The translations under genes were made by a program, and so were the position numbers. A stretch of DNA of 64,000 nt from Polaromonas sp. (GTDB taxonomy: Bacteria > Pseudomonadota > Gammaproteobacteria > Burkholderiales > Burkholderiaceae_C). The stretch spans positions 11,493-75,492 of the forward strand of contig JANNKV010000067.1 of the NCBI GenBank assembly GCA_031396485.1, in the 5' to 3' direction. Below the pieces are notes generated by a model that searched no databases, was not told where the DNA came from, and saw only the letters and a list, made by a program, of their open reading frames with translations. Shown piece after piece: positions 1 through 64,000 of this stretch (the first letter of the stretch is position 1; each line of letters opens with the position of its first letter).

Positions 1-17
1 CACTGGGAGCCTCAACC

Positions 18-209
18 ATGAAAAGCATCTATTTCGAGAACGACGACATCCTGCAAATCCGTGTTTCAGACAAACCCATCGTGCGCGAGGTTTCTCAAGG
101 CTGGAATACGAACATCAGCTATGCCGAAGACGGCTCGATTGTTGAGATTGTGTTGCTTGATGCCAAAAAAGAAGGTTTGCTGCCGCTGGAACACAGAAAA
201 GCAGCATGA
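18..209 (+). CDS. DUF2283-like small protein (antitoxin-like)
   Basis: 63-aa ORF. The pattern YFENDDILQIRVSD...DGSIVEIVLLDAKK is typical of DUF2283 small beta proteins. Its stop overlaps the next start (ATGA at 206-209). Confidence 0.55.
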   Translation: MKSIYFENDDILQIRVSDKPIVREVSQGWNTNISYAEDGSIVEIVLLDAKKEGLLPLEHRKAA

Positions 210-511
210 GTGGCAGCACGCTTGAAAGCCAGACAGGAAGCGACAACGTCTTTCGCGACTTGGGGTTTCCTGAAGCTGAGGCGCAAAACCTGCTGCTTCG
301 CGGGGACCTGGTCATTCATATTCGCAAAGTCATCGACAAGCTTGGCATCACGCAAGCAGAAGCCGCCAAGCGCGCTGGCATCACACAGCCACGTATGAAC
401 GATCTGGTGAAAAACCGTACCCATAAACTCACGCTTGATGCGCTGGTCAATGTGGCGGCCAACTTGGGCTATTCAGTGCAGATGCAACTGAAACCTAAAA
501 AGGTTGCGTGA
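206..511 (+). CDS. XRE-family HTH (HTH_37-type) regulator/antitoxin
   Basis: 101 aa. NVFRDLGFPEAEAQ leader plus HTH core LGITQAEAAKRAGITQPRMNDLVKNR, as in XRE antitoxin-type regulators. 4-nt overlap with the upstream ORF. Confidence 0.75.
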   Translation: MSGSTLESQTGSDNVFRDLGFPEAEAQNLLLRGDLVIHIRKVIDKLGITQAEAAKRAGITQPRMNDLVKNRTHKLTLDALVNVAANLGYSVQMQLKPKKVA

Positions 512-550
512 AATTCAACTTAACCGTCGAACCCAGATTGCGATGTACCC

Positions 551-652
551 ATGCCCATGACTGAAAAACAACTGCGCGAACGCGATGCAAAGCGAGATTT
601 GGGCGCAGAGCTGCTTCATTCCATTCAAGAAAGTCGAAGATTCGCCAAATAA
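551..652 (+). pseudogene. possible truncated N-terminal remnant of an XRE/MqsA-type antitoxin at the island junction
   Basis: 33-aa ORF MPMTEKQLRERDAKRDLGAELLHSIQESRRFAK. It resembles only the N-terminal leader (RD-G-E-L-x-x-I-x-E) of such antitoxins, and no HTH follows. It ends where GC content collapses. Confidence 0.3.
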
Positions 653-717
653 TGTCGATTCAGAAGCGCCGACAATTCCAGCGTTGACTTCCCCGATACG
701 TATTATATAAAAAGTCA

Positions 718-1509
718 ATGAATCCAATTATCCGATGGGCGGGAAGTAAAAGGTATTTAGCAAAATATCTTTTGCCGGAATTTCCGAAAACATTAAATCG
801 TTACGTTGAACCATTTTGCGGTTCCGCTAGCTTATTTTTCTTGCTGGAACCCAAAAAAGCACTTCTTTCAGATATTAACTCGGAGCTCATTAATGCTCTT
901 CAATTGATTCGCTCAAACAACCGTGAGGTAATGAATAAATATGAAAGCTTGCCTGACGACAAAGAAGTATTCTATTTGGTTAGATCGCTTGACCCAAATA
1001 CTCTAAGCAGAACAGAACGAGCAGCGCGCTTTCTTTACCTTAACAGACTTTGTTTTAATGGTCTCTATCGTACAAATAAAGCCGGAAGCTTCAACGTTCC
1101 ATACAGTGGTCAAAGAAATTCGAAACTTTTATTAAAAAGGGAAGTGTCGAGCGCCAGCAAGCTACTGACCGGGTGTGAGCTGGTGAACAAAGATTTCAAA
1201 GAAACAATTGGCCGCACCGTTGCTGGCGATTTCATTTATGTCGACCCACCCTACGCATCCACTGATCGAAAATCATTCTGTGAGTACGATGCAAATTCTT
1301 TTGGCACTAAAGACATCGAAGATCTTTGGAACGCATTGAGCTACGCGGACGAAAGGGGGGTGAAATTTATGCTTTCATACACTGAATGTAGCGAGATTTA
1401 CAGATTCTCGCAGCGCTGGTCTACTACGAAAATTCAGGTTCGAAGAAATATAGCTGGCTTTGCAGGACATCGAAAAATGGCTACAGAAGTAGTCATAAAA
1501 AATTACTAA
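718..1509 (+). CDS. Dam-family (D12 class) N6-adenine DNA methyltransferase
   Basis: 263 aa. N-terminal IRWAGSKR, SAM motif EPFCGSASLFF and catalytic YVDPPYAS (DPPY). AT-rich codon usage unlike the rest of the window. Confidence 0.9.
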   Translation: MNPIIRWAGSKRYLAKYLLPEFPKTLNRYVEPFCGSASLFFLLEPKKALLSDINSELINALQLIRSNNREVMNKYESLPDDKEVFYLVRSLDPNTLSRTERAARFLYLNRLCFNGLYRTNKAGSFNVPYSGQRNSKLLLKREVSSASKLLTGCELVNKDFKETIGRTVAGDFIYVDPPYASTDRKSFCEYDANSFGTKDIEDLWNALSYADERGVKFMLSYTECSEIYRFSQRWSTTKIQVRRNIAGFAGHRKMATEVVIKNY

Positions 1510-1522
1510 GGGAAATTGACGT

Positions 1523-2512
1523 ATGCAGAATTCTAGGGAGCGACTCGGCGAATTGGTAAAATCAATGCGCGAACACAAAAGTTTATCGCAAGACACTCTT
1601 AGCAATTCACTTACTGGCATCAACCGATCGAATATTGCACATCTCGAGCAAGGTCTACGCTTACCTCGCCCAGAAATTTTGGAGAAAATCTGCGTTAAGC
1701 TTGATATTCCAAGGAACTATTGGATAGAGTTTCTTAATCAAGACGTGCAAACACGGTCGGATTTTGAAGAACAGCTAGCAGAGTTATGCGGTAGAAGTGT
1801 AACACTCGACGGTCACGAATCTAGTACTCGCTTTGTTGCGGACAAAGCAATACGACGCCTTTTCGACGGTACGCATTCCGAGATACAACTCCACGATTTA
1901 TTTAACAGTATTCTCGTTTTTTATGGGGTTCGACCGGCAAGTAAGGAATTCTTTAACAGATACTTCAACGCCACTAGTTTTGCATCTCCAGACGCATTCA
2001 GAAACTCTGTGCTTGCGTATCAAGAAGATGCAGTTAGGTTATTCAGCACCTTCGAGGATGGTTACGAAAAGCTCAATGAAGCAACTAGTGTGGTTGAGTG
2101 TTTAGCGCCAATCGGAATTAAAGAGACCCATGGCTACAGCGCACGTGCAGATTGGCGAATACCTAATGAAATTGTTGATGAGAGGCTTCCTGATCTTGGG
2201 TATATCTCTGCCGCGAGAGTGAAGCAAGAGAATGATGAGCGAGGCACGCTGAGCAAATTTCTGAAAAACCTAGCGCGCGAGTTTCGTGAAAAGGATTCTG
2301 GTACTGCAGTACTTGCTATTCCAAATAAAACGAAAATCCGGATGGATTCGTTGCTTCGAAAATTCGAATCTCATTTTCAGCACGGCCTCTTTTCACCGCT
2401 ATTTGCACCAAGCGCAGACGAAATTGATCAAGAAGCGGAAAGGCTCGCCCCAAAATCTGACGACGAGATCACCCGAATGGATCAAACACAGATGCGGCGC
2501 TCGAAAATTTAG
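1523..2512 (+). CDS. HTH (XRE-type) domain protein with about 250-aa uncharacterised C-terminal region
   Basis: 329 aa. N-terminal LSQDTLSNSLTGINRSNIAHLEQGLRLPRPEILEKI is a Cro/C1-type HTH. I do not recognise the rest. It starts 13 nt after the methyltransferase stop. Confidence 0.7.
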   Translation: MQNSRERLGELVKSMREHKSLSQDTLSNSLTGINRSNIAHLEQGLRLPRPEILEKICVKLDIPRNYWIEFLNQDVQTRSDFEEQLAELCGRSVTLDGHESSTRFVADKAIRRLFDGTHSEIQLHDLFNSILVFYGVRPASKEFFNRYFNATSFASPDAFRNSVLAYQEDAVRLFSTFEDGYEKLNEATSVVECLAPIGIKETHGYSARADWRIPNEIVDERLPDLGYISAARVKQENDERGTLSKFLKNLAREFREKDSGTAVLAIPNKTKIRMDSLLRKFESHFQHGLFSPLFAPSADEIDQEAERLAPKSDDEITRMDQTQMRRSKI

Positions 2513-2559
2513 CATTCTACCTTGCATCTGATTTTCTAGACGTTTATGTTGCGACTTCG

Positions 2560-3474
2560 ATGCGCTCCGATGCAGACTTTGTTTCAGTTAATGCTTTTAC
2601 TAAAAAATTATTCTTGCATGATCAAGTGAAGGTACTTAAATTGCGTCACTTCAATCCCACACAGTCGTGGATTGACGATAGGATTGCAAAAGGACTTGTT
2701 GAAGCACTAATGCTTAAACGGGCCTCAGTGACCATCTACATGGCACAAAAGACCGATACATTCGGGAAAGACTCAGAAGCTAGCGTGGCCCTTGGTCAAG
2801 GTAAGCCTGTAATTGTTTATGTACCTCGACTTAGCTTCCCGGATGCGTCCGAAGACACTGAAACTTTATTTAAGAAAAGTAGAGCCGAATTGCTGACGAT
2901 GCTTGATGCCGAGAATCGAGAACATATAGATGAAAGCGTCGATCAGCAGGCAATATTTGGATACGTATTAAGTGCATTACTTGGAAAACTAGACAACATA
3001 GCACTGGGCCAAATTGCAGAAACGCACTGGGCTGATTTTGATTTGTATGAAGAGCAAAACCGAATTCCCGAGCTTTATAAATCTCGTTATCGAGAATGGT
3101 TGAACTCTTGCAAAAAGAGTGACTATGCATTAATTACAATTCAAGATTTTCGAGAATCAATAATCAATACGCTTGTCGCAAATGCGATAACTTTCGAACG
3201 ACGCGCGAGACTATTTAGAGAAATTCATCCACTTGCCCTTCAAGTTATTTTATCGACTGGCGTGTTAAATGGAATTTTAGTTGTACGTACAGTTGAACAG
3301 TGCGCGTTAATACTTGCACAGTTGATAAAAAACGACTTGTCATTAGAGTTCTTAAAAGACAATAACAACTACCGCCTGATAGAGAAAAAGACTGGAAGTA
3401 CTGTTCGTGTTATTTCTAGAAACCGACTTTTATTAAATGCATTCTCAATGCACTATCACCGAGCAAACTCATGA
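2560..3474 (+). CDS. uncharacterised protein with nucleoside 2-deoxyribosyltransferase/SLOG-like signature (possibly N-terminally incomplete or frameshifted)
   Basis: 304 aa from the first ATG. The frame is open from 2461 and reads ...ENLAFYLASDFLDVYVATSMRSD (a beta1-like strand) before the ATG. TFGKDSEASVALGQGKPVIVY resembles the D-S-G-x-x-x-E-x-G-x-A-x-x-x-GKP-V/I motif of the NDT/DNPH1 fold. The C-terminal half looks helical. Confidence 0.6.
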   Translation: MRSDADFVSVNAFTKKLFLHDQVKVLKLRHFNPTQSWIDDRIAKGLVEALMLKRASVTIYMAQKTDTFGKDSEASVALGQGKPVIVYVPRLSFPDASEDTETLFKKSRAELLTMLDAENREHIDESVDQQAIFGYVLSALLGKLDNIALGQIAETHWADFDLYEEQNRIPELYKSRYREWLNSCKKSDYALITIQDFRESIINTLVANAITFERRARLFREIHPLALQVILSTGVLNGILVVRTVEQCALILAQLIKNDLSLEFLKDNNNYRLIEKKTGSTVRVISRNRLLLNAFSMHYHRANS

Positions 3475-3965
3475 GCTCAATCTTCGACCCTTCCATTGAA
3501 TCTGAGATACGAAACCACTGCTGGAACTATTTTTCACTACACGCTCAACAAAGAATGAGTGTGTTCCAGTTTTTCATCACACTTGAGACAGGGCTAATTG
3601 GTGCTGGCCTTTTTGTACTGCAATCAAAATTGCAATTTGCTAACTCATATTGGGCAATGGGAATAGGGCCGCTAATTTTTATGTTCGCATTCATTTTTTG
3701 GAAAATAGATCAACGCACGAAGGATCTAATTAAGAATGCGGAAATATCTCTGAAAGAAATCGAATGCTTTTTTCTTCAGAATTCAACAATTGTTAAAACC
3801 CTTCCGTTCTGCAACGATCCACAGAGTGTCGGCCTGATGGCATCATTTCCACTATTCCCTGGTCGCCTTACTTATTCAAAATCTTTTGGTACTGTTTTCG
3901 TCGCTTGTGGAATTTTCGGCGTGTTGTTCACTTTGGTCCTATTTACATCGCTGGTCACAAAATAG
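3471..3965 (+). CDS. small multi-TM membrane protein (2TM SLATT-like effector candidate)
   Basis: 164 aa. The start overlaps the upstream stop (ATGA at 3471-3474). Hydrophobic helices: VFQFFITLETGLIGAGLFVL, YWAMGIGPLIFMFAFIFW and FGTVFVACGIFGVLFTLVLFTSLV. Confidence 0.65.
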   Translation: MSSIFDPSIESEIRNHCWNYFSLHAQQRMSVFQFFITLETGLIGAGLFVLQSKLQFANSYWAMGIGPLIFMFAFIFWKIDQRTKDLIKNAEISLKEIECFFLQNSTIVKTLPFCNDPQSVGLMASFPLFPGRLTYSKSFGTVFVACGIFGVLFTLVLFTSLVTK

Positions 3966-4053
3966 TCATTAGTCGTTTACATAACGAGCAAATTGATAAT
4001 CAGGGCAACTTGTGGCAGATTCCAATTAATTCAGCAGATCAAAGGATCGAACG

Positions 4054-4248
4054 ATGGCTCAAGCGACAAAATCTTCTAACAACCTACTAATCCACTCGCC
4101 TAAAGAGCTGGACAAAGCGCTCAGGCTGTCAGTCGACCGCGCCCGCCGCATGGCTGAAGCCTTTGGCCTAAAAGTGCCAGGCGTTGCACCTAAGCCTTCG
4201 AAAGCCCGTGGCGGCGCTGCGAAGACGCGTCGTGCGCGGAAGGCGTAA
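4054..4248 (+). CDS. small basic hypothetical protein (part of a repeated small-ORF+repeat module)
   Basis: 64-aa ORF with a K/R-rich tail (KARGGAAKTRRARKA). Its 3' two-thirds recur at 10204-10347 and its last ~25 nt recur at 5134-5157. Confidence 0.35.
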   Translation: MAQATKSSNNLLIHSPKELDKALRLSVDRARRMAEAFGLKVPGVAPKPSKARGGAAKTRRARKA

Positions 4249-4265
4249 CGCGCGAGGGCTGGCTT

Positions 4266-4322
4266 GCTACGCTTTTCATAGCTGCTTGCGCACGTATCAC
4301 CTGGGCTAGCGGCCTTTTTGAT
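4266..4322 (+). repeat. intergenic repeat family, copy 1
   Basis: GCTACGCTTTTCATAGCTGCTTGCGCACGTATCACCTGGGCTAGCGGCC core. Confidence 0.9.
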
Positions 4323-4444
4323 GAAGTATCTGCCGATATACGAGTGTGCAACCAGATCGACGAGCCCAAGCTTCAAATGGATGGTGAGTACTGGAATCCG
4401 ACGTTTAGTATCAGCACAGTCGATAAAACCGAAGGAGCACATCC

Positions 4445-5131
4445 ATGTGGAAGACCGACGACGAACTATTTACGCTGATGCGCGAGCGTCTTTTCCCCGC
4501 CGTGGTCGGCGACATTCTGGACACGCTCGGCTACCTTCGGCAGTTCCTGCACCCCCACATTCGGCCCTTAGCCAGCCATATGGTGATTGCAGGGCGCGCG
4601 ATGCCGGTGCTTGAAACGCTGTGCTTCGCTGCGGTAGAGGAACAAGGCAAGTTAGCGCTCTCTCGTCAGCCTTTCGGTCTGCTTTTTGAAGCATTGGATG
4701 ATCTGCGCCCGAATGAGGTCTACGTGGCTACCGGCTGCGCGCCGCAATTCGCGCTGTGGGGCGGACTCATGACCACGCGCGCCCTGCACCTGAAGGCCGC
4801 CGGCGCCGTACTTGATGGCTACTCGCGCGACACGTCTGAAGTGCTGGAGCTCGGCCTGCCGGTGTTCTCTTATGGCGGCTATGCCCAGGACCAGGGGCCA
4901 CGCGGCAAGGTCGTGGACTACCGTGTCGGGGTAGAAATCAACGGCGTGCGCGTGAACCCGGGTGACATCGTTTTCGGCGACCGCGACGGCGTGCTGATCA
5001 TCCCCAGAGAGGCGGAGGAAGAGGCGATACGCAAGGCCCTGGAAAAGGCCAGCAGCGAGAGCGCGGTACGCACCGCCATCCAGAATGGAATGAGTACGGT
5101 CGAAGCCTTCAAGACCTTCGGGGTCATGTGA
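4445..5131 (+). CDS. RraA-family protein (RraA/HMG-aldolase-like fold)
   Basis: 228 aa. LFPAVVGDILD...GGLMTTRALHLKAAGAVLDGYSRD...PGDIVFGDRDGVLIIP matches the RraA/dimethylmenaquinone methyltransferase-like family pattern. Confidence 0.75.
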   Translation: MWKTDDELFTLMRERLFPAVVGDILDTLGYLRQFLHPHIRPLASHMVIAGRAMPVLETLCFAAVEEQGKLALSRQPFGLLFEALDDLRPNEVYVATGCAPQFALWGGLMTTRALHLKAAGAVLDGYSRDTSEVLELGLPVFSYGGYAQDQGPRGKVVDYRVGVEINGVRVNPGDIVFGDRDGVLIIPREAEEEAIRKALEKASSESAVRTAIQNGMSTVEAFKTFGVM

Positions 5132-5170
5132 GCGTCGTGGGCGGAAGGCGTAACGTGAGAGCGCTTGGTT

Positions 5171-5257
5171 GCTACGCTTTTGATAGCTGCTTGCGCACAC
5201 TTTACCTGGGCTAGCGGCCTATTTCATCTGAAATTACGTCCAATAAACCGCTATTTT
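5171..5257 (+). repeat. intergenic repeat family, copy 2 (long form)
   Basis: Core plus the 3' extension ATTTCATCTGAAATTACGTCCAATAAACCGCTATTTT. Preceded by a remnant of the small-ORF tail (cgtcgtgggcggaaggcgtaacg). Confidence 0.9.
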
Positions 5258-5301
5258 GAGTACCGCCCGGCCCTAAAAAGCAATCCAGCTAAACTCGGCC
5301 C

Positions 5302-5592
5302 ATGCGCCCTTCCGAAGCCCTCAACCTGCACCGCACCCGCATCCGCGAGATTGCGCTGAGCCACCGTGTGACGGCCGTTCGGGTGTTCGGCTCTGCCCTG
5401 CGCGGTGACGATGTGCCGGGCAGTGATCTGGACTTGCTGGTCGAGCCCACGCCGCAAACCACGCTGATGGACATTGGCGCTATTCGGTTCGAACTGAAAA
5501 AGCTGCTGGGGCTGGAAGTCGATGTGCTCACCCCGAACGGTTTGCCTGCGAAGTTTCGCGAGCAGGTTTTGCGCGAAGCGTTGCCGGTATGA
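5302..5592 (+). CDS. mntA: MntA-type nucleotidyltransferase antitoxin
   Basis: 96 aa. VFGSALRGDDVPGSDLDLLV is the minimal nucleotidyltransferase GS-x(n)-DxD motif. 4-nt overlap (ATGA) with the HEPN gene. Confidence 0.85.
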   Translation: MRPSEALNLHRTRIREIALSHRVTAVRVFGSALRGDDVPGSDLDLLVEPTPQTTLMDIGAIRFELKKLLGLEVDVLTPNGLPAKFREQVLREALPV

Positions 5593-5939
5593 GCCGCGCA
5601 GACCCGCTCCGGATTGCTGATTACCTTCAGCACGTCTTCGAGGCAATCGACAATATTCAGGAATACACCTCGGGGATGGAACTGGCTGCCTATATGGCTG
5701 ACCGCAAAACCCGCGATGCGGTTATACGCAACCTGGAGGTGATCGGCGAGGCCTGCAACAACGTCGCAAAACATCACCCAGAATTTGCGGCAAAACACAA
5801 CGCAATTCCGTGGGGATTCGCGTATGAGATGCGCAATGCACTTTCACACGGCTACTTCACCGTTGACCACGCAATCGTTTGGCAAACCATTCAGCAGGAC
5901 TTGCCGAAACTACAGGCTCAGGTCGCCAGGTTAACTTGA
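5589..5939 (+). CDS. hepT: HepT-type HEPN (DUF86) RNase toxin
   Basis: 116 aa. R-x4-H-x-Y motif (MRNALSHGY). The DUF86-type N-terminus and the pairing with an MNT gene both fit. Confidence 0.85.
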   Translation: MSRADPLRIADYLQHVFEAIDNIQEYTSGMELAAYMADRKTRDAVIRNLEVIGEACNNVAKHHPEFAAKHNAIPWGFAYEMRNALSHGYFTVDHAIVWQTIQQDLPKLQAQVARLT

Positions 5940-5954
5940 TTCAGCGGACGAATT

Positions 5955-6040
5955 GCTACGCTTTTGATAGCTGCCTGCGCACGTATCACCTGGTCTAGCG
6001 TCCTATTTCACCTGAAATCTATCCAATAAACGTCGTTTCT
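5955..6040 (+). repeat. intergenic repeat family, copy 3 (long form)
   Basis: GCTACGCTTTTGATAGCTGCCTGCGCACGTATCACCTGGTCTAGCGTCC plus the ATTTCACCTGAAAT...CCAATAAAC extension. Confidence 0.9.
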
Positions 6041-6593
6041 CTGGCCACGCAATGCCCGCACCGGGGGTGCGCAGAGTCGAGTTAACCACCAACCAGCGCC
6101 ATAGCTGCGGATTGCCCGGGCTATCAGCGCCTTGGGCCAACGCCGGCTAGGGCCTTACGCTTTTGATCGCCATCCGGTTCGGTGCAGGCCCGTTGCAGAA
6201 CTTCGCGAAGAACAGGATTTGACCAAACTTGGTCACACCACGCCCGTTCCTCCCGACCTGCTAATGCCCTCCCGCTTCTCCTCTGACCTGTCCGGTGCGC
6301 AAGTCCAATGAAGGCCAGTTTTTACGGGCAGTGTATTTCAGGGATTAGCAGCGCGGCGCTACCGTGCCGGCTGACATGCGATGCATTGGCGACACCTGCC
6401 AGTCCCAGTGGCCCAGGAATTGCAAAAGCGTCGCTGGAAGTAAGTATTTAGTAGGCGGTTTCATTCGCCTGCCCTTACGGCCACAAAGACCTATCGTCGC
6501 CAACTTACAACAAAAATCGGTAAATAGTAGTACCAAAAACCTAATTTCAAGGTTTTATTTGACTACTCTTTCACGCTTCTGAAAGGAAAGTCA

Positions 6594-7820
6594 ATGCGTT
6601 TGCTGAATCAAATCAATAGAAGGCTGGTACCGGCCGGCAAGGTTATCGTCCTTGTAGCTTCACTGCTGCTTGCGTCCTGTGGAGGCTCATCAGGCGCGGA
6701 TTCATCGACGTCGAATACGGTGGCGGCTTCCGGAAACACCGGTCAGCCTGCTCCATCGACTCAGCCTGCTTCAGTTCCCCCTGATGCAAGTCCTCCTGCT
6801 GCTGTACCCGCGAAAGATGGCAACGGAAAGCTCAAAATTTTCATCCTGGCTGGCCAGTCCAACATGGTCGGCTATGGCAAGGTCGATTTAGGGGCTGACC
6901 TTAGCAAAGCCAGTCGTACGCCGCATATTCTGGGTGGGGCGGGCAGCTTGAGGGCCATGGTCAACAACAATCCGGCTGTTTATAGCTACCTGGTGGACGC
7001 CACCAAATCGACCACTTACACCATTGCTGCCAATGCGGCCACCGGAGCCGCTGCCGATACCAAAACCTACCCAAGTTGGGCCACACGCAGCGATGTCTGG
7101 GTCTCAAGCTGGGATGAAGGAGCGATCGGCAAAACGACGGAGCGACGAAAAGGTGCGCTAAGCGTGGGTTTTGGTGACGAAAATGTCTTGCCTGCTGGCT
7201 ATATAGGGCCGGAGTTTGGCTTTGGGCACATCGTGGGCAATGGATTGGTCGACAAGGTGCTGCTGGTCAAAACGTCATGGGGCGGCAAGTCATTGGCAGT
7301 GGACTTCAGGCCACCTGGCTCTGGCGGCACCACCGGGCCTTATTACAACGAGATGCTGGCCAAAGTCCGGCTGGTGCTGTCCGACATTAAAAAATATTAC
7401 CCCGAATATGACGGGAAAGGTTTTGAGGTTGCTGGCCTGGGTTGGCATCAAGGCTGGAATGATCGCGTCAATGCCGCGTATGTGAATGAGTATGAATTTA
7501 ATCTGGCCAACCTGATCAGGGATGTTCGCAAGGACCTGAATTTACCCCTGCTGCCAGTGGCCATCGCCAATACTGGCATGGCCAACGCAGACAGCGACCC
7601 CGTGGCCGTAAAACTGATTGCAGCACAGGGCAATGTCGCTGACCCGAAAAAATACCCTGAATTTGCTGGCAACGTCAGCACCGTTGACACCCGCCCATTT
7701 CACTATCCGCAAACATCGCCTGAAATTGGATTTATATACCACTGGAACTACAACGGCGAAAGCTACTTTCATATAGGTGAAAGTATGGGAGTAGCCATGT
7801 TGAAACTGATCAAGCCATAA
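6594..7820 (+). CDS. lipoprotein, GQSNM-type carbohydrate esterase (sialate O-acetylesterase/DUF303-like)
   Basis: 408 aa. Lipobox LLLASC. FILAGQSNMVGYG is the SGNH-like nucleophile block of the sialate O-acetylesterase family. Low-complexity P/A/S linker. Confidence 0.7.
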   Translation: MRLLNQINRRLVPAGKVIVLVASLLLASCGGSSGADSSTSNTVAASGNTGQPAPSTQPASVPPDASPPAAVPAKDGNGKLKIFILAGQSNMVGYGKVDLGADLSKASRTPHILGGAGSLRAMVNNNPAVYSYLVDATKSTTYTIAANAATGAAADTKTYPSWATRSDVWVSSWDEGAIGKTTERRKGALSVGFGDENVLPAGYIGPEFGFGHIVGNGLVDKVLLVKTSWGGKSLAVDFRPPGSGGTTGPYYNEMLAKVRLVLSDIKKYYPEYDGKGFEVAGLGWHQGWNDRVNAAYVNEYEFNLANLIRDVRKDLNLPLLPVAIANTGMANADSDPVAVKLIAAQGNVADPKKYPEFAGNVSTVDTRPFHYPQTSPEIGFIYHWNYNGESYFHIGESMGVAMLKLIKP

Positions 7821-7842
7821 ATCAACCTGAGATATCAATAAC

Positions 7843-10176
7843 ATGAAACCACTTAATCTGATCGGCAACCTGCGTGCCATTTCATGCACGGCTGTTGTGA
7901 TTGCTTCAGTCTGTCTGGCGTCTTGTGGAGGGGGAGGTGGCAGTGGCGCAGTCAGTGCAAATTCAACCGGCACCCCAGGGACCAATACGCCGTCGCCAGG
8001 CGCTGCTGAGGTCTTAAACCCAACCTTTAACCTCAAAGGCTTTGTATATTGCGGCAAACAAGGTGACGTCAAGGACTTCAAGGTAAAAACGCATGTTGCG
8101 TTTGGTCTGGAGTCTGACAACCGCTTTGTTTACCTGTTCAATCAAACTGGCAAGGTTCTGTTGAGTGCCGAGACGTTTGGAAATGATCCAATTCCTTCAA
8201 AATATAAAGAAGGTTACTGCAAAGAGGTGACACCCGATAACAACGACGCAGTAGTATTTTCTGCTGCGTTGGCAAAAATCAAGGCTCATATTGATGGCGT
8301 GACTGTTCTGTCGGCTGCAGACCTGCAGGAGCAGAATGACCGAATTACCCAAACGATGTACACACTGGCAGACAAAAGCGATACCTTGCTGCTGGCATTT
8401 TCAATCCTCACGTCGTATGAGACAAAAGAGAAAGGCCCGTTTTTTATTAATGTGAAAACGAAGAACGGCTTTCCGAATCACCCTGCAGCACCCGATGGAT
8501 TTGAACTGGACCGTGCTGTTCTGGCAATTCAGCAAAGTATCCACGACGTTGCATTTACACCTGAGAACATCGCGAAATACAAAAGCATTCTTGCGGGCAA
8601 AAAATTCAACAGCTCCGACTGGTTTCCAGGCAAGGTCAAGGCGCCTGCCAATCCGAGCGTGACCTACACAGCCAAAATTAACGCCACTATGGTGAAAGAC
8701 GCCGATTTGCGCACGGCCTTTTCCCAGTCTTTTGCAAGGCGACCGACCGGATACTATCTGGCAGCTGGCGACGTTGCCAGTATCACGGTGCCCGCCGCAT
8801 TGGTCAACAAGGGTTATGTTATTCAGGTCGGCGCCAACGTGCATGACAAATATATCAAGAGCACCATTGCCCGGCCGTTTCGCGTTACCAACAAATTTCC
8901 CATCATCAATGAAGTGACCGAAATTGCCAATCCGTTCGGTGGCGGCATCTATATTGATGTTCCCTATCTTGCAAGCGCTGGCACGGACGTCGCTGTCACG
9001 ATCCAGAATGCGGTGCCCGCACCCTTCTTTTCCGCTACGGCCTTGAACAACACCACACTTCAGCAATGGCAAGATATCCAGCGTAAAAATCCGGCGCCAT
9101 GGGCTGATTTCATGAGTGACAAATACATGATGACGCTGCCAACAAGCTGGATTTATAACTATGTTGATCCAGTGACGCTAATGAAGGACTGGGACGCGCG
9201 GATGGACGTGGTTTCTGACTTCCTCGGTCGCAGCCGGGTCAGAAACAACCAGATTTTATATTTGATTGTCGATACAAGCCTCTACAGCGATGCGTTTGGC
9301 ATTGGCTACCCGAGTGGAAATAACGGCTACAACCCGGCGGATGCGACTGACGGTAATAAGAAAGAATGGTTTTTAACCCCGGGCAAGGACTTTTCGCAGG
9401 TGGAGTTTCATGAGTTGGGTCATGCTCAGCTGTTCAACAATTTTCCGGGCGAAGGCGAAGCTGCTGTCAACCTGTTGGGCGCTGCGGTGAGCAACCGGCT
9501 ATATGGCGTAAACATTGATACAGCCTTGGGCAGGTCGATGAGCAATCAAGATCAGATTACCCGCGATCAGGCAGCCCTTAACTGGATGGTCACGCCCAAT
9601 TTCAGAGCTGGCAGGGCCATGGACATCACCAACTCCGAGAAAAATGAAGTTCGATATCAGCAGCGCGGCTATGCCAAATATGTTGAAGTTGCCGCACTCT
9701 TCGGATGGGACAAACTCGACAAGTTTTACCTTGAAGAAAACCGGGTCTTTCGCAAAGAAGTTGTGCCCGCCGGCGTTGGTTTGAACGCAATCGACAGCCA
9801 GATGTTGCGTATGTCGATCGCTGCGGGCTTCGACCTGACACCATTGATTCACTTTTGGGGGGTCCAGCCCGTCGATGCGCTGGCACTTGGCAGGGCCATG
9901 ACAGCCTCTAACCTGCCCCCGTCTGCGGCAATCTATGACCGTTTGAAAGTCTATCAATCGCAGATTCCGATGGACAACGCTGCATTCAAAACGCATGCTG
10001 CGATCTTCTTGAACAAACCGGTTGCGCAGATCAATGGCACAAACAAGAGCGCTGATTATGGAGAGGGCTGGTACGCTTATTGGCTTGATCGATATGGCGC
10101 CGCAGAAGGCCAGGCGGCACAAGTCGCCTTCAACAATATCCTGACGAGATACTTTCCAAATGGAAGACCTAACTAG
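7843..10176 (+). CDS. lipoprotein, M60-like/enhancin-type zinc metallopeptidase
   Basis: 777 aa. Lipobox CLASCGGGGG. Gluzincin motif VEFHELGHAQLFNNFPGEGE (HEXXH...E). Size and context fit M60-like peptidases. Confidence 0.6.
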   Translation: MKPLNLIGNLRAISCTAVVIASVCLASCGGGGGSGAVSANSTGTPGTNTPSPGAAEVLNPTFNLKGFVYCGKQGDVKDFKVKTHVAFGLESDNRFVYLFNQTGKVLLSAETFGNDPIPSKYKEGYCKEVTPDNNDAVVFSAALAKIKAHIDGVTVLSAADLQEQNDRITQTMYTLADKSDTLLLAFSILTSYETKEKGPFFINVKTKNGFPNHPAAPDGFELDRAVLAIQQSIHDVAFTPENIAKYKSILAGKKFNSSDWFPGKVKAPANPSVTYTAKINATMVKDADLRTAFSQSFARRPTGYYLAAGDVASITVPAALVNKGYVIQVGANVHDKYIKSTIARPFRVTNKFPIINEVTEIANPFGGGIYIDVPYLASAGTDVAVTIQNAVPAPFFSATALNNTTLQQWQDIQRKNPAPWADFMSDKYMMTLPTSWIYNYVDPVTLMKDWDARMDVVSDFLGRSRVRNNQILYLIVDTSLYSDAFGIGYPSGNNGYNPADATDGNKKEWFLTPGKDFSQVEFHELGHAQLFNNFPGEGEAAVNLLGAAVSNRLYGVNIDTALGRSMSNQDQITRDQAALNWMVTPNFRAGRAMDITNSEKNEVRYQQRGYAKYVEVAALFGWDKLDKFYLEENRVFRKEVVPAGVGLNAIDSQMLRMSIAAGFDLTPLIHFWGVQPVDALALGRAMTASNLPPSAAIYDRLKVYQSQIPMDNAAFKTHAAIFLNKPVAQINGTNKSADYGEGWYAYWLDRYGAAEGQAAQVAFNNILTRYFPNGRPN

Positions 10177-10203
10177 GTCGCCAGTCAGGGGCCGCCACCC
10201 TAA

Positions 10204-10347
10204 GTGCTCGAAAAAGCATTAAAAGATTCAGCCGACCGCGCCCGCCGCATGGCTGAAGCATTCAGGTTGAAAGTGCCGGGGATTACGCCTAAACCTGATA
10301 AAGCCCGTGGCGGCGCTGCAGTGACACGTCGCACGCAGAACGCGTAA
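10204..10347 (+). CDS. second, N-terminally shorter copy of the small basic ORF (GTG start)
   Basis: VLEKALKDSADRARRMAEAFRLKVPGITPKPDKARGGAAVTRRTQNA. Clear DNA and protein similarity to 4098-4248. May be a relic rather than a gene. Confidence 0.25.
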   Translation: MLEKALKDSADRARRMAEAFRLKVPGITPKPDKARGGAAVTRRTQNA

Positions 10348-10364
10348 CGCGTGAGAGCCGACTC

Positions 10365-10451
10365 GCTACGCTTTTCATAGCTGGTCGCGGACGTATTACC
10401 TGGGCTAGCGGTTTATTCGACCCAAGAATTAGCCGTAGAAACGCCGTTTTT
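10365..10451 (+). repeat. intergenic repeat family, copy 4 (long form)
   Basis: GCTACGCTTTTCATAGCTGGTCGCGGACGTATTACCTGGGCTAGCGG core plus extension. Confidence 0.85.
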
Positions 10452-10495
10452 CTGAGCCCGCAATGCCAGCGCCGGCACTGCGAAGAGTTTGCGAG

Positions 10496-10849
10496 TCAAC
10501 CAGCCACCGGCGCCATAGCCTCCCAAGCCTTCAGCGCCTCAGCCGCGTACATTAGCGCCGGCCCGCCGCCCATGTACACGCACACGGCGAGCATTTCTTC
10601 CACCTCGGCGCGGGTGCATCCCAGTTTGTGCAGCGCCTTCACATGAAAGGCGATGCAGCCCGAGCAGTGCTGGGTGACGCCGATCGCCAGGGCCATCAGT
10701 TCCTTGTGTTTGCCGCTGAGGGCGCCTTCGGCCATGGCGGCGCGCGAGAGTTGCGCGAAGCCCTGCATTGCCTCGGGCTGGGCGGTGCGAAACTGTTTGA
10801 CGCCTTCGTTGATGTCCTGCATCAGGCCCGTGTGGTCAAAGGTGCTCAT
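10496..10849 (-). CDS. carboxymuconolactone decarboxylase (AhpD-like) family protein
   Basis: GKHKELMALAIGVTQHCSGCIAFHVKAL carries the CxxC of the AhpD/CMD fold. Start trimmed to MSTFDH (ATG at 10849). Confidence 0.8.
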   Translation of the reverse strand: MSTFDHTGLMQDINEGVKQFRTAQPEAMQGFAQLSRAAMAEGALSGKHKELMALAIGVTQHCSGCIAFHVKALHKLGCTRAEVEEMLAVCVYMGGGPALMYAAEALKAWEAMAPVAG

Positions 10850-11277
10850 GGGCTTCTTTCGGTGTGGGCTGCATTGCGGAGTCAGTCGGGGTTTCAGTAT
10901 GGGCTGCAATAGCTGAAGCCCCTTTGACGCAGATCAGATCACGGCCTGATCACCACCACGCCACCGCGAAGCCAAAGCAAGGTAAATGCGGCCCAATGGC
11001 CTACACCTTGCAACAACGTAACGCGCAGCGGCGCAGGTAAGCAAAGCAAGGGACTGCGGCTTTGTGTAAGCGCTCTTTTCCCAGACGCTGGAACCACGCG
11101 CCAGCAAAGCGTCAAGCACCGCTCGGGTGCGCCAACCCAGTTTGAATCCGGAGAAAAACTGAAACCTTACCGTTTTGGTGCGAGCCGACCACGCGACATC
11201 GGTTGCACTTCAACACGTCGGGTCAGACCATGGTCTCTTGACTGCCCTTGACCACGGGCAGAAAGTGGCCTCGAAAC

Positions 11278-11320
11278 TGATTGGCTACTGATTGGCTACT
11301 GATTAGCTATTGATTGATGG
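11278..11320 (+). repeat. tandem 11-bp repeat (about 3.5 units) at the xoxF start
   Basis: TGATTGGCTAC TGATTGGCTAC TGATTAGCTAT TGATTGATGG read directly. Confidence 0.85.
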
Positions 11321-13200
11321 AGACTTCCATGGAATCGACCCCGCAATTTTTTCTCAGGCATTCACTATCCGCCCTCAAGCAGGGTGCGCACCACGCGCGC
11401 AACCTGGGCAGCCCACCCGCACGCCCGCGCTTTCGAACGCTTCATCCCATCTTGCTACTGGCAGCGGCCCTGCTGTCCCCCGGCTTTGCATGGGCGCAGG
11501 CGGCTGGGGCCGAATGGACGACACCCGCCGGCACCGTTCAGGGCACGCGTTTCAGTTCGCTGACCCAGATCAGCAGCAGCAATGTGGGCCAGCTCAAGGA
11601 AGAATTCAGCTTCAAGACCGACGTGCAGGCGGGGCACGAAGGCACGCCGCTGGTGGTGGGCAACACCATGTACGTGGTCGGCCCCTTCCCGAACAAGCTC
11701 TTTGCGCTTGACCTCAGCCGCCCCGGCCAGACGCGCTGGGTGTTCAATCCACAGGCGCGTGAGTTTGCCAAAGGGCAAGCCTGTTGCGACCTGGTCAATC
11801 GCGGCGCGGTCTTTGCCAATGGCAAGGTGATCTACAACGCGCTCGACAACACCACCGTCGCCGTCGATGCGGTGACGGGGCGGCAGGTGTGGCGCACCCG
11901 GCTGGGCGACCCCCGCACCGGCCAGACCATGACCATGGCCCCGCTCGTCGTGGGCGACAAGGTGATCGTGGGCAACAGCGGCGCTGAACTGGGCGTGCGC
12001 GGCTGGATGGCGGCCCTCAATGTCGACACCGGGCGCGAGGTCTGGCGGGCATGGGGCACGGGCTCTGACGCCGACGTGAAAATTGGCGCCAGCTTCAAGC
12101 CCTTCTACGCCAAAGATCGCGGCGCCAACCTGGGGCTGACCACCTGGCCCGGCACGCTGTGGAAGCAAGGCGGCGCCACCGTGTGGGGCTGGCTGACGTA
12201 TGACCCGCAACTCAACCTGCTGTTTCACGGCACCGCCAACCCGGGCACCTGGAACCCCGACATTCGGCCCGGCGACAACAAATGGTCGTCAACGATTCTG
12301 GCGCGCAACCCCGACACCGGCGAGGCGGCCTGGGCCTACCAGGTCACGCCGCATGACGCGTGGGATTTCGACTCCACCAGCGAGAACATCGTGGTAGATC
12401 TGCCTTTCCCCGCCAATGCCACGACGACGCGTCAGCTGCTGGTGCACTTCGATAAAAACGGCTACGCCTACACGCTGGACCGGAGCACCGGTGAGGTGCT
12501 GGTGGCCAACCCTTTTGTTCCGCTGAACTGGGCGACGGGCGTCAACCTGGCAACCGGGCTGCCCACCGTCGTCGACGCCAAAGTGCCGCGCGAAGGCGTG
12601 GTGACCAAAGACATCTGCCCCTCACCGGCCGGTGGCAAAAACTGGGAGCCCGCCGCTTTCTCACCGGCCACACGCCTGTTCTATGTCCCCGCCATCAATC
12701 TGTGTGTAGACAACGAACCGCTGAAAGTCAACTTCATCGAAGGCACGCCCTTCGTGGGCGCGAGCACCTTGCTGAAGGCCGGTCCCGGCGACGGCCACCG
12801 CGGCGAGTTGATCGCGTGGGACGCCGTGAGCGGCACGCGGGCCTGGAGCATTCCGGAGCGCTTTCCGGTTTACGGCGGCGTGTTGGCCACAGCAGGCAAC
12901 CTGGTGTTCTACGGCACGCTGGACAGATGGTTCAGGGCGGTCGAAGCGACCACGGGCCGGGTACTGTTTGAAAAACAGTTGCCGTCCGGCATCATCGGCA
13001 ACCCCATGACCTTCACAGGCCCTGACGGCAAGCAGCGCATCGCAATTTACTCGGGTGTGGGCGGTGCCATGGGTGGCGTTGTGCCGGCCCGCCTGGCGCT
13101 GGACGACCCGTATGCGGGACTGGGGTTTGTCGGCGCCATGGCCGACCTGCCCCAGTTCACCCCGGCTGGCGGCGCGGTGCATGTGTTCAAACTGCCCTAG
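11314..13200 (+). CDS. xoxF: PQQ-dependent methanol/ethanol-family dehydrogenase, XoxF-like
   Basis: 628 aa. Signal peptide, vicinal Cys pair (GQACCDLVNRG), W-rich propeller repeats. PHDAWDFDS has an Asp two residues after the catalytic Asp. Followed by xoxJ- and xoxG-like genes. The start is uncertain (TTG 11314, ATG 11317 or 11329). Confidence 0.85.
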   Translation: MMETSMESTPQFFLRHSLSALKQGAHHARNLGSPPARPRFRTLHPILLLAAALLSPGFAWAQAAGAEWTTPAGTVQGTRFSSLTQISSSNVGQLKEEFSFKTDVQAGHEGTPLVVGNTMYVVGPFPNKLFALDLSRPGQTRWVFNPQAREFAKGQACCDLVNRGAVFANGKVIYNALDNTTVAVDAVTGRQVWRTRLGDPRTGQTMTMAPLVVGDKVIVGNSGAELGVRGWMAALNVDTGREVWRAWGTGSDADVKIGASFKPFYAKDRGANLGLTTWPGTLWKQGGATVWGWLTYDPQLNLLFHGTANPGTWNPDIRPGDNKWSSTILARNPDTGEAAWAYQVTPHDAWDFDSTSENIVVDLPFPANATTTRQLLVHFDKNGYAYTLDRSTGEVLVANPFVPLNWATGVNLATGLPTVVDAKVPREGVVTKDICPSPAGGKNWEPAAFSPATRLFYVPAINLCVDNEPLKVNFIEGTPFVGASTLLKAGPGDGHRGELIAWDAVSGTRAWSIPERFPVYGGVLATAGNLVFYGTLDRWFRAVEATTGRVLFEKQLPSGIIGNPMTFTGPDGKQRIAIYSGVGGAMGGVVPARLALDDPYAGLGFVGAMADLPQFTPAGGAVHVFKLP

Positions 13201-13228
13201 TCCCCAGCGGGCATCAGGTGACCAGCCC

Positions 13229-14149
13229 ATGAACAAGCAGCACGCCGCCCTCATGCGCAAGCTCATCGGCACGCTGGTGGTGGCGTGGGCAAGCGCGGCG
13301 GCCGCAGACACGGCGCGCGAGCTGCGCGTCTGCGCTGCCCCAAACAACCTGCCTTTTTCGAACCAGCGGCTGGAAGGCTTCGAGAACAAGATCGCCGAAA
13401 TCATCGCGGCGGACATGAACGCCTCGGTGCGCTACACCTGGCACCCGCAGCAGCGCGGGTTTATTCGCAACACACTCAAGGCCAAGGCTTGCGACCTGGT
13501 CATGGGCGTTCCCACCGGCTATGACCTGGTGCTGCCCACCAAGCCCTACTACAGCGCGAGCTACGTGTTTGTGTACCCCAAAAACCGCAAGCTCGACCTG
13601 CATTCGTTCGACGACCCGGCGCTGCGTGAGCTGCAAATCGGCCTGCACGCCTTTGGCGCGGACGGCGCCAACTCGCCACCCGCTCACGCGCTGGCGCGCC
13701 GCGGCATCGTGAGCAATGTCGTCGGCTTCACGATACTGGACACAGACGACAGCCCGCCCGGAAGAATCATCGCCGCCGTCGCAGCCGGGGAGATTGACGT
13801 GGCCATCGTCTGGGGGCCGTTTGCCGGCTACTTTGCCCAGCAGCAACCGGTGGAGCTGGCGGTGGTGCCCGTGCAGGCGGCGGTGTCCGGCGCCGACCGG
13901 ATCGCCCTGCCTTTCACCTTCGACATCGCGATGGGCGTGCGGCGTGACGACGCCGCGTTCAAGGCGCAGATCGAAGGCATTCTGGAGCGCAAGCACAGCG
14001 ACATCCAGAAGGTGCTGGATGCCTATGGGGTTCCCCGCGTGGGCGCGCTGCCACCGATCGCTTTATCGCTTTACCCGGCTTACCCGGCATACCGGGTCAA
14101 TGACAAGGAGAAACGAAATGCAAGTCAAACCAGCCGCTGCCGCTACTAG
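13229..14149 (+). CDS. xoxJ: quinoprotein dehydrogenase-associated periplasmic binding protein (MxaJ/XoxJ-like)
   Basis: LRVCAAPNNLPFSNQRLEGFENKIAEIIA...CDLVMGVP matches the MoxJ family pattern. Start trimmed to MNKQHAAL (ATG 13229), just after the xoxF stop. Confidence 0.75.
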   Translation: MNKQHAALMRKLIGTLVVAWASAAAADTARELRVCAAPNNLPFSNQRLEGFENKIAEIIAADMNASVRYTWHPQQRGFIRNTLKAKACDLVMGVPTGYDLVLPTKPYYSASYVFVYPKNRKLDLHSFDDPALRELQIGLHAFGADGANSPPAHALARRGIVSNVVGFTILDTDDSPPGRIIAAVAAGEIDVAIVWGPFAGYFAQQQPVELAVVPVQAAVSGADRIALPFTFDIAMGVRRDDAAFKAQIEGILERKHSDIQKVLDAYGVPRVGALPPIALSLYPAYPAYRVNDKEKRNASQTSRCRY

Positions 14150-14489
14150 CGTTATCGGGTTAGCCACCTGCCTTGTTTTGTTGCTGACCGCCACCGCGGC
14201 AGCCGCGCTGGGCCCAGCCGAAGAAGGTCGCCGCGTTTTCTTGCGAGAGAACTGCTACGGCTGCCACGGTGGACGCAGCGGCGGTGGCATGGGGCCCAAC
14301 TTCAGGAGCGACAGACCGGACGAAGACATTGTGAAAGAGGCAGTCCGCGAGGGGAAAAGAGGAGGCATGCCCGCCTTTCCAAACCTGACCAGCCGTGACA
14401 TAGATAACCTCGCCGCCTACTTCCGCACCTTGCGCACCCGCGCAGAACCCACCTTCACCCACTGGTGGGAGGCGGTGCCCACGCAATAG
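14118..14489 (+). CDS. xoxG: c-type cytochrome (XoxG/cytochrome cL-like)
   Basis: 123 aa. AAGGAG at 14105-14110, signal peptide, heme motif CYGCHG. Positioned after xoxJ. Confidence 0.75.
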   Translation: MQVKPAAAATSVIGLATCLVLLLTATAAAALGPAEEGRRVFLRENCYGCHGGRSGGGMGPNFRSDRPDEDIVKEAVREGKRGGMPAFPNLTSRDIDNLAAYFRTLRTRAEPTFTHWWEAVPTQ

Positions 14490-14515
14490 TGGATGCGCAA
14501 TCTGTCTGACCGGAC

Positions 14516-14593
14516 GCTACCCACCCGTTCGGGATGAGCCTCTCGTAGCCTGGTTGCGCGATAACTACCCTTAGCCAAGCTCAGGGCGAACGG
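14516..14593 (+). repeat. 78-bp hairpin repeat, copy A
   Basis: CCGTTCGGGATGAGC...GCTCAGGGCGAACGG inverted termini. Highly similar to 19022-19099. Confidence 0.85.
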
Positions 14594-14633
14594 TTAAGCC
14601 AACCACACCATCCTTGTCATGGCGAGCCTTTTT

Positions 14634-14700
14634 GCTATTATTTTTATAGCTGCTCGCGCATGTTTCACCTCGGCTAGCGGCCGATATGACCAAAATTCAG
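14634..14700 (+). repeat. intergenic repeat family, copy 5
   Basis: GCTATTATTTTTATAGCTGCTCGCGCATGTTTCACCTCGGCTAGCGGCC. Confidence 0.85.
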
Positions 14701-14933
14701 GATACCAAAATCCTGTAGGGGCACCGTCAGATCCAGACTGGAAATGATTGCGCATTTTTCTGCGCGATGTCTTTCCATGCGCCGTACGCATCTCTACGGA
14801 AAGCGCCTTCCAAGCGCAGAACCGTCATCAGGCAGGGCCCACACGAAACGTAGATGCAGGTGAGCTACGGCCGCAGCCCGATAAGATCGCGATTCATGTC
14901 CGTCCCCTTTTGACGGAGAGACAGAAAGCCGCC

Positions 14934-15539
14934 ATGAACATCCTCACGCTTGACGCCTTGCGCACCCTGTATGCGCCCGCCCGCGAGCGGTCAGTGAAGA
15001 AAGAGCTGACGCATCTTGACGCGCACTGCCAGCGCTTCATCGCGCTGTCACCCTTCGCTGTCATTGCCAGTTCCGATGTTGAAGGCGCCATGGATGCTTC
15101 GCCGCGCGGCGGTGCGCCGGGCTTTGTGAAGGCGCAGGGCGACGGCACCCTGCTGATTCCCGACTCGCCCGGCAACAACCGGCTCGACACACTGGAAAAC
15201 ATCGTGCAGACCGGCCGCATCGGCCTGCTTTTTTTGCTGCCCGGCTTGGACGAAAGCCTACGCGTCAATGGCAAAGCGGGCTTGTCAACGCTTGATGCCG
15301 ACCTGGATCTGTGCACCGATGCCAAGCGCCGGCCCAAACTGGTGATTCGCGTCACGGTGGAAGCCGCTTACCTGCACTGCGCCAAGGCGCTGATGCGCTC
15401 GGATCTGTGGAACCCGACGCGACACATCAATCGATCCGTCATGCCATCGATGGGCGAAATGCTGAAAGATCAGATCGGCGGCGATATGCCTGCGGAGACG
15501 CAGGCGGAAATGCTGGCGCGTTATGCGCAGGACTTGTGA
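14934..15539 (+). CDS. pyridoxamine 5'-phosphate oxidase (PPOX)-family FMN-binding protein
   Basis: SPFAVIASSDVEGAMDASPRGG...LIPDSPGNNRLDTLENI...GLLFLLPG matches the MSMEG_1061-type PPOX flavoprotein pattern. Start trimmed to MNILTL. Confidence 0.7.
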   Translation: MNILTLDALRTLYAPARERSVKKELTHLDAHCQRFIALSPFAVIASSDVEGAMDASPRGGAPGFVKAQGDGTLLIPDSPGNNRLDTLENIVQTGRIGLLFLLPGLDESLRVNGKAGLSTLDADLDLCTDAKRRPKLVIRVTVEAAYLHCAKALMRSDLWNPTRHINRSVMPSMGEMLKDQIGGDMPAETQAEMLARYAQDL

Positions 15540-15557
15540 GTCTTCAGATCGGTTGTC

Positions 15558-15610
15558 CCTACGTTTTTCATAGCTGGTCGCGCAGGTATTGCCTGGGCTA
15601 GTGGCGTGAA
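15558..15610 (+). repeat. intergenic repeat family, copy 6
   Basis: CCTACGTTTTTCATAGCTGGTCGCGCAGGTATTGCCTGGGCTAGTGGC. Confidence 0.85.
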
Positions 15611-15636
15611 CGACTGCTAAAAGCGGCTCCCGACTG

Positions 15637-15897
15637 TCAATTCCCGAAGATTCCGGTACACCACTGCGTTTCACACGGCACGCCATCACCGTCGCCGTCC
15701 ATCTGAACGCCGGGGCAATTCTTCAGGAACAACTTCGCCTCGCTGCACGAGGTCATTTGCGAGTAATGTTCGCGGCCGTCGCACGGAAAAGCGGAGACAT
15801 GCACAAAGAGTTCTTCACCGCCCTGTTCGGCCACCACACAACCCATGCCGCGGTCAGCGTTCCATTTTTTCAGCATGCCATCAAACCGACTGGTCAT
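15637..15897 (-). CDS. cold-shock-like domain fused to Excalibur calcium-binding domain
   Basis: 86 aa. GMLKKWNADRGMGCVVAEQGGEELFVHVSAF is CSD-like. C...DGDGDGVPCETQWC is the Excalibur DxDxDGxxCE motif. Confidence 0.65.
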   Translation of the reverse strand: MTSRFDGMLKKWNADRGMGCVVAEQGGEELFVHVSAFPCDGREHYSQMTSCSEAKLFLKNCPGVQMDGDGDGVPCETQWCTGIFGN

Positions 15898-16042
15898 TGC
15901 ATGTCCTCCCCTTTCGTCCTGTTCTGCTCATCTCATGCCGCCCGAATCAGCAAACCGGAACAAACCACGACAAACCGGTTAATAACGGAGATAAATCACT
16001 TAAATCGCCATATTAAACAATTAAAGTGATTAATTTGCATGC

Positions 16043-17107
16043 GTGGTCGCTCAAAATCGCAGTTTTATCGCTGCAGCTGTCGCATCACCAATGCAGGAAA
16101 GAACCATGGCCAGACCCAGAGACACGACGAGGCGCCCGAATCGCGGGGGCGATTCGCTGCAGGAAACGGGCATTCGCGTGACCTTGCTGGGGCTGGCGTT
16201 TTTGATTGTTCCGTCGCTGCTTGGCGGTTCCATCGTGATGAAGGTGCTTGCCGCTGCCTTGAGCCTGCCGGGCTGGTTTCTGCTCTGCGCGGGACTGGTC
16301 GTGTTGGGCATCGTCTATCTGCGCAAGACCGCCAACAACACGGCGCCAGCGGCAAGGCAATCGCCGGCCGTGGAGGCATGGGAACTGAATGACCGCGAAA
16401 AGCAGGAATTCACAGCGAACCTGCGCCGCCACGCCCAACGCAAAAGCGCTGCGCCAGCCGAGCCGCAGTTTTCACCGGCGCCGCGTCAAGCACCAGATAT
16501 TCAATTTGGACGCGACACCGAAGCAGCCACGCCACGCCCCCCGTCTGAGGCGGGCGCGTGGAGCGCAGCCATGTTTGCGGCCATCGAGTGGCGGCGTTTT
16601 GAGGCGCTTTGCGAAGCGTTGTTTGCGCAGGCGGGGTTTAAAACCGAGTCGCAGTCGCATGGTGCGGACGGCGGCGTTGACATCTGGTTGTACTCGGCCA
16701 ATGCAGTTGGCCCCGTGGCCATCGCGCAATGCAAACACTGGACCCGCAAGCCGGTCGGCGTGAAAGACGTCAGGGAATTTTTCGGCGTGATGGCTTCGCA
16801 CCAGCTCAAACGCGGCACCTATGCCACCACGTCGAGCTACACCGCAGATGCGATGCAGTTCGCCAAAGCCAACGGCATTAACGCGATGGACGGCGCGGCG
16901 CTGCTCAAACTGATTGGCACCCGCACGCCAGAGCAGCAGGCGGCCTTGCTGACCGTGGCCTTCGAGGGCGACTACTGGCGCCCGACCTGCGCCAGTTGCG
17001 GCATCAAGACGGTATCGCGCAAACCGGCCAAAGGCGGCGCCGCTTTCTGGGGCTGCAACAACTACCCGCGTTGCAAGACCACTTTCAAAATGACGGCGTC
17101 GGCATAG
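16043..17107 (+). CDS. membrane-anchored Mrr-cat restriction endonuclease-domain protein with C-terminal topoisomerase-type C4 zinc ribbon
   Basis: Two N-terminal TM helices. WRRFEALCEALF...GADGGVDIWL...AQCKHW is a PD-(D/E)xK Mrr_cat pattern. CASCG...FWGCNNYPRCK is a zf-C4_Topoisom-like ribbon. Start uncertain. Confidence 0.75.
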   Translation: MVAQNRSFIAAAVASPMQERTMARPRDTTRRPNRGGDSLQETGIRVTLLGLAFLIVPSLLGGSIVMKVLAAALSLPGWFLLCAGLVVLGIVYLRKTANNTAPAARQSPAVEAWELNDREKQEFTANLRRHAQRKSAAPAEPQFSPAPRQAPDIQFGRDTEAATPRPPSEAGAWSAAMFAAIEWRRFEALCEALFAQAGFKTESQSHGADGGVDIWLYSANAVGPVAIAQCKHWTRKPVGVKDVREFFGVMASHQLKRGTYATTSSYTADAMQFAKANGINAMDGAALLKLIGTRTPEQQAALLTVAFEGDYWRPTCASCGIKTVSRKPAKGGAAFWGCNNYPRCKTTFKMTASA

Positions 17108-17160
17108 CAATAAACGCGGTCAGACTCGAATCCAGCGCGACCAGCAAGCGGTTCAATCTG

Positions 17161-17225
17161 CTCCGTTTTTAATAGCTGCCCGCGCAGACTTTACCTGGGC
17201 TAGAGGCCGATTTGATCAAAAATTC
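17161..17225 (+). repeat. intergenic repeat family, copy 7
   Basis: CTCCGTTTTTAATAGCTGCCCGCGCAGACTTTACCTGGGCTAGAGGCCGATTTGATC. Confidence 0.85.
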
Positions 17226-17242
17226 CGCCGAAAAGGCACGAC

Positions 17243-18187
17243 TCACGCACCGCGCACCATTGCCATCACCTGCCCCGCATCCAGCGTCTGCGCCTTTTGC
17301 TGGATCTGCGGCAGGTACTGCGTTTGCAATTGTTTGGCTGGCTCCAGCAGGCTTTGGTATGTTTCGCGCAGCAACTGCGTGTTCATGACGCGGCCGCCGG
17401 CGTAGTAGCGTTTGGCCAGTTGCCCGAGCGCGTATGTGGTGGCAAACGACAGCGCCATGCCGGCGCCGGCACCTCCGACCCCACCGATCACCTTGCCGAG
17501 CAGGCCGCCGAGCAGCTTGCGACCGAACTGCTCCAGGTATTGCGACGTCAGGCCCACGCCAGCAGCGGCGATGAATTCCCGCACATGGCCCTGGTCGAGC
17601 TCGAAGCCGTGCGCCTTGCCGATGCCGTACACCATCTTGACCTGCAGCGGAATGATGGCCATCGACGCCCACGACTGCGGCAACAGTTCCAGCGCACCGT
17701 TGAGCAGCGCGTGGTTCAGGATGGATTTGTCGAGCTCGGCATCGCTGGCAGACGGCGCGATGGGCGCCGGTGCGGGCGCAGGCAGCGGCGCGGCGATGTT
17801 GGTGTTATTGATGCCAGCCAGCGCCTCGGCCTGCGCTTCGAAGGCGACGACTTTCACGGGGTCGATGGCCAGCTGCCCACGCAAGTCGGCCAGAAAACTG
17901 CGCTCGGCATCGGTCTGCTGGCCATCGGCATCGCAGACGCACACCGCCATTTCGTAGGCCAGCTGGCGGTGGCTGGGGTCTGTCAGCTTTTGTACGGCGG
18001 CCTCGATCTTCACGCGCTTGAGCAGCACGTCCTGGTACAGCCGCTGCAGGTAAGGCGCGCCCGAATCGCTGGACAGCGAATCGGCAATGCGGCGAATTTC
18101 TTCGCGCTCGGCGTCGGCCTTGGTGCCATCGGCGAAGGCGGCAAACAGGGCGATGCCCAAAAGCGCTTCTTGCTGGTCAGGGGTCAT
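17243..18187 (-). CDS. TerB-like N-terminal domain protein with glycine-rich membrane-associated C-terminal domain
   Basis: Start trimmed to MTPDQQEALLGIALFAAFADGTKADAEREEI (TerB-type motif) with AAGGAA upstream. The C-terminus LLGKVIGGVGGAGAGMALSFATTYALG is DUF697-like; that family assignment is uncertain. Confidence 0.6.
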   Translation of the reverse strand: MTPDQQEALLGIALFAAFADGTKADAEREEIRRIADSLSSDSGAPYLQRLYQDVLLKRVKIEAAVQKLTDPSHRQLAYEMAVCVCDADGQQTDAERSFLADLRGQLAIDPVKVVAFEAQAEALAGINNTNIAAPLPAPAPAPIAPSASDAELDKSILNHALLNGALELLPQSWASMAIIPLQVKMVYGIGKAHGFELDQGHVREFIAAAGVGLTSQYLEQFGRKLLGGLLGKVIGGVGGAGAGMALSFATTYALGQLAKRYYAGGRVMNTQLLRETYQSLLEPAKQLQTQYLPQIQQKAQTLDAGQVMAMVRGA

Positions 18188-18433
18188 GGGGTTCCTTTGA
18201 AAAACTTGAAACTTCAGCGAAGACGATTTGTGACAAACCGATGGTTTTTCACCAGGCTCCAGAGCAAAAACGTCTGCACACAATAATAAAACTGCACTTC
18301 TGGCCCTGCCGTGCATCGGGTCATTTTCAGCGGCAGCCCGTAGTTACCCGCCCGATTTGCCCACCTGAAAGATTCGCTGTTGGCCGACATATCGTTGCGG
18401 CTTTTGCATGCTTAATGATGGTCTTGCACTTAC

Positions 18434-18498
18434 CGGTAATCCCGGCAATTTCCGGTGACCCCGGTAATTCCCGATAACCGCGGTAATTGCCGGTTTCA
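18434..18498 (+). promoter_or_regulatory. array of 7 direct CCGGTAAT-like iterons with 9-10 bp spacing in a divergent promoter region
   Basis: CCGGTAAT(18434) CCGGCAAT(18443) CCGGTGAC(18453) CCGGTAAT(18462) CCGATAAC(18472) GCGGTAAT(18481) CCGGTTTC(18491). Confidence 0.6.
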
Positions 18499-18529
18499 CG
18501 CATTTTTTCGATTCATCAGGAGAGCCAGC

Positions 18530-18745
18530 ATGTCCCAGTTCGCCAACATCACCGGCCTTGTCACCTACACCCCGGGCGACGGCGTACCGATTGAAATTCC
18601 GCTCGGTCGCGTCGAAGTCGATCTGGCGGACGACAGCGCCACGCTGAGCTGGGAAGCGGCCGAAGGCGTGGTGGGCCTGACGGCGATTCCGCGTGAGCAG
18701 TTTGACGACTACGTGCGCGACGGAAAAATCACCTGGGCAGCGTAA
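18530..18745 (+). CDS. small hypothetical protein
   Basis: 71 aa from the ATG at 18530, preceded by AGGAGAG. Acidic. No recognisable family. Confidence 0.5.
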   Translation: MSQFANITGLVTYTPGDGVPIEIPLGRVEVDLADDSATLSWEAAEGVVGLTAIPREQFDDYVRDGKITWAA

Positions 18746-18790
18746 TAATCAGCAGCATGCCGACTGAAATGGTTTGAAGGGTTTCACTTT

Positions 18791-18834
18791 GCTACTTTTT
18801 TAATAGCTGCTCGCGCACGTTTTACCTGGCCTAG
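18791..18834 (+). repeat. intergenic repeat family, copy 8 (interrupted by the MITE)
   Basis: GCTACTTTTTTAATAGCTGCTCGCGCACGTTTTACCTGGCCTAG, then the MITE. The repeat consensus resumes at 18996 (CTAGAGCC...). Confidence 0.8.
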
Positions 18835-18995
18835 GGACCCTCTGCATAACTCTGGCGGAACTGTGGTACGCGGATCGGGATGGGCTGCAAGGCGCCTTTT
18901 TGCAGCCAATAGCCCCGCTATTGGCAAGAAAAGCAACGCCGCAGACCGCCCGAGCCCGCGTTACCACAGACCGCAGGGAGTTATGCAGAGGGTCC
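18835..18995. mobile_element. 161-bp MITE, copy 1
   Basis: Perfect 18-bp terminal inverted repeats GGACCCTCTGCATAACTC/GAGTTATGCAGAGGGTCC. Flanked by CTAG on both sides. The ~87-bp central segment is identical to 33007-33167. Confidence 0.85.
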
Positions 18996-19021
18996 CTAGA
19001 GCCAATGCTGGTCATTCAGGC

Positions 19022-19099
19022 GCTACCACCCCGTTCGGGCTGAGCCTGTCAAAGCCTGGTTGCGCTGTGCCGACCCTTCGAGAAGCTCAGGGCGAACGG
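19022..19099 (+). repeat. 78-bp hairpin repeat, copy B
   Basis: CCGTTCGGGCTGAGCCTGTCAAAGCC...CCTTCGAGAAGCTCAGGGCGAACGG. Similar to 14516-14593. Confidence 0.85.
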
Positions 19100-19162
19100 A
19101 CAGGTGACGTGTGTTGGGGTTATCGCCGTATATTTCATCCACCCCGCCAACTTTCAGATTGT

Positions 19163-20077
19163 TTGAACACCTTGCCCATCGTTTACGTACCGCTCACCGC
19201 TCAAGCACTCACGCGCCGCTCTGCTTTGCTGCACGCCGCCAGCCTGCTGGCTCTGCCCGCGTCCGGCCTGGCTGCGGCCACCACGCAGCCACCTTCCCCC
19301 GACCTGTGGCCCAACAGCTTGCAGGTGCCCGGCGGCATCGCCCGGCTGTCGCTTGGCCCGGCGGCGACGCGGCCTGTCGCGTATGCCGGCGATGTGCCCT
19401 TGCTGGTGCTGGGCGACGTGATCGACTGGGTGGCACTGGTCGGGATTCCGCTGGCGGCCAAGCTGGGCGCGGCCAGCATTGATGTGCAGATCGAGGGCGG
19501 CAGCAAGCGACAAATCCGCTACACCATCGCCCCCAAAAAATACGCCGAGCAGCGGCTCAGTGTGGCGCCCGGCACGGTCGATCTGTCGCCAGAAAACGAA
19601 GCGCGCTACGAACGCGAGCGCGCGCACCAGGCCACCGTGATGGCGACGTTTACCGAGCCGCCTGCGCAGGCTTGGGCGTCAGCCACCGCGCTGCGCATGC
19701 AGGTGCCCACGCCGGGTCGGCGCTCCAGCTCGTTCGGGTTGCGCCGCGTGTTCAATGGGCAGTCACGCAATCCGCACAGCGGCATGGACATCGCCGCCGC
19801 CACCGGTACACCCGTCGTGTCGCCGCTGCCGGCCAAAGTGATTGACACGGGTGACTATTTCTTCAACGGCAACACGGTGTGGCTGGACCACGGTGGCGGC
19901 CTGCTCAGCATGATGTGCCACCTGAGCGCGATTGACGTGAAGCCGGGCGATATGCTGAAGACTGGTGAGCGCCTGGGCGCCGTGGGCGCCACCGGCCGCG
20001 TGACGGGCCCGCACCTGCACTGGGGCGTGATGCTGAACCGGACGATGGTGGACCCGGCTTTATTTATCTCTGCTTGA
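19163..20077 (+). CDS. M23-family metallopeptidase (Tat/Sec-exported)
   Basis: TRRSALLHAASLLALPA signal. HSGMDIAAATGTPV and GPHLHWGV are the M23 HxxxD/HxH motifs. There is no in-frame ATG after the repeats, so the start is assumed at TTG 19163 or 19172. Confidence 0.8.
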   Translation: MNTLPIVYVPLTAQALTRRSALLHAASLLALPASGLAAATTQPPSPDLWPNSLQVPGGIARLSLGPAATRPVAYAGDVPLLVLGDVIDWVALVGIPLAAKLGAASIDVQIEGGSKRQIRYTIAPKKYAEQRLSVAPGTVDLSPENEARYERERAHQATVMATFTEPPAQAWASATALRMQVPTPGRRSSSFGLRRVFNGQSRNPHSGMDIAAATGTPVVSPLPAKVIDTGDYFFNGNTVWLDHGGGLLSMMCHLSAIDVKPGDMLKTGERLGAVGATGRVTGPHLHWGVMLNRTMVDPALFISA

Positions 20078-20094
20078 GCAGCGAAAATCTGCGG

Positions 20095-20994
20095 CTATTT
20101 CGGCAGCGCCGCAGCCGGTCGGGCCGCCTTCTCTGAAAACCGCCCGCCGGCAAAATCAGCTGCCGTCAAACCGCGATTGAGGTCGATGCCGGTCAGGTAA
20201 AAATCGTGCGCCGGCAAGCCCGCAAAAGGCTTCACCACGGTTTCATAAAAATGCGTTGGCCACATCACGCCGCCGACGTTGACGAACTTGTCGTGTTCGA
20301 CGCTGACGACGGCCCCCTGGCTCGGCTCGCTGCCTTCCAGCGTCAGCCAGACGCGGCGCACCAGTTTGTCTTTGCGATCAATCGACAGCAGCACCCTGTC
20401 TTCGCGCGAATTGCCGATGCCCGGACGCAGCACGGCCAGCAGCACATCGCAGTCGCGCCCGTTCACCACGCTGGTGCCGGCCAGCTCCAGTACGCTGGCA
20501 CGCTGCACGTAAAACGCCGGGTATAAAAACAGTTGATACGCATGCAGCACCAGGTGCGCGGCGGCTTGCTGGTCAGCACCCGCATACGGCGCGCCGTTGT
20601 ACCAGACGGATACTTTGCGATCGGTCTCGACGACGGTTTTTTGCCCGCCCGGCCCGCTGTGGATTTGCGCTATGACCGAAGGGCCGTTGACCAGCATGCG
20701 CTCTTGCGAGGTCTGGCGAAACGCGGCGTCGGTGATCGCCGGCTGAATGCGCTTGATCAAGTCAAACCAGGTGCCGCCGTAGCCGACGTTGATGTCCTTG
20801 ATGGCCGCAAACGCAGCCTTGCCGTGCGCCTGCTGCGATTGCTCGAGCAGGGCCAGCGCCTCGGGCTGGCTGGTGGCGCCCTTGGGTACGGGTATGGAGC
20901 CGCACGCCGCCAGAAAGCCCAGCGCGCAGAACGCTCCAAGCATCAGCAAGCGCCGCGGCGCACGAACAAACCAGACGGTTGGATTTGAAGACAT
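20095..20994 (-). CDS. hypothetical lipoprotein
   Basis: Start trimmed to MSSNPTVW. Lipobox GFLAACGS. No family recognised. Confidence 0.55.
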   Translation of the reverse strand: MSSNPTVWFVRAPRRLLMLGAFCALGFLAACGSIPVPKGATSQPEALALLEQSQQAHGKAAFAAIKDINVGYGGTWFDLIKRIQPAITDAAFRQTSQERMLVNGPSVIAQIHSGPGGQKTVVETDRKVSVWYNGAPYAGADQQAAAHLVLHAYQLFLYPAFYVQRASVLELAGTSVVNGRDCDVLLAVLRPGIGNSREDRVLLSIDRKDKLVRRVWLTLEGSEPSQGAVVSVEHDKFVNVGGVMWPTHFYETVVKPFAGLPAHDFYLTGIDLNRGLTAADFAGGRFSEKAARPAAALPK

Positions 20995-21058
20995 TGGGCA
21001 TTGCAACACAACTCTTGTAAAACCTGCGACAGTCCCCTGCAAAGTCGAAGCTGGATGG

Positions 21059-21448
21059 TCAGCTATTGCTTGCGTGGGGCGTCGCGCTGTCCGGGTCAGG
21101 CCTGCTTTCCATAGCGAGCTTCAATTTGCCAAGTGCAAAGTCCCACTGCCGCGCAATCGTCTCCAGCGAGGATCTGGCTTCTTCGAGCTGCAGCGGGTCG
21201 AACTCCCAAAAGCGTTCGCGGCCGAGCTTGATGTCGCGCACCAGCCCGGCGTCGGCCAGCACCTGCAGGTGTTTGGTGACGGCCTGGCGCGTCACATCGG
21301 TGCCGGCGGTGAGCTGCGCGATCGACGCAGCGCCGCCAGCGCAGAGCAGCGCGATCAGGCGCAGCCGGGTGGCATCGCCCAGCGCGGCAAAAACCGGTGC
21401 GGAGCTGGTCAGTTGCAGCGCGCCAAGCGAGTTAACCACGCTCTGCAA
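21059..21448 (-). CDS. ArsR/SmtB-family transcriptional regulator
   Basis: ALGDATRLRLIALLCAGGAASIAQLTAGTDVTRQAVTKHLQVLADAGLV is a winged-HTH ArsR pattern. Confidence 0.85.
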   Translation of the reverse strand: MQSVVNSLGALQLTSSAPVFAALGDATRLRLIALLCAGGAASIAQLTAGTDVTRQAVTKHLQVLADAGLVRDIKLGRERFWEFDPLQLEEARSSLETIARQWDFALGKLKLAMESRPDPDSATPHASNS

Positions 21449-21893
21449 ACCCGGCGATATTTTTCAGCTGCGCTTCCCAGCCACCGCTGTTCATGCGGAA
21501 GGCTTCCATCCGGCGCGACGGCGGCACGCTGTCAAAGCCGGATTCGACCACGTTCACCAGGGTGCCGCCGTCAGCGTCTTTCAGCTCGAACGTGATCAGC
21601 GTGCGCTGCTCTTTCGAGTAGTCGATTGTCGGATCGACCGCATACGGATGCCAGCGAAAAGCGAGCAGGTTTTCGGGCTCCACCCGCTCGACCATGATGT
21701 CGAACTCCACATGCTCATAGCCTTTGATGGTGATGGGGCCCTTCACACGCTGGCCCGGCGCCATGGTCTGGCCTTTCAGATTGGCGCCAAACCAGCTGCC
21801 GAAGTCTTCGGCATTCGAGATCGCGCGCCACACCTGCGCGCGCGGGGCGTTGATCTGGATGCTTCGCTCGATACGGTCTGTTTGTGAGGTCAT
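21432..21893 (-). CDS. SRPBCC/AHSA1-domain protein
   Basis: Start trimmed to MTSQTDRIERSIQINAPRAQVWRAISNAEDFGSWF (typical SRPBCC N-terminus). 17-nt overlap with the ArsR gene, which is a common pairing. Confidence 0.8.
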   Translation of the reverse strand: MTSQTDRIERSIQINAPRAQVWRAISNAEDFGSWFGANLKGQTMAPGQRVKGPITIKGYEHVEFDIMVERVEPENLLAFRWHPYAVDPTIDYSKEQRTLITFELKDADGGTLVNVVESGFDSVPPSRRMEAFRMNSGGWEAQLKNIAGFAERG

Positions 21894-22061
21894 ATGAAAT
21901 CTCCTGGTTGCAGTTAGTTGAAAATCATGCAATTTATTGGTTGCATTTATTTTCAATCCGCAAAAATAAACGTGCAACCATTTAATTGCATTTATTTGTA
22001 TCAAGAATTGGGGATGCCTGGTGCAGACGTGGCGCAGGGACGGCGCAGCGATGGCGCAGAC

Positions 22062-22721
22062 ATGGTGCAATCGAGTGTGTCCGACTTTTCAGCCTCCACC
22101 GCCATGTCCAGCCTGCCCTTCAGCGCCGCCGCAGACCGCAACAAGCAACCTATCGTGGAGGTATTGCGGCGCGTGCTGCCTGCCGAGGGCCGCGCGCTTG
22201 AAATCGCGTCGGGCACCGGCCAGCATGTCGCTTTTTTCGCCGCTGCGCTGCCGGGCTGGACCTGGCAGCCCACCGATGGCGACGCAAACGACCTGCCCCT
22301 GATGGCCACCTGGCTGAAAGAGGCGGGGCAGGCGAATGTGGCGGCGCCCTTGTGGCTGGACGTGCTGGCGGCGCAGTGGCCCGCCACGGGCGCCGCGTTC
22401 ACACAGCCTTTTGATGCCATCTACTGCGCCAACATGCTGCACATCGCGCCTTGGGCGACCTGCGCGGCATTGATGCGGGGTAGCCGTCGGCATCTGGCAC
22501 CGGGCGGGGTGTTGGTCACTTACGGGCCGTATCTGGAGGACGCTGTAGTGACCTCGCCCGGCAACCTCGCGTTCAACGACAGCCTGCGCGCCCGCAACCC
22601 GGCGTGGGGGATCCGGCGGCTTAAAGACGTGGCCCAGGAAGCGCGGCGAGCCGGTTTGACGCTGCGCGAACGGCATGCGATGCCGGCCAGCAACCTGCTG
22701 CTGGTGTGGCACAAGTCATAA
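22062..22721 (+). CDS. DUF938-family SAM-dependent methyltransferase-like protein
   Basis: SAAADRNKQPIVEVLRRVLP...ALEIASGTGQHVAFFA...YCANMLHIAPW matches the DUF938 pattern. Start ambiguous (ATG 22014, 22062 or 22104). Confidence 0.75.
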   Translation: MVQSSVSDFSASTAMSSLPFSAAADRNKQPIVEVLRRVLPAEGRALEIASGTGQHVAFFAAALPGWTWQPTDGDANDLPLMATWLKEAGQANVAAPLWLDVLAAQWPATGAAFTQPFDAIYCANMLHIAPWATCAALMRGSRRHLAPGGVLVTYGPYLEDAVVTSPGNLAFNDSLRARNPAWGIRRLKDVAQEARRAGLTLRERHAMPASNLLLVWHKS

Positions 22722-22727
22722 CAACCC

Positions 22728-22797
22728 GCTATTATTTTTGTAGCTTCTTGCGCGGATAATACCTGGGCTGCAGGCCTTTTTTACTAAAAATAGCGCT
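22728..22797 (+). repeat. intergenic repeat family, copy 9
   Basis: GCTATTATTTTTGTAGCTTCTTGCGCGGATAATACCTGGGCTGCAGGCC. Confidence 0.8.
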
Positions 22798-22990
22798 AAT
22801 TTTCATACAGGCCGGATTAGCGCAGTGAGATGTCGGTTTACGCCTTCGGCTAACCCGACCTGCGCCAGCGGCGCCCATCAACCTGCAAACCCGCTGGACA
22901 GCTCACTCTAGCCGACTAGGTCGCACTCCCTAGGGAAAACCCGCACCATTGCCTCACCTGTCCATTTCAACCACCGCGTAAGGAAACACC

Positions 22991-23518
22991 ATGACCGCCA
23001 AGAATTTGTCCACTGTTGCCGTCGATCTGATCGAGTCTTATGGCAACACCGCCAGGAACGTGATTGACGCCTACCGCGCCGGTGGCGAGCGCGCGGTCAG
23101 CCTGCTGGAGCAGCGCTGGAACCGTGCCCTGAAACAGTCGCGTAGCGAGCTGACCGCCGAGACGGCCAAAAACGCCGCAGCGGCCCAGATTGCCTTCAGC
23201 GCCTACTACAGCAAAGGCCTGGACCTGACGACCAATGGCGCGGCACAAGTCATCAGCCAGCTCGTCAAGGTGCTTGAAGAAGGCGTGGAGCGCGTGGCCG
23301 CGAACGCCAGCGCCTTCGAAGAAAAAACCGGCGTGACGACCCTGAACACGCTGGCCGCCGCCACCGCACCCGGCGCCCTCGTGCTGAGCAAGCTGGCCGA
23401 GAAGATCGAACAGAAAACCGCCGAAATCGCCAGCAAGATTGCCGGCGACGATGTGGTCACCGCCACCGTGAAGCGCAAGTCGGCTTTCGGCGAGCGCCGC
23501 GCTGCCAACGCGGCCTGA
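22991..23518 (+). CDS. phasin-family (PHA granule-associated) protein
   Basis: 175 aa, Ala-rich amphipathic helical protein. The composition and N-terminus are like betaproteobacterial phasins. AAGGAAA RBS. A PHA synthase is present elsewhere in the window. Confidence 0.55.
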   Translation: MTAKNLSTVAVDLIESYGNTARNVIDAYRAGGERAVSLLEQRWNRALKQSRSELTAETAKNAAAAQIAFSAYYSKGLDLTTNGAAQVISQLVKVLEEGVERVAANASAFEEKTGVTTLNTLAAATAPGALVLSKLAEKIEQKTAEIASKIAGDDVVTATVKRKSAFGERRAANAA

Positions 23519-23611
23519 TCAAGAAACCGGGCTGATCAGGCGGCATGCCTGAGCCGGTGATCGGACGATCTGGCTCAGGCTCTTGACCTGAACCGCCCCA
23601 TTTCGCAAGTA

Positions 23612-23639
23612 CAGCCAGCGCCCCGCGCTGGCTGTTTTT
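23612..23639 (+). terminator. rho-independent terminator after the phasin gene
   Basis: CAGCCAGCG-CCCC-GCGCTGGCTG stem-loop followed by TTTTT. Confidence 0.75.
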
Positions 23640-23983
23640 CGTTGCGGGTACAGTCACGGCCCGCTCATCCAGTCGGCCTGGCCATCGCTGCTGTGCGCCA
23701 GCTTCGCATGCACGGCAATCAGTCGTGGCCTACCCGGGGTGACAGCTCCAGCCGGCGGTATTTTCAGCGCATGATTCCATTTCTAGATCATTCGTAAACG
23801 CGAAGGCGAAGCGCAGACAGTACAGACGTACGGCCAGCGAAGACTACAAAGTGCACGGATGATTTAGAAATGGAATGACACGGTCTTTCCACGCTTGCCA
23901 GTGCATGATGCGCGCTGGCTCTGCATTTTTTGCGGTGGCGCTGTCGGTCTTGTGCAGCACGCCTGCCCTTTTTTGAAAGCAAT

Positions 23984-24874
23984 ATGCCCCGGCTGCGTCT
24001 GACGGTTCTGGTCTCGCTGGCCATGCTCGCCTTTGCCGGCAATTCGCTGCTGTGCCGGATGGCGCTGAAGCACACCGCTATCGACGCAGCCAGCTTCACG
24101 GCTGTCCGCCTGGTGTCAGGCGCGTGCATGCTCTGGCTGGTGGTGCAGCTGACCCGTGGCGGGGCTTCGTCCGGACCGAAAGGCAGGCCGGTGCCGGGCA
24201 ACTGGCTGTCGGCCGGCGCACTCTTTGTGTACGCGGCGGGCTTTTCGTTTGCCTACGTCAGCATGTCGGCCGCGACAGGCGCGCTGCTGCTTTTTTGTTC
24301 TGTACAGGCCACGATGATCGGCTACGGCATCTGGCGCGGCGAGCGCCTGCGCAAACTGCAGTGGGTCGGTATCGCCCTGGCGCTGGCGGGCCTTGTGACG
24401 CTGATGCTGCCGGGGCTGGCAGCGCCTTCCCCGCTGGCCGCGCTGTCGATGGTGAGTGCGGGTGCGGCCTGGGGCGTTTACTCACTGCGCGGAAAAGGCG
24501 CGCCCAACCCGCAGCAGAACCACCCGACCGAAGTGACTGCGGGCAACTTTCTACGCACCGTGCCAATGGCTTTGGCTCTGGCCCTCGCGCTGGCGCTGAT
24601 CACGGCCAACGGCTTGAGGCTCGACCCTGCGGGCATGGGCTATGCCGCGGTATCAGGCGCGCTGGCGTCCGGTCTGGGCTACGCGGTTTGGTACCAGGCC
24701 TTGCCTGCGCTAAAGGCAACGCAGGCGGCCACCGTGCAACTGAGTGTGCCGGTGATTGCCGCGTTAGGTGGCGTGTTGTTAATCGGCGAGGCCTTGACCG
24801 GCCCGCTGGTGCTGGCTTCCTTCGCCATTTTGGGTGGCATCGCGCTGGTGATCGTGCAGAAAAAGTCTGCCTGA
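23984..24874 (+). CDS. EamA/DMT-family transporter
   Basis: About 10 TM helices. LAFAGNSLLCRMAL start and duplicated EamA-like halves. Start trimmed to MPRLRL. Confidence 0.8.
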   Translation: MPRLRLTVLVSLAMLAFAGNSLLCRMALKHTAIDAASFTAVRLVSGACMLWLVVQLTRGGASSGPKGRPVPGNWLSAGALFVYAAGFSFAYVSMSAATGALLLFCSVQATMIGYGIWRGERLRKLQWVGIALALAGLVTLMLPGLAAPSPLAALSMVSAGAAWGVYSLRGKGAPNPQQNHPTEVTAGNFLRTVPMALALALALALITANGLRLDPAGMGYAAVSGALASGLGYAVWYQALPALKATQAATVQLSVPVIAALGGVLLIGEALTGPLVLASFAILGGIALVIVQKKSA

Positions 24875-24923
24875 AACAACTGCCTGAAACAACTTCTTTC
24901 CGGGGCCGCCTGTAAGAGTTCCG

Positions 24924-26348
24924 GTGCTGCCACGACCCACAGGCAGCATGAACCGGCCCATTTCATTACCGATCGAGCCGGCGCTGGCAGCCACGCCGGT
25001 GCCTTTACATTCACCTTTGTTGCAAGCCGACCGTCTGGCGAGCCTTGCCACGCGCATGCAACGCACCGGGCAATGGGGCCCCGGCCAACTCGCCGGCCGC
25101 CGCTGGGCGATGGGTTGTGTGTCGCTGGAAATTACCCAGCGCTGTAACCTCGATTGCACACTTTGCTACCTGTCTGAAAGCGCCGAAGTGGTGCGTGATG
25201 TACCGCTGCAGGAACTGTTTCGCCGCATCGATGAAATTGCCTTGCAGTACGGACCTGACACCGACGTGCAGATTTCAGGCGGCGACCCGACTCTGCGCGA
25301 AAAAAACGAGTTGTCAGAAATCGTGCGTCACATCCGGGCGCGTGGCATGCGTTCCTCGCTTTTCACCAACGGCATTTTGCTGACCCGCGCCTGGCTGCAA
25401 AGTCTGGCCGCCGATGGCCTGAACGATGTAGCTTTTCATGTCGACCTGAGCCAGCAGCGGCAAGGGTACGACAGCGAATCGGCCTTGAATGCGCTGCGCC
25501 TGCGCTACATCGACATGGTGCGCGGCTTGCCGCTGTCTGTCATTTTCAACACCACCGTGTTCGCCGCCAACGTGCATGAAATACCCACGCTGGCGCAGTT
25601 TTTTGTACAGCACAACGACGTAGTGCGCTTTGCCTCATTTCAGTTGGGTGCAGACACCGGACGCGGCGTTGCCCCGGGGCGCGACGTGCTGGCGATCACC
25701 CAGGAATCGATATGCACGGCCATTGCGCAAGGCGCGGGCATCTCTCTTAATTTCGATGCGCTTCAAAGCGGCCACCGTAGCTGCAACCGCTATGCCATGG
25801 CATGGAGCATCGGCAGCCACGTGTTCGATGGACTTGCTGATGGTGATTTTGCAGCCCGCGTAATGCGAGACACAGCCGACGTCAGGCTGCCCCGGGGTCA
25901 GGCGCTGGAAGGCGTTTGGGCTCTGGCAAGGGCAGTGCTGCGCAGAAAAAATTTGCTCGGCGGCTTCGCAAGGCTTGCGCTGCCGCTGCTGTGGCGCGCG
26001 CGTGGGCAATGGTTCAGCGGCGGCCGCGTGATACCGCCGATACGCAAGGTATCTTTTTTCGTCCACAGCTTCATGGACGCGTGCCAGCTGGATGCCGAAC
26101 GGCTCGATGCGTGCGTGTTCATGGCAGCAACGGCCGAAGGCCCGATGTCAATGTGCGCGTACAACGCCGAGCGGGAACGCATCTTGCGCAAACCAGTGAT
26201 GCTGGCCAATGGCGAGACCTGGCAGCCGCTGGCCGTGGCACCCGACGTCAATGGCGAGATCAAAATCCCGCTGAAGTGGCTGAAGGGCAAGCCGCGCGAA
26301 GTGGCGATGCGCAAGCACAGACCGGAAGGCGCACAGACGGAGCCATAA
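24924..26348 (+). CDS. radical SAM protein
   Basis: EITQRCNLDCTLCYLSE is the CxxxCxxC motif, and ISGGDPTL is the glycine-rich SAM motif. Start uncertain (24924 or 24948). Confidence 0.8.
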   Translation: MLPRPTGSMNRPISLPIEPALAATPVPLHSPLLQADRLASLATRMQRTGQWGPGQLAGRRWAMGCVSLEITQRCNLDCTLCYLSESAEVVRDVPLQELFRRIDEIALQYGPDTDVQISGGDPTLREKNELSEIVRHIRARGMRSSLFTNGILLTRAWLQSLAADGLNDVAFHVDLSQQRQGYDSESALNALRLRYIDMVRGLPLSVIFNTTVFAANVHEIPTLAQFFVQHNDVVRFASFQLGADTGRGVAPGRDVLAITQESICTAIAQGAGISLNFDALQSGHRSCNRYAMAWSIGSHVFDGLADGDFAARVMRDTADVRLPRGQALEGVWALARAVLRRKNLLGGFARLALPLLWRARGQWFSGGRVIPPIRKVSFFVHSFMDACQLDAERLDACVFMAATAEGPMSMCAYNAERERILRKPVMLANGETWQPLAVAPDVNGEIKIPLKWLKGKPREVAMRKHRPEGAQTEP

Positions 26349-26354
26349 CCCGAC

Positions 26355-27233
26355 ATGGATTCACTCGCCTCGTTGACCCGGCCATCCCTTCGCTGCGTTG
26401 CCCGGCCAGGGCGTAACGGCCTGCGTCCTGTTCTGCAGATAGTCATGCTGATGGCCTTCATGTTTCTGCTCAGCGCCTGCAGCACCATCGTCAAGCCCAG
26501 CCTGCGAGACGCACCGCCGCTTTCCCTGGCGCAGGCCGAGCGCGGTTACGCTGCTGTATTGCAGCGTCATGTGAATGATCTGGGGGAAGTAAATTTCGCG
26601 GCCCTGCGCGATGACAAAAGCAGCAATAGCAGCAGCGGACTTCGGGCGCTCGAAGCCTACGTGCAGGCCATCGGCGCAACGCCGCTGAACGCCGGCCCCA
26701 GCCCGCAGGCAAATCTGGCCCACATGATCAATGCCTACAACGCACTGTCGATGTACAACGTGATTGCGTCCGGCATTCCGGCCACGCACGCCGGTTGGGC
26801 AAAAGTGAAGTTCTTTGTTCTGCGCAAGTTCGAGATTGGCGGCACCCACTTGTCGCTGTACGCCTTTGAAAATGACATCATCCGCAAACTGAACGAACCC
26901 CGCATTCACTTCGCACTCAACTGCTCGGCGGTTTCGTGCCCGGTTTTGCCGCGCACGCCTTTCAGTGCTGACAAGCTTGATGAGGAACTTGAACGCGAGA
27001 CCCGCGCATTTTTTGCTCGCCCGGAAAACCTGCGTATTGAGCCCGGCCAGCGCACGGTCTATTTCAACGAAATTCTCAAGTTCTACACCGAAGACTTTAC
27101 GCCGGCCCACGCACCCAGCCTCATCGCTTATGCACAGCGTTACACGGCATCGGTGATTCCTTTGGACTACCAAGTGGCCTTCACGCCTTATGACTGGACG
27201 GTGGCAGACAGTCGTCGCAGACGGCCGCCCTAG
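26355..27233 (+). CDS. DUF547-domain protein
   Basis: INAYNALSMYNV...RIHFALNCSAVSCPVL...FNEILKFYTEDF is the DUF547 pattern. N-terminal lipoprotein-like signal (LLSAC). Confidence 0.75.
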   Translation: MDSLASLTRPSLRCVARPGRNGLRPVLQIVMLMAFMFLLSACSTIVKPSLRDAPPLSLAQAERGYAAVLQRHVNDLGEVNFAALRDDKSSNSSSGLRALEAYVQAIGATPLNAGPSPQANLAHMINAYNALSMYNVIASGIPATHAGWAKVKFFVLRKFEIGGTHLSLYAFENDIIRKLNEPRIHFALNCSAVSCPVLPRTPFSADKLDEELERETRAFFARPENLRIEPGQRTVYFNEILKFYTEDFTPAHAPSLIAYAQRYTASVIPLDYQVAFTPYDWTVADSRRRRPP

Positions 27234-27240
27234 GCGGTAA

Positions 27241-27702
27241 TCAGAGCCAGCGCCGCACGCGCGCCCGGTAGCTGGCGAATTCAGCACCGAAGCGGGTGGC
27301 CAGCACGCGCTCTTCGGGCCTGATCTGAAAACGCGTGATGTAGGCGGCAAACGCCAGCGGTCCGATCAGCGCCCAGGGTGACGCCAGATACACCGCCCAG
27401 GCCAGCAGGATAAACGCCATGCCGACATACATCGGGTTGCGCGTGATGCGGTAGATGCCCGAGCTGACAAGCGCTGCTGATTTTTCAGGCTTCATCGGGT
27501 TGACGGTGGTTTTTGCGCGCCGGAAAGCGATGATGCCGGCCACGTCGAACGCCGCACCGATGGCTGCAATTGCCAGCGCGGCGCCCAGCCGCCAGCCGGG
27601 TGGCACAGCTTCCAGCACGCCGTAGCGGGAGCCCCACCACATCGCACCGGCGACCAGCAAGCCGACCGCAGGCGGTGGAATTTTCAGTTCGAGCGATAGC
27701 AT
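27241..27702 (-). CDS. isoprenylcysteine carboxyl methyltransferase (ICMT/PEMT)-family membrane methyltransferase
   Basis: SGIYRITRNPMYVGMAFILLAWAVYL and EERVLATRFGAEFASY are hallmark ICMT-family motifs. Confidence 0.8.
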   Translation of the reverse strand: MLSLELKIPPPAVGLLVAGAMWWGSRYGVLEAVPPGWRLGAALAIAAIGAAFDVAGIIAFRRAKTTVNPMKPEKSAALVSSGIYRITRNPMYVGMAFILLAWAVYLASPWALIGPLAFAAYITRFQIRPEERVLATRFGAEFASYRARVRRWL

Positions 27703-27715
27703 GTCGGGACAGCCT

Positions 27716-28147
27716 TCAAGGCTTCACGGGGACCACCGCTGTGCCCTGCAAAGCCACCAGCTTCCAGCCCAACGCGTTGTGTTCTGTATCGTGTTCCCAC
27801 ACGGCCAGATACGAATTGGCCACCTCGCGCCGGCTGCCGCCGCCCACCACGGTCGCGAGCATGCGTGCATGTACCAGGCCGACGCGGCCATCACCGCCGA
27901 TGAGCCGGAATTCGGGCGTCAGGAACTCGACCTTTTCGTAATGCAGCGCGCCGCTGGCCATCCGTGCCAGATAGCTTTGCCGCGTGTCGCGGGCGCCGGT
28001 TGAGTGCTGGTAGACCAGTGCATCAGACAACAAGGCGCCGAGCGCGTCGAGGTCGTTGTTCTGCATCGCCTGGAGCCGCGCGGCTTCGGCTGCGCGCAGG
28101 CCGTCTTCGCTTGGCGAGTCAAGTGGGTTCATGAAGCTATTGTGCAA
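27716..28147 (-). CDS. SnoaL/NTF2-like (DUF4440) protein
   Basis: QAMQNNDLDALGALLSDALVYQHSTG... is typical of the DUF4440 NTF2 fold. Confidence 0.65.
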   Translation of the reverse strand: MHNSFMNPLDSPSEDGLRAAEAARLQAMQNNDLDALGALLSDALVYQHSTGARDTRQSYLARMASGALHYEKVEFLTPEFRLIGGDGRVGLVHARMLATVVGGGSRREVANSYLAVWEHDTEHNALGWKLVALQGTAVVPVKP

Positions 28148-28350
28148 TCAGAACCGGGTGTCATCGGCGGCGACCGTATTGACCAGCACACCGATCTTGC
28201 CGACTTCAATTTCCGCCCGGTAGCCCGTCTTCAACCACACCGGCGTCAAACCGCCATCTCAGCCGATAAAACAGCCGATAAACCAGCCGGTACAACAGTG
28301 CCGGGATCTTGCAGCAGACACGATCGGCCATAGCGCCGCGGCCCGAAAAG

Positions 28351-28396
28351 AAAAAAGCCAGGCAGTCCAGCCCTCGACGGAGCTGAACTGCCTGGC
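28351..28396 (-). terminator. probable rho-independent terminator (minus strand)
   Basis: On the minus strand: GCCAGGCAGT...ACTGCCTGGC stem (10 bp, ~20-nt loop) followed by TTTTTT. Lies about 50 nt downstream of the 28448 stop. Confidence 0.5.
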
Positions 28397-28447
28397 CGGC
28401 TTTCGAGACGGTCAGGGCGCTGGAAAAGCGCCCTGGCCCCGATTTAT

Positions 28448-29035
28448 CTAGCCGCGCGGGTTGATCAAACGCTCGACCTGGTCACGCAGCGTACCCAGCT
28501 CATTGCGAAGCTGGCGGCGCTCCTGCTGTGTCACGACGCCATCGGATTTGTAGGCGGCTTCATGGCGTTCGATGGCACGGTTCTGGCGGCGCAGCATGCG
28601 GGCTTCACGCTCGCTGATACGGCCGCTGCGCAGGCCTTCATCAATACGCTGGCCGATGTCGGACTGCATGTTGTCAATGCCCGGGGTCGATGAGCCCTGG
28701 CGAACCACATCACGGTTGGCCATCATGCGCTCCACCTCGGCGCTCAACTCGGCCACGTCAGCGCGCAACTGCTGGCGCTCTTGTGGCGTGGCACGGCCAT
28801 CGGACTTGAAGCGGGCTTCGCGAACTTCGATTTCGCGGTCACGGCGCAGCAACATTTGCGCCTCAGACGGGGTGATGTGGCCCGACTGCATGCCTTGCTG
28901 GATGCGGGCATTGATGGCCTGCTGGGTGTTGTCGATGCCCGGTGTATGGGTGTTTTGCGCCATGGCCGGCGCTGCTGCCAGCCCGGCGAAGAGGGCCGAC
29001 GCCAGCAGTGTGCCGGTAAAGAGTTTCGATTTCAT
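28448..29035 (-). CDS. secreted protein with internal two-fold repeat
   Basis: Signal peptide ending AMAQ. Two units of about 75 aa: TPGIDN-Q--I--RI--G--SG-I---EA--L-R----IE--EA--KSDG--T-QER-QLR. Confidence 0.6.
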   Translation of the reverse strand: MKSKLFTGTLLASALFAGLAAAPAMAQNTHTPGIDNTQQAINARIQQGMQSGHITPSEAQMLLRRDREIEVREARFKSDGRATPQERQQLRADVAELSAEVERMMANRDVVRQGSSTPGIDNMQSDIGQRIDEGLRSGRISEREARMLRRQNRAIERHEAAYKSDGVVTQQERRQLRNELGTLRDQVERLINPRG

Positions 29036-29310
29036 CAGAGTCTCCTGTTATGACAATAAAGGCCAGCAGAGTCGCCTACCGCATGCGGTGTCAAGACTGC
29101 TCCTGCATCGCCGCTCATGCAGAGAAACCTGGAGGCTTGGTTCCGCGTTTCTCTAAGGCTTTTTGCGATTCAGTGCAGCCATTGTTCGCTTGCATTTGTC
29201 AACGCCGTGTCATCCAAACCGACATTTACCCGGTATTTACCGCGCAAATGCAATGGTGTCGAAATGCGCCTGGCGCTGAAAACTTCAAAGCGCTGGTCAA
29301 CTGGGATAAC

Positions 29311-29375
29311 GCTACGTTTTTAATAGCTGCTTGCGCAGGTAATACCTGGGCTGGAGGCCTGTTTGCCTTGAAAAC
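29311..29375 (+). repeat. intergenic repeat family, copy 10
   Basis: GCTACGTTTTTAATAGCTGCTTGCGCAGGTAATACCTGGGCTGGAGGCC. Confidence 0.85.
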
Positions 29376-29432
29376 GAGCCAAAAGTACCCCGGGCCGGCC
29401 TGTTCTGCGGCCCGACGGTTGCCGCTCGCCGA

Positions 29433-30038
29433 TCAGCTTCCGGTCAAGGCCTGATAGGCCGCGCGCGTCTCGGGCGCCACTGCCGCCAGCACCTGCTCGT
29501 GCGAGGTCTGGTGGCGCGCCAGCAGTCGGGCAGAAGCGACTGTTTTTGAGTTGCAAAACCAGTGGCAGGTGTGCTGGATCAAAAACAGTTCCGCAGACAG
29601 CGTGAAGGCTTTCTGCTTGAGTGTCCGGTGCATCGGGTTGGTGGCTGCCTGCGTGAGCGCCTGTGCGTGCATGGCGATCGCCTGGCGCGCGTCGAACGTG
29701 GCTTGCGGAAACACGCTGGCGGCGTACGGAATGGGCAGCGCCAGCGTGCTGACCCGGGTCTCGGCCGGATCAAGCCGCGAAAACTCGGCGCTGAATTTGC
29801 TGAACTGCTGGCACAGCTGCGCTTCTGCGGCGTCGAGGTGGCGCCAGATCTGTTCGCGGCGCAGCGGCTCGCTCTCACCCAGGGCACGCAGGTAGCCAGT
29901 GGCCAGCGTTTCCATCAATTTTTCGATCTGGTAGTGGCCGAGATGACGACCCAGCAACGCAATGCGTTTGCGTTGCTCGCTCTTTTTGAGCAACAAAAAG
30001 CCAACGGCCACCAGAATGACGAGGGGAAGAATATCCAT
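29433..30038 (-). CDS. hypothetical N-terminally membrane-anchored protein
   Basis: 201 aa. One N-terminal TM helix (ILPLVILVAVGFLLL). No family recognised. Confidence 0.5.
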   Translation of the reverse strand: MDILPLVILVAVGFLLLKKSEQRKRIALLGRHLGHYQIEKLMETLATGYLRALGESEPLRREQIWRHLDAAEAQLCQQFSKFSAEFSRLDPAETRVSTLALPIPYAASVFPQATFDARQAIAMHAQALTQAATNPMHRTLKQKAFTLSAELFLIQHTCHWFCNSKTVASARLLARHQTSHEQVLAAVAPETRAAYQALTGS

Positions 30039-30179
30039 CGATAGTTTTGTTTTTGATATGAACGGTCAAGCTCTGGAGGGAGATCAGGATGTCAACCTGG
30101 GTGGTATCAGGTCTGGTATCTGGTCAAGCGCTGGTTTTTTCGGCAAGGCCGGCACACGCATCACCGCAGGTAGCCGCGT

Positions 30180-30779
30180 TCAAGGCACTTTGACGGGCGC
30201 CGCTTCGACGACGAGGTAGCGCCGCACCAGCTCGAAGAAGCGGTCATAAAACGCCTCGGACGCAATCGTCTCGCTGCCCACCCGCACCATCGAATCGCTG
30301 CTGGAACTGAAAGGCAAAGACACCGAGCCAAACGCGCCCACACCAAGGCTGGCGGAATTGTTGCTTTTCTTCAGCGCATATTGGTCTTGCAGGGCCGTGA
30401 CAAACGCGAGGCTGACTTTGGCGTCCGTGCCGTCGGACACTTTGGGGCCGTCGGGCGCGCACACCACCCTTATTTCCATGCGCAGGTGCGCCTCGGCGTC
30501 GGGCTGAAAGCTTTTTCGGCCCTCGACCAGGTCACTGCTGGCGGTGTTGATGATGTAACCCTGGCTGAGCAAGGCACGCCGGGCCGCCTCGCAGGTTTGC
30601 GCGGCCGACGCGTCAAACAGACGCGAGTAGGTGTTCGCCGATCCAAATTGCTCCTGCGACGGAAAAACTCTCACGGGTGCCGCGCACCCGGCCACGATGC
30701 CCAGCGCGCTGACCGATGCCAGCACACAGGCAGCGGCCCGACAGCGGGCGCGAACCGGCGCCAAAAACAATGCATTCAT
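30180..30779 (-). CDS. putative lipoprotein (DUF2242-like)
   Basis: Start trimmed to MNALFLAP. Lipobox IVAGCA. The family assignment is from memory only. Confidence 0.5.
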   Translation of the reverse strand: MNALFLAPVRARCRAAACVLASVSALGIVAGCAAPVRVFPSQEQFGSANTYSRLFDASAAQTCEAARRALLSQGYIINTASSDLVEGRKSFQPDAEAHLRMEIRVVCAPDGPKVSDGTDAKVSLAFVTALQDQYALKKSNNSASLGVGAFGSVSLPFSSSSDSMVRVGSETIASEAFYDRFFELVRRYLVVEAAPVKVP

Positions 30780-31238
30780 CAACGACCAACCGTATTTTTC
30801 AAGTGACTCAAACAACAGCAAAAATATAAGCAAAAAGACAAGGAAAATCCGGCGCGCACGGCACCGGATTTCCCGGCTCATTTTTTGTCTGTAGCGGTGC
30901 ACCGCAGACTGACCACGTCGAAGGTTCGTCAGCTGTGGGTACAGTGGAAGTCAGCGTATCACAGCGCGTTGATGCCAATGGAAAGGCAATAGCGAAAACC
31001 CCGGATCCCGGCCGGAGGGGCCGCGGCGGCCCCGCGCAGGCCGTGAAGCAGTGAAAAACCGCCAATTTGAAGACAGATCGACCTGTAGCCCATACAAATC
31101 ATGCGCGAGCCGCTATCATAATAATAGCTATGACGACAACAAAAGTCACAGCGCTTGCAACCGGACCGGCTCCAGAGCGCTGGCATTGAGCGGTCAACCC
31201 GCAGGCGCAACCGCCTGCAGGTGATCCCCTTGTCCCGG

Positions 31239-32987
31239 CTACGGTTTGGGTGTTGTGGCGCCTGACCTCAATGGGGTCCGCTGCTCGAAGCGCTGCTTCC
31301 ACTGCGGCACGCGGGCCGCCATCACGCGCTCGACGTTGTCGCGGTTTTTTTGCTTCATGTCGGCGCTCATCACGAAGCCCGCGCGGCCGGTGCCCTGCAC
31401 GCTCATCACCGGCATGGCGTTTTCTTCGGCCTCGACCTGGCGGGTCACGTCAGCCGATCCGCTGGCCGCACCGCGCAGGGTGGGGCCCAGCGCCAGATGC
31501 GAGAAGACATCGGTGCGGTTGGTTATGTCGGTGCCGGCCGTGGTCTTGACAAAAAACGGCACGAAGATTGGCCCGATGCTGACCAGCCCCTGGTAGTCAC
31601 CGACAAATAGGCCTCGCGCTTCGGGCGCCTTGCTCATGTCGAACGGTTTGGAGACGCGACTTTCGCGCCAGCTCAGGCCGTCACGCGAGCGGGTCAACCA
31701 GATGTCGGTCAGCAAGGTGGCCCGGTCGGCGGTATTGCTGCGCAAGTCGTAGTAGCTCACGCCGACGGTCCCGTCTTTTCGTACATGCACGCTGGGCGTG
31801 AAGGCCTGCACCAGTGGGTCGCGGTTGATCTGCACCGGCTCGCTCCAGGTCTGGCCGCGGTCGCTCGATTGCGACACCACGATGCCCTCGACCGCGCCGC
31901 TCGAAAAGCGCGAGTCTTGCCACACCACGGTGATGACGCCTTTGCGGCTGATGGCGAGCTGCGCGAGGATTGATCCATCGCGGATCGCGGCACCGGTCTC
32001 AGGGTCTGTCGCGCCCTGTGAAAACACGTCTGCGACCTTGGTCGGCCCCGACCAGGTCGCGCCCTTGTCGTCGGACAAAATCACCTCCAGCGTCACGTCG
32101 TTGGTGAGGAAATCGATCTTCGTCAGCAAGTTGACCAGCCGGCCGTCAGGCAGCACCTCAATGCGCGCGCCTATGGTTTGCGCGTCCAGCCCCGGGTCAT
32201 AAATGATGCGGGTCGGCTCCCAGCTCAGGCCGTTGTCGGTGCTGCGGGCAAACAGCGTCGGGCCGGCGCCTTCACCGGCCACAAAACTCAGGCGGTCCCA
32301 GGTGGCGTAGACATAGCGCGAATCATTTGGGTCGGCGGTCATGGTGTTCTTGTCGTTGAAACGCTCTTCCGTGTCGGCTACCAGCACGATCGGTTTGCTC
32401 CAGGTGCGGCCGCCGTCGGTCGAGCGGCTGGCCAGCATGGCGCTGGCCGGTTTGCCTGTAATGATGGTGTCGTCGAACGACAGCGACATCTGGTGCACCA
32501 CGCCGTTGGGTGAGAAAGTCACCCACGGATCGGTGGCGCGCTCGTAGTTGCCATTGTTGGCTGCGTTGCCGCCGGCGCAGACCGAAAACGGCGGATACAC
32601 GCGCTTCCACGTCACGCCGCCGTCGAACGAATACCCGGTGCCCAGGCCGCGCGCGCCGCCGTTGGACCAGCGGTCTTGCTGCCAGACGCCGACCAGGTTC
32701 AGCGGAAAACGCGGGTTGACCGCCACGAAGGGCTCGACTTCGGCGTTCGCGTAGAGCGTTCCAATATCAGACGTGCCGCTGCAGCCCGGCTTGAAAGGCG
32801 TGTCGCCAGATGCGCGGAAGGTGAATGAATCGGTGTCGATGCGGCTACTGCTGTTGGCGCCGCGCGCCACCTCGTCGGTTTGCGCTGCCGCCAGCCCGCA
32901 CGTCATGCCGATGCCTGCGGCGAGCCCGAAGACGCGCAACGATTTTTGTAATTGACGCCTTCTCTTTCCCAGAAAAACAGTTTTCAT
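31239..32987 (-). CDS. BNR/Asp-box repeat protein (exo-alpha-sialidase-like)
   Basis: Six SxDxGxTW-type Asp boxes (SFDGGVTW, STDGGRTW, STDNGLSW, SDDKGATW, SSDRGQTW, SRDGLSW). Signal peptide. Start trimmed to MKTVFLG with a GGAGA RBS. Confidence 0.75.
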   Translation of the reverse strand: MKTVFLGKRRRQLQKSLRVFGLAAGIGMTCGLAAAQTDEVARGANSSSRIDTDSFTFRASGDTPFKPGCSGTSDIGTLYANAEVEPFVAVNPRFPLNLVGVWQQDRWSNGGARGLGTGYSFDGGVTWKRVYPPFSVCAGGNAANNGNYERATDPWVTFSPNGVVHQMSLSFDDTIITGKPASAMLASRSTDGGRTWSKPIVLVADTEERFNDKNTMTADPNDSRYVYATWDRLSFVAGEGAGPTLFARSTDNGLSWEPTRIIYDPGLDAQTIGARIEVLPDGRLVNLLTKIDFLTNDVTLEVILSDDKGATWSGPTKVADVFSQGATDPETGAAIRDGSILAQLAISRKGVITVVWQDSRFSSGAVEGIVVSQSSDRGQTWSEPVQINRDPLVQAFTPSVHVRKDGTVGVSYYDLRSNTADRATLLTDIWLTRSRDGLSWRESRVSKPFDMSKAPEARGLFVGDYQGLVSIGPIFVPFFVKTTAGTDITNRTDVFSHLALGPTLRGAASGSADVTRQVEAEENAMPVMSVQGTGRAGFVMSADMKQKNRDNVERVMAARVPQWKQRFEQRTPLRSGATTPKP

Positions 32988-33006
32988 GATGATCTCCGGT
33001 TGTTGA

Positions 33007-33167
33007 GGACCTTCCGCATAACCCTGGCGGACCTGTGGCAGGCGGATCGGGATGGGCTGCAAGGCGCCTTTTTGCAGCCAATAGCCCCGCTATTGGCAAG
33101 AAAAGCAACGCCGCAGACCGCCCGAGCCCGACTGATCACAGGCCGCACGGGGTTATGCAGAGGGTCC
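33007..33167. mobile_element. 161-bp MITE, copy 2
   Basis: GGACCTTCCGCATAACCC.../...GGGGTTATGCAGAGGGTCC termini. The central segment is identical to copy 1. Confidence 0.85.
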
Positions 33168-33338
33168 TTAAATCACTGCTAAAAAAGATTCTGCGCAATG
33201 GCCGCCTGTGATCGCCCGGGTTGATCTTTCGCCAGCGAACGCATCACGGATTTCCCCACGTCAATGGGGCCGCCACCGCAGCAGCTTCATCGGCGAGTGG
33301 TGTTTTCAAATGTTCCAGCTGTACAGCTGAAGTGACTC

Positions 33339-33405
33339 GCTATACTTTTCATAGCTGCTTGCGCGTGTTTTATCTGGGATGGGAGCCTGTTTCATTGCAA
33401 AACAG
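33339..33405 (+). repeat. intergenic repeat family, copy 11
   Basis: GCTATACTTTTCATAGCTGCTTGCGCGTGTTTTATCTGGGATGGGAGCC. Confidence 0.8.
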
Positions 33406-33466
33406 GATCTGTAGCAGTCTGTAATGACCTGCTGTGATGCCCCGCTGTGATGACCCGGCAAGCCCG

Positions 33467-34504
33467 CTACAACAGCTCAAGCCGCGCCCGCAGCATCTGC
33501 GACGCCTTGGCCGGGTCGTCGGCATCGGTCACCAGCGTCATGACCAGCGCTCCGCCCTCACCGGGCGGCTCTTCCTGCAAGGCGATGCCTTCGACCTTCG
33601 GCTTGCCTTTGAGCCGGTGCAACTGGCGCAGTGAGCCGTCGGGCCCGACCACGCCCAGGGCCGAACCGGCGCAGACGCCATCGGTGAAACTGTCGCCGGT
33701 GTTTTCTGCCACGGCGCTGAAGACCCAGCCGCCGCCGCTGAGCGCAGCGCCATCGGTCAGGCCGAGCGGCACGCCCTTGATATCGCCGAGCTCGATCGGC
33801 TGAACGCTGTGCGCGGCCGGCGTCGCAGCGTGGTCACCACCCAGCCAGCGGGCGATGCCGTGCCAGTCGAAACGGATGCAGGCGTTGCGGGCGTCACCCT
33901 TGTTGCCGCGCTGTAGCAGGCAAAACATCGCGTCGCCCTGACCGCTGCTGGCGTTCGACACGAAAGCGCCTTCGATGTTCAGGTCAGCAAACTGCGGCCG
34001 GAGCGCTGCGTAAATACCCTGGAGGGCGATGGTTTGAAAAGCCCCCGCCACCACAGCACCGCGCGCATCGAGCCCGAGCAGCACGCCCGTCTCACGCGTG
34101 GGCCGCGAGCCCGAACCGAGCGCCAGCAAGGCGCCGTGCGGGTGGCCGGGCAGCGGTGGCAATGCGACCAGTGTTTCAAGATCGGGTTTGACGGCTTTGC
34201 GTTTGCCCTTGTCCTTCGGCAGCCGGCCGTCGAAGAGGCGCAGCAGCGTGACGGGCGGGTCGGAGCGCAGATCGATATCGTTTTGTTCGCCGGCCAGGCT
34301 GGGGCCGCCATCCATCACACCCAGATGATGCTCGTCGTCGGCCACTACATACAGCCAGTGGCCGACGCGCACCAGGCCGCTGGCGGCGCTCAGGTGCGGC
34401 TGCCCGCGCGGGTGCTGGTGCGGGGCGAGCAGCAGGTCGCGCAGGTGCGCGGGCTGAATGGCTGGTGTCTTTACGGGTGCCCTGGCAGGCTTGATCGTCG
34501 GCAT
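33467..34504 (-). CDS. hypothetical protein
   Basis: About 345 aa, long ORF with coding-like composition. No family recognised. Start is either ATG 34504 or TTG 34522. Confidence 0.5.
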   Translation of the reverse strand: MPTIKPARAPVKTPAIQPAHLRDLLLAPHQHPRGQPHLSAASGLVRVGHWLYVVADDEHHLGVMDGGPSLAGEQNDIDLRSDPPVTLLRLFDGRLPKDKGKRKAVKPDLETLVALPPLPGHPHGALLALGSGSRPTRETGVLLGLDARGAVVAGAFQTIALQGIYAALRPQFADLNIEGAFVSNASSGQGDAMFCLLQRGNKGDARNACIRFDWHGIARWLGGDHAATPAAHSVQPIELGDIKGVPLGLTDGAALSGGGWVFSAVAENTGDSFTDGVCAGSALGVVGPDGSLRQLHRLKGKPKVEGIALQEEPPGEGGALVMTLVTDADDPAKASQMLRARLELL

Positions 34505-34547
34505 GCCGGGATATTCACACAAAATTCCTGCATCTGCCTAGACAGGC

Positions 34548-34603
34548 CTAGGCAGGCTTGCAGCCCATGAAATACCTGTACGGGCTGCTATTAAAAGCGT
34601 AGC
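34548..34603 (-). repeat. intergenic repeat family, copy 12 (reverse orientation)
   Basis: The reverse complement reads GCTACGCTTTTAATAGCAGCCCGTACAGGTATTTCATGGGCTGCAAGCC. Confidence 0.8.
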
Positions 34604-34678
34604 TAAATACTCGAGAGGCCGCGGAGGTGGAACGCTGCCCTCGGAAAGCAACCGGACGGCTGAGGCAGATCAGTCAGA

Positions 34679-35035
34679 TCAGGCCGTTGCGCCGTCCTGT
34701 ACCGTGATGCCGTTGTCGTCAGCCCAGTCCATCAACGCATCGATGGCGTCTGCGGTTTCGAGTTTGGTGGCGCAGGGCGCGTACGCCAGCTGGGTGGCCA
34801 TCTGGAACTTGGCTGGCATCAACGGGTACGGCACCTTCAGTTCGGCCACCTGCTTGGCCAGACCCTGAAGCAACTCTTTTTCAGTCGTGCCACCACGCCG
34901 GTAGCGCTGCCAGACCTCGCCGACCTGCAGAGGCGGCGACACCGGCATGACCGAAAAGCCGGTGCTCAGGTAATTGAGCGAATCCGAAGCGAGTGACATC
35001 GCTTGGGGTTTTGTTTTGAGGAATTGCTTCAACAT
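34679..35035 (-). CDS. small hypothetical protein
   Basis: 118 aa from MLKQFLK. The longer ORF in the track runs through a repeat copy. Confidence 0.45.
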   Translation of the reverse strand: MLKQFLKTKPQAMSLASDSLNYLSTGFSVMPVSPPLQVGEVWQRYRRGGTTEKELLQGLAKQVAELKVPYPLMPAKFQMATQLAYAPCATKLETADAIDALMDWADDNGITVQDGATA

Positions 35036-35224
35036 TTTTTTACACTCCTTGAAGATGACAGGTAAAGAGTAACTTTGACTTATATGGCAGGCAACACCTG
35101 TGGCGCCGAAAAACTGAAGCGAACGAGAAAAAGTGCCGGAATCTGTAAGCAAATGTCTCAATGCCGGGCATGTAGCGCGCCTGCGGGAACACTTGCAGCC
35201 ATGGATGGTATCGTTTTGGCATGT

Positions 35225-35279
35225 TTGAGGCCTGCATCCCAAATAAAACATGCGCAGACAGCTATCAAAACTGTAGCGT
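35225..35279 (-). repeat. intergenic repeat family, copy 13 (reverse orientation)
   Basis: The reverse complement reads CGCTACAGTTTTGATAGCTGTCTGCGCATGTTTTATTTGGGATGCAGGCC. Confidence 0.8.
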
Positions 35280-35368
35280 TTGCGCCTTGCATGCGTGTGG
35301 CTCTTCCAGTCAGACGCCATCTTCTGCAACAAGCTGTAAGAAATTTGCAGCTATCCCGACTCAGTCAA

Positions 35369-36367
35369 ATGACTGCTTCGTCAGCGGATCGCTGCAAACC
35401 CCCACACCACTCCGCTAAAACCGGCTTTCGTCTGACTTACCTGTTGCTGCGGTTGACCCTGGTCGTGGCCGGCACGGCAACCCAGGCCATGGGGCTGACG
35501 CTGGAGCCTGCCTCCGCGCAATGCGGCGTACCGGCCACACCCGTGCCAGCCGTACCAGCCGCAGCGCAGCAGCGCCTGCCGCAAAGCCAGGCGATTCACG
35601 GACAAAAAGACATTGCTTGGGCCTGGCTGGCATCGCCGACCACGCGCTACCCGCATGCGGCCTTCGGCTCGCCAGTGCACGCGGGCAGCCTGCATGTGCT
35701 GGCCGCCGATGCGTCTGGGGCGCTGCAGACGCTGACGCTGACCTTGCCGCCGCAGCGGGTGTTCGAAGACCGCGTGCCCCGGCTTGTGGACCTGGACGGC
35801 GACGGGCGGGACGAAATCATGCTGGTCGAAGCAGACGTGGCGCACGGCGCTGCGCTGGTGGTGTTTGGCCTGCGCGCCGCAGCATCAGCCCGTGGAACCG
35901 CGGCCGGCCTTGCATTGGTCGAGCTGGCGCGCAGCCCGTCACTGGGCACCGCCTTTCGCTGGCTCAACCCGGTGGGCGTTGCAGACTTCGATGGCGGCGG
36001 CCAGCTGGGCATCGCCAGCGTGACGACGCCCCACATTGGCGGCGTGCTCACGCTCTACCAGTTTCGCCCGCCCCGGCTGGTGCCATTTGCGCGTGCGGCC
36101 GATGTGTCCAATCACCGCTTCGGCGCGCTGGAGCAGCAACTCGCGGTGGTGATCGAGACTGCGGGGCGCCGGCCCACAGTCGTCGTGCCCGACATGCAGC
36201 ACACGGCCCTGCACGCGCTGCGCTGGGACGCGCCGGGCCAGTGGACCCGGCTGGAAGAACCACTGCCGCTTCGCGCCCGCATCGAGCGCCTGGCGCCGCT
36301 GGCTGGCGGTGCTTGCGCGCTGCTGGCCGATGCGTCGTGGTGGCGGGTGATGCTGGTGCCTGACTGA
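35369..36367 (+). CDS. FG-GAP/VCBS-repeat protein
   Basis: VDLDGDGRDEIMLVEAD and VADFDGGGQLGIASV are FG-GAP-like calcium-binding repeats. N-terminal signal/TM. Start trimmed to MTASSAD, past the repeat. Confidence 0.6.
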   Translation: MTASSADRCKPPHHSAKTGFRLTYLLLRLTLVVAGTATQAMGLTLEPASAQCGVPATPVPAVPAAAQQRLPQSQAIHGQKDIAWAWLASPTTRYPHAAFGSPVHAGSLHVLAADASGALQTLTLTLPPQRVFEDRVPRLVDLDGDGRDEIMLVEADVAHGAALVVFGLRAAASARGTAAGLALVELARSPSLGTAFRWLNPVGVADFDGGGQLGIASVTTPHIGGVLTLYQFRPPRLVPFARAADVSNHRFGALEQQLAVVIETAGRRPTVVVPDMQHTALHALRWDAPGQWTRLEEPLPLRARIERLAPLAGGACALLADASWWRVMLVPD

Positions 36368-36459
36368 CCCGCGCTCGTTTTGAGGCGGGCACGCTTGCTG
36401 ACATTTCGTGACCCCGACTGACGCTTGAAATGCCGGTCAGGGTCCCCAAGCTGCAATCA

Positions 36460-36897
36460 ATGACCGATCCACTTCACATCGTTTGCCCACATTGCCACAC
36501 CACCAACCGCGTGCACGCCGAGCAGCTGGGCAGCGAGCCGACCTGCGGCAGTTGCAAGAAAGCGCTTTTTACCGGCCATTCGGCTGCACTGGACGAAGCC
36601 GCTTTCGAAAAACACCTGAGCCGCAACCAGATTCCTCTGCTGGTGGACTTCTGGGCACCGTGGTGCGGTCCGTGCCGCGCCATGGCGCCAGCCTATGAAG
36701 ACGCAGCCGCGCAGCTCCAGCCGCAGGTGCGTCTGGCCAAGGTCGATACCGAGGCCATACCCGCATTGGGCGAGCGTTTTCGCATTCGCAGCATTCCCAC
36801 CATGGTGCTGTTCAAGGATGGCCGCGAGCTGGTGCGCCAGAGCGGCGCGCTGGGTGCGGCCGACATTGTGCGCTGGGTACGGTCGAATCTTCGCTGA
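36460..36897 (+). CDS. trxC: thioredoxin 2 (TrxC-type, N-terminal zinc finger)
   Basis: CPHCHTTNRV...CGSCKKALF zinc-binding extension plus the WAPWCGPC active site. Confidence 0.9.
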   Translation: MTDPLHIVCPHCHTTNRVHAEQLGSEPTCGSCKKALFTGHSAALDEAAFEKHLSRNQIPLLVDFWAPWCGPCRAMAPAYEDAAAQLQPQVRLAKVDTEAIPALGERFRIRSIPTMVLFKDGRELVRQSGALGAADIVRWVRSNLR

Positions 36898-36932
36898 CGG
36901 CTGCTGCCCCGCCGCGCTTGAGGAAAGCGCTG

Positions 36933-37379
36933 CTACGGCGACAGGTTTTTATCCGGGTGCGGCGAGAGCGGCGTAATGAGTCGCAGCTCGGCATGCAGGC
37001 TTTGCACCTCTTTGCGCAACGCGCCGATCTCGCGCATCAGGTCGTGCTCGATCTGCCGCTCTTCGGTTTCGACGAACATCGCGGCCACCGACGCGGTGAC
37101 CAGCGACAGCACGGCCAGGCCCAGCAGCACGACAACGACCGCAAACGCACGCGAGACGTGGGTGCTGGGAACAATGTCACCATAGCCAACGGTGGCCGCC
37201 GTGGTGAAGGCCAGCCACAGGCCGTCGGCCAATGTTTCCGCGCGCGGCTCGACCATCCAGAAGCCGACACCACCCAGGCTCAGTATCAACACACACAGGC
37301 CGAGCGAATAGACCACCCCGCGGCGTGTGATGAATCTTTTGCGGCGCTGCCATTTATCAATACGATTCATACGATCCAT
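36933..37379 (-). CDS. two-TM potassium channel family protein
   Basis: Selectivity filter TAATVGYGDIVP flanked by two TM helices. Confidence 0.8.
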   Translation of the reverse strand: MDRMNRIDKWQRRKRFITRRGVVYSLGLCVLILSLGGVGFWMVEPRAETLADGLWLAFTTAATVGYGDIVPSTHVSRAFAVVVVLLGLAVLSLVTASVAAMFVETEERQIEHDLMREIGALRKEVQSLHAELRLITPLSPHPDKNLSP

Positions 37380-37716
37380 GCAGGCACTTTACAGGGCATG
37401 CGTGTTAGCCGGTGCTCCCGGGCTTTGCTTGGTGCATCGTGACACGACAGGTTCAAGCCATCTTGACGCATATCAAGGTCAACGGTGGCTGTCGGCAATC
37501 AGGGGCGCAGAGCGACCGCGGCTGACGGCCGATGCAGATGCAGCAGGTTTTTTCGCGGCTTTCCCGAAATCATCAAGGCGCGCGATTCTGGAATGGATTT
37601 CCAGTGCCAAACGACCAGAAACACGGGCCGCCCGCGTGCTGCTGACAGCGCAAATGGCAGCACGCAATCTGAAAGCCAACTTTCCTGAAGGCCGCAATCG
37701 TGGCCCGGCACCTTGA
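37327..37716 (+). CDS. YdeI/OmpD-associated-like fragment (doubtful, start unclear)
   Basis: Only the C-terminal FFAAFPKSSRRAILEWISSAKRPETRAARV resembles the YdeI family. The 5' part overlaps the K+ channel gene on the other strand. Confidence 0.3.
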   Translation: MMNLLRRCHLSIRFIRSMQALYRACVLAGAPGLCLVHRDTTGSSHLDAYQGQRWLSAIRGAERPRLTADADAAGFFAAFPKSSRRAILEWISSAKRPETRAARVLLTAQMAARNLKANFPEGRNRGPAP

Positions 37717-37753
37717 TGCCGGGCAAGCTGCTACCGATGCAAGCGACAGGAGA

Positions 37754-38005
37754 TCAGGCTTTTTTGGCCACCATGCCGTAGATGACCAGCAAGATCACCG
37801 CGCCAACCACCGAAGCGATCCAGCCCGCTGCTTCGCCCTGCTTGTACCAGCCCATGGCGGTGCCGGCATAGCTGGCCAGGAAAGAGCCCGCAACGCCCAG
37901 AACGGCGGTCATGATCCAGCCGAGCTTGTCGTCGCCAGGCTTGACAGCGCGGGCGATGAACCCGACGACGAGACCGATCAATATCGTTCCGAGAATTGAC
38001 AGCAT
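37754..38005 (-). CDS. GlsB/YeaQ/YmgE-family stress membrane protein
   Basis: 83 aa from MLSILGTILIGLVVGFIARAV with an AAGGAG RBS. Typical transglycosylase-associated family sequence. Confidence 0.85.
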   Translation of the reverse strand: MLSILGTILIGLVVGFIARAVKPGDDKLGWIMTAVLGVAGSFLASYAGTAMGWYKQGEAAGWIASVVGAVILLVIYGMVAKKA

Positions 38006-38087
38006 GAGGGGGGCTCCTTGAGTTGCCGGTTGAAAGACCGCTTTCAATATACTACGGCCGCACAAACAGGCCGATGTCAACCAGATT

Positions 38088-38145
38088 GCTATTTGTTTGA
38101 TAGCTGCTCGCGCAGGTATTACCTGGGCTGGCATGCGATTTAACT
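38088..38145 (+). repeat. intergenic repeat family, copy 14
   Basis: GCTATTTGTTTGATAGCTGCTCGCGCAGGTATTACCTGGGCTGGCATGC. Confidence 0.85.
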
Positions 38146-38626
38146 CAAGAATATGGCTGCAGGCACCGGTGCGGGCGGCCCCGGCCCGACGCCGCTGATC
38201 AGACGCCACGCCGTAGTACCTACTGCACTCTCGCCTGGCCATACCCATTTTGCTGATCAGGACCACCCCAAGCTGCGGGACTTGAGGGAAGAACACCGAC
38301 TCCGTCAACGGGGCGCCATGCTGCTGCCGCTGGAGCGCGAGGTGGCGGCGCGCTTGCTGAGCAAGCAGAACGCGACTGTACGGAATCGACCGCCCTGTAC
38401 ACGCACATGCGCAGGCAGCCTGTGGACTGTGGGCGTCAGAAACGCGTGAAATAAACCCGGTTTGTTGCCTTGAACAAACACGCTTCAGGGCGCTCGGTAA
38501 TAACCCGCTGAACCGCGGCTAAACTTTCCAGTAACCTCTGTTTACACAAAAAGAACGTTCGTTCTTTTTTTCTTTTCAACCCCATCTGTCACGGCCTCGC
38601 GCCACACTTTTTCTGGAGTCGTTTGA

Positions 38627-39853
38627 ATGAGAACATGGAAATATGCGCTGAGCGCACTGGGCACTGCGCTGGTTTTGGCGGGTTGCGGTGGCGGTGGCGG
38701 CGGTGAAACCAGCACCAGCTCTGTCGGCTTCACGTCGATGGTCAGTTTTGGCGATAGCCTGAGCGATGTTGGTACCTACAAAGTCGGCGCCATTGCAGCC
38801 GTTGGCGGCGGCAAATGGACGGTCAATTCAGCGACCGCGCAGAACTGGACCGAGCTGATCTCGGCCCAGTACAAGCTGCCAGCGCCCTGCGCGGCGCAAA
38901 CCGGCCTGTTGAGCATCATTCCCCAGTTGCCAGCGGTTGCCGTCCAGAATTTCCCCGCTTGCCGTAACTACGCGCAGGGCAGCTCGCGTGTCACCAGCCC
39001 CGCAGGTCCGAACAGCGTTGCCATTCAGCAGGCTATTTTGCAGGCGACCGGCTCCCCGGTTGCTGCAGCGCAGGCGGCTGGCATCGGTTTGATGGCGCTC
39101 CCTGTCGTCAATCAGATGGCTAACCACCTCGCCAACGTGGGCGGCACCTACAACGGCAAGGAGTTGGTCACTGTTTTTGCCGGTGGCAATGACATCTTCC
39201 TGAATCTCAACGGGGTGTCGAGTGCGGCCAAGTTTGCCGCTGGTGACCCGAACACCCCTGTGAGTTCTGCAGTAGCCGCAGCGCAGTTCGCAGGCTGGTC
39301 GCCAGCCGTTCAAGCATCTATCGCGGCAGGCGGCGCCGCCGCTGTCAACGCCGCCGGTCAGGCCGCAGTGGCCGGTATGGCGCAAGCCGCGACCGAACTG
39401 GTTGCAGCCATCAATACGCAGGTGCTGGCGAAGGGCGCGAAGTATGTCGTGGTGCTCAACGTGCCTGACGTGTCAACCTCACCTTTCGCTGCGACGCTGG
39501 ACGCGAGCACGAAAGGCCTGCTCGTGAACATGGCAACCGCCTTCAACAGCACGCTGAGTCAGGGCCTGGCGGGCAAACCCGGTATCTTGCTGGTGGATGC
39601 CTACACGCAGGGACGCGACCAGGTGGCGAACCCGGCGCAATATGCCTTGAGCAATGTGACGACCGCGGCTTGCAGCAAAACCTCGCCGGCCAATCCGCTG
39701 GCAGGCAGCTCGCTGGCTTGCACGGCTTCCAGCCTGATCCCCGGCGACACCAGCAAATACCTGTTTGCCGATGACGTGCATCTGACGCCGTATGGCTACG
39801 GGCTGCTGGCCCAGTTCGTCACCAAAAATCTCGCCACGGCCGGCTGGCTGTAA
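38627..39853 (+). CDS. GDSL/SGNH-family lipase/esterase lipoprotein
   Basis: Lipobox LAGCGGGGG. Block I VSFGDSLSDVG. C-terminal DDVHLT (block V DxxH). Confidence 0.8.
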   Translation: MRTWKYALSALGTALVLAGCGGGGGGETSTSSVGFTSMVSFGDSLSDVGTYKVGAIAAVGGGKWTVNSATAQNWTELISAQYKLPAPCAAQTGLLSIIPQLPAVAVQNFPACRNYAQGSSRVTSPAGPNSVAIQQAILQATGSPVAAAQAAGIGLMALPVVNQMANHLANVGGTYNGKELVTVFAGGNDIFLNLNGVSSAAKFAAGDPNTPVSSAVAAAQFAGWSPAVQASIAAGGAAAVNAAGQAAVAGMAQAATELVAAINTQVLAKGAKYVVVLNVPDVSTSPFAATLDASTKGLLVNMATAFNSTLSQGLAGKPGILLVDAYTQGRDQVANPAQYALSNVTTAACSKTSPANPLAGSSLACTASSLIPGDTSKYLFADDVHLTPYGYGLLAQFVTKNLATAGWL

Positions 39854-39880
39854 TCGATTTCACTGTCTATCAGAACCCTC

Positions 39881-40549
39881 ATGAAAAAATCAATTTCCAC
39901 CCTGCTTGCCCTGGCCACGCTGGCTTTTTGCGGCTCGGCTCTGGCCCAGAAGGCTGGCAGCTTTTCCGCCTCTATCGGCGGGACGCACATCGCGCCTTCC
40001 GTCAGCAGTGGCAACCTGACCGCACCGAGCCTGCCGAACACGAAAGTCGACGTCAACTCGAACAGCCAGATCACAGGTGCCGTCAACTACATGGTCACCG
40101 ACAACATCGCGGCTCATGTTCCGATCGGCTTCGGCTTCAAGCATGAAATCACCGGCGACGGCGCGATAAAGGGTGTCGGCAAACTGATCGAAACCAGGGC
40201 TCTGCCGATCACCCTGATCGGCCAGTACCGCTTCCTGGACGCCAACGCCACGTTCCGGCCTTACCTGGGCGCTGGCTTGTCGTACGTGAAGTTCTACAAA
40301 GAAACAGGAACCGGCACGCTGACCGCCCTCACCAATCCCGGCGGCCCGGCCACCGGCGCGAAGTTTGACTCCAAACTCGCACCGACACTGCAGATTGGCG
40401 GCATCTACAACATCAATGAAAAGTGGTATCTGGAAGCCAGCTATGCCAAGACTTTTCTGAAGACCCGCGCCACCTTGACGACCGGCCAGACCATCGACGT
40501 CAAACTCGACCCGAGCGCGTACTGCCTGCAGGTCGGCTACAAGTTCTGA
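39881..40549 (+). CDS. ompW: OmpW-family outer membrane protein
   Basis: 222 aa. Signal peptide ending ALAQ. RPYLGAGLSYVKF and a terminal Phe (VGYKF) are typical of the OmpW beta-barrel. Confidence 0.85.
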   Translation: MKKSISTLLALATLAFCGSALAQKAGSFSASIGGTHIAPSVSSGNLTAPSLPNTKVDVNSNSQITGAVNYMVTDNIAAHVPIGFGFKHEITGDGAIKGVGKLIETRALPITLIGQYRFLDANATFRPYLGAGLSYVKFYKETGTGTLTALTNPGGPATGAKFDSKLAPTLQIGGIYNINEKWYLEASYAKTFLKTRATLTTGQTIDVKLDPSAYCLQVGYKF

Positions 40550-40571
40550 TCTCGGGTCCCGCATGAACAAA

Positions 40572-40597
40572 GGCTGTCAGTGTTGACGGCCTTTTTT
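40572..40597 (+). terminator. rho-independent terminator after ompW
   Basis: GGCTGTCA-GTGT-TGACGGCC stem-loop followed by TTTTTT. Confidence 0.75.
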
Positions 40598-40819
40598 ATT
40601 TGCAAGGCGGGCTTCCTCCACAAGCACTGCACTAGCGTCAGACAACGCGCTCGCGTGACGACCGACATCTGCCTCTTCAAAGTTCTTCGGTACACCGGCG
40701 TGTAAAACTCGGCGTTTGAACAAGATTGCCGTTAAGGATGATTGGCGACCACACGACCTCAGGCGCCTACCAAAGGCCGAAATTGGGCATTCAACGCGTC
40801 TGAGGAGCATAGTGAACCA

Positions 40820-43567
40820 ATGGCAATAACCGCAACAAATACGATCCAGACCCCAGCGCGAACCCTCAATACCGCCTGGTACCAGCTTGACATCGCAAGG
40901 TGCGCACAGCAGCTCCACACAGATGTAACCCTTGGCCTGAGTGACGCCGAAGCGCAAAGTCGGCGCACCAAGCACGGCCCGAACCAGCTCGCGCAAGCGC
41001 CGCCGCGCTCGCCATGGCTGAAGTTGCTCGACCAGTTCAAAAGCCTGCTGGTACTGGTGTTGATCGGTGCGGCGTTGCTGGCCGGCGCCATCGGCGATAT
41101 GAAAGATGCGGTGGTGATTTTGATCGTCGTCGCCTTCAACGCGGGTCTCGGCTTTTATCAGGAGCACCGCGCAGAGGCCACGCTGGCCGCGCTTAAAAAA
41201 ATGCTGGCGCAGCATGCGCGGGTGCGCCGCAGTGGGCAGGTGCTGCAGATTGCGGCGCAAGACTTGGTGCCCGGCGATGTACTGCTGCTGGAAGCTGGTG
41301 ATCGTGTTGCCGCTGACGGCCGCGTGCTGACGGCCCATAACGCCGAGGTCGCCGAAGCCGCGCTGACCGGCGAATCGCATGCCGTGGGCAAACATGCACA
41401 AGACCTGGCGCCTGGCGATCACCCCTTGGCCGAGCGCTTCAACATGGCCTACATGAACACCGTGGTCACACGCGGGCGTATGGAGCTGCTGGTCAGCGCG
41501 ACCGGCATGGACACCGAAATGGGCCGCATCACCGGCCTGCTGGCCGAGGCGCATGACGGCCCGACGCCGCTTCAGGTGCAACTCGATGCGCTCGGCAAAC
41601 GGCTGGCCTTGATCGCCGGCGTGGTGGTCAGCCTGATTTTTGCGCTGGGCCTATGGCGCGGCGACCCCTTGGTGCAGACCATCATGACCTCGATAGCGCT
41701 GGCTGTGGCTGCCATTCCTGAAGGACTTCCTGCGGTAGTCACGGTGACGCTGGCCATCGGCATGCACCGCATGGCAAAAAATGGTGCCATCGTCAAAAGG
41801 CTGTCAGCGGTTGAAACCCTGGGCTCCACGACGGTGATCTGCTCTGACAAAACCGGCACACTCACGCTGAACCAGATGACCGCGCGGGCGATCTTTTATC
41901 AAGGTCAGCGCTTCGCGGTCAGTGGCGAGGGCTATTCAAGTGAAGGCAGCATCGGTGCCAACCAAGACAACCAACCCGACGCTGCACTGCCGGACTTTTT
42001 ACCGCTACTGCTCCCCTCGGCGCTGTGCAGCGACTCGCGCATTCGCGGCAGCGAGCTGATTGGTGACCCGACTGAGGGAGCCCTGCTGGCGCTGGCCGCC
42101 AAGGGCGGGGTTGACCAGGAAACGGTGGTCGAAGGCAGCCCCCGCATCGCAGAAATTCCTTTTGATTCGGCGCACAAGTTCATGGCGACCTTTCACCACG
42201 ACGGGGACGTGGTGCGGATGTTTGTCAAGGGCGCGCCCGACGTACTGCTGGCACGCGCCAGCCAGTGGCTGGGCACGGCGGGTGAGACAACACTCGACCC
42301 CATCACGCGCGCCGCCTTTGCAGCCGAAAACGCCTCCCTTGCCGCGCAGGCCATGCGGGTGCTGGCGGTGGCCAGGCGCGACATACCGGTGCGGGATTTC
42401 CACCCTGCTGCCGACTTGATGCCGTGGGCCGACGGTCTGGTGTTGCTGGGACTGGTCGGAATCATTGACCCGCCCCGGCCCGAGGCGCGGGAGGCGATCC
42501 GGCTGTGCCGGCAGGCGGGCATTCAGGTCAAGATGATCACCGGCGACCACGGCCTGACGGCGGACGCGATTGCGCGCGAACTCGGCCTGCAAGGCCTGGT
42601 ACTGACGGGTGCGGAGCTAGACCGTATCGACGCCGCCGAGCTGTCCCGCCGCGTCGAGGAAACCGCTGTTTTCGCACGCGTTGCGCCAGACCACAAGGTC
42701 AGAATCGTGCAGGCGTTGAAGGCGCGCGGGCATGTGGTGGCGATGACCGGCGATGGTGTCAATGACGCACCGGCCTTGAAGAACGCCGATATTGGTGTGG
42801 CCATGGGCATCACCGGCACCGAGGTGACGCGCGAGGCCGCCACCATGGTGCTGACCGATGACAATTTTGCGACCATCGTCGGCGCGGTCAAGCAGGGCCG
42901 CATCATTTATGACAACGTCGTCAAGTTCGTGCGCTTTCAGCTTTCGACCAATATCGGCGCTATCCTGACCGTGCTGGGCGCGCAGTTGCTGGGCCTGCCA
43001 GCGCCGTTCACGGCGATTCACATTTTGTGGATCAATATCATCATGAACGGTCCGCCCGCGATGACACTTGGCCTGGAGCCGCCGCGCGACGGAATCATGT
43101 CCGAGCCGCCGCGCCGCGCCGACGAACGCATTCTTTCACTGGCACGCTTCAAAAAATTGCTGATGTACGGAATCACGATGGCGGTCGGCACGCTGGTGCT
43201 GGTCACATATGCGCAGCCGCAAGGCAACACCTATGCGTTGACTTTGGCCTTCACGACTTTTGTGTTGTTCCAGTTCTTCAATGTGTTCAATGCACGCACC
43301 GAGCTGGGCACCACCTTCAACCGGCAATTCTTTCGCAACGGCAAGTTGTGGGCGGCATTGGGCGGGGTGCTTGCGCTGCAAGGGCTGGTGGTGCACTGGC
43401 CGCCGGCTCAGCTGGTCTTTGATACAACCGCCTTGTCGGCAAAGGACTGGGGGCTGGCGTTTTTGGTGGCCTCGTCAATTTTGTGGCTGGACGAGGCGCA
43501 GAAGTGGAGCGTCCGACTACTGCAGCGAAATAAGCGCAGCAAGCGTAGCCGCTCGTCAGCAATATGA
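40820..43567 (+). CDS. cation-transporting P-type ATPase (P2/Ca2+-Mg2+-type)
   Basis: CSDKTGTLT phosphorylation motif, TGES-like LTGES, MTGDGVNDAPALK hinge, about 10 TM helices. Start trimmed to MAITATN. Confidence 0.9.
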   Translation: MAITATNTIQTPARTLNTAWYQLDIARCAQQLHTDVTLGLSDAEAQSRRTKHGPNQLAQAPPRSPWLKLLDQFKSLLVLVLIGAALLAGAIGDMKDAVVILIVVAFNAGLGFYQEHRAEATLAALKKMLAQHARVRRSGQVLQIAAQDLVPGDVLLLEAGDRVAADGRVLTAHNAEVAEAALTGESHAVGKHAQDLAPGDHPLAERFNMAYMNTVVTRGRMELLVSATGMDTEMGRITGLLAEAHDGPTPLQVQLDALGKRLALIAGVVVSLIFALGLWRGDPLVQTIMTSIALAVAAIPEGLPAVVTVTLAIGMHRMAKNGAIVKRLSAVETLGSTTVICSDKTGTLTLNQMTARAIFYQGQRFAVSGEGYSSEGSIGANQDNQPDAALPDFLPLLLPSALCSDSRIRGSELIGDPTEGALLALAAKGGVDQETVVEGSPRIAEIPFDSAHKFMATFHHDGDVVRMFVKGAPDVLLARASQWLGTAGETTLDPITRAAFAAENASLAAQAMRVLAVARRDIPVRDFHPAADLMPWADGLVLLGLVGIIDPPRPEAREAIRLCRQAGIQVKMITGDHGLTADAIARELGLQGLVLTGAELDRIDAAELSRRVEETAVFARVAPDHKVRIVQALKARGHVVAMTGDGVNDAPALKNADIGVAMGITGTEVTREAATMVLTDDNFATIVGAVKQGRIIYDNVVKFVRFQLSTNIGAILTVLGAQLLGLPAPFTAIHILWINIIMNGPPAMTLGLEPPRDGIMSEPPRRADERILSLARFKKLLMYGITMAVGTLVLVTYAQPQGNTYALTLAFTTFVLFQFFNVFNARTELGTTFNRQFFRNGKLWAALGGVLALQGLVVHWPPAQLVFDTTALSAKDWGLAFLVASSILWLDEAQKWSVRLLQRNKRSKRSRSSAI

Positions 43568-43577
43568 GTAGCACACC

Positions 43578-43636
43578 GCTATGAAATCAGGAGCTGCTTA
43601 CGCACGTATTTATTGGGCTAGCAGCCGTTTTCTATC
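43578..43636 (+). repeat. intergenic repeat family, copy 15 (diverged)
   Basis: GCTATGAAATCAGGAGCTGCTTACGCACGTATTTATTGGGCTAGCAGCC. Confidence 0.7.
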
Positions 43637-43698
43637 ATATTCAGGTAGCTTTCCAGCTTGCGAGTGACCCCTGCTTGCCGTCCCCTTCCCCGCACCAT

Positions 43699-44163
43699 TC
43701 AAGCGCCCACCTCTGGCGTGCGTATCACCAGCACCGGCACGGGTGCCAGGCGAATGATCTGCTCGGCCCCGCTGCCCAAAAACATGCGACCGACGCGCCT
43801 GCGCCCATGCGTTCCGACAACGATCAGATCAGCTTTCCAGCTTTGGGCCTCGGCGGCCACGGTGTCGCCCAGATGCTCGCCAAACTTGTCGATCAGCACC
43901 GTATCGGCGTTGATGCCAGCGGCCTGAACGATGGCCAAGGCATCGGCCAGAATTTTCTCGCCGGTTTCCCGCATGATCTTGATCAACTCGCCGGACTGCC
44001 CACCATACGGATCGACGCCGGTGAAGTAGGCCATTTCGTCGAGCACATGAATCAGCCGCAACACCGCACGGCCACCTGAATAGTTGGCCATTTCGCAAGC
44101 GGCGACCAGCGCCTTGTTCGATGTTGCACTGCCATCAACGGCAACCATGATGCGTCTGTACAT
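43699..44163 (-). CDS. universal stress protein (UspA family)
   Basis: 154 aa. MYRRIMVAVDGS... and C-terminal GTHGRRRVGRMFLGSGAEQIIRLAPVPVLVI (ATP-binding G-2x-G-9x-G(S/T)). Confidence 0.9.
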   Translation of the reverse strand: MYRRIMVAVDGSATSNKALVAACEMANYSGGRAVLRLIHVLDEMAYFTGVDPYGGQSGELIKIMRETGEKILADALAIVQAAGINADTVLIDKFGEHLGDTVAAEAQSWKADLIVVGTHGRRRVGRMFLGSGAEQIIRLAPVPVLVIRTPEVGA

Positions 44164-44256
44164 AAGTTAATCCTGGGTTGAAGATGGTTTAGAAAACTTC
44201 CTGACCGCCAAGCGGCGACAGGCCTACCCTTCGCTTCGCTTCGCTTTGCTTTGCTT

Positions 44257-44679
44257 CTACTTGACCATCAACACCGGAATGTCGCAGTCCGCCATCACGC
44301 GCTGGGCCACGCTGCCCATCAGCGCCCTCACCAAAATCCCATGACCGTGGGCACCCATCACGATCATCTGCACCCGCTCTTTTTTGCTGACCCGAATAAT
44401 TTCACTGGCAGCAGCGCCCACTACCCACACGCAGCGGTAGCTCACCGCCTGTTGGTCTAAAAACTTTTTGATCGGCTTGAGCACCTTTTCAGCTTGGCCG
44501 AGTTGATAGGCTTCAACTTCGGCTGACCCCAGCTTGCTCTTGATATGCGGCGACACCGGGTCTTGCACATGGAACACGATCAGCTCGTCATCCGCTGTGG
44601 CCAGTTTGTTACTTGCTACCAAGAACGTCAGCGCTTTTTTCGTGAACTTGCTGCCGTCGGCAGCTAACAATATCTTCAT
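44257..44679 (-). CDS. universal stress protein (UspA family)
   Basis: 140 aa. MKILLAADGS... and GAHGHGILVRALMGSVAQRVMADCDIPVLMV. Confidence 0.9.
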   Translation of the reverse strand: MKILLAADGSKFTKKALTFLVASNKLATADDELIVFHVQDPVSPHIKSKLGSAEVEAYQLGQAEKVLKPIKKFLDQQAVSYRCVWVVGAAASEIIRVSKKERVQMIVMGAHGHGILVRALMGSVAQRVMADCDIPVLMVK

Positions 44680-44806
44680 GGTTTTTCCTTCGGTTGTTGT
44701 AAATATTCAGGGGACTCGTTGATTCGATGGTGATCTGGCGGTGCAATCATCACTTCACCAGTATCAACGGAATTTCGCTCTCGTCTGCGGTGCGAAGGAG
44801 TCATAT

Positions 44807-45820
44807 CTAGACTGCACGCTGCGCCACATACACATACAGCGGCAAGCCCAACAAAATATTGAACGGAAATGTTAGCCCCAGCGACATGCCGAAGTACAGC
44901 GAGGCACTGGCCTCTGGGATGGCGTGCCGGATGACAGCCGGCACGGCAATGTACGAAGCGCTGGCAGCCAGCACCATCAATAGCGCTGTGTTGCCCGCTG
45001 ACATGCCCAGCACAGCGCCCATCGTCAGCGCGAGCGCCGCATGCGCCAGCGGCCCGGCAATGGCGTAGGCCAGCAACCAGGGCGACTTGCCTTTGAGCTC
45101 GCCCATATTGCGCGCCGCCATCAGACCCATGTCGAGCAGAAAAAAGCACAGCATGCCTTTGAACAGATCACCGGTGAACGGCTTCATGGCTGATTCACCC
45201 GACTCGCCGGTGAGGATGCCGATCAGCATGGCGCCGAGCAAAAGCAGCTGGCTGCCATCGGTCAGCGATTCGTGCATGATGCGCCCCAGTGGTGCGCCGG
45301 ATGCGACCCCTGCAGCAGGCATGTTTTGCAATAGTCGGCGGCTTGTCAGGCCAGCCAGGGTTGCGGCACTGCTGCGTTGCCGCTCCCGATTCGCCAGCAA
45401 CACAGCCAGCACAATCGCCGGCGACTCCATCAGCGCCATGGCGGCGGCCATGTGCCCGCCGTAGGCAACGCCCTGGCTGTCAAGATAGGTGGTGGCCGTG
45501 ATGAAAGTAACAGCGCTGACCGAGCCGTACGTGGCGGCCACCGCAGCCGCGTCATAGCCATTGAGCACCCGCCGAAGCAAGGCATAGCCAATGACCGGGA
45601 CGATGACCGCGAGCGCCACCGCAGACAGCAAACTGACCGCTACCTCGGTGGTCAGGCCGGACCGCGCCAGTGCAAAACCGCCCTTCAAGCCCAGCGCCAT
45701 CAGGAGATAGAGTGACAAGAAGCGCGATATTTGCGGCGGAATCTCAAGGTTTGACTTCAACGCGCCGGCAAAAATGCCAAAGACAAAGAAAAGAATCGCC
45801 GGGTCGAGAAAGTTTTGCAC
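44807..45820 (-). CDS. SbtA-like sodium-dependent bicarbonate transport family permease (DUF897)
   Basis: 337 aa polytopic protein. The N-terminus LDPAILFFVFGIFAGALKSNLEIP matches the Sbt_1 family pattern. Confidence 0.7.
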   Translation of the reverse strand: MQNFLDPAILFFVFGIFAGALKSNLEIPPQISRFLSLYLLMALGLKGGFALARSGLTTEVAVSLLSAVALAVIVPVIGYALLRRVLNGYDAAAVAATYGSVSAVTFITATTYLDSQGVAYGGHMAAAMALMESPAIVLAVLLANRERQRSSAATLAGLTSRRLLQNMPAAGVASGAPLGRIMHESLTDGSQLLLLGAMLIGILTGESGESAMKPFTGDLFKGMLCFFLLDMGLMAARNMGELKGKSPWLLAYAIAGPLAHAALALTMGAVLGMSAGNTALLMVLAASASYIAVPAVIRHAIPEASASLYFGMSLGLTFPFNILLGLPLYVYVAQRAV

Positions 45821-46016
45821 AAAGAACCCGAATTTACACAGCGCCAGAGTCTGGTCGCGTGTCGTTCACGTGACACCACCGCGCCAAAGTCTGTTTTGGG
45901 TCGCACTGGAAGGAATCTGCCCGGAAACGCATCTACAACGTGTCCAGGTAACGATGCAGCAACAAGCAGAAGTCAGCTTTCGCTGGATTCAAGCTTGTTG
46001 CCAGCTGCTCGGAAAA

Positions 46017-46457
46017 TCAGCCCCCGCGGTTGTTTAATGCAGGGCGCAGGGCGCGCCCCACGGCATAGTGCGCTCCACCAGCCAACACAAGCAGGCACAC
46101 CATGCCGAGCGCCCAGACAACCCAAACCAGGGGTGCCAACCACTCAAGCACTGACCCCAAAGCCGGCAATGCAGCGAAACCCCAGCCCATCATGCTGGTG
46201 GTGGTGCTGCGTAGCCAGGTCAGGAACTCGGGACCGACCCACGAGGCCAGCCATTCGGGCACGGGCCACTGCGCAATCTGGCCAGTCAGACCACCCGTCT
46301 CCCCGGCGTTTGCCGCGAGCCACCCAACCAGCGACACCAGCACGGCGGCGCTCACGGTCCATACCAACGCCGACACCATTGTCGCAATCCATACAAACGT
46401 TTTCACGTGATCAACTCCATAAAAAGCAGCGACAGCGCCGTACGTTTTCAAGCTCAA
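46017..46457 (-). CDS. hypothetical membrane protein
   Basis: 146 aa, 3-4 W-rich TM helices. 7 nt downstream of the terC stop. Confidence 0.5.
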   Translation of the reverse strand: MSLKTYGAVAAFYGVDHVKTFVWIATMVSALVWTVSAAVLVSLVGWLAANAGETGGLTGQIAQWPVPEWLASWVGPEFLTWLRSTTTSMMGWGFAALPALGSVLEWLAPLVWVVWALGMVCLLVLAGGAHYAVGRALRPALNNRGG

Positions 46458-46464
46458 TCCAATG

Positions 46465-47445
46465 CTAGACCGTCACCTTGCCGCGCGTCTTCCAGAGCGA
46501 CACAATAACCCCGCCCGCAATCAAGCCGAACGTTACGGTTAGTGAAATTGACGGCGGAATCTTGCCAATGATGCCAACCAGAAATATCTTGGTGCCGATG
46601 AAGACTAACACCAGCGCCAGCGCGTACTTGAGGTACTTGAAACGGTGAATCATCGCGGCCAGCGCGAAGTACAGCGCACGCAGACCCAGAATCGCAAAGA
46701 TATTGCTGGTGTAGACGATGAAGGGGTCGTTGGTGATGGCAAAAATGGCTGGCACTGAATCGACCGCAAATACCAGGTCGACGAACTCGACCATCACCAA
46801 AGCCAAAAACAGGGGCGTGGCCCAGCGCACCAGCTTGCCGGTGACCGGGTCGGGGCGATACACGAAGAAGGCGTTACCTTCAACTTTGGGTGTGACGCGC
46901 ATGCGCTTGCGCAGGAGCTTCAACAAAGGATTGTTCGCAATGTCAGGCATGTGGTCGGCAACGATCCACATCTTGATGCCGGTAAACACCAGGAAGGCGC
47001 CGAACAGATACAGAACCCAGCTGAACTGGCTGACCAGCGTAGCGCCCAGCGCAATCATGATGGCGCGTAAAACGATCACGCCCAGAATGCCCCAGAACAG
47101 CACGCGGTGCTGGTACTGCCGCGGAATGGCGAGATAAGTGAAGATCAACGCGATGACAAACACGTTGTCCATCGACAGCGATTTCTCGATCAGGAAACCG
47201 GTGAAATACTCTGTGCCGCTTTGGGCACCCAGATACCACCAGACCCACGCGCCGAACAGCGCTGCCATGCCGATGTAGCCACCGGATAGAAAAAGGCTTT
47301 CGCGCACGCCGATCTCGCGATCGTCACTGTGCAGCACGCCCAGATCCAGCGCCAGCAGTGAGACGACCACGCCGGCGAACAGCAGCCACAGCCAGACGGC
47401 TTTACCCAAAAAGTCGGCATGCATGAATTGAAGAAGGGTTTCCAA
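46465..47445 (-). CDS. terC: TerC-family integral membrane protein
   Basis: FLIEKSLSMDNVFVIALIF and the second DSVPAIFAIT motif are typical of TerC/Alx. Confidence 0.85.
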   Translation of the reverse strand: METLLQFMHADFLGKAVWLWLLFAGVVVSLLALDLGVLHSDDREIGVRESLFLSGGYIGMAALFGAWVWWYLGAQSGTEYFTGFLIEKSLSMDNVFVIALIFTYLAIPRQYQHRVLFWGILGVIVLRAIMIALGATLVSQFSWVLYLFGAFLVFTGIKMWIVADHMPDIANNPLLKLLRKRMRVTPKVEGNAFFVYRPDPVTGKLVRWATPLFLALVMVEFVDLVFAVDSVPAIFAITNDPFIVYTSNIFAILGLRALYFALAAMIHRFKYLKYALALVLVFIGTKIFLVGIIGKIPPSISLTVTFGLIAGGVIVSLWKTRGKVTV

Positions 47446-47499
47446 GAAAAGTTGCTCCGAAAGTTGTTGTTCAGTTTTTTTGTCTGTAGAGAAACGCTG

Positions 47500-47937
47500 T
47501 CAGGCAGAGCTCAGCGGCCGCTCCGGCGTGCACAGCGCAAACATGTCCCGGTGCAGCCCCCAATGCTCCACCGCCGCATTGATCACCGTCGATTCGCTGT
47601 CATGAACCCGGCCGTCTGCTTCAACGACCGCGATGCAAAGGCGAAGCACTTTCCTTCGCAGGGCCGGATCATCGATCTCGGCCATCAGTGCGGCCATGGT
47701 CCGCGGGTCAACCAGACCGTCCTCGGCCCAACCCGGATGACGGGCAACCTCGATATCCTGGCCGAACGCTTCCACCACCGCATCGAGTTGACGCATCGAC
47801 AGGCCGAGCTGCTCATGCGCCCGGACATATTCGAGCATCAGCATTTCTTCGCTTTCCATCACGCCGTCGGCCAGCAGGGCCAGCGCCACGATACGCGCGG
47901 CAGCTTGTGGGCTGTTGAGTGGGTAACTTCTCATCAT
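47500..47937 (-). CDS. TerB-like protein
   Basis: AAARIVALALLADGVMESEEMLML...LRLCIAVVEADGRVHDSE has duplicated TerB-type helices. Confidence 0.6.
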   Translation of the reverse strand: MMRSYPLNSPQAAARIVALALLADGVMESEEMLMLEYVRAHEQLGLSMRQLDAVVEAFGQDIEVARHPGWAEDGLVDPRTMAALMAEIDDPALRRKVLRLCIAVVEADGRVHDSESTVINAAVEHWGLHRDMFALCTPERPLSSA

Positions 47938-47999
47938 GTCTGGGCTCCTGGAAGGTGAGGGTCAAGAATGCAGTGCTGGCGTGGGGCTGGTCAGCGCGG

Positions 48000-48290
48000 T
48001 CAGTCAAAGATGTCGCTCATCCATGATTTTTTGCGACGCCCCTGACTGCCGGCGTCGCGGCCCCAGCCGCCGTGCGGTGAGGTATCTTCAAAATCGCGGC
48101 GCATTCCGGCGGACTGACGCGGCGCCGTCGCTGCGGCGTGTTCCGCCTCTGGTATGGCGGCGCGATCGATCAGCTTGTCGAGCTCGCCGCGATCCAGCCA
48201 GACGCCACGGCAGACCGGGCAATAGTCAATTTCGACACCCTGCCGCTCCGTCATCAGCAGCGCGGTGTCAAGGCAGTTGGGGCATTTCAT
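48000..48290 (-). CDS. TFIIB-type zinc-ribbon protein
   Basis: MKCPNC...IDYCPVCRGVWLDRGELDKL is the zf-TFIIB (PF13453-like) pattern. Confidence 0.8.
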   Translation of the reverse strand: MKCPNCLDTALLMTERQGVEIDYCPVCRGVWLDRGELDKLIDRAAIPEAEHAAATAPRQSAGMRRDFEDTSPHGGWGRDAGSQGRRKKSWMSDIFD

Positions 48291-48321
48291 GAAAGTTCTT
48301 TCCGGGGTATGGGTTGCTTGG

Positions 48322-49098
48322 TCATTCGTCGGACCCGCCCATGCCGAAAAGGCTCAGCAGGCTGGCGAACAGATTGAAAATTGAAACGTACAAACCGACC
48401 GTGGCCAGCACGTAATTCGTTTCGCCGCCGTGGATGATGCGGCTGGTGTCGTGAAGAATCAGGCCGGCCGACAGCAGTGCGACCATGGCAGAGACAGCCA
48501 GTCCCAGCGCCGGTATTTGCAGAAAGATCGCGGCCAGCCCGCAAAGCAGCGCAATCACCATGCCGGCAAACAAAAAGCCGCCCATGAAGCTGAAATCGCG
48601 CCGCGTTGTCAGCACCCAACTGGAAAGCGCCATGAACGTGACGCCCGTGGCCGCCAGCGCCATGGTGACGATCTGCCCACCGCCCGGCAGGGCCAGCGAC
48701 TGCGTCAGCAGCGGGCCAAGCGAATAACCCATGAAGCCGGTCAAACCAAAGACCGCCGGCAGCGCCCATACGCTGTTCCGGAGCTTGAACACGGCAAACA
48801 GCAGACCGAAGTAGCCCGCCAGCGTGATCAGAACGCCCGGCCCCGGCAAGGCCAGCGCCACGCTGGTCGCAGCAACGCCTGCACTGAAAAGCAGCGTCAG
48901 GCTCAGCAGTGCGTAGGTGTTGCGCAATACGCGTGTGGCCTCGGGCGTGGTGGCTGGCGCGGGCAAACGCGCCGGGTGACCCCAGCCATCAGACCGGCCT
49001 GGCGAAGACTCGAATGGGTTGCGCGCCTGCCCGCTCGGTAGCGCGGCCGCGTCAGCCGGCGCGGGTTGGCGGCGAAGATCAGTGTCAAGGCGTTCCAT
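48322..49098 (-). CDS. Bax inhibitor-1/YccA-family membrane protein
   Basis: VLRNTYALLSLTLLFS start of the conserved core, 7 TM helices, C-terminal charged tail. Confidence 0.85.
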   Translation of the reverse strand: MERLDTDLRRQPAPADAAALPSGQARNPFESSPGRSDGWGHPARLPAPATTPEATRVLRNTYALLSLTLLFSAGVAATSVALALPGPGVLITLAGYFGLLFAVFKLRNSVWALPAVFGLTGFMGYSLGPLLTQSLALPGGGQIVTMALAATGVTFMALSSWVLTTRRDFSFMGGFLFAGMVIALLCGLAAIFLQIPALGLAVSAMVALLSAGLILHDTSRIIHGGETNYVLATVGLYVSIFNLFASLLSLFGMGGSDE

Positions 49099-49131
49099 GA
49101 GAATCCTTTCGGTGGGAGAGTTTTGAAAGCG

Positions 49132-49482
49132 TCAGCTGACCGAGGGCAATGCCGTCAATCGCGTGCGAGGAATTCGCCGCACCTGCCGTGTCTGCTGCCA
49201 GTTGTGCAACAACGCCTTGGCTGCACGCGTCACGGCGCTGTGCAGGGCCGAGCGCCAGTCGCGCGCCATCGAGGTGACGATGACCGGCTCGGTCGCGTCG
49301 GTGGTGAGTTCGATCTGGCAGCGTTTGTCAATGCCACCACGCGGGCCATTCACGTCCGACAGTTGCACGCGCGCGCGAGGTGCCAGCCAGCTCAGGCGAC
49401 GCAGCGCCAGGCGCACACGCCGCTCGGCCACGGGTTGCAGATGAATGGCTTCCGGATCGCGGGATTCAAAAGTGACTTGCAT
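49132..49482 (-). CDS. HPF/RaiA-like ribosome-associated protein
   Basis: Start trimmed to MQVTFES with an AAGGAG RBS. About 116 aa with an S30EA-like beta-alpha pattern. The family call is tentative. Confidence 0.5.
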   Translation of the reverse strand: MQVTFESRDPEAIHLQPVAERRVRLALRRLSWLAPRARVQLSDVNGPRGGIDKRCQIELTTDATEPVIVTSMARDWRSALHSAVTRAAKALLHNWQQTRQVRRIPRTRLTALPSVS

Positions 49483-49630
49483 TGAAGATCTCCTTGCGGG
49501 GTTGAACATGGCGCAACGATAGGGTAGCGATTGCGTTTGAAAAAGCAGAGAATTACGATTCAATACTTCTGATAAACCTGAATTGAAGGTTTACCAACCC
49601 CGCCAGAATCCCGATGGAAAGGAAACGGCC

Positions 49631-50515
49631 ATGAGCCAGGATTTCAACTACCGCCACCTCTACTACTTCTGGGTCGTTGCCAAGGAAGGCGGCATGGCCC
49701 GCGCAGCCGAGCGGCTGGACATGGCGGTGCAGACCGTGAGCACGCAGGTACGTGAGCTCGAACGCGCGCTGGGCCATACGCTGCTGAGCCCGGTCGGGCG
49801 CGGGCTGCGCCTGACGGACGCCGGCCTGGCCGCCATGCGCCAGGCCGAGCAGATTTTTCAGCTCGGCAAGGAATTACCGGCGGTGATACGCGACGCCATC
49901 GGCACGCCTACCGTGCGTCTGACGGTCGGCATCTCTGACGGCCTGCCCAAGCTGGCGGTGCGCCGCCTGATGCAGCCGGTGATGCAGGCACCCCGGCTGC
50001 GGCTGCTGTGCCATGAAGACCGCTTCGACGACTTGCTGGGCGACCTGGCCCTGCACCGGCTCGACGTGGTACTGGCCGACCGTGCCGCACCCGCCAACCC
50101 CAACCTGAAGCTGTACAGCCATGCGCTGGGCTCTTCGGCGCTGGCCTGGTATGCGCCGGCACAGCTGCACGCGGCGGCACTGCAGGATTTCCCCGCGTCG
50201 CTGGCGACGGTGCCGGTCTTGCTGCCGACAACACAGGCGGCCGTGCGCGGCAGGCTGGATCAATGGTTCGAGCGGGTGGGTGTCAAACCGAATCTGGTGG
50301 GCGAATTTGAAGACAGCGCCCTGCTCAAAACTTTCGGCGCTGCCGGCATGGGCGTTTTTCCCGCCGCCGAATGGGTACACGATGAATTAGCCGCGCGGTA
50401 TCAGGTCACGAAGGTTGGTCCGTGCGACGGCGTCGAAGAACATTTTTTTGGTATTGCCGCGCAAAAGAAAGTGCTGCATCCACTGGTGCAGGAGCTGCTG
50501 CGGGCGCAGCATTGA
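49631..50515 (+). CDS. LysR-family transcriptional regulator, NhaR-like
   Basis: FNYRHLYYFWVVAKEGGMARAAERLDMAVQTVSTQVRELERALG closely follows the NhaR N-terminal HTH pattern. Divergent from the 49482 operon. Confidence 0.85.
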   Translation: MSQDFNYRHLYYFWVVAKEGGMARAAERLDMAVQTVSTQVRELERALGHTLLSPVGRGLRLTDAGLAAMRQAEQIFQLGKELPAVIRDAIGTPTVRLTVGISDGLPKLAVRRLMQPVMQAPRLRLLCHEDRFDDLLGDLALHRLDVVLADRAAPANPNLKLYSHALGSSALAWYAPAQLHAAALQDFPASLATVPVLLPTTQAAVRGRLDQWFERVGVKPNLVGEFEDSALLKTFGAAGMGVFPAAEWVHDELAARYQVTKVGPCDGVEEHFFGIAAQKKVLHPLVQELLRAQH

Positions 50516-50549
50516 GCGCACAAGCAGTCACACGCCAAGCGCTGCAAAC

Positions 50550-50606
50550 GCTACACTATTGATAGCTTTTTACGCACGTATTACCTGGGCTAGAGACCAA
50601 TTTGAT
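50550..50606 (+). repeat. intergenic repeat family, copy 16
   Basis: GCTACACTATTGATAGCTTTTTACGCACGTATTACCTGGGCTAGAGACC. Confidence 0.8.
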
Positions 50607-50691
50607 GCATAGCGGGCATCAAACGGGTTCTGAATCCCTCCCCGCTCGTCATCCCTCGCAAACCCGCAGCTTCGCCCGCGCCCTGACGCCC

Positions 50692-51897
50692 TCAAACCCC
50701 TCCATCCCCAACCAATGCGGCACAGCGCTGCGTATGTACGGCGATCATGAGTTCCTCATCGGTGGGTATCACGGCAAGGCGTATGGCGCTGGACGCCGCA
50801 TGAATGCTTTCTTGCCCGCTGCTGTTAGCGCTCAGATCGATGCGCGCACCCAACCATTTACAACCTTCGCAGATGCGCGCCCGGATAGGCGCCGCGTGCT
50901 GCCCAATCCCGGCGGTGAACACCAGGGCATCGACGCCGCCCATGGCAGCCGCCAGCGAACCAATATCGCAAACGATGCGGTACACAAACAGCGCAATCGC
51001 TTCGGCCGCCCGCCGGTCGCCACTTTGCAGCAAGACTTGCATGTCCCCGCTGATGCCTGACACGCCCAGCAAACCAGAGCGGTTGTAGAGCAGATCGCTG
51101 ACTTCTTGCGGACTCATCCTGAGTTGCTGCAGCAGGTAAAGCACAACACCCGCGTCGAGCATGCCGCAGCGGGTTCCCATCATCAAGCCATCGAGCGCAG
51201 AAAAGCCCATGGTGGACGCGACGCTTTTGCCCTGGTGTATCGCGCACAGGCTGGCGCCATTGCCCAGGTGAAGCGCGATAACACGGCCACCCGCCTGATC
51301 ACCCAGCACGCGCGGCAACTGGGTAGCAATGTATTCGTAAGACAGCCCGTGAAAGCCGTAGCGCCGCACGCCCGCTTCCGTCAACTCGCGCGGCAGTGCA
51401 AACGCCTGCGCAGTAGCGGCCTGCGTGCTGTGAAACGCCGTGTCAAAGCACGCGACGTGCGGCACGCCAGGCAGGTGCTCGCCCAGAAGCCGAATGGCTT
51501 TCAGGTTGTGCGGCTGATGCAGGGGCGCCAGCGGCACATGGGCTTCAAGCTCACGAAGAATTTCTGCATTCACCAGCACGGGGTTCACATAGGTTTGTCC
51601 GCCGTGAACCACGCGGTGCCCCACCGCTGCCACCTGTCGCCCACCGTCATGTCCGGCGAGCCAGGCCACCATCAGGGTCATGGCATGGTCGTAGTCAAAG
51701 GAGGCGCTTTCGCAGGCCACTTGCCTTTTTTCGAGCAGTGTGCCATCCGCGCTTTTAACGATCAGCTCAACGTGGTCACCCACCTTGGCGACGCGTCCCT
51801 TGCCGATCAGCGTCGGCGTGTCGGCAACAGCAACTGGCTCGAACAGCGCAAACTTGACGCTCGATGAGCCTGCGTTAACGACCAGAATCGCGTTCAT
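50692..51897 (-). CDS. ackA: acetate/propionate-family kinase
   Basis: MNAILVVNAGSSSVKFALFE N-terminus and HLGNGASLCAI motif. Confidence 0.9.
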   Translation of the reverse strand: MNAILVVNAGSSSVKFALFEPVAVADTPTLIGKGRVAKVGDHVELIVKSADGTLLEKRQVACESASFDYDHAMTLMVAWLAGHDGGRQVAAVGHRVVHGGQTYVNPVLVNAEILRELEAHVPLAPLHQPHNLKAIRLLGEHLPGVPHVACFDTAFHSTQAATAQAFALPRELTEAGVRRYGFHGLSYEYIATQLPRVLGDQAGGRVIALHLGNGASLCAIHQGKSVASTMGFSALDGLMMGTRCGMLDAGVVLYLLQQLRMSPQEVSDLLYNRSGLLGVSGISGDMQVLLQSGDRRAAEAIALFVYRIVCDIGSLAAAMGGVDALVFTAGIGQHAAPIRARICEGCKWLGARIDLSANSSGQESIHAASSAIRLAVIPTDEELMIAVHTQRCAALVGDGGV

Positions 51898-51904
51898 TCA
51901 GACC

Positions 51905-53335
51905 TCAGGTTTCCGGCTTCACTGCCGCTTTCGCCCTGACGAGCAACAGCGCCAGCGCACACGAAGCGATGCGTGACAACACACCGTCGGCCCGGCTGGT
52001 GAGGATGAGCGGCACGCGCGCCCCCAATACCAGCCCTGCTACCTGCGCATCCGCCAGGTACTGCAGCTGCTTGGCAAGCATATTGCCGGCTTCCAGGTCA
52101 GGCGCAATCAGGATATCGGCATCACCTGCCACGCTGGACACAATTCCTTTGTCTTTGGCGGCCTTGGAAGAAACCGCGTTGTCGAAGGCCAGCGGCCCGT
52201 CAACAATGGCGCCGGTGATCTGCCCGCGATCCGCCATTTTGCAAAGGGCAGCAGCATCGAGCGTGGAACGCATATCCGGGTTGACCATTTCAACGGCGGC
52301 CAGAATCGCCACCTTGGGCCGGGCGATACCGATGGCATGGGCCAGGTCAATCGCGTTGCGTACGATGTCGCGCTTGGCTTGCAGGTCGGGCTCTACATTG
52401 ATGGCCGCGTCGCTGATAAGCAAGGGCTTGGGATACGAGGGAACATCCAGCACATAGACGTGGCTGACCCGCCTTTCGGTCCGCAGGCCTCCCGTTTCCT
52501 TCAACACTTCGGCCATCAATTCATCAGTGTGAAGGCTGCCCTTCATCAACGCCTGCACCTCGCCGTTGTGCGCCATTGCCACAGCCATTGCGGCTGCCGC
52601 ATGGCTGTGCGGCGCATGGACCAGCCGACAGCCGGCCAGGTCAATGTCATCGCGCGCCGCCAGTGCGCGTATTTTTTCTTCGGGCCCGACCAGCACCGGC
52701 ACGATCAAGCCCTCGCGCGCCGCTTCAATCGCGCCGCGCAATGACTCGTCGCTGCAGGGGTGCACCACGGCGACGGTGATAGGTTCAAGCCCTTGCGTGG
52801 CCGACAGCAGTTGCCGGTAACGCAGGGCCTTGTCCGTCAGCCGCACCTGCATCGGCTGCAGCCGCTCGCGACGCACCTTTTCAAGCGGCGCCAGCACCAG
52901 CGCGCTTCCGGTGATGACCTCACCGCCGTGCTGGTCGGTGCAGCGGCAATCCATCGTCGCATGGTGGTTCTTCTCGTCCATTGCTGTGACGGTCAACCGG
53001 ACGTCCAGCGTATCGCCGACATGTAATGGCCGCAGAAAACGCAGACTCTGGCCAAGGTAGATGGTTCCTGGCCCGGGGTACTGTGTGCCGAGCACGGTGG
53101 AGATCAATGCAGCGCCCCACATGCCGTGCGCAATAACGCCATGGAACTGCGTGCTGCGGGCGTATTCCGGATCCATGTGTGCCGGGTTGACGTCACCCGA
53201 CATGGCAGCAAACAGCTGAATGTCTTCGGCCTTCAGTGTGCGGCTCAACTGGGCGTTGTCTCCCACGCGCATCTCGTCGAAGGTGTGGTTTTCGATCATG
53301 TCGATCGGCGTGCTGGCGTTCATGTCTGCTCTCAT
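51905..53335 (-). CDS. bifunctional MaoC-type enoyl-CoA hydratase / phosphate acyltransferase (Pta/Ptb-like)
   Basis: N-terminal hot-dog domain (SGDVNPAHMDPEYA, HGMW) fused to a phosphate acetyl/butyryltransferase domain (SRADG..., AGNMLAK). Confidence 0.85.
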   Translation of the reverse strand: MRADMNASTPIDMIENHTFDEMRVGDNAQLSRTLKAEDIQLFAAMSGDVNPAHMDPEYARSTQFHGVIAHGMWGAALISTVLGTQYPGPGTIYLGQSLRFLRPLHVGDTLDVRLTVTAMDEKNHHATMDCRCTDQHGGEVITGSALVLAPLEKVRRERLQPMQVRLTDKALRYRQLLSATQGLEPITVAVVHPCSDESLRGAIEAAREGLIVPVLVGPEEKIRALAARDDIDLAGCRLVHAPHSHAAAAMAVAMAHNGEVQALMKGSLHTDELMAEVLKETGGLRTERRVSHVYVLDVPSYPKPLLISDAAINVEPDLQAKRDIVRNAIDLAHAIGIARPKVAILAAVEMVNPDMRSTLDAAALCKMADRGQITGAIVDGPLAFDNAVSSKAAKDKGIVSSVAGDADILIAPDLEAGNMLAKQLQYLADAQVAGLVLGARVPLILTSRADGVLSRIASCALALLLVRAKAAVKPET

Positions 53336-53359
53336 GGTCTGGCTACTTTGTTTCTGCGA

Positions 53360-54205
53360 CTAACCCAGCACATGAAAGCCACCGTCCACAAAAACGACAT
53401 TGCCCGTCATGCCGCGAGACCAGTCGCTGACCAGACCGGCCGCCACGGCACCGACATCGGCAATCGTCACTAGTTGATGGTGCGGCGCGCGTTCGGCGGC
53501 CTGGGCCAGCAGCTTGTCGAAATGCTCGATGCCGGAGGCGGCGCGCGTCAGGATAGGGCCAGGCGACAAGGCATGCACGCGAATGCCTTTTGGACCCAGC
53601 TCCGTCGCCAGCTCCCGCACCACGGCTTCCAGCGCGGCTTTGACCGGCCCCATGATGTTGTAGTGCTCCACCACCTTTTGCGCGCCGTAGTAGCTGGTGG
53701 TCAGCAGCGTGCCGCCGCTACCCATCAGCGGCTCAGCCAGCCGGGCCATGCGGATGAACGAGTGGCAGGAGATATCCATCGCCCGTGCAAAGCCCGCAGC
53801 CGAGCAGTCAATCACCCTGCCGTGCAGGTCTTCTTTTGGAGCGAACGCGACTGCGTGCAGCGCAAAGTCAAGCTGACCCCACTGGCTGGAGATGGCTTCA
53901 AAAACAGCTTCGAGTTCTCCCTGCTTTTCCACATCGCAAGGCAGGGTGATGGTGCTGCCGAGCTGATCGGCCAGCGGACGAACGAATGTCGCAGAGCGCT
54001 CATTGAGGTAGGTGATGGCCAGCTCGGCACCCAGGCCGCGCATGGCCCTGGCGCAGCCCCAAGCGATGCTTTGATTGTTGGCAATGCCGATGATCAAGCC
54101 CTTCTTGCCAGCGAGGTTGATGGAGGTCGGGACGATAACGCCGGTGCCAGAGCTCGCTGGCGCTGCTTCGGCAACTTCCGCTGGTGGCATCTGGGCTGCG
54201 CTCAT
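53360..54205 (-). CDS. fabI: enoyl-[acyl-carrier-protein]/enoyl-CoA reductase, FabI-like SDR
   Basis: LAGKKGLIIGIANNQSIAWGCA and the Y-x6-K region (YYGAQKVVEHYNIMGPVKAALE). The start ATG overlaps the phaC stop (ATGA at 54202-54205). Confidence 0.8.
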   Translation of the reverse strand: MSAAQMPPAEVAEAAPASSGTGVIVPTSINLAGKKGLIIGIANNQSIAWGCARAMRGLGAELAITYLNERSATFVRPLADQLGSTITLPCDVEKQGELEAVFEAISSQWGQLDFALHAVAFAPKEDLHGRVIDCSAAGFARAMDISCHSFIRMARLAEPLMGSGGTLLTTSYYGAQKVVEHYNIMGPVKAALEAVVRELATELGPKGIRVHALSPGPILTRAASGIEHFDKLLAQAAERAPHHQLVTIADVGAVAAGLVSDWSRGMTGNVVFVDGGFHVLG

Positions 54206-55932
54206 CTTTGCAACACGTAAGTGCCCGGAGCGGCGCAAACAGGCGCCAGTCCCCTGGCTTCGGCACCCATGGCGGGCGGTGCGACAGATTCGCCAGAACG
54301 CTCACCCAGCCAGAGCGCCCAGCAGGGCCACCATGAGCCTTCCATCACTGGCGCGGCCTCCAGCCAGGCATCAGGCGCAAGGTAGTTGTCTGCTGTGGCC
54401 TGTGTCATTACCTGGTAGCTGCGTCCGGGCACGCCCGGCGGGTTGACGATGCCCACGTTGTGACCGCCCGAAGTCAGCAAGAAAGTCAGCGCTGCTTCAG
54501 TCAGCGCATGCAGTTTGTAAACCGAACGCCACGGGGCTACATGGTCGCGCGCCGTGCCGACGCAGAAAATGGGGCAAGTGATGTCGTTCAGGGTCACCGG
54601 CTTCTGATTAACCTCGTAACGCCCGCCAGCCAGATCGTTGTGCAGGAACAGGCGGCGCAGGTATTCGGAGTGCATGCGCAAGGGCAGGCGCGTGCCGTCA
54701 GCGTTCCAGGCCATCAAATCGCTGACCGGCAGACGCTCGCCCATCAGGTAGTCGTTCATCATTCTTGACCACACCAGGTCGTTGGAGCTCATGAGCTGGA
54801 AGGCACTGGCCATTTGCTGGTTGTCGAGATAGCCCTTGCCACGCATGCTCTCTTCGAGTTGCGTGACCTGCTCCTCGTCAATGAACAGGGACAACTCCCC
54901 CGGTTCGGTGAAATCGGTCTGTGCTGCAAACAGCGACAGCGACGCCAGTCGCTCGTCACCGTCCATGCCCATGGCTGCCGCTGCAATCGTCAGCAGGGTA
55001 CCGCCAAGGCAATAGCCGACGGCATGTATCTTTTGTTCTGGAACGACGACGCCGACGGCATCAAGCGCGTCCATCACGCCAAGACGGAGGTAGTCATCCA
55101 TTCCCAGGTCGCGATCTTCCGAGCCCGGATTGCGCCATGAAATTGTGAACACCGTGTAGCCCTGGTCCACCAAATACTTGATCAGCGAGTCGCCCGGCGA
55201 GAGGTCGAGGATGTAGTACTTCATGATCCAGGCGGGCACGATCAGGATCGGCTCCGGTCGCACTTTTTCGCAGGTGGGCTGGTACTGGATCAGCTCGATC
55301 AGGTGGTTGCGAAAAATCACCTGTCCAGGCGTTGCCGCAACCTGCGTTCCCACCTTGAAAGCGTTGGCTCCAATCGGCATGGCCTTGGCCTGCAGACGCT
55401 GGGCGTCAGCCATCAGGTTTTGCAGCCCGTGCACCAGATTGGCGCCGCCGGTTTTCACCGTGCGCGCCAGCACTTCGGGATTCGTCAGCGCGAAATTGGC
55501 CGGCGAAAAGATATCCAGTAGCTGCCTGGCCGAAAAACTGACCATGTCCTGATGGTGCGGCGAGACGCCTGGAACGCCGGTGGTGGCGCCGTACCACCAT
55601 TGCTGGGTCAGCAAAAAAGACTGGCTGAGAACGTTGAACGGCCAGTCCTGCCAGCCCGGATGCGCGAACCGGCGGTCCGGCCGCGCCGGCGCCAAGCCGG
55701 ACGGGCCCGTCGGCATGCCCAAACCAAAGAGTTGCTGAAACAACTGAACCGACTCCTTGGCCAGTTCCACCTGTTTGTCCGGATTTTTGGCGAGGTGAGC
55801 AAGCCAGTCATCGAAGGCCGCGCGATAAGCCGCCGTTGAGCGGCCCGTCTGTGGCGTTGCAACGGGCGTTAACAGTTCCGCGCCGGAAGCCCGGCCAGGT
55901 GATGAAAGCTCAGACGAAGTGAGAAGTGTCAT
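54202..55932 (-). CDS. phaC: class I poly(R)-hydroxyalkanoate synthase
   Basis: 576 aa. Lipase-box-like GYCLGG with catalytic Cys. Typical PhaC N-terminal and alpha/beta-hydrolase regions. Confidence 0.85.
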   Translation of the reverse strand: MTLLTSSELSSPGRASGAELLTPVATPQTGRSTAAYRAAFDDWLAHLAKNPDKQVELAKESVQLFQQLFGLGMPTGPSGLAPARPDRRFAHPGWQDWPFNVLSQSFLLTQQWWYGATTGVPGVSPHHQDMVSFSARQLLDIFSPANFALTNPEVLARTVKTGGANLVHGLQNLMADAQRLQAKAMPIGANAFKVGTQVAATPGQVIFRNHLIELIQYQPTCEKVRPEPILIVPAWIMKYYILDLSPGDSLIKYLVDQGYTVFTISWRNPGSEDRDLGMDDYLRLGVMDALDAVGVVVPEQKIHAVGYCLGGTLLTIAAAAMGMDGDERLASLSLFAAQTDFTEPGELSLFIDEEQVTQLEESMRGKGYLDNQQMASAFQLMSSNDLVWSRMMNDYLMGERLPVSDLMAWNADGTRLPLRMHSEYLRRLFLHNDLAGGRYEVNQKPVTLNDITCPIFCVGTARDHVAPWRSVYKLHALTEAALTFLLTSGGHNVGIVNPPGVPGRSYQVMTQATADNYLAPDAWLEAAPVMEGSWWPCWALWLGERSGESVAPPAMGAEARGLAPVCAAPGTYVLQR

Positions 55933-56058
55933 TGAATTAGAACTTTCTGAATGGGACTAAGGAGTCGAATGGTCCCGAGAGGTGAATGGGGAAAGAAGAA
56001 CAATCAAACAGCGTCAGGCACTTGTTCCGGAAAGCGCACGCCTACACCGATCAACCGT

Positions 56059-57831
56059 TCACGCAGGACTTTCATGCGAAGTGTTGAACGACGCCAGCCG
56101 CGCCAGCAGTTCTGCCGGGTACTCGATTTCCGTCCGCACGGCGCCCGCGTATACGCTGCCCTCGTTACCGTCTAGCGTCAGCAGGTCGCCTTCTCGCAGC
56201 GTCGTCTCGCCGATCTTGATGCTGCGTGCTGCCTCGTCGATCTGCAGGTCAGCACAGCCGACCAGACAGACCTTACCCAACTGGCGTGCGACCACGGCCG
56301 CATGCGAGGTGCGCGCGCCGCGCTGCGTGAGCAGGCCTGTCGCTTGCTCCAGCGCGGCAATATCACTGGTTTCGGCGTTGCGACGGACCAGCACGATCGC
56401 CACACCCGCTTCGTGCAGGCTGGCAGCGCGCGCTGCATCGAGCGCGATTTCGCCGATGGCGACGCCGCTGCTGGCGGTGGCCGCGCTGGCCAGAGGAACC
56501 AGCGGCACGCCGTCGGTCGTCACCACGCGGGGGCGTCCGAGCGCCTCGCGGGTGAGGCCCGCCACACGCAGGCGCGCCGTGTCCGCGTCGATCAGCTTGT
56601 CATCGAAAAGGTCCAGCGCAATGCGCGCAGCCGCCTGGGGCGTGCGCTTGCCGCTGCGTGTCTGCAGCATGAAAAGACGCGCGTCCTGCACCGTGAATTC
56701 GAAATCCTGCATGTCGCCAAAGGCCTGCTCCAGTTGCCGGGCAGCTTCCTGCAGCTCAAGCCAGACCTCCGGCAGCACGGTGGCCAGCTCATCGTGTCCA
56801 TGAGCGCTGCGCCGGCCTGACACCACATCTTCACCCTGTGCATTGAAAAGAAAATCCACCCACAAGGCGGGCTCGCCAGTCGCAGGGTCGCGTGAGAATC
56901 CGACGCCGGCGCCTGACTTCCCGCCCCCATTGCCAAACACCATGCTCTGCACCGTCACAGCGGTGCCGATCGCATCCGCAACGCCGTTGAGCTTCCGATA
57001 AGCGCAGGCCTTGTCTGACAGCCAGGACGAAAAAACCGCCTCTATTGCACCGCCGAGCTGCTGCTGCGGGTCCTGCGGAAAAGGTTGACCGGTTGCCTGC
57101 TCGTAGATACCGAGAAATTGGCGCGTGAGCTCGCGCAGATCCGCGAAGTCGAGCTCGCGCTCATCGCGGTCTCTGCGGTCTCCGGTGAGCGTGGCGACTG
57201 CCTCATCAAACAATTGGCCCGGCAGGCCGGCAACTACCTCGCCGTAGCTCGCCACCAGCCGCCGGTATGCGTCCCAGACCAGGCGTGGGTTGCCGGTGAG
57301 CCGCAGCAACCCGCCCACGGTTTGGTCGCAAAGCCCGATGTTCAGCAGTGTCTCCATCATGCCCGGCATCGACACCGGCGCCCCGGAACGCACCGACAGC
57401 AGCAAAGGGCGGCGGCGGTCGCCAAATTTCAATCCCGTCGCAGCTTGCAGCGCTTGCAGGCTTGAAGCCCATAGACCTGGATCCGAGGTCAATGCACGCG
57501 CGGCAGGGTCGATGCAATAGTGCGTCCCAAGCACAAAAGCGGGCGGCACGGGTAACAACAGCTGCGACATGCGCAGCAGGTTCCAGGCCTTGAAGCCCAT
57601 CGTCTGCGCCGACGGCTGCAAGCTGCCGGCGGCCGAGGCCGTGGTGGTAGTTCCGCATCCGATCAGGTACATCGCCGGCGAAAGCTCGGTGCTGGCGAGT
57701 CCAGGTTTGGCCGGTAGGGGCGCTGCGGCCGCGCGACCGATGTCATCGCCTCGCGGCAACGGAACATCCAGCGGCTCGCGCTGCATCACGGCGTTGCCGT
57801 GTTCATCATGCGGCTCACGGCCTGAGCTCAT
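56059..57831 (-). CDS. PPDK/PEP-synthase-like protein lacking the C-terminal PEP/pyruvate TIM-barrel domain
   Basis: 590 aa. N-terminal ATP-grasp (LLPVPPAFVLGT) and a phosphohistidine swivel domain (GARTSHAAVVARQLG). The protein ends about 70 aa after the His motif. Confidence 0.75.
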   Translation of the reverse strand: MSSGREPHDEHGNAVMQREPLDVPLPRGDDIGRAAAAPLPAKPGLASTELSPAMYLIGCGTTTTASAAGSLQPSAQTMGFKAWNLLRMSQLLLPVPPAFVLGTHYCIDPAARALTSDPGLWASSLQALQAATGLKFGDRRRPLLLSVRSGAPVSMPGMMETLLNIGLCDQTVGGLLRLTGNPRLVWDAYRRLVASYGEVVAGLPGQLFDEAVATLTGDRRDRDERELDFADLRELTRQFLGIYEQATGQPFPQDPQQQLGGAIEAVFSSWLSDKACAYRKLNGVADAIGTAVTVQSMVFGNGGGKSGAGVGFSRDPATGEPALWVDFLFNAQGEDVVSGRRSAHGHDELATVLPEVWLELQEAARQLEQAFGDMQDFEFTVQDARLFMLQTRSGKRTPQAAARIALDLFDDKLIDADTARLRVAGLTREALGRPRVVTTDGVPLVPLASAATASSGVAIGEIALDAARAASLHEAGVAIVLVRRNAETSDIAALEQATGLLTQRGARTSHAAVVARQLGKVCLVGCADLQIDEAARSIKIGETTLREGDLLTLDGNEGSVYAGAVRTEIEYPAELLARLASFNTSHESPA

Positions 57832-59777
57832 TCGGGCAATCCCGCCTTATCGAAGGCAACATCGCGCAGCGCGTAGCTGGCCGTGAGCAGCCGGTCAGAA
57901 GCCAATTCAAGGGCCACCGCCAGGTCATTGGCAAGCATCAGCGACGGCGCATCGCGCAACTCGCGCAGGATCACCCGGCGCGCTTCGCGCAACAGCGCGT
58001 CGCATTTGCGTTCGGCCCGCAAAACCTGCCAGGTCGACGCCAGAAACGCGTCGTTGTCGCTGGCCTCACTGTCCGCACCCAGTGTTCGCGCGACAGCCAA
58101 CGCCTTCACATGGTCCTGAATCGCCTGCAATACCGCTGCGGCCAGACGCCCCAGCACGTCGCGAACATCAGCATTCCAGCCTTTCACATGGTCATCAGCG
58201 ATCAGGCTGATCAAGAAAGCCGCTTCTTCAAGCGCATCGGCCACGTCGTCAGACTGTTCGGCAAGCCGGGCGAATATCCGCCAGCGCGGCTGAAGCTCGG
58301 CCTTGTCACGCGCCTGCATCACCAGGTGGTCGGCGCGGCGTTCCCACGCCTTGGCGCGACTGCCGAGTGCCTGCGCGTCCTTGCGCGAGCCTTCGACGCC
58401 GTGGGCCAGACCATCGCTGACGGCTTGCGCCAGCGCGTGGCAGTAGCCCGCGTGTTCCACCAGCAGATCAAACTCCGTGCTGCGGTGGCGGACATGCCGG
58501 GCGAGCAGCATGCGCGCCTGGTCGCTCACCTGTGCGGGCGGTTGCCCGGCCTGCAGGGCGTCCCGGGCCAGTTGCAGAACGGCCAGCAGAAAGGCGCGCG
58601 CATCCCCCGCACCCATGACGTCGTCGAGCCGGTCACCGACCTTGAACACGCCTTCGCCAGCGGCTTGCATCGCCGTGAAAATCAGCCGCTCGCCGCCTGC
58701 CTGCAACCACGCCCGATGACCGGTGTCGAGCCGCGCGGCTTCCGTCAGTATCTCGATGGCAGCGTCTTTCTCAACGAACAGCTGCAGCCGCTTGCGGGCG
58801 CGGTTCCAGTCGATCAAAAACACGATGCGGGACGCCACGCCTTCGAGCGCAGCCTCCAGTGCGCGGTTGTCAGCGCAGTCAAAGCGGGCTGTGGCCACCG
58901 AGTAGGCGTCGCCCTGATTGAGGTCTGCGCTGGCGCGCGATTCCAGCGTCGACCACTGGGCACCAAATGGCAGCAGCAGCGATTGGAAACACGCGAAGCG
59001 GGCACGATGCAGATCGGAGTAAGTCAGCGTGATGGTGCGGCCCACCACCTGAAGCACCAGCACATGCACATCATTGGTACCGATGTCGTTCTGCAGCAGC
59101 AAGCGATCGCCATCGCGCGTGGCGCAGGTGTCCAGACCCGGATGGTCGAATTTGAGCGGAGCCGTGCGGTTCAGTCCGCGCATGAAGGCAGCCACCAGCG
59201 CGTGGTCGTCGGCGTGCAGATTCCACACCTGCGCGCCGTCAATCACCTCGCTGGCCAGTTCGCTGGACAGGCCATTGATCTGCTTGTGCAGGTCCATCAC
59301 CAGCAGGTGCAGGCTGTCTGCCTTGCCCCGGCGGCCGTGCGTGAGCGATTCGACCTGCTTGTCACTCAAACGACCGTCCGGTAGCGCGCCCAGCCAGTCG
59401 ATCCAGTGCTTCGCACGCGCATGCAACTCGTCGTCGGCTGGTGTTGTTTCCATCACCGGGCGGGCCATGGCGGCCAGGTCATCGGCGATGCACTTGACCA
59501 GCCTGCGCAGGTCCGGGAACACCACGTCGCCGTCAACCCGGCTGGCGGCCGCGGCCGCGTCGTGAAACCATGCATCCTTCAGCCCTGCGGCGGCCATCTC
59601 GCTGGTCAGATCAGCAGGCTCACGTTCGGGATGGCAAGCATGAGCCGACGCAGCCTGCAACACGGTCAGATACACCTTGAGCCGGTCGTTAGCTCGCAGT
59701 GCTTCGGTCACCCAAGCCGGAAGCAACAACCCCCGCTGGCCCAGAGACGCCACCATGTGGGCTTTTTGCATGACCAT
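57828..59777 (-). CDS. large hypothetical protein, C-terminal DUF47/PhoU-like helical region (tentative)
   Basis: About 650 aa. Its stop overlaps the PPDK-like start (ATGA at 57828-57831). The C-terminal ~200 aa is helical with an ...ADALEEAAFLISL... pattern reminiscent of DUF47. Start uncertain. Confidence 0.55.
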   Translation of the reverse strand: MVMQKAHMVASLGQRGLLLPAWVTEALRANDRLKVYLTVLQAASAHACHPEREPADLTSEMAAAGLKDAWFHDAAAAASRVDGDVVFPDLRRLVKCIADDLAAMARPVMETTPADDELHARAKHWIDWLGALPDGRLSDKQVESLTHGRRGKADSLHLLVMDLHKQINGLSSELASEVIDGAQVWNLHADDHALVAAFMRGLNRTAPLKFDHPGLDTCATRDGDRLLLQNDIGTNDVHVLVLQVVGRTITLTYSDLHRARFACFQSLLLPFGAQWSTLESRASADLNQGDAYSVATARFDCADNRALEAALEGVASRIVFLIDWNRARKRLQLFVEKDAAIEILTEAARLDTGHRAWLQAGGERLIFTAMQAAGEGVFKVGDRLDDVMGAGDARAFLLAVLQLARDALQAGQPPAQVSDQARMLLARHVRHRSTEFDLLVEHAGYCHALAQAVSDGLAHGVEGSRKDAQALGSRAKAWERRADHLVMQARDKAELQPRWRIFARLAEQSDDVADALEEAAFLISLIADDHVKGWNADVRDVLGRLAAAVLQAIQDHVKALAVARTLGADSEASDNDAFLASTWQVLRAERKCDALLREARRVILRELRDAPSLMLANDLAVALELASDRLLTASYALRDVAFDKAGLPE

Positions 59778-59901
59778 TACTTTCAGTAGTTTAGAAAGTA
59801 GTGTGCTGCGGTCGAGTGACACCGCGATGACAAGCAAGGGTTAACCCTGTAGGAAAACACCCCCATCACGGTTCGTGTTCGCTTTTTTAGTCGAGCGTCA
59901 G

Positions 59902-59929
59902 AAAAAGACCGGGGCGGCTGGCCCCGGTC
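59902..59929 (-). terminator. rho-independent terminator after hsp20 (minus strand)
   Basis: On the minus strand: GACCGGGGC-CAGCC-GCCCCGGTC followed by TTTTT. Confidence 0.75.
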
Positions 59930-59965
59930 TTCGTTGCAGACCCACCCGTGATCGGCTCTACGTGG

Positions 59966-60475
59966 TCAACCCAAGCTCACATCAATGCGGCGCGGCCTGG
60001 CTTCTTCTGCTTTCGGAATGCGCAGCCGCAGCACGCCGTTGGCCAGCTTCGCCTCTATCTTGCCGGGGTCAAGCTCCCGGCCCAAGGTGAAGCTGCGGCG
60101 GTAGTGCGGACTCTGCACTTCGCCGTACAAAAGTTCCATCTCGGCGCTCGCCGGAACCGCGCTGGCGCCTTCGATGACCAGGTTGTCACCGGTCACCTTG
60201 ATCCCCAGGCGGTCTCGCGGCACGCCGGGCAGGTCGGCCCATACGGTGATGCCGGTTTCGTCTTCGACGATGTCGACCGGCGGTATCAGCGTGCGGGCCT
60301 GCTCGCCAGCGGCGCGAGCGTCTGATGAGCCGTCGCCAGAGGCCTGCAGCTCTCGGCCCTGTACGTCGCCGTTGTTGCCCGCCTGCCGGTTGTGGCCGTT
60401 GCCCTGTGCGGCCCGGCCATTGCCGCCGGTCTGGCTGCGTTGGCTGTCAGGATTGATGGCGGTGTTCGGGTTCAT
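59966..60475 (-). CDS. Hsp20/alpha-crystallin-family small heat-shock protein
   Basis: PPVDIVEDETGITVWADLPGV...ANGVLRLRIPK alpha-crystallin domain. Long G/N/Q-rich N-terminus. Confidence 0.9.
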   Translation of the reverse strand: MNPNTAINPDSQRSQTGGNGRAAQGNGHNRQAGNNGDVQGRELQASGDGSSDARAAGEQARTLIPPVDIVEDETGITVWADLPGVPRDRLGIKVTGDNLVIEGASAVPASAEMELLYGEVQSPHYRRSFTLGRELDPGKIEAKLANGVLRLRIPKAEEARPRRIDVSLG

Positions 60476-60519
60476 GACATCCTCCTTTGAAATATTCGGG
60501 ATTACGCAAAATTTTCAAC

Positions 60520-60969
60520 TCAGCTCACGGTGATCTGGCGCGGCCGGGAAGCCTCGCGCCGCGCCACCGTCACGCGCAACATGCCGTCGCGGCAAGTCGC
60601 GTCGATGCGCGCCGGATCGATGTCGTCGGGCAGCGAGATCACGCGCCGGAAAGCGCCCTTGAAGCGTTCCTGCGCATAGACAGCGATGTTGTCACCGGCA
60701 GGCTCGGTCTCATCGTCCTTGCGCTCCCCGGCAATCACCAGCAAGCCTTTGTCGATCGTGATCTGCAGCGCGTCGGGCGTCATTCCCGGCGCCAATGCCA
60801 GCACTTCAACCGCGTCAGGTGTGGTGCCGACATTGATGGCCGGAAAGCTGCGGTGCGAAAGCGCGCGCAGGCTGTTGCCGGCACCCGGCCGGAAGGCTTG
60901 ATCGAGGCGCTGCTGCCAGCGATCCATCTCGGAAAAGAGGTCGCTGTGGAAGTCTATGGCTGTATTCAT
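60520..60969 (-). CDS. Hsp20/alpha-crystallin-family small heat-shock protein
   Basis: FPAINVGTTPDAVEVLALAPG...RDGMLRVTVAR alpha-crystallin domain. Confidence 0.9.
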   Translation of the reverse strand: MNTAIDFHSDLFSEMDRWQQRLDQAFRPGAGNSLRALSHRSFPAINVGTTPDAVEVLALAPGMTPDALQITIDKGLLVIAGERKDDETEPAGDNIAVYAQERFKGAFRRVISLPDDIDPARIDATCRDGMLRVTVARREASRPRQITVS

Positions 60970-61262
60970 GAGGTGGTGCTCCTTTCAATAAAATTGAACG
61001 AAAACAGACTCTGCCCGCCCCCCGCAGTCTGGCGCTTCGGCGCCTCAAGCCACGGCATCGGCGGCACCATGGAATTAGGGGCGCGACCCGGCGCCAACAT
61101 GAGAAAACGTCGAATCAGCAGGTCAGACTTGTCTGACAAGAGTCGGGAACCAATCCAGTTGCGCCGAACTCCTACGGTGCACTCCCTACGGTGCTTCTCC
61201 AGTCGCGGCCCGCAGAGTCAACGCAGACCGGCGCCACTTCTTCAACCCCCTGCCCTCACCCC

Positions 61263-61727
61263 ATGCTCAGCACCCTCAAAGACCTTTTCGACACCTTCAC
61301 TTCTGCACCGGAAGAACACTCCGCGGCTGAACAGGCGCATTCGGTTCAACTCGCCACCGCCGTTTTGATGGTGGAAGTCATGCGGGCCGAGCCGGGCATC
61401 AAGGCGGAGGAGCGAAGCGCCGTGATGAGGACACTGCGCACGCGTTTCGCGCTGGGCGCCGACGAACTGGCGCGGCTGGTGGAATTGGCCGAACAGGCCG
61501 CCAAAACGGCCTACGACTACCACCGGTTCACCTCCAGCATCAACGGGCATTTCACCCACCCGCAAAAAGTTTCGATCATTGAAAACATGTGGCAGGTGGC
61601 CTATGCCGACGCGCATCTGGACGCGCATGAGAACAGCCTGATCGGCAAGATCGCCGGCCTGCTGCATGTGACGCAGGGCGAATACATCGCCGCCAAGATG
61701 CGGGCGAAAGAAGCCGCCGAAGACTGA
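61263..61727 (+). CDS. TerB-family (tellurite-resistance TerB-like) protein
   Basis: Start trimmed to MLSTLKDLFD. ATAVLMVEVMRAEPGIKAEE...IIENMWQVAYADAHLDAHE is a TerB/DjlA-N-like pattern. Confidence 0.7.
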   Translation: MLSTLKDLFDTFTSAPEEHSAAEQAHSVQLATAVLMVEVMRAEPGIKAEERSAVMRTLRTRFALGADELARLVELAEQAAKTAYDYHRFTSSINGHFTHPQKVSIIENMWQVAYADAHLDAHENSLIGKIAGLLHVTQGEYIAAKMRAKEAAED

Positions 61728-61754
61728 CCGCGTTCCAGCGCGCGAGCGATTTAC

Positions 61755-62711
61755 TCAGGACGGCTGCCTGGGCGGCCGCGGGATTTTCTTGAACTTGATC
61801 AGACGATCCGTCTCGATCGTGTCTTTCTTGACCTGGCGCTCGGCATCGATGAGCCGTCCCGCAGCGAGCCACCCGGCGAACTCTTCCGGCGTTTCCAGTG
61901 TGACGCGGCCCAGCGTGGCGGCCCGAAATTCATAGATCACGATCTCGGCGGCTTTTTGCAGATTGACCCGGCCTTTGGTTAAAACCGCGCCGCGTTTGCG
62001 GCCGATGTCTTCGAGCAGCTGCTCGTCGGTGGTGCCTTCGGGCAGTTCGACCTTGTAGCGCGCCTTGAGCAAGTCGGGGTAGTTCTTGATCAAATAATCC
62101 AGCAGTTCCAGCGCCACTTCTTCCTCGTTGAACGCATTGCGGCCAATGGCGCCGCTGGCGGCCAGGTTGTAGCCGCTTTTGGCGACGATGATGCGCGGCC
62201 ACAGCATGCCTGGCGTGTCGTACAGATAAAAATCATCGGCCAGCGAGATGCGCTGCTCGGCCTTGGTGATGCCGGCCTCGTCGCCGGTCTTGGCGGCGCG
62301 CTTGCCAGTCAGTGTGTTGATGAGCGTCGATTTGCCGACGTTCGGAATGCCGCAGATCAGCACCCGCATCGGTTTGACCATGCCGCCGCGCAGCGGTGCC
62401 AGCGCGCGTGCGGCCGAAATCAGGCGACGCGCCGGTGCGGTCTCGCTGGCGTCGAGCTCGATCGCGCGGGTGTTCGGCAGCGCGTTGTAATGCGCCAGCC
62501 ACAGCGCCGTGCGCGCCGGGTCGGCCAGGTCCTGCTTGTTGATCACTTTCAGTGCGGGGCGGCGGGCGGTGAGTTCGGCCAGCATCGGGTTGGCGCTGGA
62601 GCCGGGCAGGCGGGCGTCGAGCAGTTCGATCACCACGTCAATCTCCTTGATGCGCTCGCTGATCGCTTTTTTGGTCAGGTGCATGTGACCGGGAAACCAT
62701 TGAATGGCCAT
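61755..62711 (-). CDS. ylqF: ribosome biogenesis GTPase YlqF/RbgA
   Basis: Start trimmed to MAIQWFPGHMHLTKK (hallmark). Circularly permuted G motifs (NKQDL ... GIPNVGKST ... DTPG). Confidence 0.9.
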   Translation of the reverse strand: MAIQWFPGHMHLTKKAISERIKEIDVVIELLDARLPGSSANPMLAELTARRPALKVINKQDLADPARTALWLAHYNALPNTRAIELDASETAPARRLISAARALAPLRGGMVKPMRVLICGIPNVGKSTLINTLTGKRAAKTGDEAGITKAEQRISLADDFYLYDTPGMLWPRIIVAKSGYNLAASGAIGRNAFNEEEVALELLDYLIKNYPDLLKARYKVELPEGTTDEQLLEDIGRKRGAVLTKGRVNLQKAAEIVIYEFRAATLGRVTLETPEEFAGWLAAGRLIDAERQVKKDTIETDRLIKFKKIPRPPRQPS

Positions 62712-62991
62712 CGGGGAGATCTCTTTCAGGTTTCTGGTTTGATGCGCCTGAGTGCATGCGCGCGCGTCGCGGTGCGAAAGCCAAGCGCCAGGCACGGATA
62801 GCTGACCGCTCCAAGCCGCGGATGATTGCGCGTGGTAGTGCATTGTCCTAGAATTAATGGGCGGGATTGTCAGGCGACCGGTGTGCCGCCATGTCAGAAG
62901 TCTGGCGACATTTCCGGCGTGCTTCGCGGCAGTGCGACCCGCATTGTCATTGGTGACTTCTGCAACCTGGCACGGGTCCAAGGAGCAAGTC

Positions 62992-63429
62992 ATGTTCAAG
63001 CATATTCTCATCCCCACCGATGGTTCTGATCTGTCGAAGATCGCGATTGAAAATGGCGTGAAGTTTGCCAAGGAACTCAACGCCAGAATCACCGGCCTGA
63101 CCGTTACCGCGCCGTTTCACTACTTCGCGATTGATGCCATACAGGTCGGCAGTTCGTCCGATGACTACCTTCGCCATGCCGACGAGCAGGCAGAACGCCA
63201 CTTGCAGGTGCTGAAAGACGCCGCTGGCAAGGCCGGCGTATCTTGCGAGGTGATGCACCGCATCGGCGAGCATCCTTATGAAGAAATAGTGAAGGCCGCG
63301 CAAGAGCAGAACTGCGACGTGATCTTTCAGGCCTCCCACGGCCGGCGCGGTGTCGGTGCGCTGGTCCTGGGCAGCGAGACCAACAAGGTTTTGACGCACA
63401 GCAAGATTCCGGTACTGGTTTTTCGCTGA
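62992..63429 (+). CDS. universal stress protein (UspA family)
   Basis: AAGGAG RBS. MFKHILIPTDGS... and ASHGRRGVGALVLGSETNKVLTHSKIPVLVF. Confidence 0.9.
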   Translation: MFKHILIPTDGSDLSKIAIENGVKFAKELNARITGLTVTAPFHYFAIDAIQVGSSSDDYLRHADEQAERHLQVLKDAAGKAGVSCEVMHRIGEHPYEEIVKAAQEQNCDVIFQASHGRRGVGALVLGSETNKVLTHSKIPVLVFR

Positions 63430-63544
63430 ATGCTGGCGCTGATTTGAAAAACCCGGCGGTGTCACGGCCTGCCGGGATGCGTCTCTTGATGCGTCTGTTC
63501 GTGCGGCGGTCCAGGCGCAGCACGGGTAACAACTGTTTTATTCA

Positions 63545-63600
63545 CTATGCTTTTGATAGCTGCCCGCGCAGGTAACGCCTGGGCTGCAGGCATTTTTCAG
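63545..63600 (+). repeat. intergenic repeat family, copy 17
   Basis: CTATGCTTTTGATAGCTGCCCGCGCAGGTAACGCCTGGGCTGCAGGC. Confidence 0.85.
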
Positions 63601-63696
63601 CTGCGAAACCGCGTTGTGCTTCAATGGGATGTTCGGGGGACATCATCTCCGCCCCTCACGCAGCAGCCACCCGCCGCAATTTTTACCGGAACCCGC

Positions 63697-63954
63697 ATGC
63701 CTTTGCCCAACGCCCCCACCCGCAAGCACCAGAATAGCCCCGAGGCCAACCGCAAGCCGCCAATCAGCAACGAGCTGCTATTCAAGGGCATCCTGTGCAT
63801 GCTGATCGGCCTGGGTGTGTTGCTGTCACCGCACTTCATGACCTCGCCCGGCATGCAGGGCATCGTGGCCAACTCAAGCTGGGTGGGATGGTTCGCGCTG
63901 GTGCTCGGAGTCGCGTTCACCGGTCTTTATCTGCGCCGCCGGCTGGCGGGATGA
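63697..63954 (+). CDS. small two-TM hypothetical membrane protein
   Basis: 85 aa from MPLPNAP. Two hydrophobic helices. The longer ORF in the track starts inside repeat copy 17. Confidence 0.45.
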   Translation: MPLPNAPTRKHQNSPEANRKPPISNELLFKGILCMLIGLGVLLSPHFMTSPGMQGIVANSSWVGWFALVLGVAFTGLYLRRRLAG

Positions 63955-63987
63955 AGCCGGTCGCTTGACGCCAATGGCGCACTGGTC

Positions 63988-64000
63988 GCTATATTTTTAA
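63988..64000 (+). repeat. intergenic repeat family, copy 18 (cut by the window end)
   Basis: GCTATATTTTTAA matches the 5' end of the family (GCTA...TTTTAATAGCTG). Confidence 0.4.

What the first reader, a model, noticed from the sequence alone, without database searches (positions are those of the whole stretch)
640..4050. AT-rich island with a compact Dam-MTase / HTH-protein / NDT(SLOG)-like / multi-TM operon: candidate uncharacterised defence system
Seen in the sequence:
- GC falls from over 60% to roughly 35-40% (sampled by eye) between about 640 and 4050.
- Inside that span four co-directional ORFs are packed tightly. There is a 13-nt gap at 1509/1523. The second and third reading frames overlap around 2461-2560. 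There is an ATGA stop/start overlap at 3471-3474.
- Gene 1 is an unambiguous DPPY N6-adenine methyltransferase.
- Gene 2 has a Cro/C1-type HTH plus about 250 aa that I cannot place.
- Gene 3 contains DVYVATSM... and TFGKDSEASVALGQGKPVIVY. This resembles the strand-1 and catalytic-Glu motifs of the nucleoside 2-deoxyribosyltransferase/DNPH1 (and wider SLOG/TIR-like Rossmannoid) fold.
- Gene 4 is a 164-aa protein with an N-terminal soluble helix and then hydrophobic helices.

Established knowledge: NDT/SLOG-like nucleotide-processing domains and small 2TM (SLATT-type) membrane effectors recur in nucleotide-centred conflict systems, as described in comparative-genomics work on CBASS/Pycsar/Thoeris-like systems. 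Orphan or accessory Dam-type methylases often ride on defence islands.

Inference: I see no recognisable restriction nuclease, cyclase, TIR or STAND NTPase, so this does not fit a named system I know. It could be a methylation-linked abortive-infection module, with the HTH protein as sensor/regulator, the NDT-like enzyme depleting or modifying nucleotides, and the membrane protein as effector. The neighbours (DUF2283/XRE, MntA/HepT) are also defence/TA-type, which is consistent with a defence hotspot.
Basis: partly seen in the sequence, partly recalled or inferred. Interest (0 to 1): 0.85.

Follow-up and report, generated by a model that had tools for sequence, protein, structure and literature searches.

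The report
Broken methylase-linked nucleotide-glycosidase gene cassette
A foreign, AT-rich three-gene cassette (adenine DNA methylase, a large uncharacterised DNA-binding protein with a nucleotide-cleaving-type domain that a one-base deletion has broken here, and a small membrane protein) belongs to a widespread unstudied family that looks like an anti-virus or anti-plasmid module, but no function has been shown.

Summary
The AT-rich island is real: 41.5% GC at 640-4050 against 61% in the rest of the window. It holds three genes, not four.

- **Methylase.** 718-1509 is an intact Dam/D12 N6-adenine methyltransferase.
- **Broken core gene.** Homologues are single ~650-aa proteins. A near-identical metagenome contig (L072) carries the intact allele.
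- **Domains.** The protein has an XRE HTH, an alpha-helical domain, a Rossmann-like domain, a helical insert and a conserved alpha/beta C-terminal domain. Foldseek matches the Rossmann-like domain to NDT, DNPH1, MilB and TIR structures, with weak statistics. No sequence profile detects that relationship.
- **Family.** It is large, has no Pfam, NCBIfam or PADLOC model beyond the HTH, and is compositionally foreign in most hosts. It is usually a solitary gene. One member carries an N-terminal ThsB-like TIR domain.
- **Partners.** D12 methylases recur in 11 of 67 genome loci, in several arrangements. The membrane gene (3471-3965, RipA/8xMP family, not SLATT) recurs in about 5. The full trio recurs in Rhodoferax ferrireducens T118 and two Burkholderiales MAGs.

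Best reading: a mobile conflict module built around a regulated nucleotide N-glycosidase, inactive in this genome. The methylase's role is unresolved. A plain R-M system is unlikely.

The parts
640..4050 (.). AT-rich horizontally acquired island (41.5% GC against about 61% in the rest of the window)
   Evidence: The same cassette is also low-GC relative to its flanks in Rhodoferax L001, L004 and L005.
718..1509 (+). Intact D12/Dam-family N6-adenine DNA methyltransferase, 263 aa, with a DPPY motif
   Evidence: PF02086 E=6e-47. TIGR00571 scores 229 bits against a cutoff of 115. PADLOC MTase_II E=1.5e-71.
1523..3474 (+). One gene for a ~650-aa HTH / helical / NDT-like / C-terminal-domain protein, here a frameshifted pseudogene read as ORFs 1523-2512 and 2560-3474
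   Evidence: The fused translation matches many ~650-aa proteins over their full length. The AF2 model of orthologue P0006 has pLDDT 87.8 and pTM 0.81.
1541..1720 (+). XRE/Cro-C1-type helix-turn-helix domain (residues 7-66)
   Evidence: HTH_19 E=1.4e-9 and HTH_31 E=1.9e-7. Profile hits in the PDB include PlcR and C.BclI.
2495..2496 (+). Site of the 1-nt deletion (GC-GG here, GCAGG in the intact allele) that breaks the reading frame
   Evidence: Alignments with Rhodoferax L001 and with L072 (intact) and L071 (same deletion).
2536..2865 (+). Rossmann-like NDT/DNPH1/TIR-like domain: strand DVYVATSM, then RHFNPTQSW, then TFGKDSEASVALGQGKPVIVY
   Evidence: Foldseek against the PDB finds 2a0k, 6qai, 7o62, 4jem, 9i58, 8qhr, 8btn and 8fz9, at probability 0.9-1.0 and target-normalised TM-score 0.4-0.5. 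BFVD hits are NDT and CMP/hmCMP hydrolase proteins. The core motif residues are near-invariant.
2776..2778 (+). Codon of the invariant Glu in GKDSE, the candidate catalytic nucleophile
   Evidence: Invariant in alignments A3 and A6. At least 95% conserved in 128 representatives. It falls in register with the Glu of the GYELG motif of human DNPH1 in a manual alignment; the DNPH1 sequence was verified.
2866..3474 (+). Helical insert plus a conserved alpha/beta C-terminal domain (REIHPLALQVILSTGVLNGILVVR...), with no structural match
   Evidence: High-confidence model with no credible Foldseek hit for this region. It is conserved in the HTH-less subfamily.
3471..3965 (+). 164-aa membrane protein with three predicted TM segments, of the RipA/8xMP family; its start overlaps the upstream stop (ATGA)
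   Evidence: PF24838 E=1.4e-5, 25.4 bits, below the gathering score of 30. Homologues score 33-37 bits. A source names one homologue 'RipA family octameric membrane protein'. Hydropathy.

Best explanation
**What it is.** The region is a mobile, AT-rich three-gene cassette:
- a Dam-type m6A DNA methyltransferase;
- a ~650-aa multidomain protein;
- a small RipA/8xMP membrane protein.

**The core protein.** The 650-aa protein is the core component. Its domains run in this order: an XRE HTH, an alpha-helical domain, a Rossmann-like domain of the NDT/DNPH1/TIR kind, a helical insert, and a conserved C-terminal alpha/beta domain. The Rossmann-like domain carries a conserved Tyr...Ser-x-Arg...Gly-Lys-Asp-Ser-Glu set of residues.

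**Proposed activity (inferred).** I propose it is a regulated N-glycosidase that cleaves a nucleotide. The substrate would be NAD+ or a (deoxy)nucleoside monophosphate. It would act in a conflict or abortive-infection-type response against phages or other mobile elements. This is how TIR, retron NDT-like and DNPH1/MilB-type enzymes use the same fold.

**Role of the partners (speculative).** In the HTH-bearing subfamily the enzyme is probably tethered to DNA, or controlled through it. In the lineages with a tightly linked D12 methylase, adenine methylation probably sets that control, either as a self mark or as a safety catch. The membrane protein is an accessory, either a sensor or a second effector.

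**State in this genome (shown).** A 1-nt deletion breaks the core gene, so the cassette is non-functional here apart from the methylase and possibly the membrane protein.

**Status of each step.**
- Shown: the gene structure, the frameshift, the fold resemblance, residue conservation, horizontal mobility and the linkage statistics.
- Inferred: the catalytic activity, the substrate and the defence role.
- Speculative: the methylation-control step.
For: **One gene, broken here**
- The fused translation matches full-length ~650-aa proteins at up to 84% identity.
- The break is a 1-nt deletion relative to Rhodoferax. A sibling assembly, L072, carries the intact allele.

**Fold and catalytic residues**
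- The AF2 models have pLDDT 87.8.
- All high-probability Foldseek hits for the Rossmann-like domain are NDT, MilB, DNPH1 or ThsB/TIR structures.
- The motif residues D17, Y19, S23, R25, D89, G92, K93, D94 and E96 are at least 95% conserved across 128 representatives clustered at 50% identity.

**A large family without annotation**
- 593 representative clusters match at E<1e-3.
- An HTH-less ~460-aa subfamily is homologous over the whole core: hhalign probability 100%, E=4e-87.
- No curated family exists beyond the HTH.

**Immune-type signs**
- One member, P0215, carries an N-terminal ThsB/PDC-S66-like TIR domain.
- The gene has lower GC than its flanks in 43 of 62 loci, by 7 points on average.
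- Neighbours include transposases, an integrase, PemK, the Bil system, DISARM and Hma components, and DndB-like proteins.
- Copies are repeatedly pseudogenised: L020, L042, L061, L068, L070 and this window.

**Linkage**
- D12 methylases lie within three genes in 11 of 67 species-level loci, on either side. Some overlap the core gene's end, as in L027, L031 and L036.
- No other methylase class recurs.
- The trio Dam / 650-aa / 8xMP sits in L001 and L004 (after glnS), in L005 and in the window, that is, in three different genomic contexts.

**Precedent**
- Retron-Sen2 RcaT is described as an NDT-like domain plus a DNA-binding domain.
- It is triggered by Dam methylation of its msDNA partner (10.1101/2020.06.22.160242; PMC8632793).
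Against: - No experiment or curated model supports any activity.
- The NDT/TIR relationship rests on fold only:
  - Foldseek E-values are 0.01-0.2 and target-normalised TM-scores 0.4-0.5 over about 100-115 residues.
  - Pfam, the PDB profile search and hhalign against DNPH1 all find nothing.
- Identity of at least 50% across phyla, with about 100 invariant positions, is unusual for fast-evolving defence proteins. It fits a metabolic or housekeeping enzyme as well.
- More than 50 of 67 loci have neither the methylase nor the membrane gene, so any methylation-dependent mechanism cannot be general.
- In L005 the methylase has its own GIY-YIG/RAMA partner. In L026 and L036 it pairs with a DndB-like gene. 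The methylase may therefore belong to a neighbouring module.
- No homologue was found on plasmids or phages.
- I did not compute defence-island enrichment against a background.
Confidence: 0.45

Rival explanations
1. It is a novel R-M system. The 650-aa protein would be a sequence-specific 'restriction glycosylase': the HTH finds the site and the NDT-like domain excises a base from unmethylated DNA. The Dam-type methylase would protect host DNA, as M.PabI does against R.PabI.
For: - The methylase and the large gene form tight operons: a 13-nt gap here, and overlapping ends in L027, L031 and L036.
- Only D12-class methylases recur next to the family.
- The HTH resembles R-M controller proteins such as C.BclI, C.AhdI and C.Esp1396I.
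- NDT enzymes work through a covalent deoxyribosyl-Glu intermediate (established knowledge).
Against: - More than 50 of 67 loci, and all seven loci examined for the HTH-less subfamily, lack any adjacent methylase. A toxin aimed at unmethylated DNA should not survive alone.
- The HTH-less majority has no recognisable DNA-binding domain.
- No known enzyme with the NDT fold acts on polymeric DNA (from memory, not tested).
- In L005 the methylase already has a GIY-YIG/RAMA nuclease partner.
Confidence: 0.12
2. It is a nucleotide-metabolism or pool-sanitising enzyme rather than an immune effector. It would be a DNPH1/MilB-like hydrolase for modified (d)NMPs, such as N6-methyl-dAMP released from Dam-methylated DNA or hydroxymethyl-pyrimidine nucleotides. 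The HTH would provide autoregulation.
For: - The closest folds are DNPH1 (hmdUMP hydrolase) and MilB (hmCMP hydrolase).
- The Y...SxR stretch after the first strand lines up with YFCGSIRGG of DNPH1 in a manual alignment; the DNPH1 sequence was verified.
- Nucleotide enzymes lie in the same low-GC islands:
  - thymidylate-kinase-like genes in L020, L026, L037 and L050;
  - dCTP-deaminase-like plus FMN-oxidoreductase genes in L026, L035 and L066.
- The very high sequence conservation suits a small-molecule enzyme.
- DNA-alkylation-repair and Ada-like genes neighbour the gene in L077 and L078-L080.
Against: - The distribution is patchy and the gene is compositionally foreign, with frequent pseudogenes. 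This is not what an ordinary metabolic gene looks like.
- One member is fused to a ThsB-like TIR domain.
- Neighbours include transposases, an integrase and defence genes.
- At 460-650 aa with extra domains, it is far larger than the ~150-aa NDT and DNPH1 enzymes.
- The nucleotide-enzyme neighbours occur in only 3-4 loci each.
Confidence: 0.18
3. The cassette is not one system. The large protein would be a stand-alone module, alone or with the membrane gene, and the Dam methylase an orphan or R-M remnant that merely travels with it in defence islands.
For: - The family is mostly solitary.
- In L005 a GIY-YIG/DUF4357(RAMA) gene sits directly upstream of the methylase in the same low-GC block.
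- In L026 and L036 the methylase pairs with a DndB-like gene, in L026 on the opposite strand from the large gene.
- In L006 and L062 the methylase is three genes away.
Against: - Eleven of 67 loci carry the same methylase class and no other class recurs. I estimate, without computing a background, that this is well above random adjacency.
- Overlapping or near-overlapping gene ends occur in two separate clades.
- The trio moves as a unit between three different genomic contexts.
Confidence: 0.2
4. The large protein is only a transcription factor. The Rossmann-like domain would be a non-catalytic, SLOG-like ligand sensor, and the protein would regulate the neighbouring methylase and membrane genes.
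For: - Sources annotate it as an XRE-family regulator.
- The N-terminal half weakly resembles HTH-plus-helical-repeat peptide or ligand sensors such as ComR, Rgg and PlcR.
- SLOG and LOG domains share the G-x-G-x-x-x-E type motif (from memory).
Against: - The larger HTH-less subfamily has the same core and no DNA-binding domain.
- Near-invariant polar residues (D, Y, S, R, K, D, E) cluster where NDT and DNPH1 have their active sites.
- No LOG or SLOG structures appear among the Foldseek hits.
- Most members have no conserved neighbour to regulate.
Confidence: 0.05

Closest known systems
Retron-Sen2 RcaT and the retron NDT-like effectors
   Same: RcaT is described as an NDT-like domain combined with a DNA-binding domain in one effector protein. 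Its toxicity is controlled through bound DNA and is triggered by Dam (GATC) methylation of that DNA (10.1101/2020.06.22.160242; PMC8632793). The cassette here likewise has an NDT-like domain, a DNA-binding HTH and a recurrent link to Dam-type methylases.
   Different: - There is no reverse transcriptase or msDNA gene nearby.
- The domain order is reversed, with the HTH at the N-terminus.
- The protein is 650 aa and has two further conserved domains.
- No PADLOC model hits the core of the protein; I assume, but did not check, that PADLOC v2 carries retron-effector models.
- The methylase is encoded by the cassette itself rather than by the invader.
DNPH1 / MilB / BlsM / nucleoside 2-deoxyribosyltransferases (Pfam clan CL0498)
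   Same: These are the best structural matches for the Rossmann-like domain. The Glu falls after the equivalent strand in a G-x-x-x-E...GKP-type motif. The Tyr and Ser-x-Arg after the first strand fall in register with DNPH1 in a manual alignment.
   Different: - No sequence-profile similarity was found.
- Those enzymes are single-domain proteins of about 150 aa. This domain is embedded in a 460-650-aa protein.
- The substrate is unknown.
TIR and TIR-like NADase effectors (ThsB/Thoeris, DUF4062 Swarozyc)
   Same: - Fold-level similarity to ThsB and to Bacillus cereus and MyD88 TIR domains.
- Both are single-chain proteins that combine a Rossmann-like N-glycosidase domain with an auxiliary domain.
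- Both have a patchy, horizontally transferred distribution, as described for DUF4062 (10.64898/2026.05.01.722283).
- One family member is itself fused to a ThsB-like TIR domain.
   Different: - No TIR or DUF4062 HMM hit on the core domain.
- The NDT-clan structures rank above the TIR structures.
- NADase activity is untested.
Type II R-M systems with a controller (C) protein, and restriction glycosylases of the R.PabI type
   Same: A Dam-class methylase sits in a tight operon with a gene whose N-terminus is a C-protein-like HTH. An N-glycosidase chemistry is conceivable.
   Different: - There is no nuclease or half-pipe fold.
- The 'R' candidate is solitary in most genomes.
- The HTH is fused to the large protein rather than being a separate protein.
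Francisella RipA / Pfam 8xMP (PF24838)
   Same: Gene 4 and its homologues match this family of small inner-membrane proteins.
   Different: - RipA's function is unknown. It is linked genetically to LpxA in Francisella (PMC4322802).
- The window protein scores below Pfam's gathering score.
- Here the gene is translationally coupled to the large protein. In Sulfurimonas it is fused to an OmpA-like peptidoglycan-binding domain.

Membership tests
D12/Dam N6-adenine DNA methyltransferase (PF02086, TIGR00571) | Full-length HMM match above the curated cutoff | tested here: met
   PF02086 scores 160.9 bits against a cutoff of 22. TIGR00571 scores 229 bits against 114.85 and covers 1-262 of 267 positions.
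D12/Dam N6-adenine DNA methyltransferase (PF02086, TIGR00571) | Catalytic DPPY motif and an N-terminal SAM-binding motif | tested here: met
   The translation contains FIYVDPPYAST and EPFCGSASLFF.
D12/Dam N6-adenine DNA methyltransferase (PF02086, TIGR00571) | GATC specificity (true Dam equivalog) | tested here: inconclusive
   The E. coli Dam equivalog model NF008152 scores 116 bits against a cutoff of 441. The target sequence is unknown and needs methylome data.
Nucleoside 2-deoxyribosyltransferase / DNPH1 clan (PF05014 and relatives) | Sequence-profile match to a family of the clan | tested here: not met
   No Pfam hit, even at E<=10 on the isolated domain. The profile search against PDB sequences finds nothing relevant. 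hhalign against DNPH1 gives probability 0.4%.
Nucleoside 2-deoxyribosyltransferase / DNPH1 clan (PF05014 and relatives) | Rossmann-like fold superposable on NDT/DNPH1 | tested here: met
   Foldseek hits 2a0k, 6qai, 7o62, 4jem, 9i58 and 8qhr have probability 0.96-1.0, target-normalised TM-score 0.41-0.52 and 99-116 aligned columns, but E-values of only 0.01-0.16. BFVD hits to NDT proteins have rmsd 3-4 A.
Nucleoside 2-deoxyribosyltransferase / DNPH1 clan (PF05014 and relatives) | Conserved nucleophilic Glu after the fourth strand, plus a Tyr after the first strand | tested here: inconclusive
   E96 and Y19 are at least 95% conserved. They fall in register with GYELG and YFCGS of DNPH1 by manual alignment only. 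I had no structural superposition output to confirm this.
TIR domain (PF13676 / PF01582) | HMM match on the Rossmann-like domain | tested here: not met
   No TIR hit on window proteins or on P0006. TIR structures appear only as lower-ranked fold matches. The TIR hit in P0215 is a separate N-terminal domain.
   The only Pfam hit is 8xMP. PADLOC finds nothing. There are three hydrophobic segments.
RipA / 8xMP (PF24838) | HMM match above the gathering score | tested here: inconclusive
   The window protein scores 25.4 bits against 30. Homologues L062, L064 and L013 score 33-37 bits. 38 of the 39 listed homologues carry a precomputed PF24838 hit, and one is named 'RipA family octameric membrane protein' by UniRef.
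Classical type II restriction-modification system | A nuclease partner adjacent to the methylase | tested here: not met
   No nuclease domain by Pfam, NCBIfam, PHROGs or PADLOC. No nuclease fold in Foldseek.
Classical type II restriction-modification system | Obligate linkage of the restriction component to a cognate methylase | tested here: not met
   A methylase lies within three genes in only 11 of 67 loci. None was seen in the seven HTH-less subfamily loci.
Known defence systems (PADLOC-DB v2.0.0) | Any model hit beyond generic domains | tested here: not met
   Only MTase_II/oMTase and HTH models (HTH_VI, the RmrA N-terminus, capH, control proteins) hit. DefenseFinder and later databases could not be run.
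Retron with an NDT-like effector | An adjacent reverse transcriptase and msr/msd ncRNA | tested here: not met
   No RT domain among the ORFs of window 1-7000 or in related loci. I did not search for the ncRNA.

The most novel reading that the evidence does not exclude
The 460-650-aa proteins would be a new, widespread family of stand-alone immune effectors built on an NDT/DNPH1-like N-glycosidase. The family has 593 clusters at 50% identity and spans many bacterial phyla. In the HTH-bearing branch the enzyme would read the adenine-methylation state of DNA, set by its own Dam-type methylase, to tell self from invader. It would then answer by destroying a nucleotide pool instead of cutting DNA. 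That would be an 'epigenetic abortive-infection' logic midway between R-M and Thoeris or retron systems, optionally coupled to a RipA-type membrane protein.
Probability: 0.12. Interest if true: 0.85.

Novelty: new variant of a known kind. Interest (0 to 1): 0.55.

Why it matters
**If the family is an immune effector.** It would add a very widespread, highly conserved and entirely unannotated protein to the set of NDT/TIR-superfamily nucleotide-cleaving defences. It spans hundreds of 50%-identity clusters in Myxococcota, Sericytochromatia, Acidobacteriota, Bacteroidota, Planctomycetota, Burkholderiales and Campylobacterota. It would also give a first functional context for RipA/8xMP membrane proteins, whose role in Francisella is unknown.

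**The methylase link.** The specific, repeated link to D12 adenine methylases makes a testable suggestion. Self/non-self marking by m6A may be coupled to effectors other than nucleases. The only precedent I found is Dam triggering of retron-Sen2 RcaT.

**If it is a nucleotide-sanitising enzyme.** It would be a bacterial counterpart of DNPH1 biology.

**A natural control.** This window carries a loss-of-function allele, and a sibling metagenome carries an otherwise identical intact allele.

Tried and rejected
**Sequence searches**
- Pfam, NCBIfam, PHROGs and PADLOC on the separate ORFs and on intact homologues recognised only the methylase, the HTH and 8xMP.
- Profile searches of PDB sequences with the whole protein and with the isolated Rossmann-like domain gave only HTH hits and noise.
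- hhalign of the domain profile against human DNPH1 gave no signal. The query profile has low diversity and the target is a single sequence.
- The gene 4 protein has no PDB relative.

**Structure searches**
- Whole-protein Foldseek was dominated by HTH hits and weak ComR/Rgg hits. Modelling only the C-terminal half was needed to bring out the NDT-clan hits.
- The helical insert and the C-terminal domain found no structural match.

**Mobile-element searches**
- tblastn against plasmid and phage collections found nothing.
- IMG/VR scans found none for the HTH form and a single contig for the HTH-less form.
- I looked for att-like flanking repeats, tRNA genes, promoters and terminators around the island. 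Nothing exceeded chance.

**Literature searches**
- Searches for '8xMP' and 'octameric membrane protein' were uninformative.
- Searching by accession found no paper.

**Ideas I dropped**
- Programmed frameshifting. All homologues are single ORFs, and an intact allele differs from this one by one base.
- Sequencing error as the sole explanation. The site is not a homopolymer, and the deletion recurs in an independent assembly. I cannot fully exclude it.
- The thymidylate-kinase neighbours being the housekeeping tmk. In L020 and L037 they share the island's low GC.
- A general link to DNA-alkylation repair. It appeared in only 2 of 7 lookups (against 68, 71-74).

Full report
**1. The observation**

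The compositional island is real.
- GC is 41.5% over 640-4050, against 60.9% for the rest of the window.
- It is the lowest 3.4-kb stretch in the 64 kb.

There is a 13-nt gap after the first ORF and an ATGA overlap before the last.

The flanking genes are toxin-antitoxin-like, as claimed. Upstream are DUF2283 and an HTH_37 protein. Downstream are a MntA-type nucleotidyltransferase and HepT.

**2. Three genes, not four**

- The frame of 'gene 3' is open upstream to 2461 but has no start codon before 2560.
- A fusion of the two frames at about 2491 gives a 650-aa protein. It matches full-length ~650-aa proteins at up to 84% identity and 100% coverage. One of them is ABD69549 of Rhodoferax ferrireducens T118, at 82%.
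- DNA alignment shows that the window lacks one base (CAGATGC-GGCG) relative to Rhodoferax.
- Public assemblies of the same sequence exist.
  - L071 (SRR20217202) has the same deletion and the same split ORFs.
  - L072 (SRR20217207) is identical over the aligned 243 bases except for an extra A (CAGATGCAGGCG), which keeps the frame open.
- The site is not a homopolymer. I conclude that the frameshift is a genuine loss-of-function variant that is not fixed in the population.
- Programmed frameshifting is excluded, because every homologue is a single ORF.

**3. The three products**

*(a) The methylase.* 718-1509 is an intact D12/Dam-family m6A DNA methyltransferase. Its specificity is unknown, because it fails the E. 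coli Dam equivalog cutoff.

*(b) The large protein.*
- I modelled orthologue P0006 with a 48-sequence alignment (pLDDT 87.8, pTM 0.81). I also modelled the window's C-terminal half (pLDDT 87.8, pTM 0.85).
- The domain order is as follows:
  - an XRE HTH (residues 1-66);
  - an all-alpha domain (about 70-335);
  - a three-layer Rossmann-like domain (about 339-435);
  - a helical insert (about 446-571);
  - a small alpha/beta C-terminal domain (about 585-650).
- The whole chain gives only HTH hits and weak ComR/Rgg/PlcR-type hits.
- For the C-terminal half, every high-probability hit falls on the Rossmann-like domain and belongs to one superfamily. The hits are:
  - nucleoside 2-deoxyribosyltransferases (2a0k, 6qai, 7o62, 8rh3);
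  - MilB CMP N-glycosidase (4jem);
  - DNPH1 (9i58, 8qhr);
  - ThsB and other TIR domains (8btn, 9b7d, 8fz9, 8w8m).
- The viral structure library gives the same answer: NDT, CMP/hmCMP hydrolase and DUF4406 proteins.
- The statistics are weak. E-values are 0.01-0.2 and target-normalised TM-scores 0.4-0.5 over about 100-115 residues.
- No sequence method sees the relationship.
- By manual alignment, TFGKDSEASVALGQGKPVIVYV lies in register with SLGVGYELGRAVAFNKRILCLF of human DNPH1. VYVATSMRSD lies in register with LYFCGSIRGG. I verified the DNPH1 sequence against PDB chains.
- This register places the invariant Glu on the GYELG Glu, which I recall as the DNPH1 nucleophile. It places the Tyr on the YFCGS Tyr, which I recall as catalytic in rat Rcl. 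That step is inference.
- These residues (D17, Y19, S23, R25, D89, G92, K93, D94, E96 in C-half numbering) are at least 95% conserved in 128 representatives of the wider family.

*(c) The membrane protein.* 3471-3965 encodes a 164-aa protein with three hydrophobic segments.
- It belongs to the RipA/8xMP family (PF24838). The window copy scores below the gathering score, its homologues score above it, and UniRef names one 'RipA family octameric membrane protein'.
- It is not SLATT.
- RipA's function in Francisella is unknown (PMC4322802).

**4. The family and its contexts**

*Size and subfamilies*
- A full HMMER scan with the HTH-less C-terminal half finds 593 clusters at 50% identity with E<1e-3, and 285 with E<1e-30.
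- Besides the ~650-aa HTH form there is a larger ~460-aa subfamily without an HTH. It has at least 2,454 clusters at 90% identity.
- That subfamily is homologous over the whole core: hhalign probability 100%, E=4e-87, residues 67-653 against 10-477. It has no Pfam domain at all.
- One member, P0215, carries an N-terminal TIR domain of the ThsB/PDC-S66 type.

*Distribution of the HTH form*
- I examined 67 species-level genome loci of the HTH form.
- The gene has lower GC than its flanks in 43 of 62 loci, by 7 points on average. The gap reaches about 19-22 points in Nannocystaceae and other Myxococcota MAGs, Flavipsychrobacter and Bordetella.
- Several copies are truncated or split: L020, L042, L061, L068 and L070.
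- There are no homologues in the plasmid or phage collections. IMG/VR gives one contig, for the HTH-less form only.

*Recurrent neighbours*
- Only two neighbours recur: D12 methylases in 11 of 67 loci and 8xMP genes in about 5.
- No other methylase class recurs.
- Methylase-linked members fall mainly in two clades plus L062.
- Their arrangements differ.
  - The methylase is immediately upstream in the window, L001, L004, L005 and L007.
  - It is immediately downstream, with overlapping ends, in L027, L030, L031 and L036.
  - It is convergent, or two to three genes away, in L019, L026, L006 and L062.
- The full trio occurs in L001 and L004 (after glnS), in L005 and in the window, that is, in three different contexts. 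It is low-GC in each.

*Other genes in the low-GC blocks*
- thymidylate-kinase-like genes (L020, L026, L037, L050);
- dCTP-deaminase-like plus old-yellow-enzyme-like genes (L026, L035, L066);
- DndB-like proteins (L026, L036);
- a ParB_N protein (L006);
- a radical-SAM gene (L037);
- a GIY-YIG/DUF4357(RAMA) gene just upstream of the methylase (L005).

*Contexts of the HTH-less subfamily*
- Seven lookups showed solitary genes.
- Their neighbours were IS3 transposases, an integrase plus PemK, a Bil system, and DNA-alkylation or Ada-like genes. No partner was conserved.

**5. Interpretation**

What is shown:
- The cassette is mobile and its central gene is broken.
- The fold of the central domain resembles the NDT/DNPH1/TIR group.
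- A polar residue set is near-invariant.
- The family is horizontally mobile and mostly solitary.
- It has a specific but minority linkage to D12 methylases.

What I infer:
- The protein is an N-glycosidase acting on a nucleotide.
- It serves in genetic conflict. The arguments are its patchy and compositionally foreign distribution, the TIR fusion, its neighbours from mobile elements and defence systems, and its repeated decay.

Why a plain R-M reading is unlikely:
- No nuclease is present.
- The candidate 'R' gene is solitary in most genomes.

What remains open:
- The role of the methylase is unresolved.
- The most economical idea is that m6A on DNA bound by the HTH sets the enzyme's activity. 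Retron-Sen2 RcaT is a precedent. It is an NDT-like plus DNA-binding toxin triggered by Dam methylation of its msDNA (10.1101/2020.06.22.160242; PMC8632793).
- In L005, L026 and L036 the methylase may instead belong to an adjacent module.
- A metabolic, DNPH1-like sanitising role remains a serious rival. It is favoured by the extreme conservation and by the nucleotide-enzyme neighbours.

**6. Novelty and score**
- No curated family, PADLOC model or paper that I could find covers the core ~580 residues.
- The fold class and the general logic (an NDT/TIR-type effector with sensor domains) are known. I therefore rate this a new variant of a known kind.
- Interest is moderate to high for the family. 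It is tempered by three things: no function is demonstrated, the fold assignment is statistically weak, and the copy in this window is a pseudogene.

Noticed in passing
window 2495-2496; L071 and L072: The inactivating 1-nt deletion is polymorphic. L071 (SRR20217202) shares it. L072 (SRR20217207) has the intact frame in an otherwise identical sequence. This gives a natural pair of loss-of-function and wild-type alleles.
   Followed up: yes
window 18-511; L071 96-840: A toxin-antitoxin-like gene string lies just upstream of the island: DUF2283 (18-209) and an HTH_37 protein (206-511). In the longer contig L071 a DUF4258 gene precedes them.
   Followed up: partly
window 5302-5939 and 4445-5131: A MntA-type nucleotidyltransferase plus HepT toxin-antitoxin pair with overlapping genes (5302-5592 and 5589-5939), and an RraA-like aldolase gene (4445-5131), lie downstream of the island.
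   Followed up: partly
window 4054-4248: A 64-aa Lys/Arg-rich ORF sits at the right edge of the island and matches no family. The same ORF follows the 8xMP gene in L072, L073 and L074.
   Followed up: no
L026 2895-11164: A Chitinophagaceae low-GC block (0.32-0.36 against 0.43-0.49 in the flanks) holds seven genes: a 157-aa ORF, a thymidylate-kinase-like gene, an old-yellow-enzyme-like gene, a dCTP-deaminase-like gene, the 650-aa gene, a DndB-like 799-aa gene and a Dam methylase. It looks like a nucleotide- or DNA-modification cluster.
   Followed up: partly
L005 4165-5034: A 289-aa GIY-YIG protein with a DUF4357/RAMA domain sits directly upstream of the Dam methylase, in the same low-GC block as the 650-aa and 8xMP genes. 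It is a possible restriction partner for the methylase.
   Followed up: partly
L062 7941-9104; L064 1102-2244: In two Sulfurimonas MAGs the 8xMP protein is fused to a C-terminal OmpA-like peptidoglycan-binding domain. In L062, a HerA-like ATPase and a 438-aa gene of unknown function lie between the Dam methylase and the 650-aa gene.
   Followed up: partly
P0215 (695 aa): A member of the HTH-less subfamily carries an N-terminal TIR domain. PADLOC places it closest to PDC-S66 and ThsB.
   Followed up: partly
L020, L042, L061, L068, L070: Other genomes carry split or truncated copies of the 650-aa gene, for example 469 plus 216 aa in L020. The family decays repeatedly.
   Followed up: partly
L083 7891-10723; L084 6465-9297: A Bil (ubiquitin-like) defence gene set (BilD_N/ThiF, BilA_UBL) and an HTH plus Peptidase_M78 pair lie next to a 486-aa HTH-less family member in Nitrospiraceae.
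   Followed up: no
L078-L080 (about 5090-5750); L077 8128-10030: Small proteins with an Ada zinc-binding domain lie directly upstream of the HTH-less homologue in Thermodesulfobacteriota contigs. Two AlkD-type DNA_alkylation genes lie downstream in cyanobacterium TDX16. The pattern was not seen in the other lookups.
   Followed up: partly
L087 8001-9356: This is the only IMG/VR viral contig (21.8 kb) that encodes a relative of the HTH-less subfamily, at 42% identity. I did not examine its gene content.
   Followed up: no
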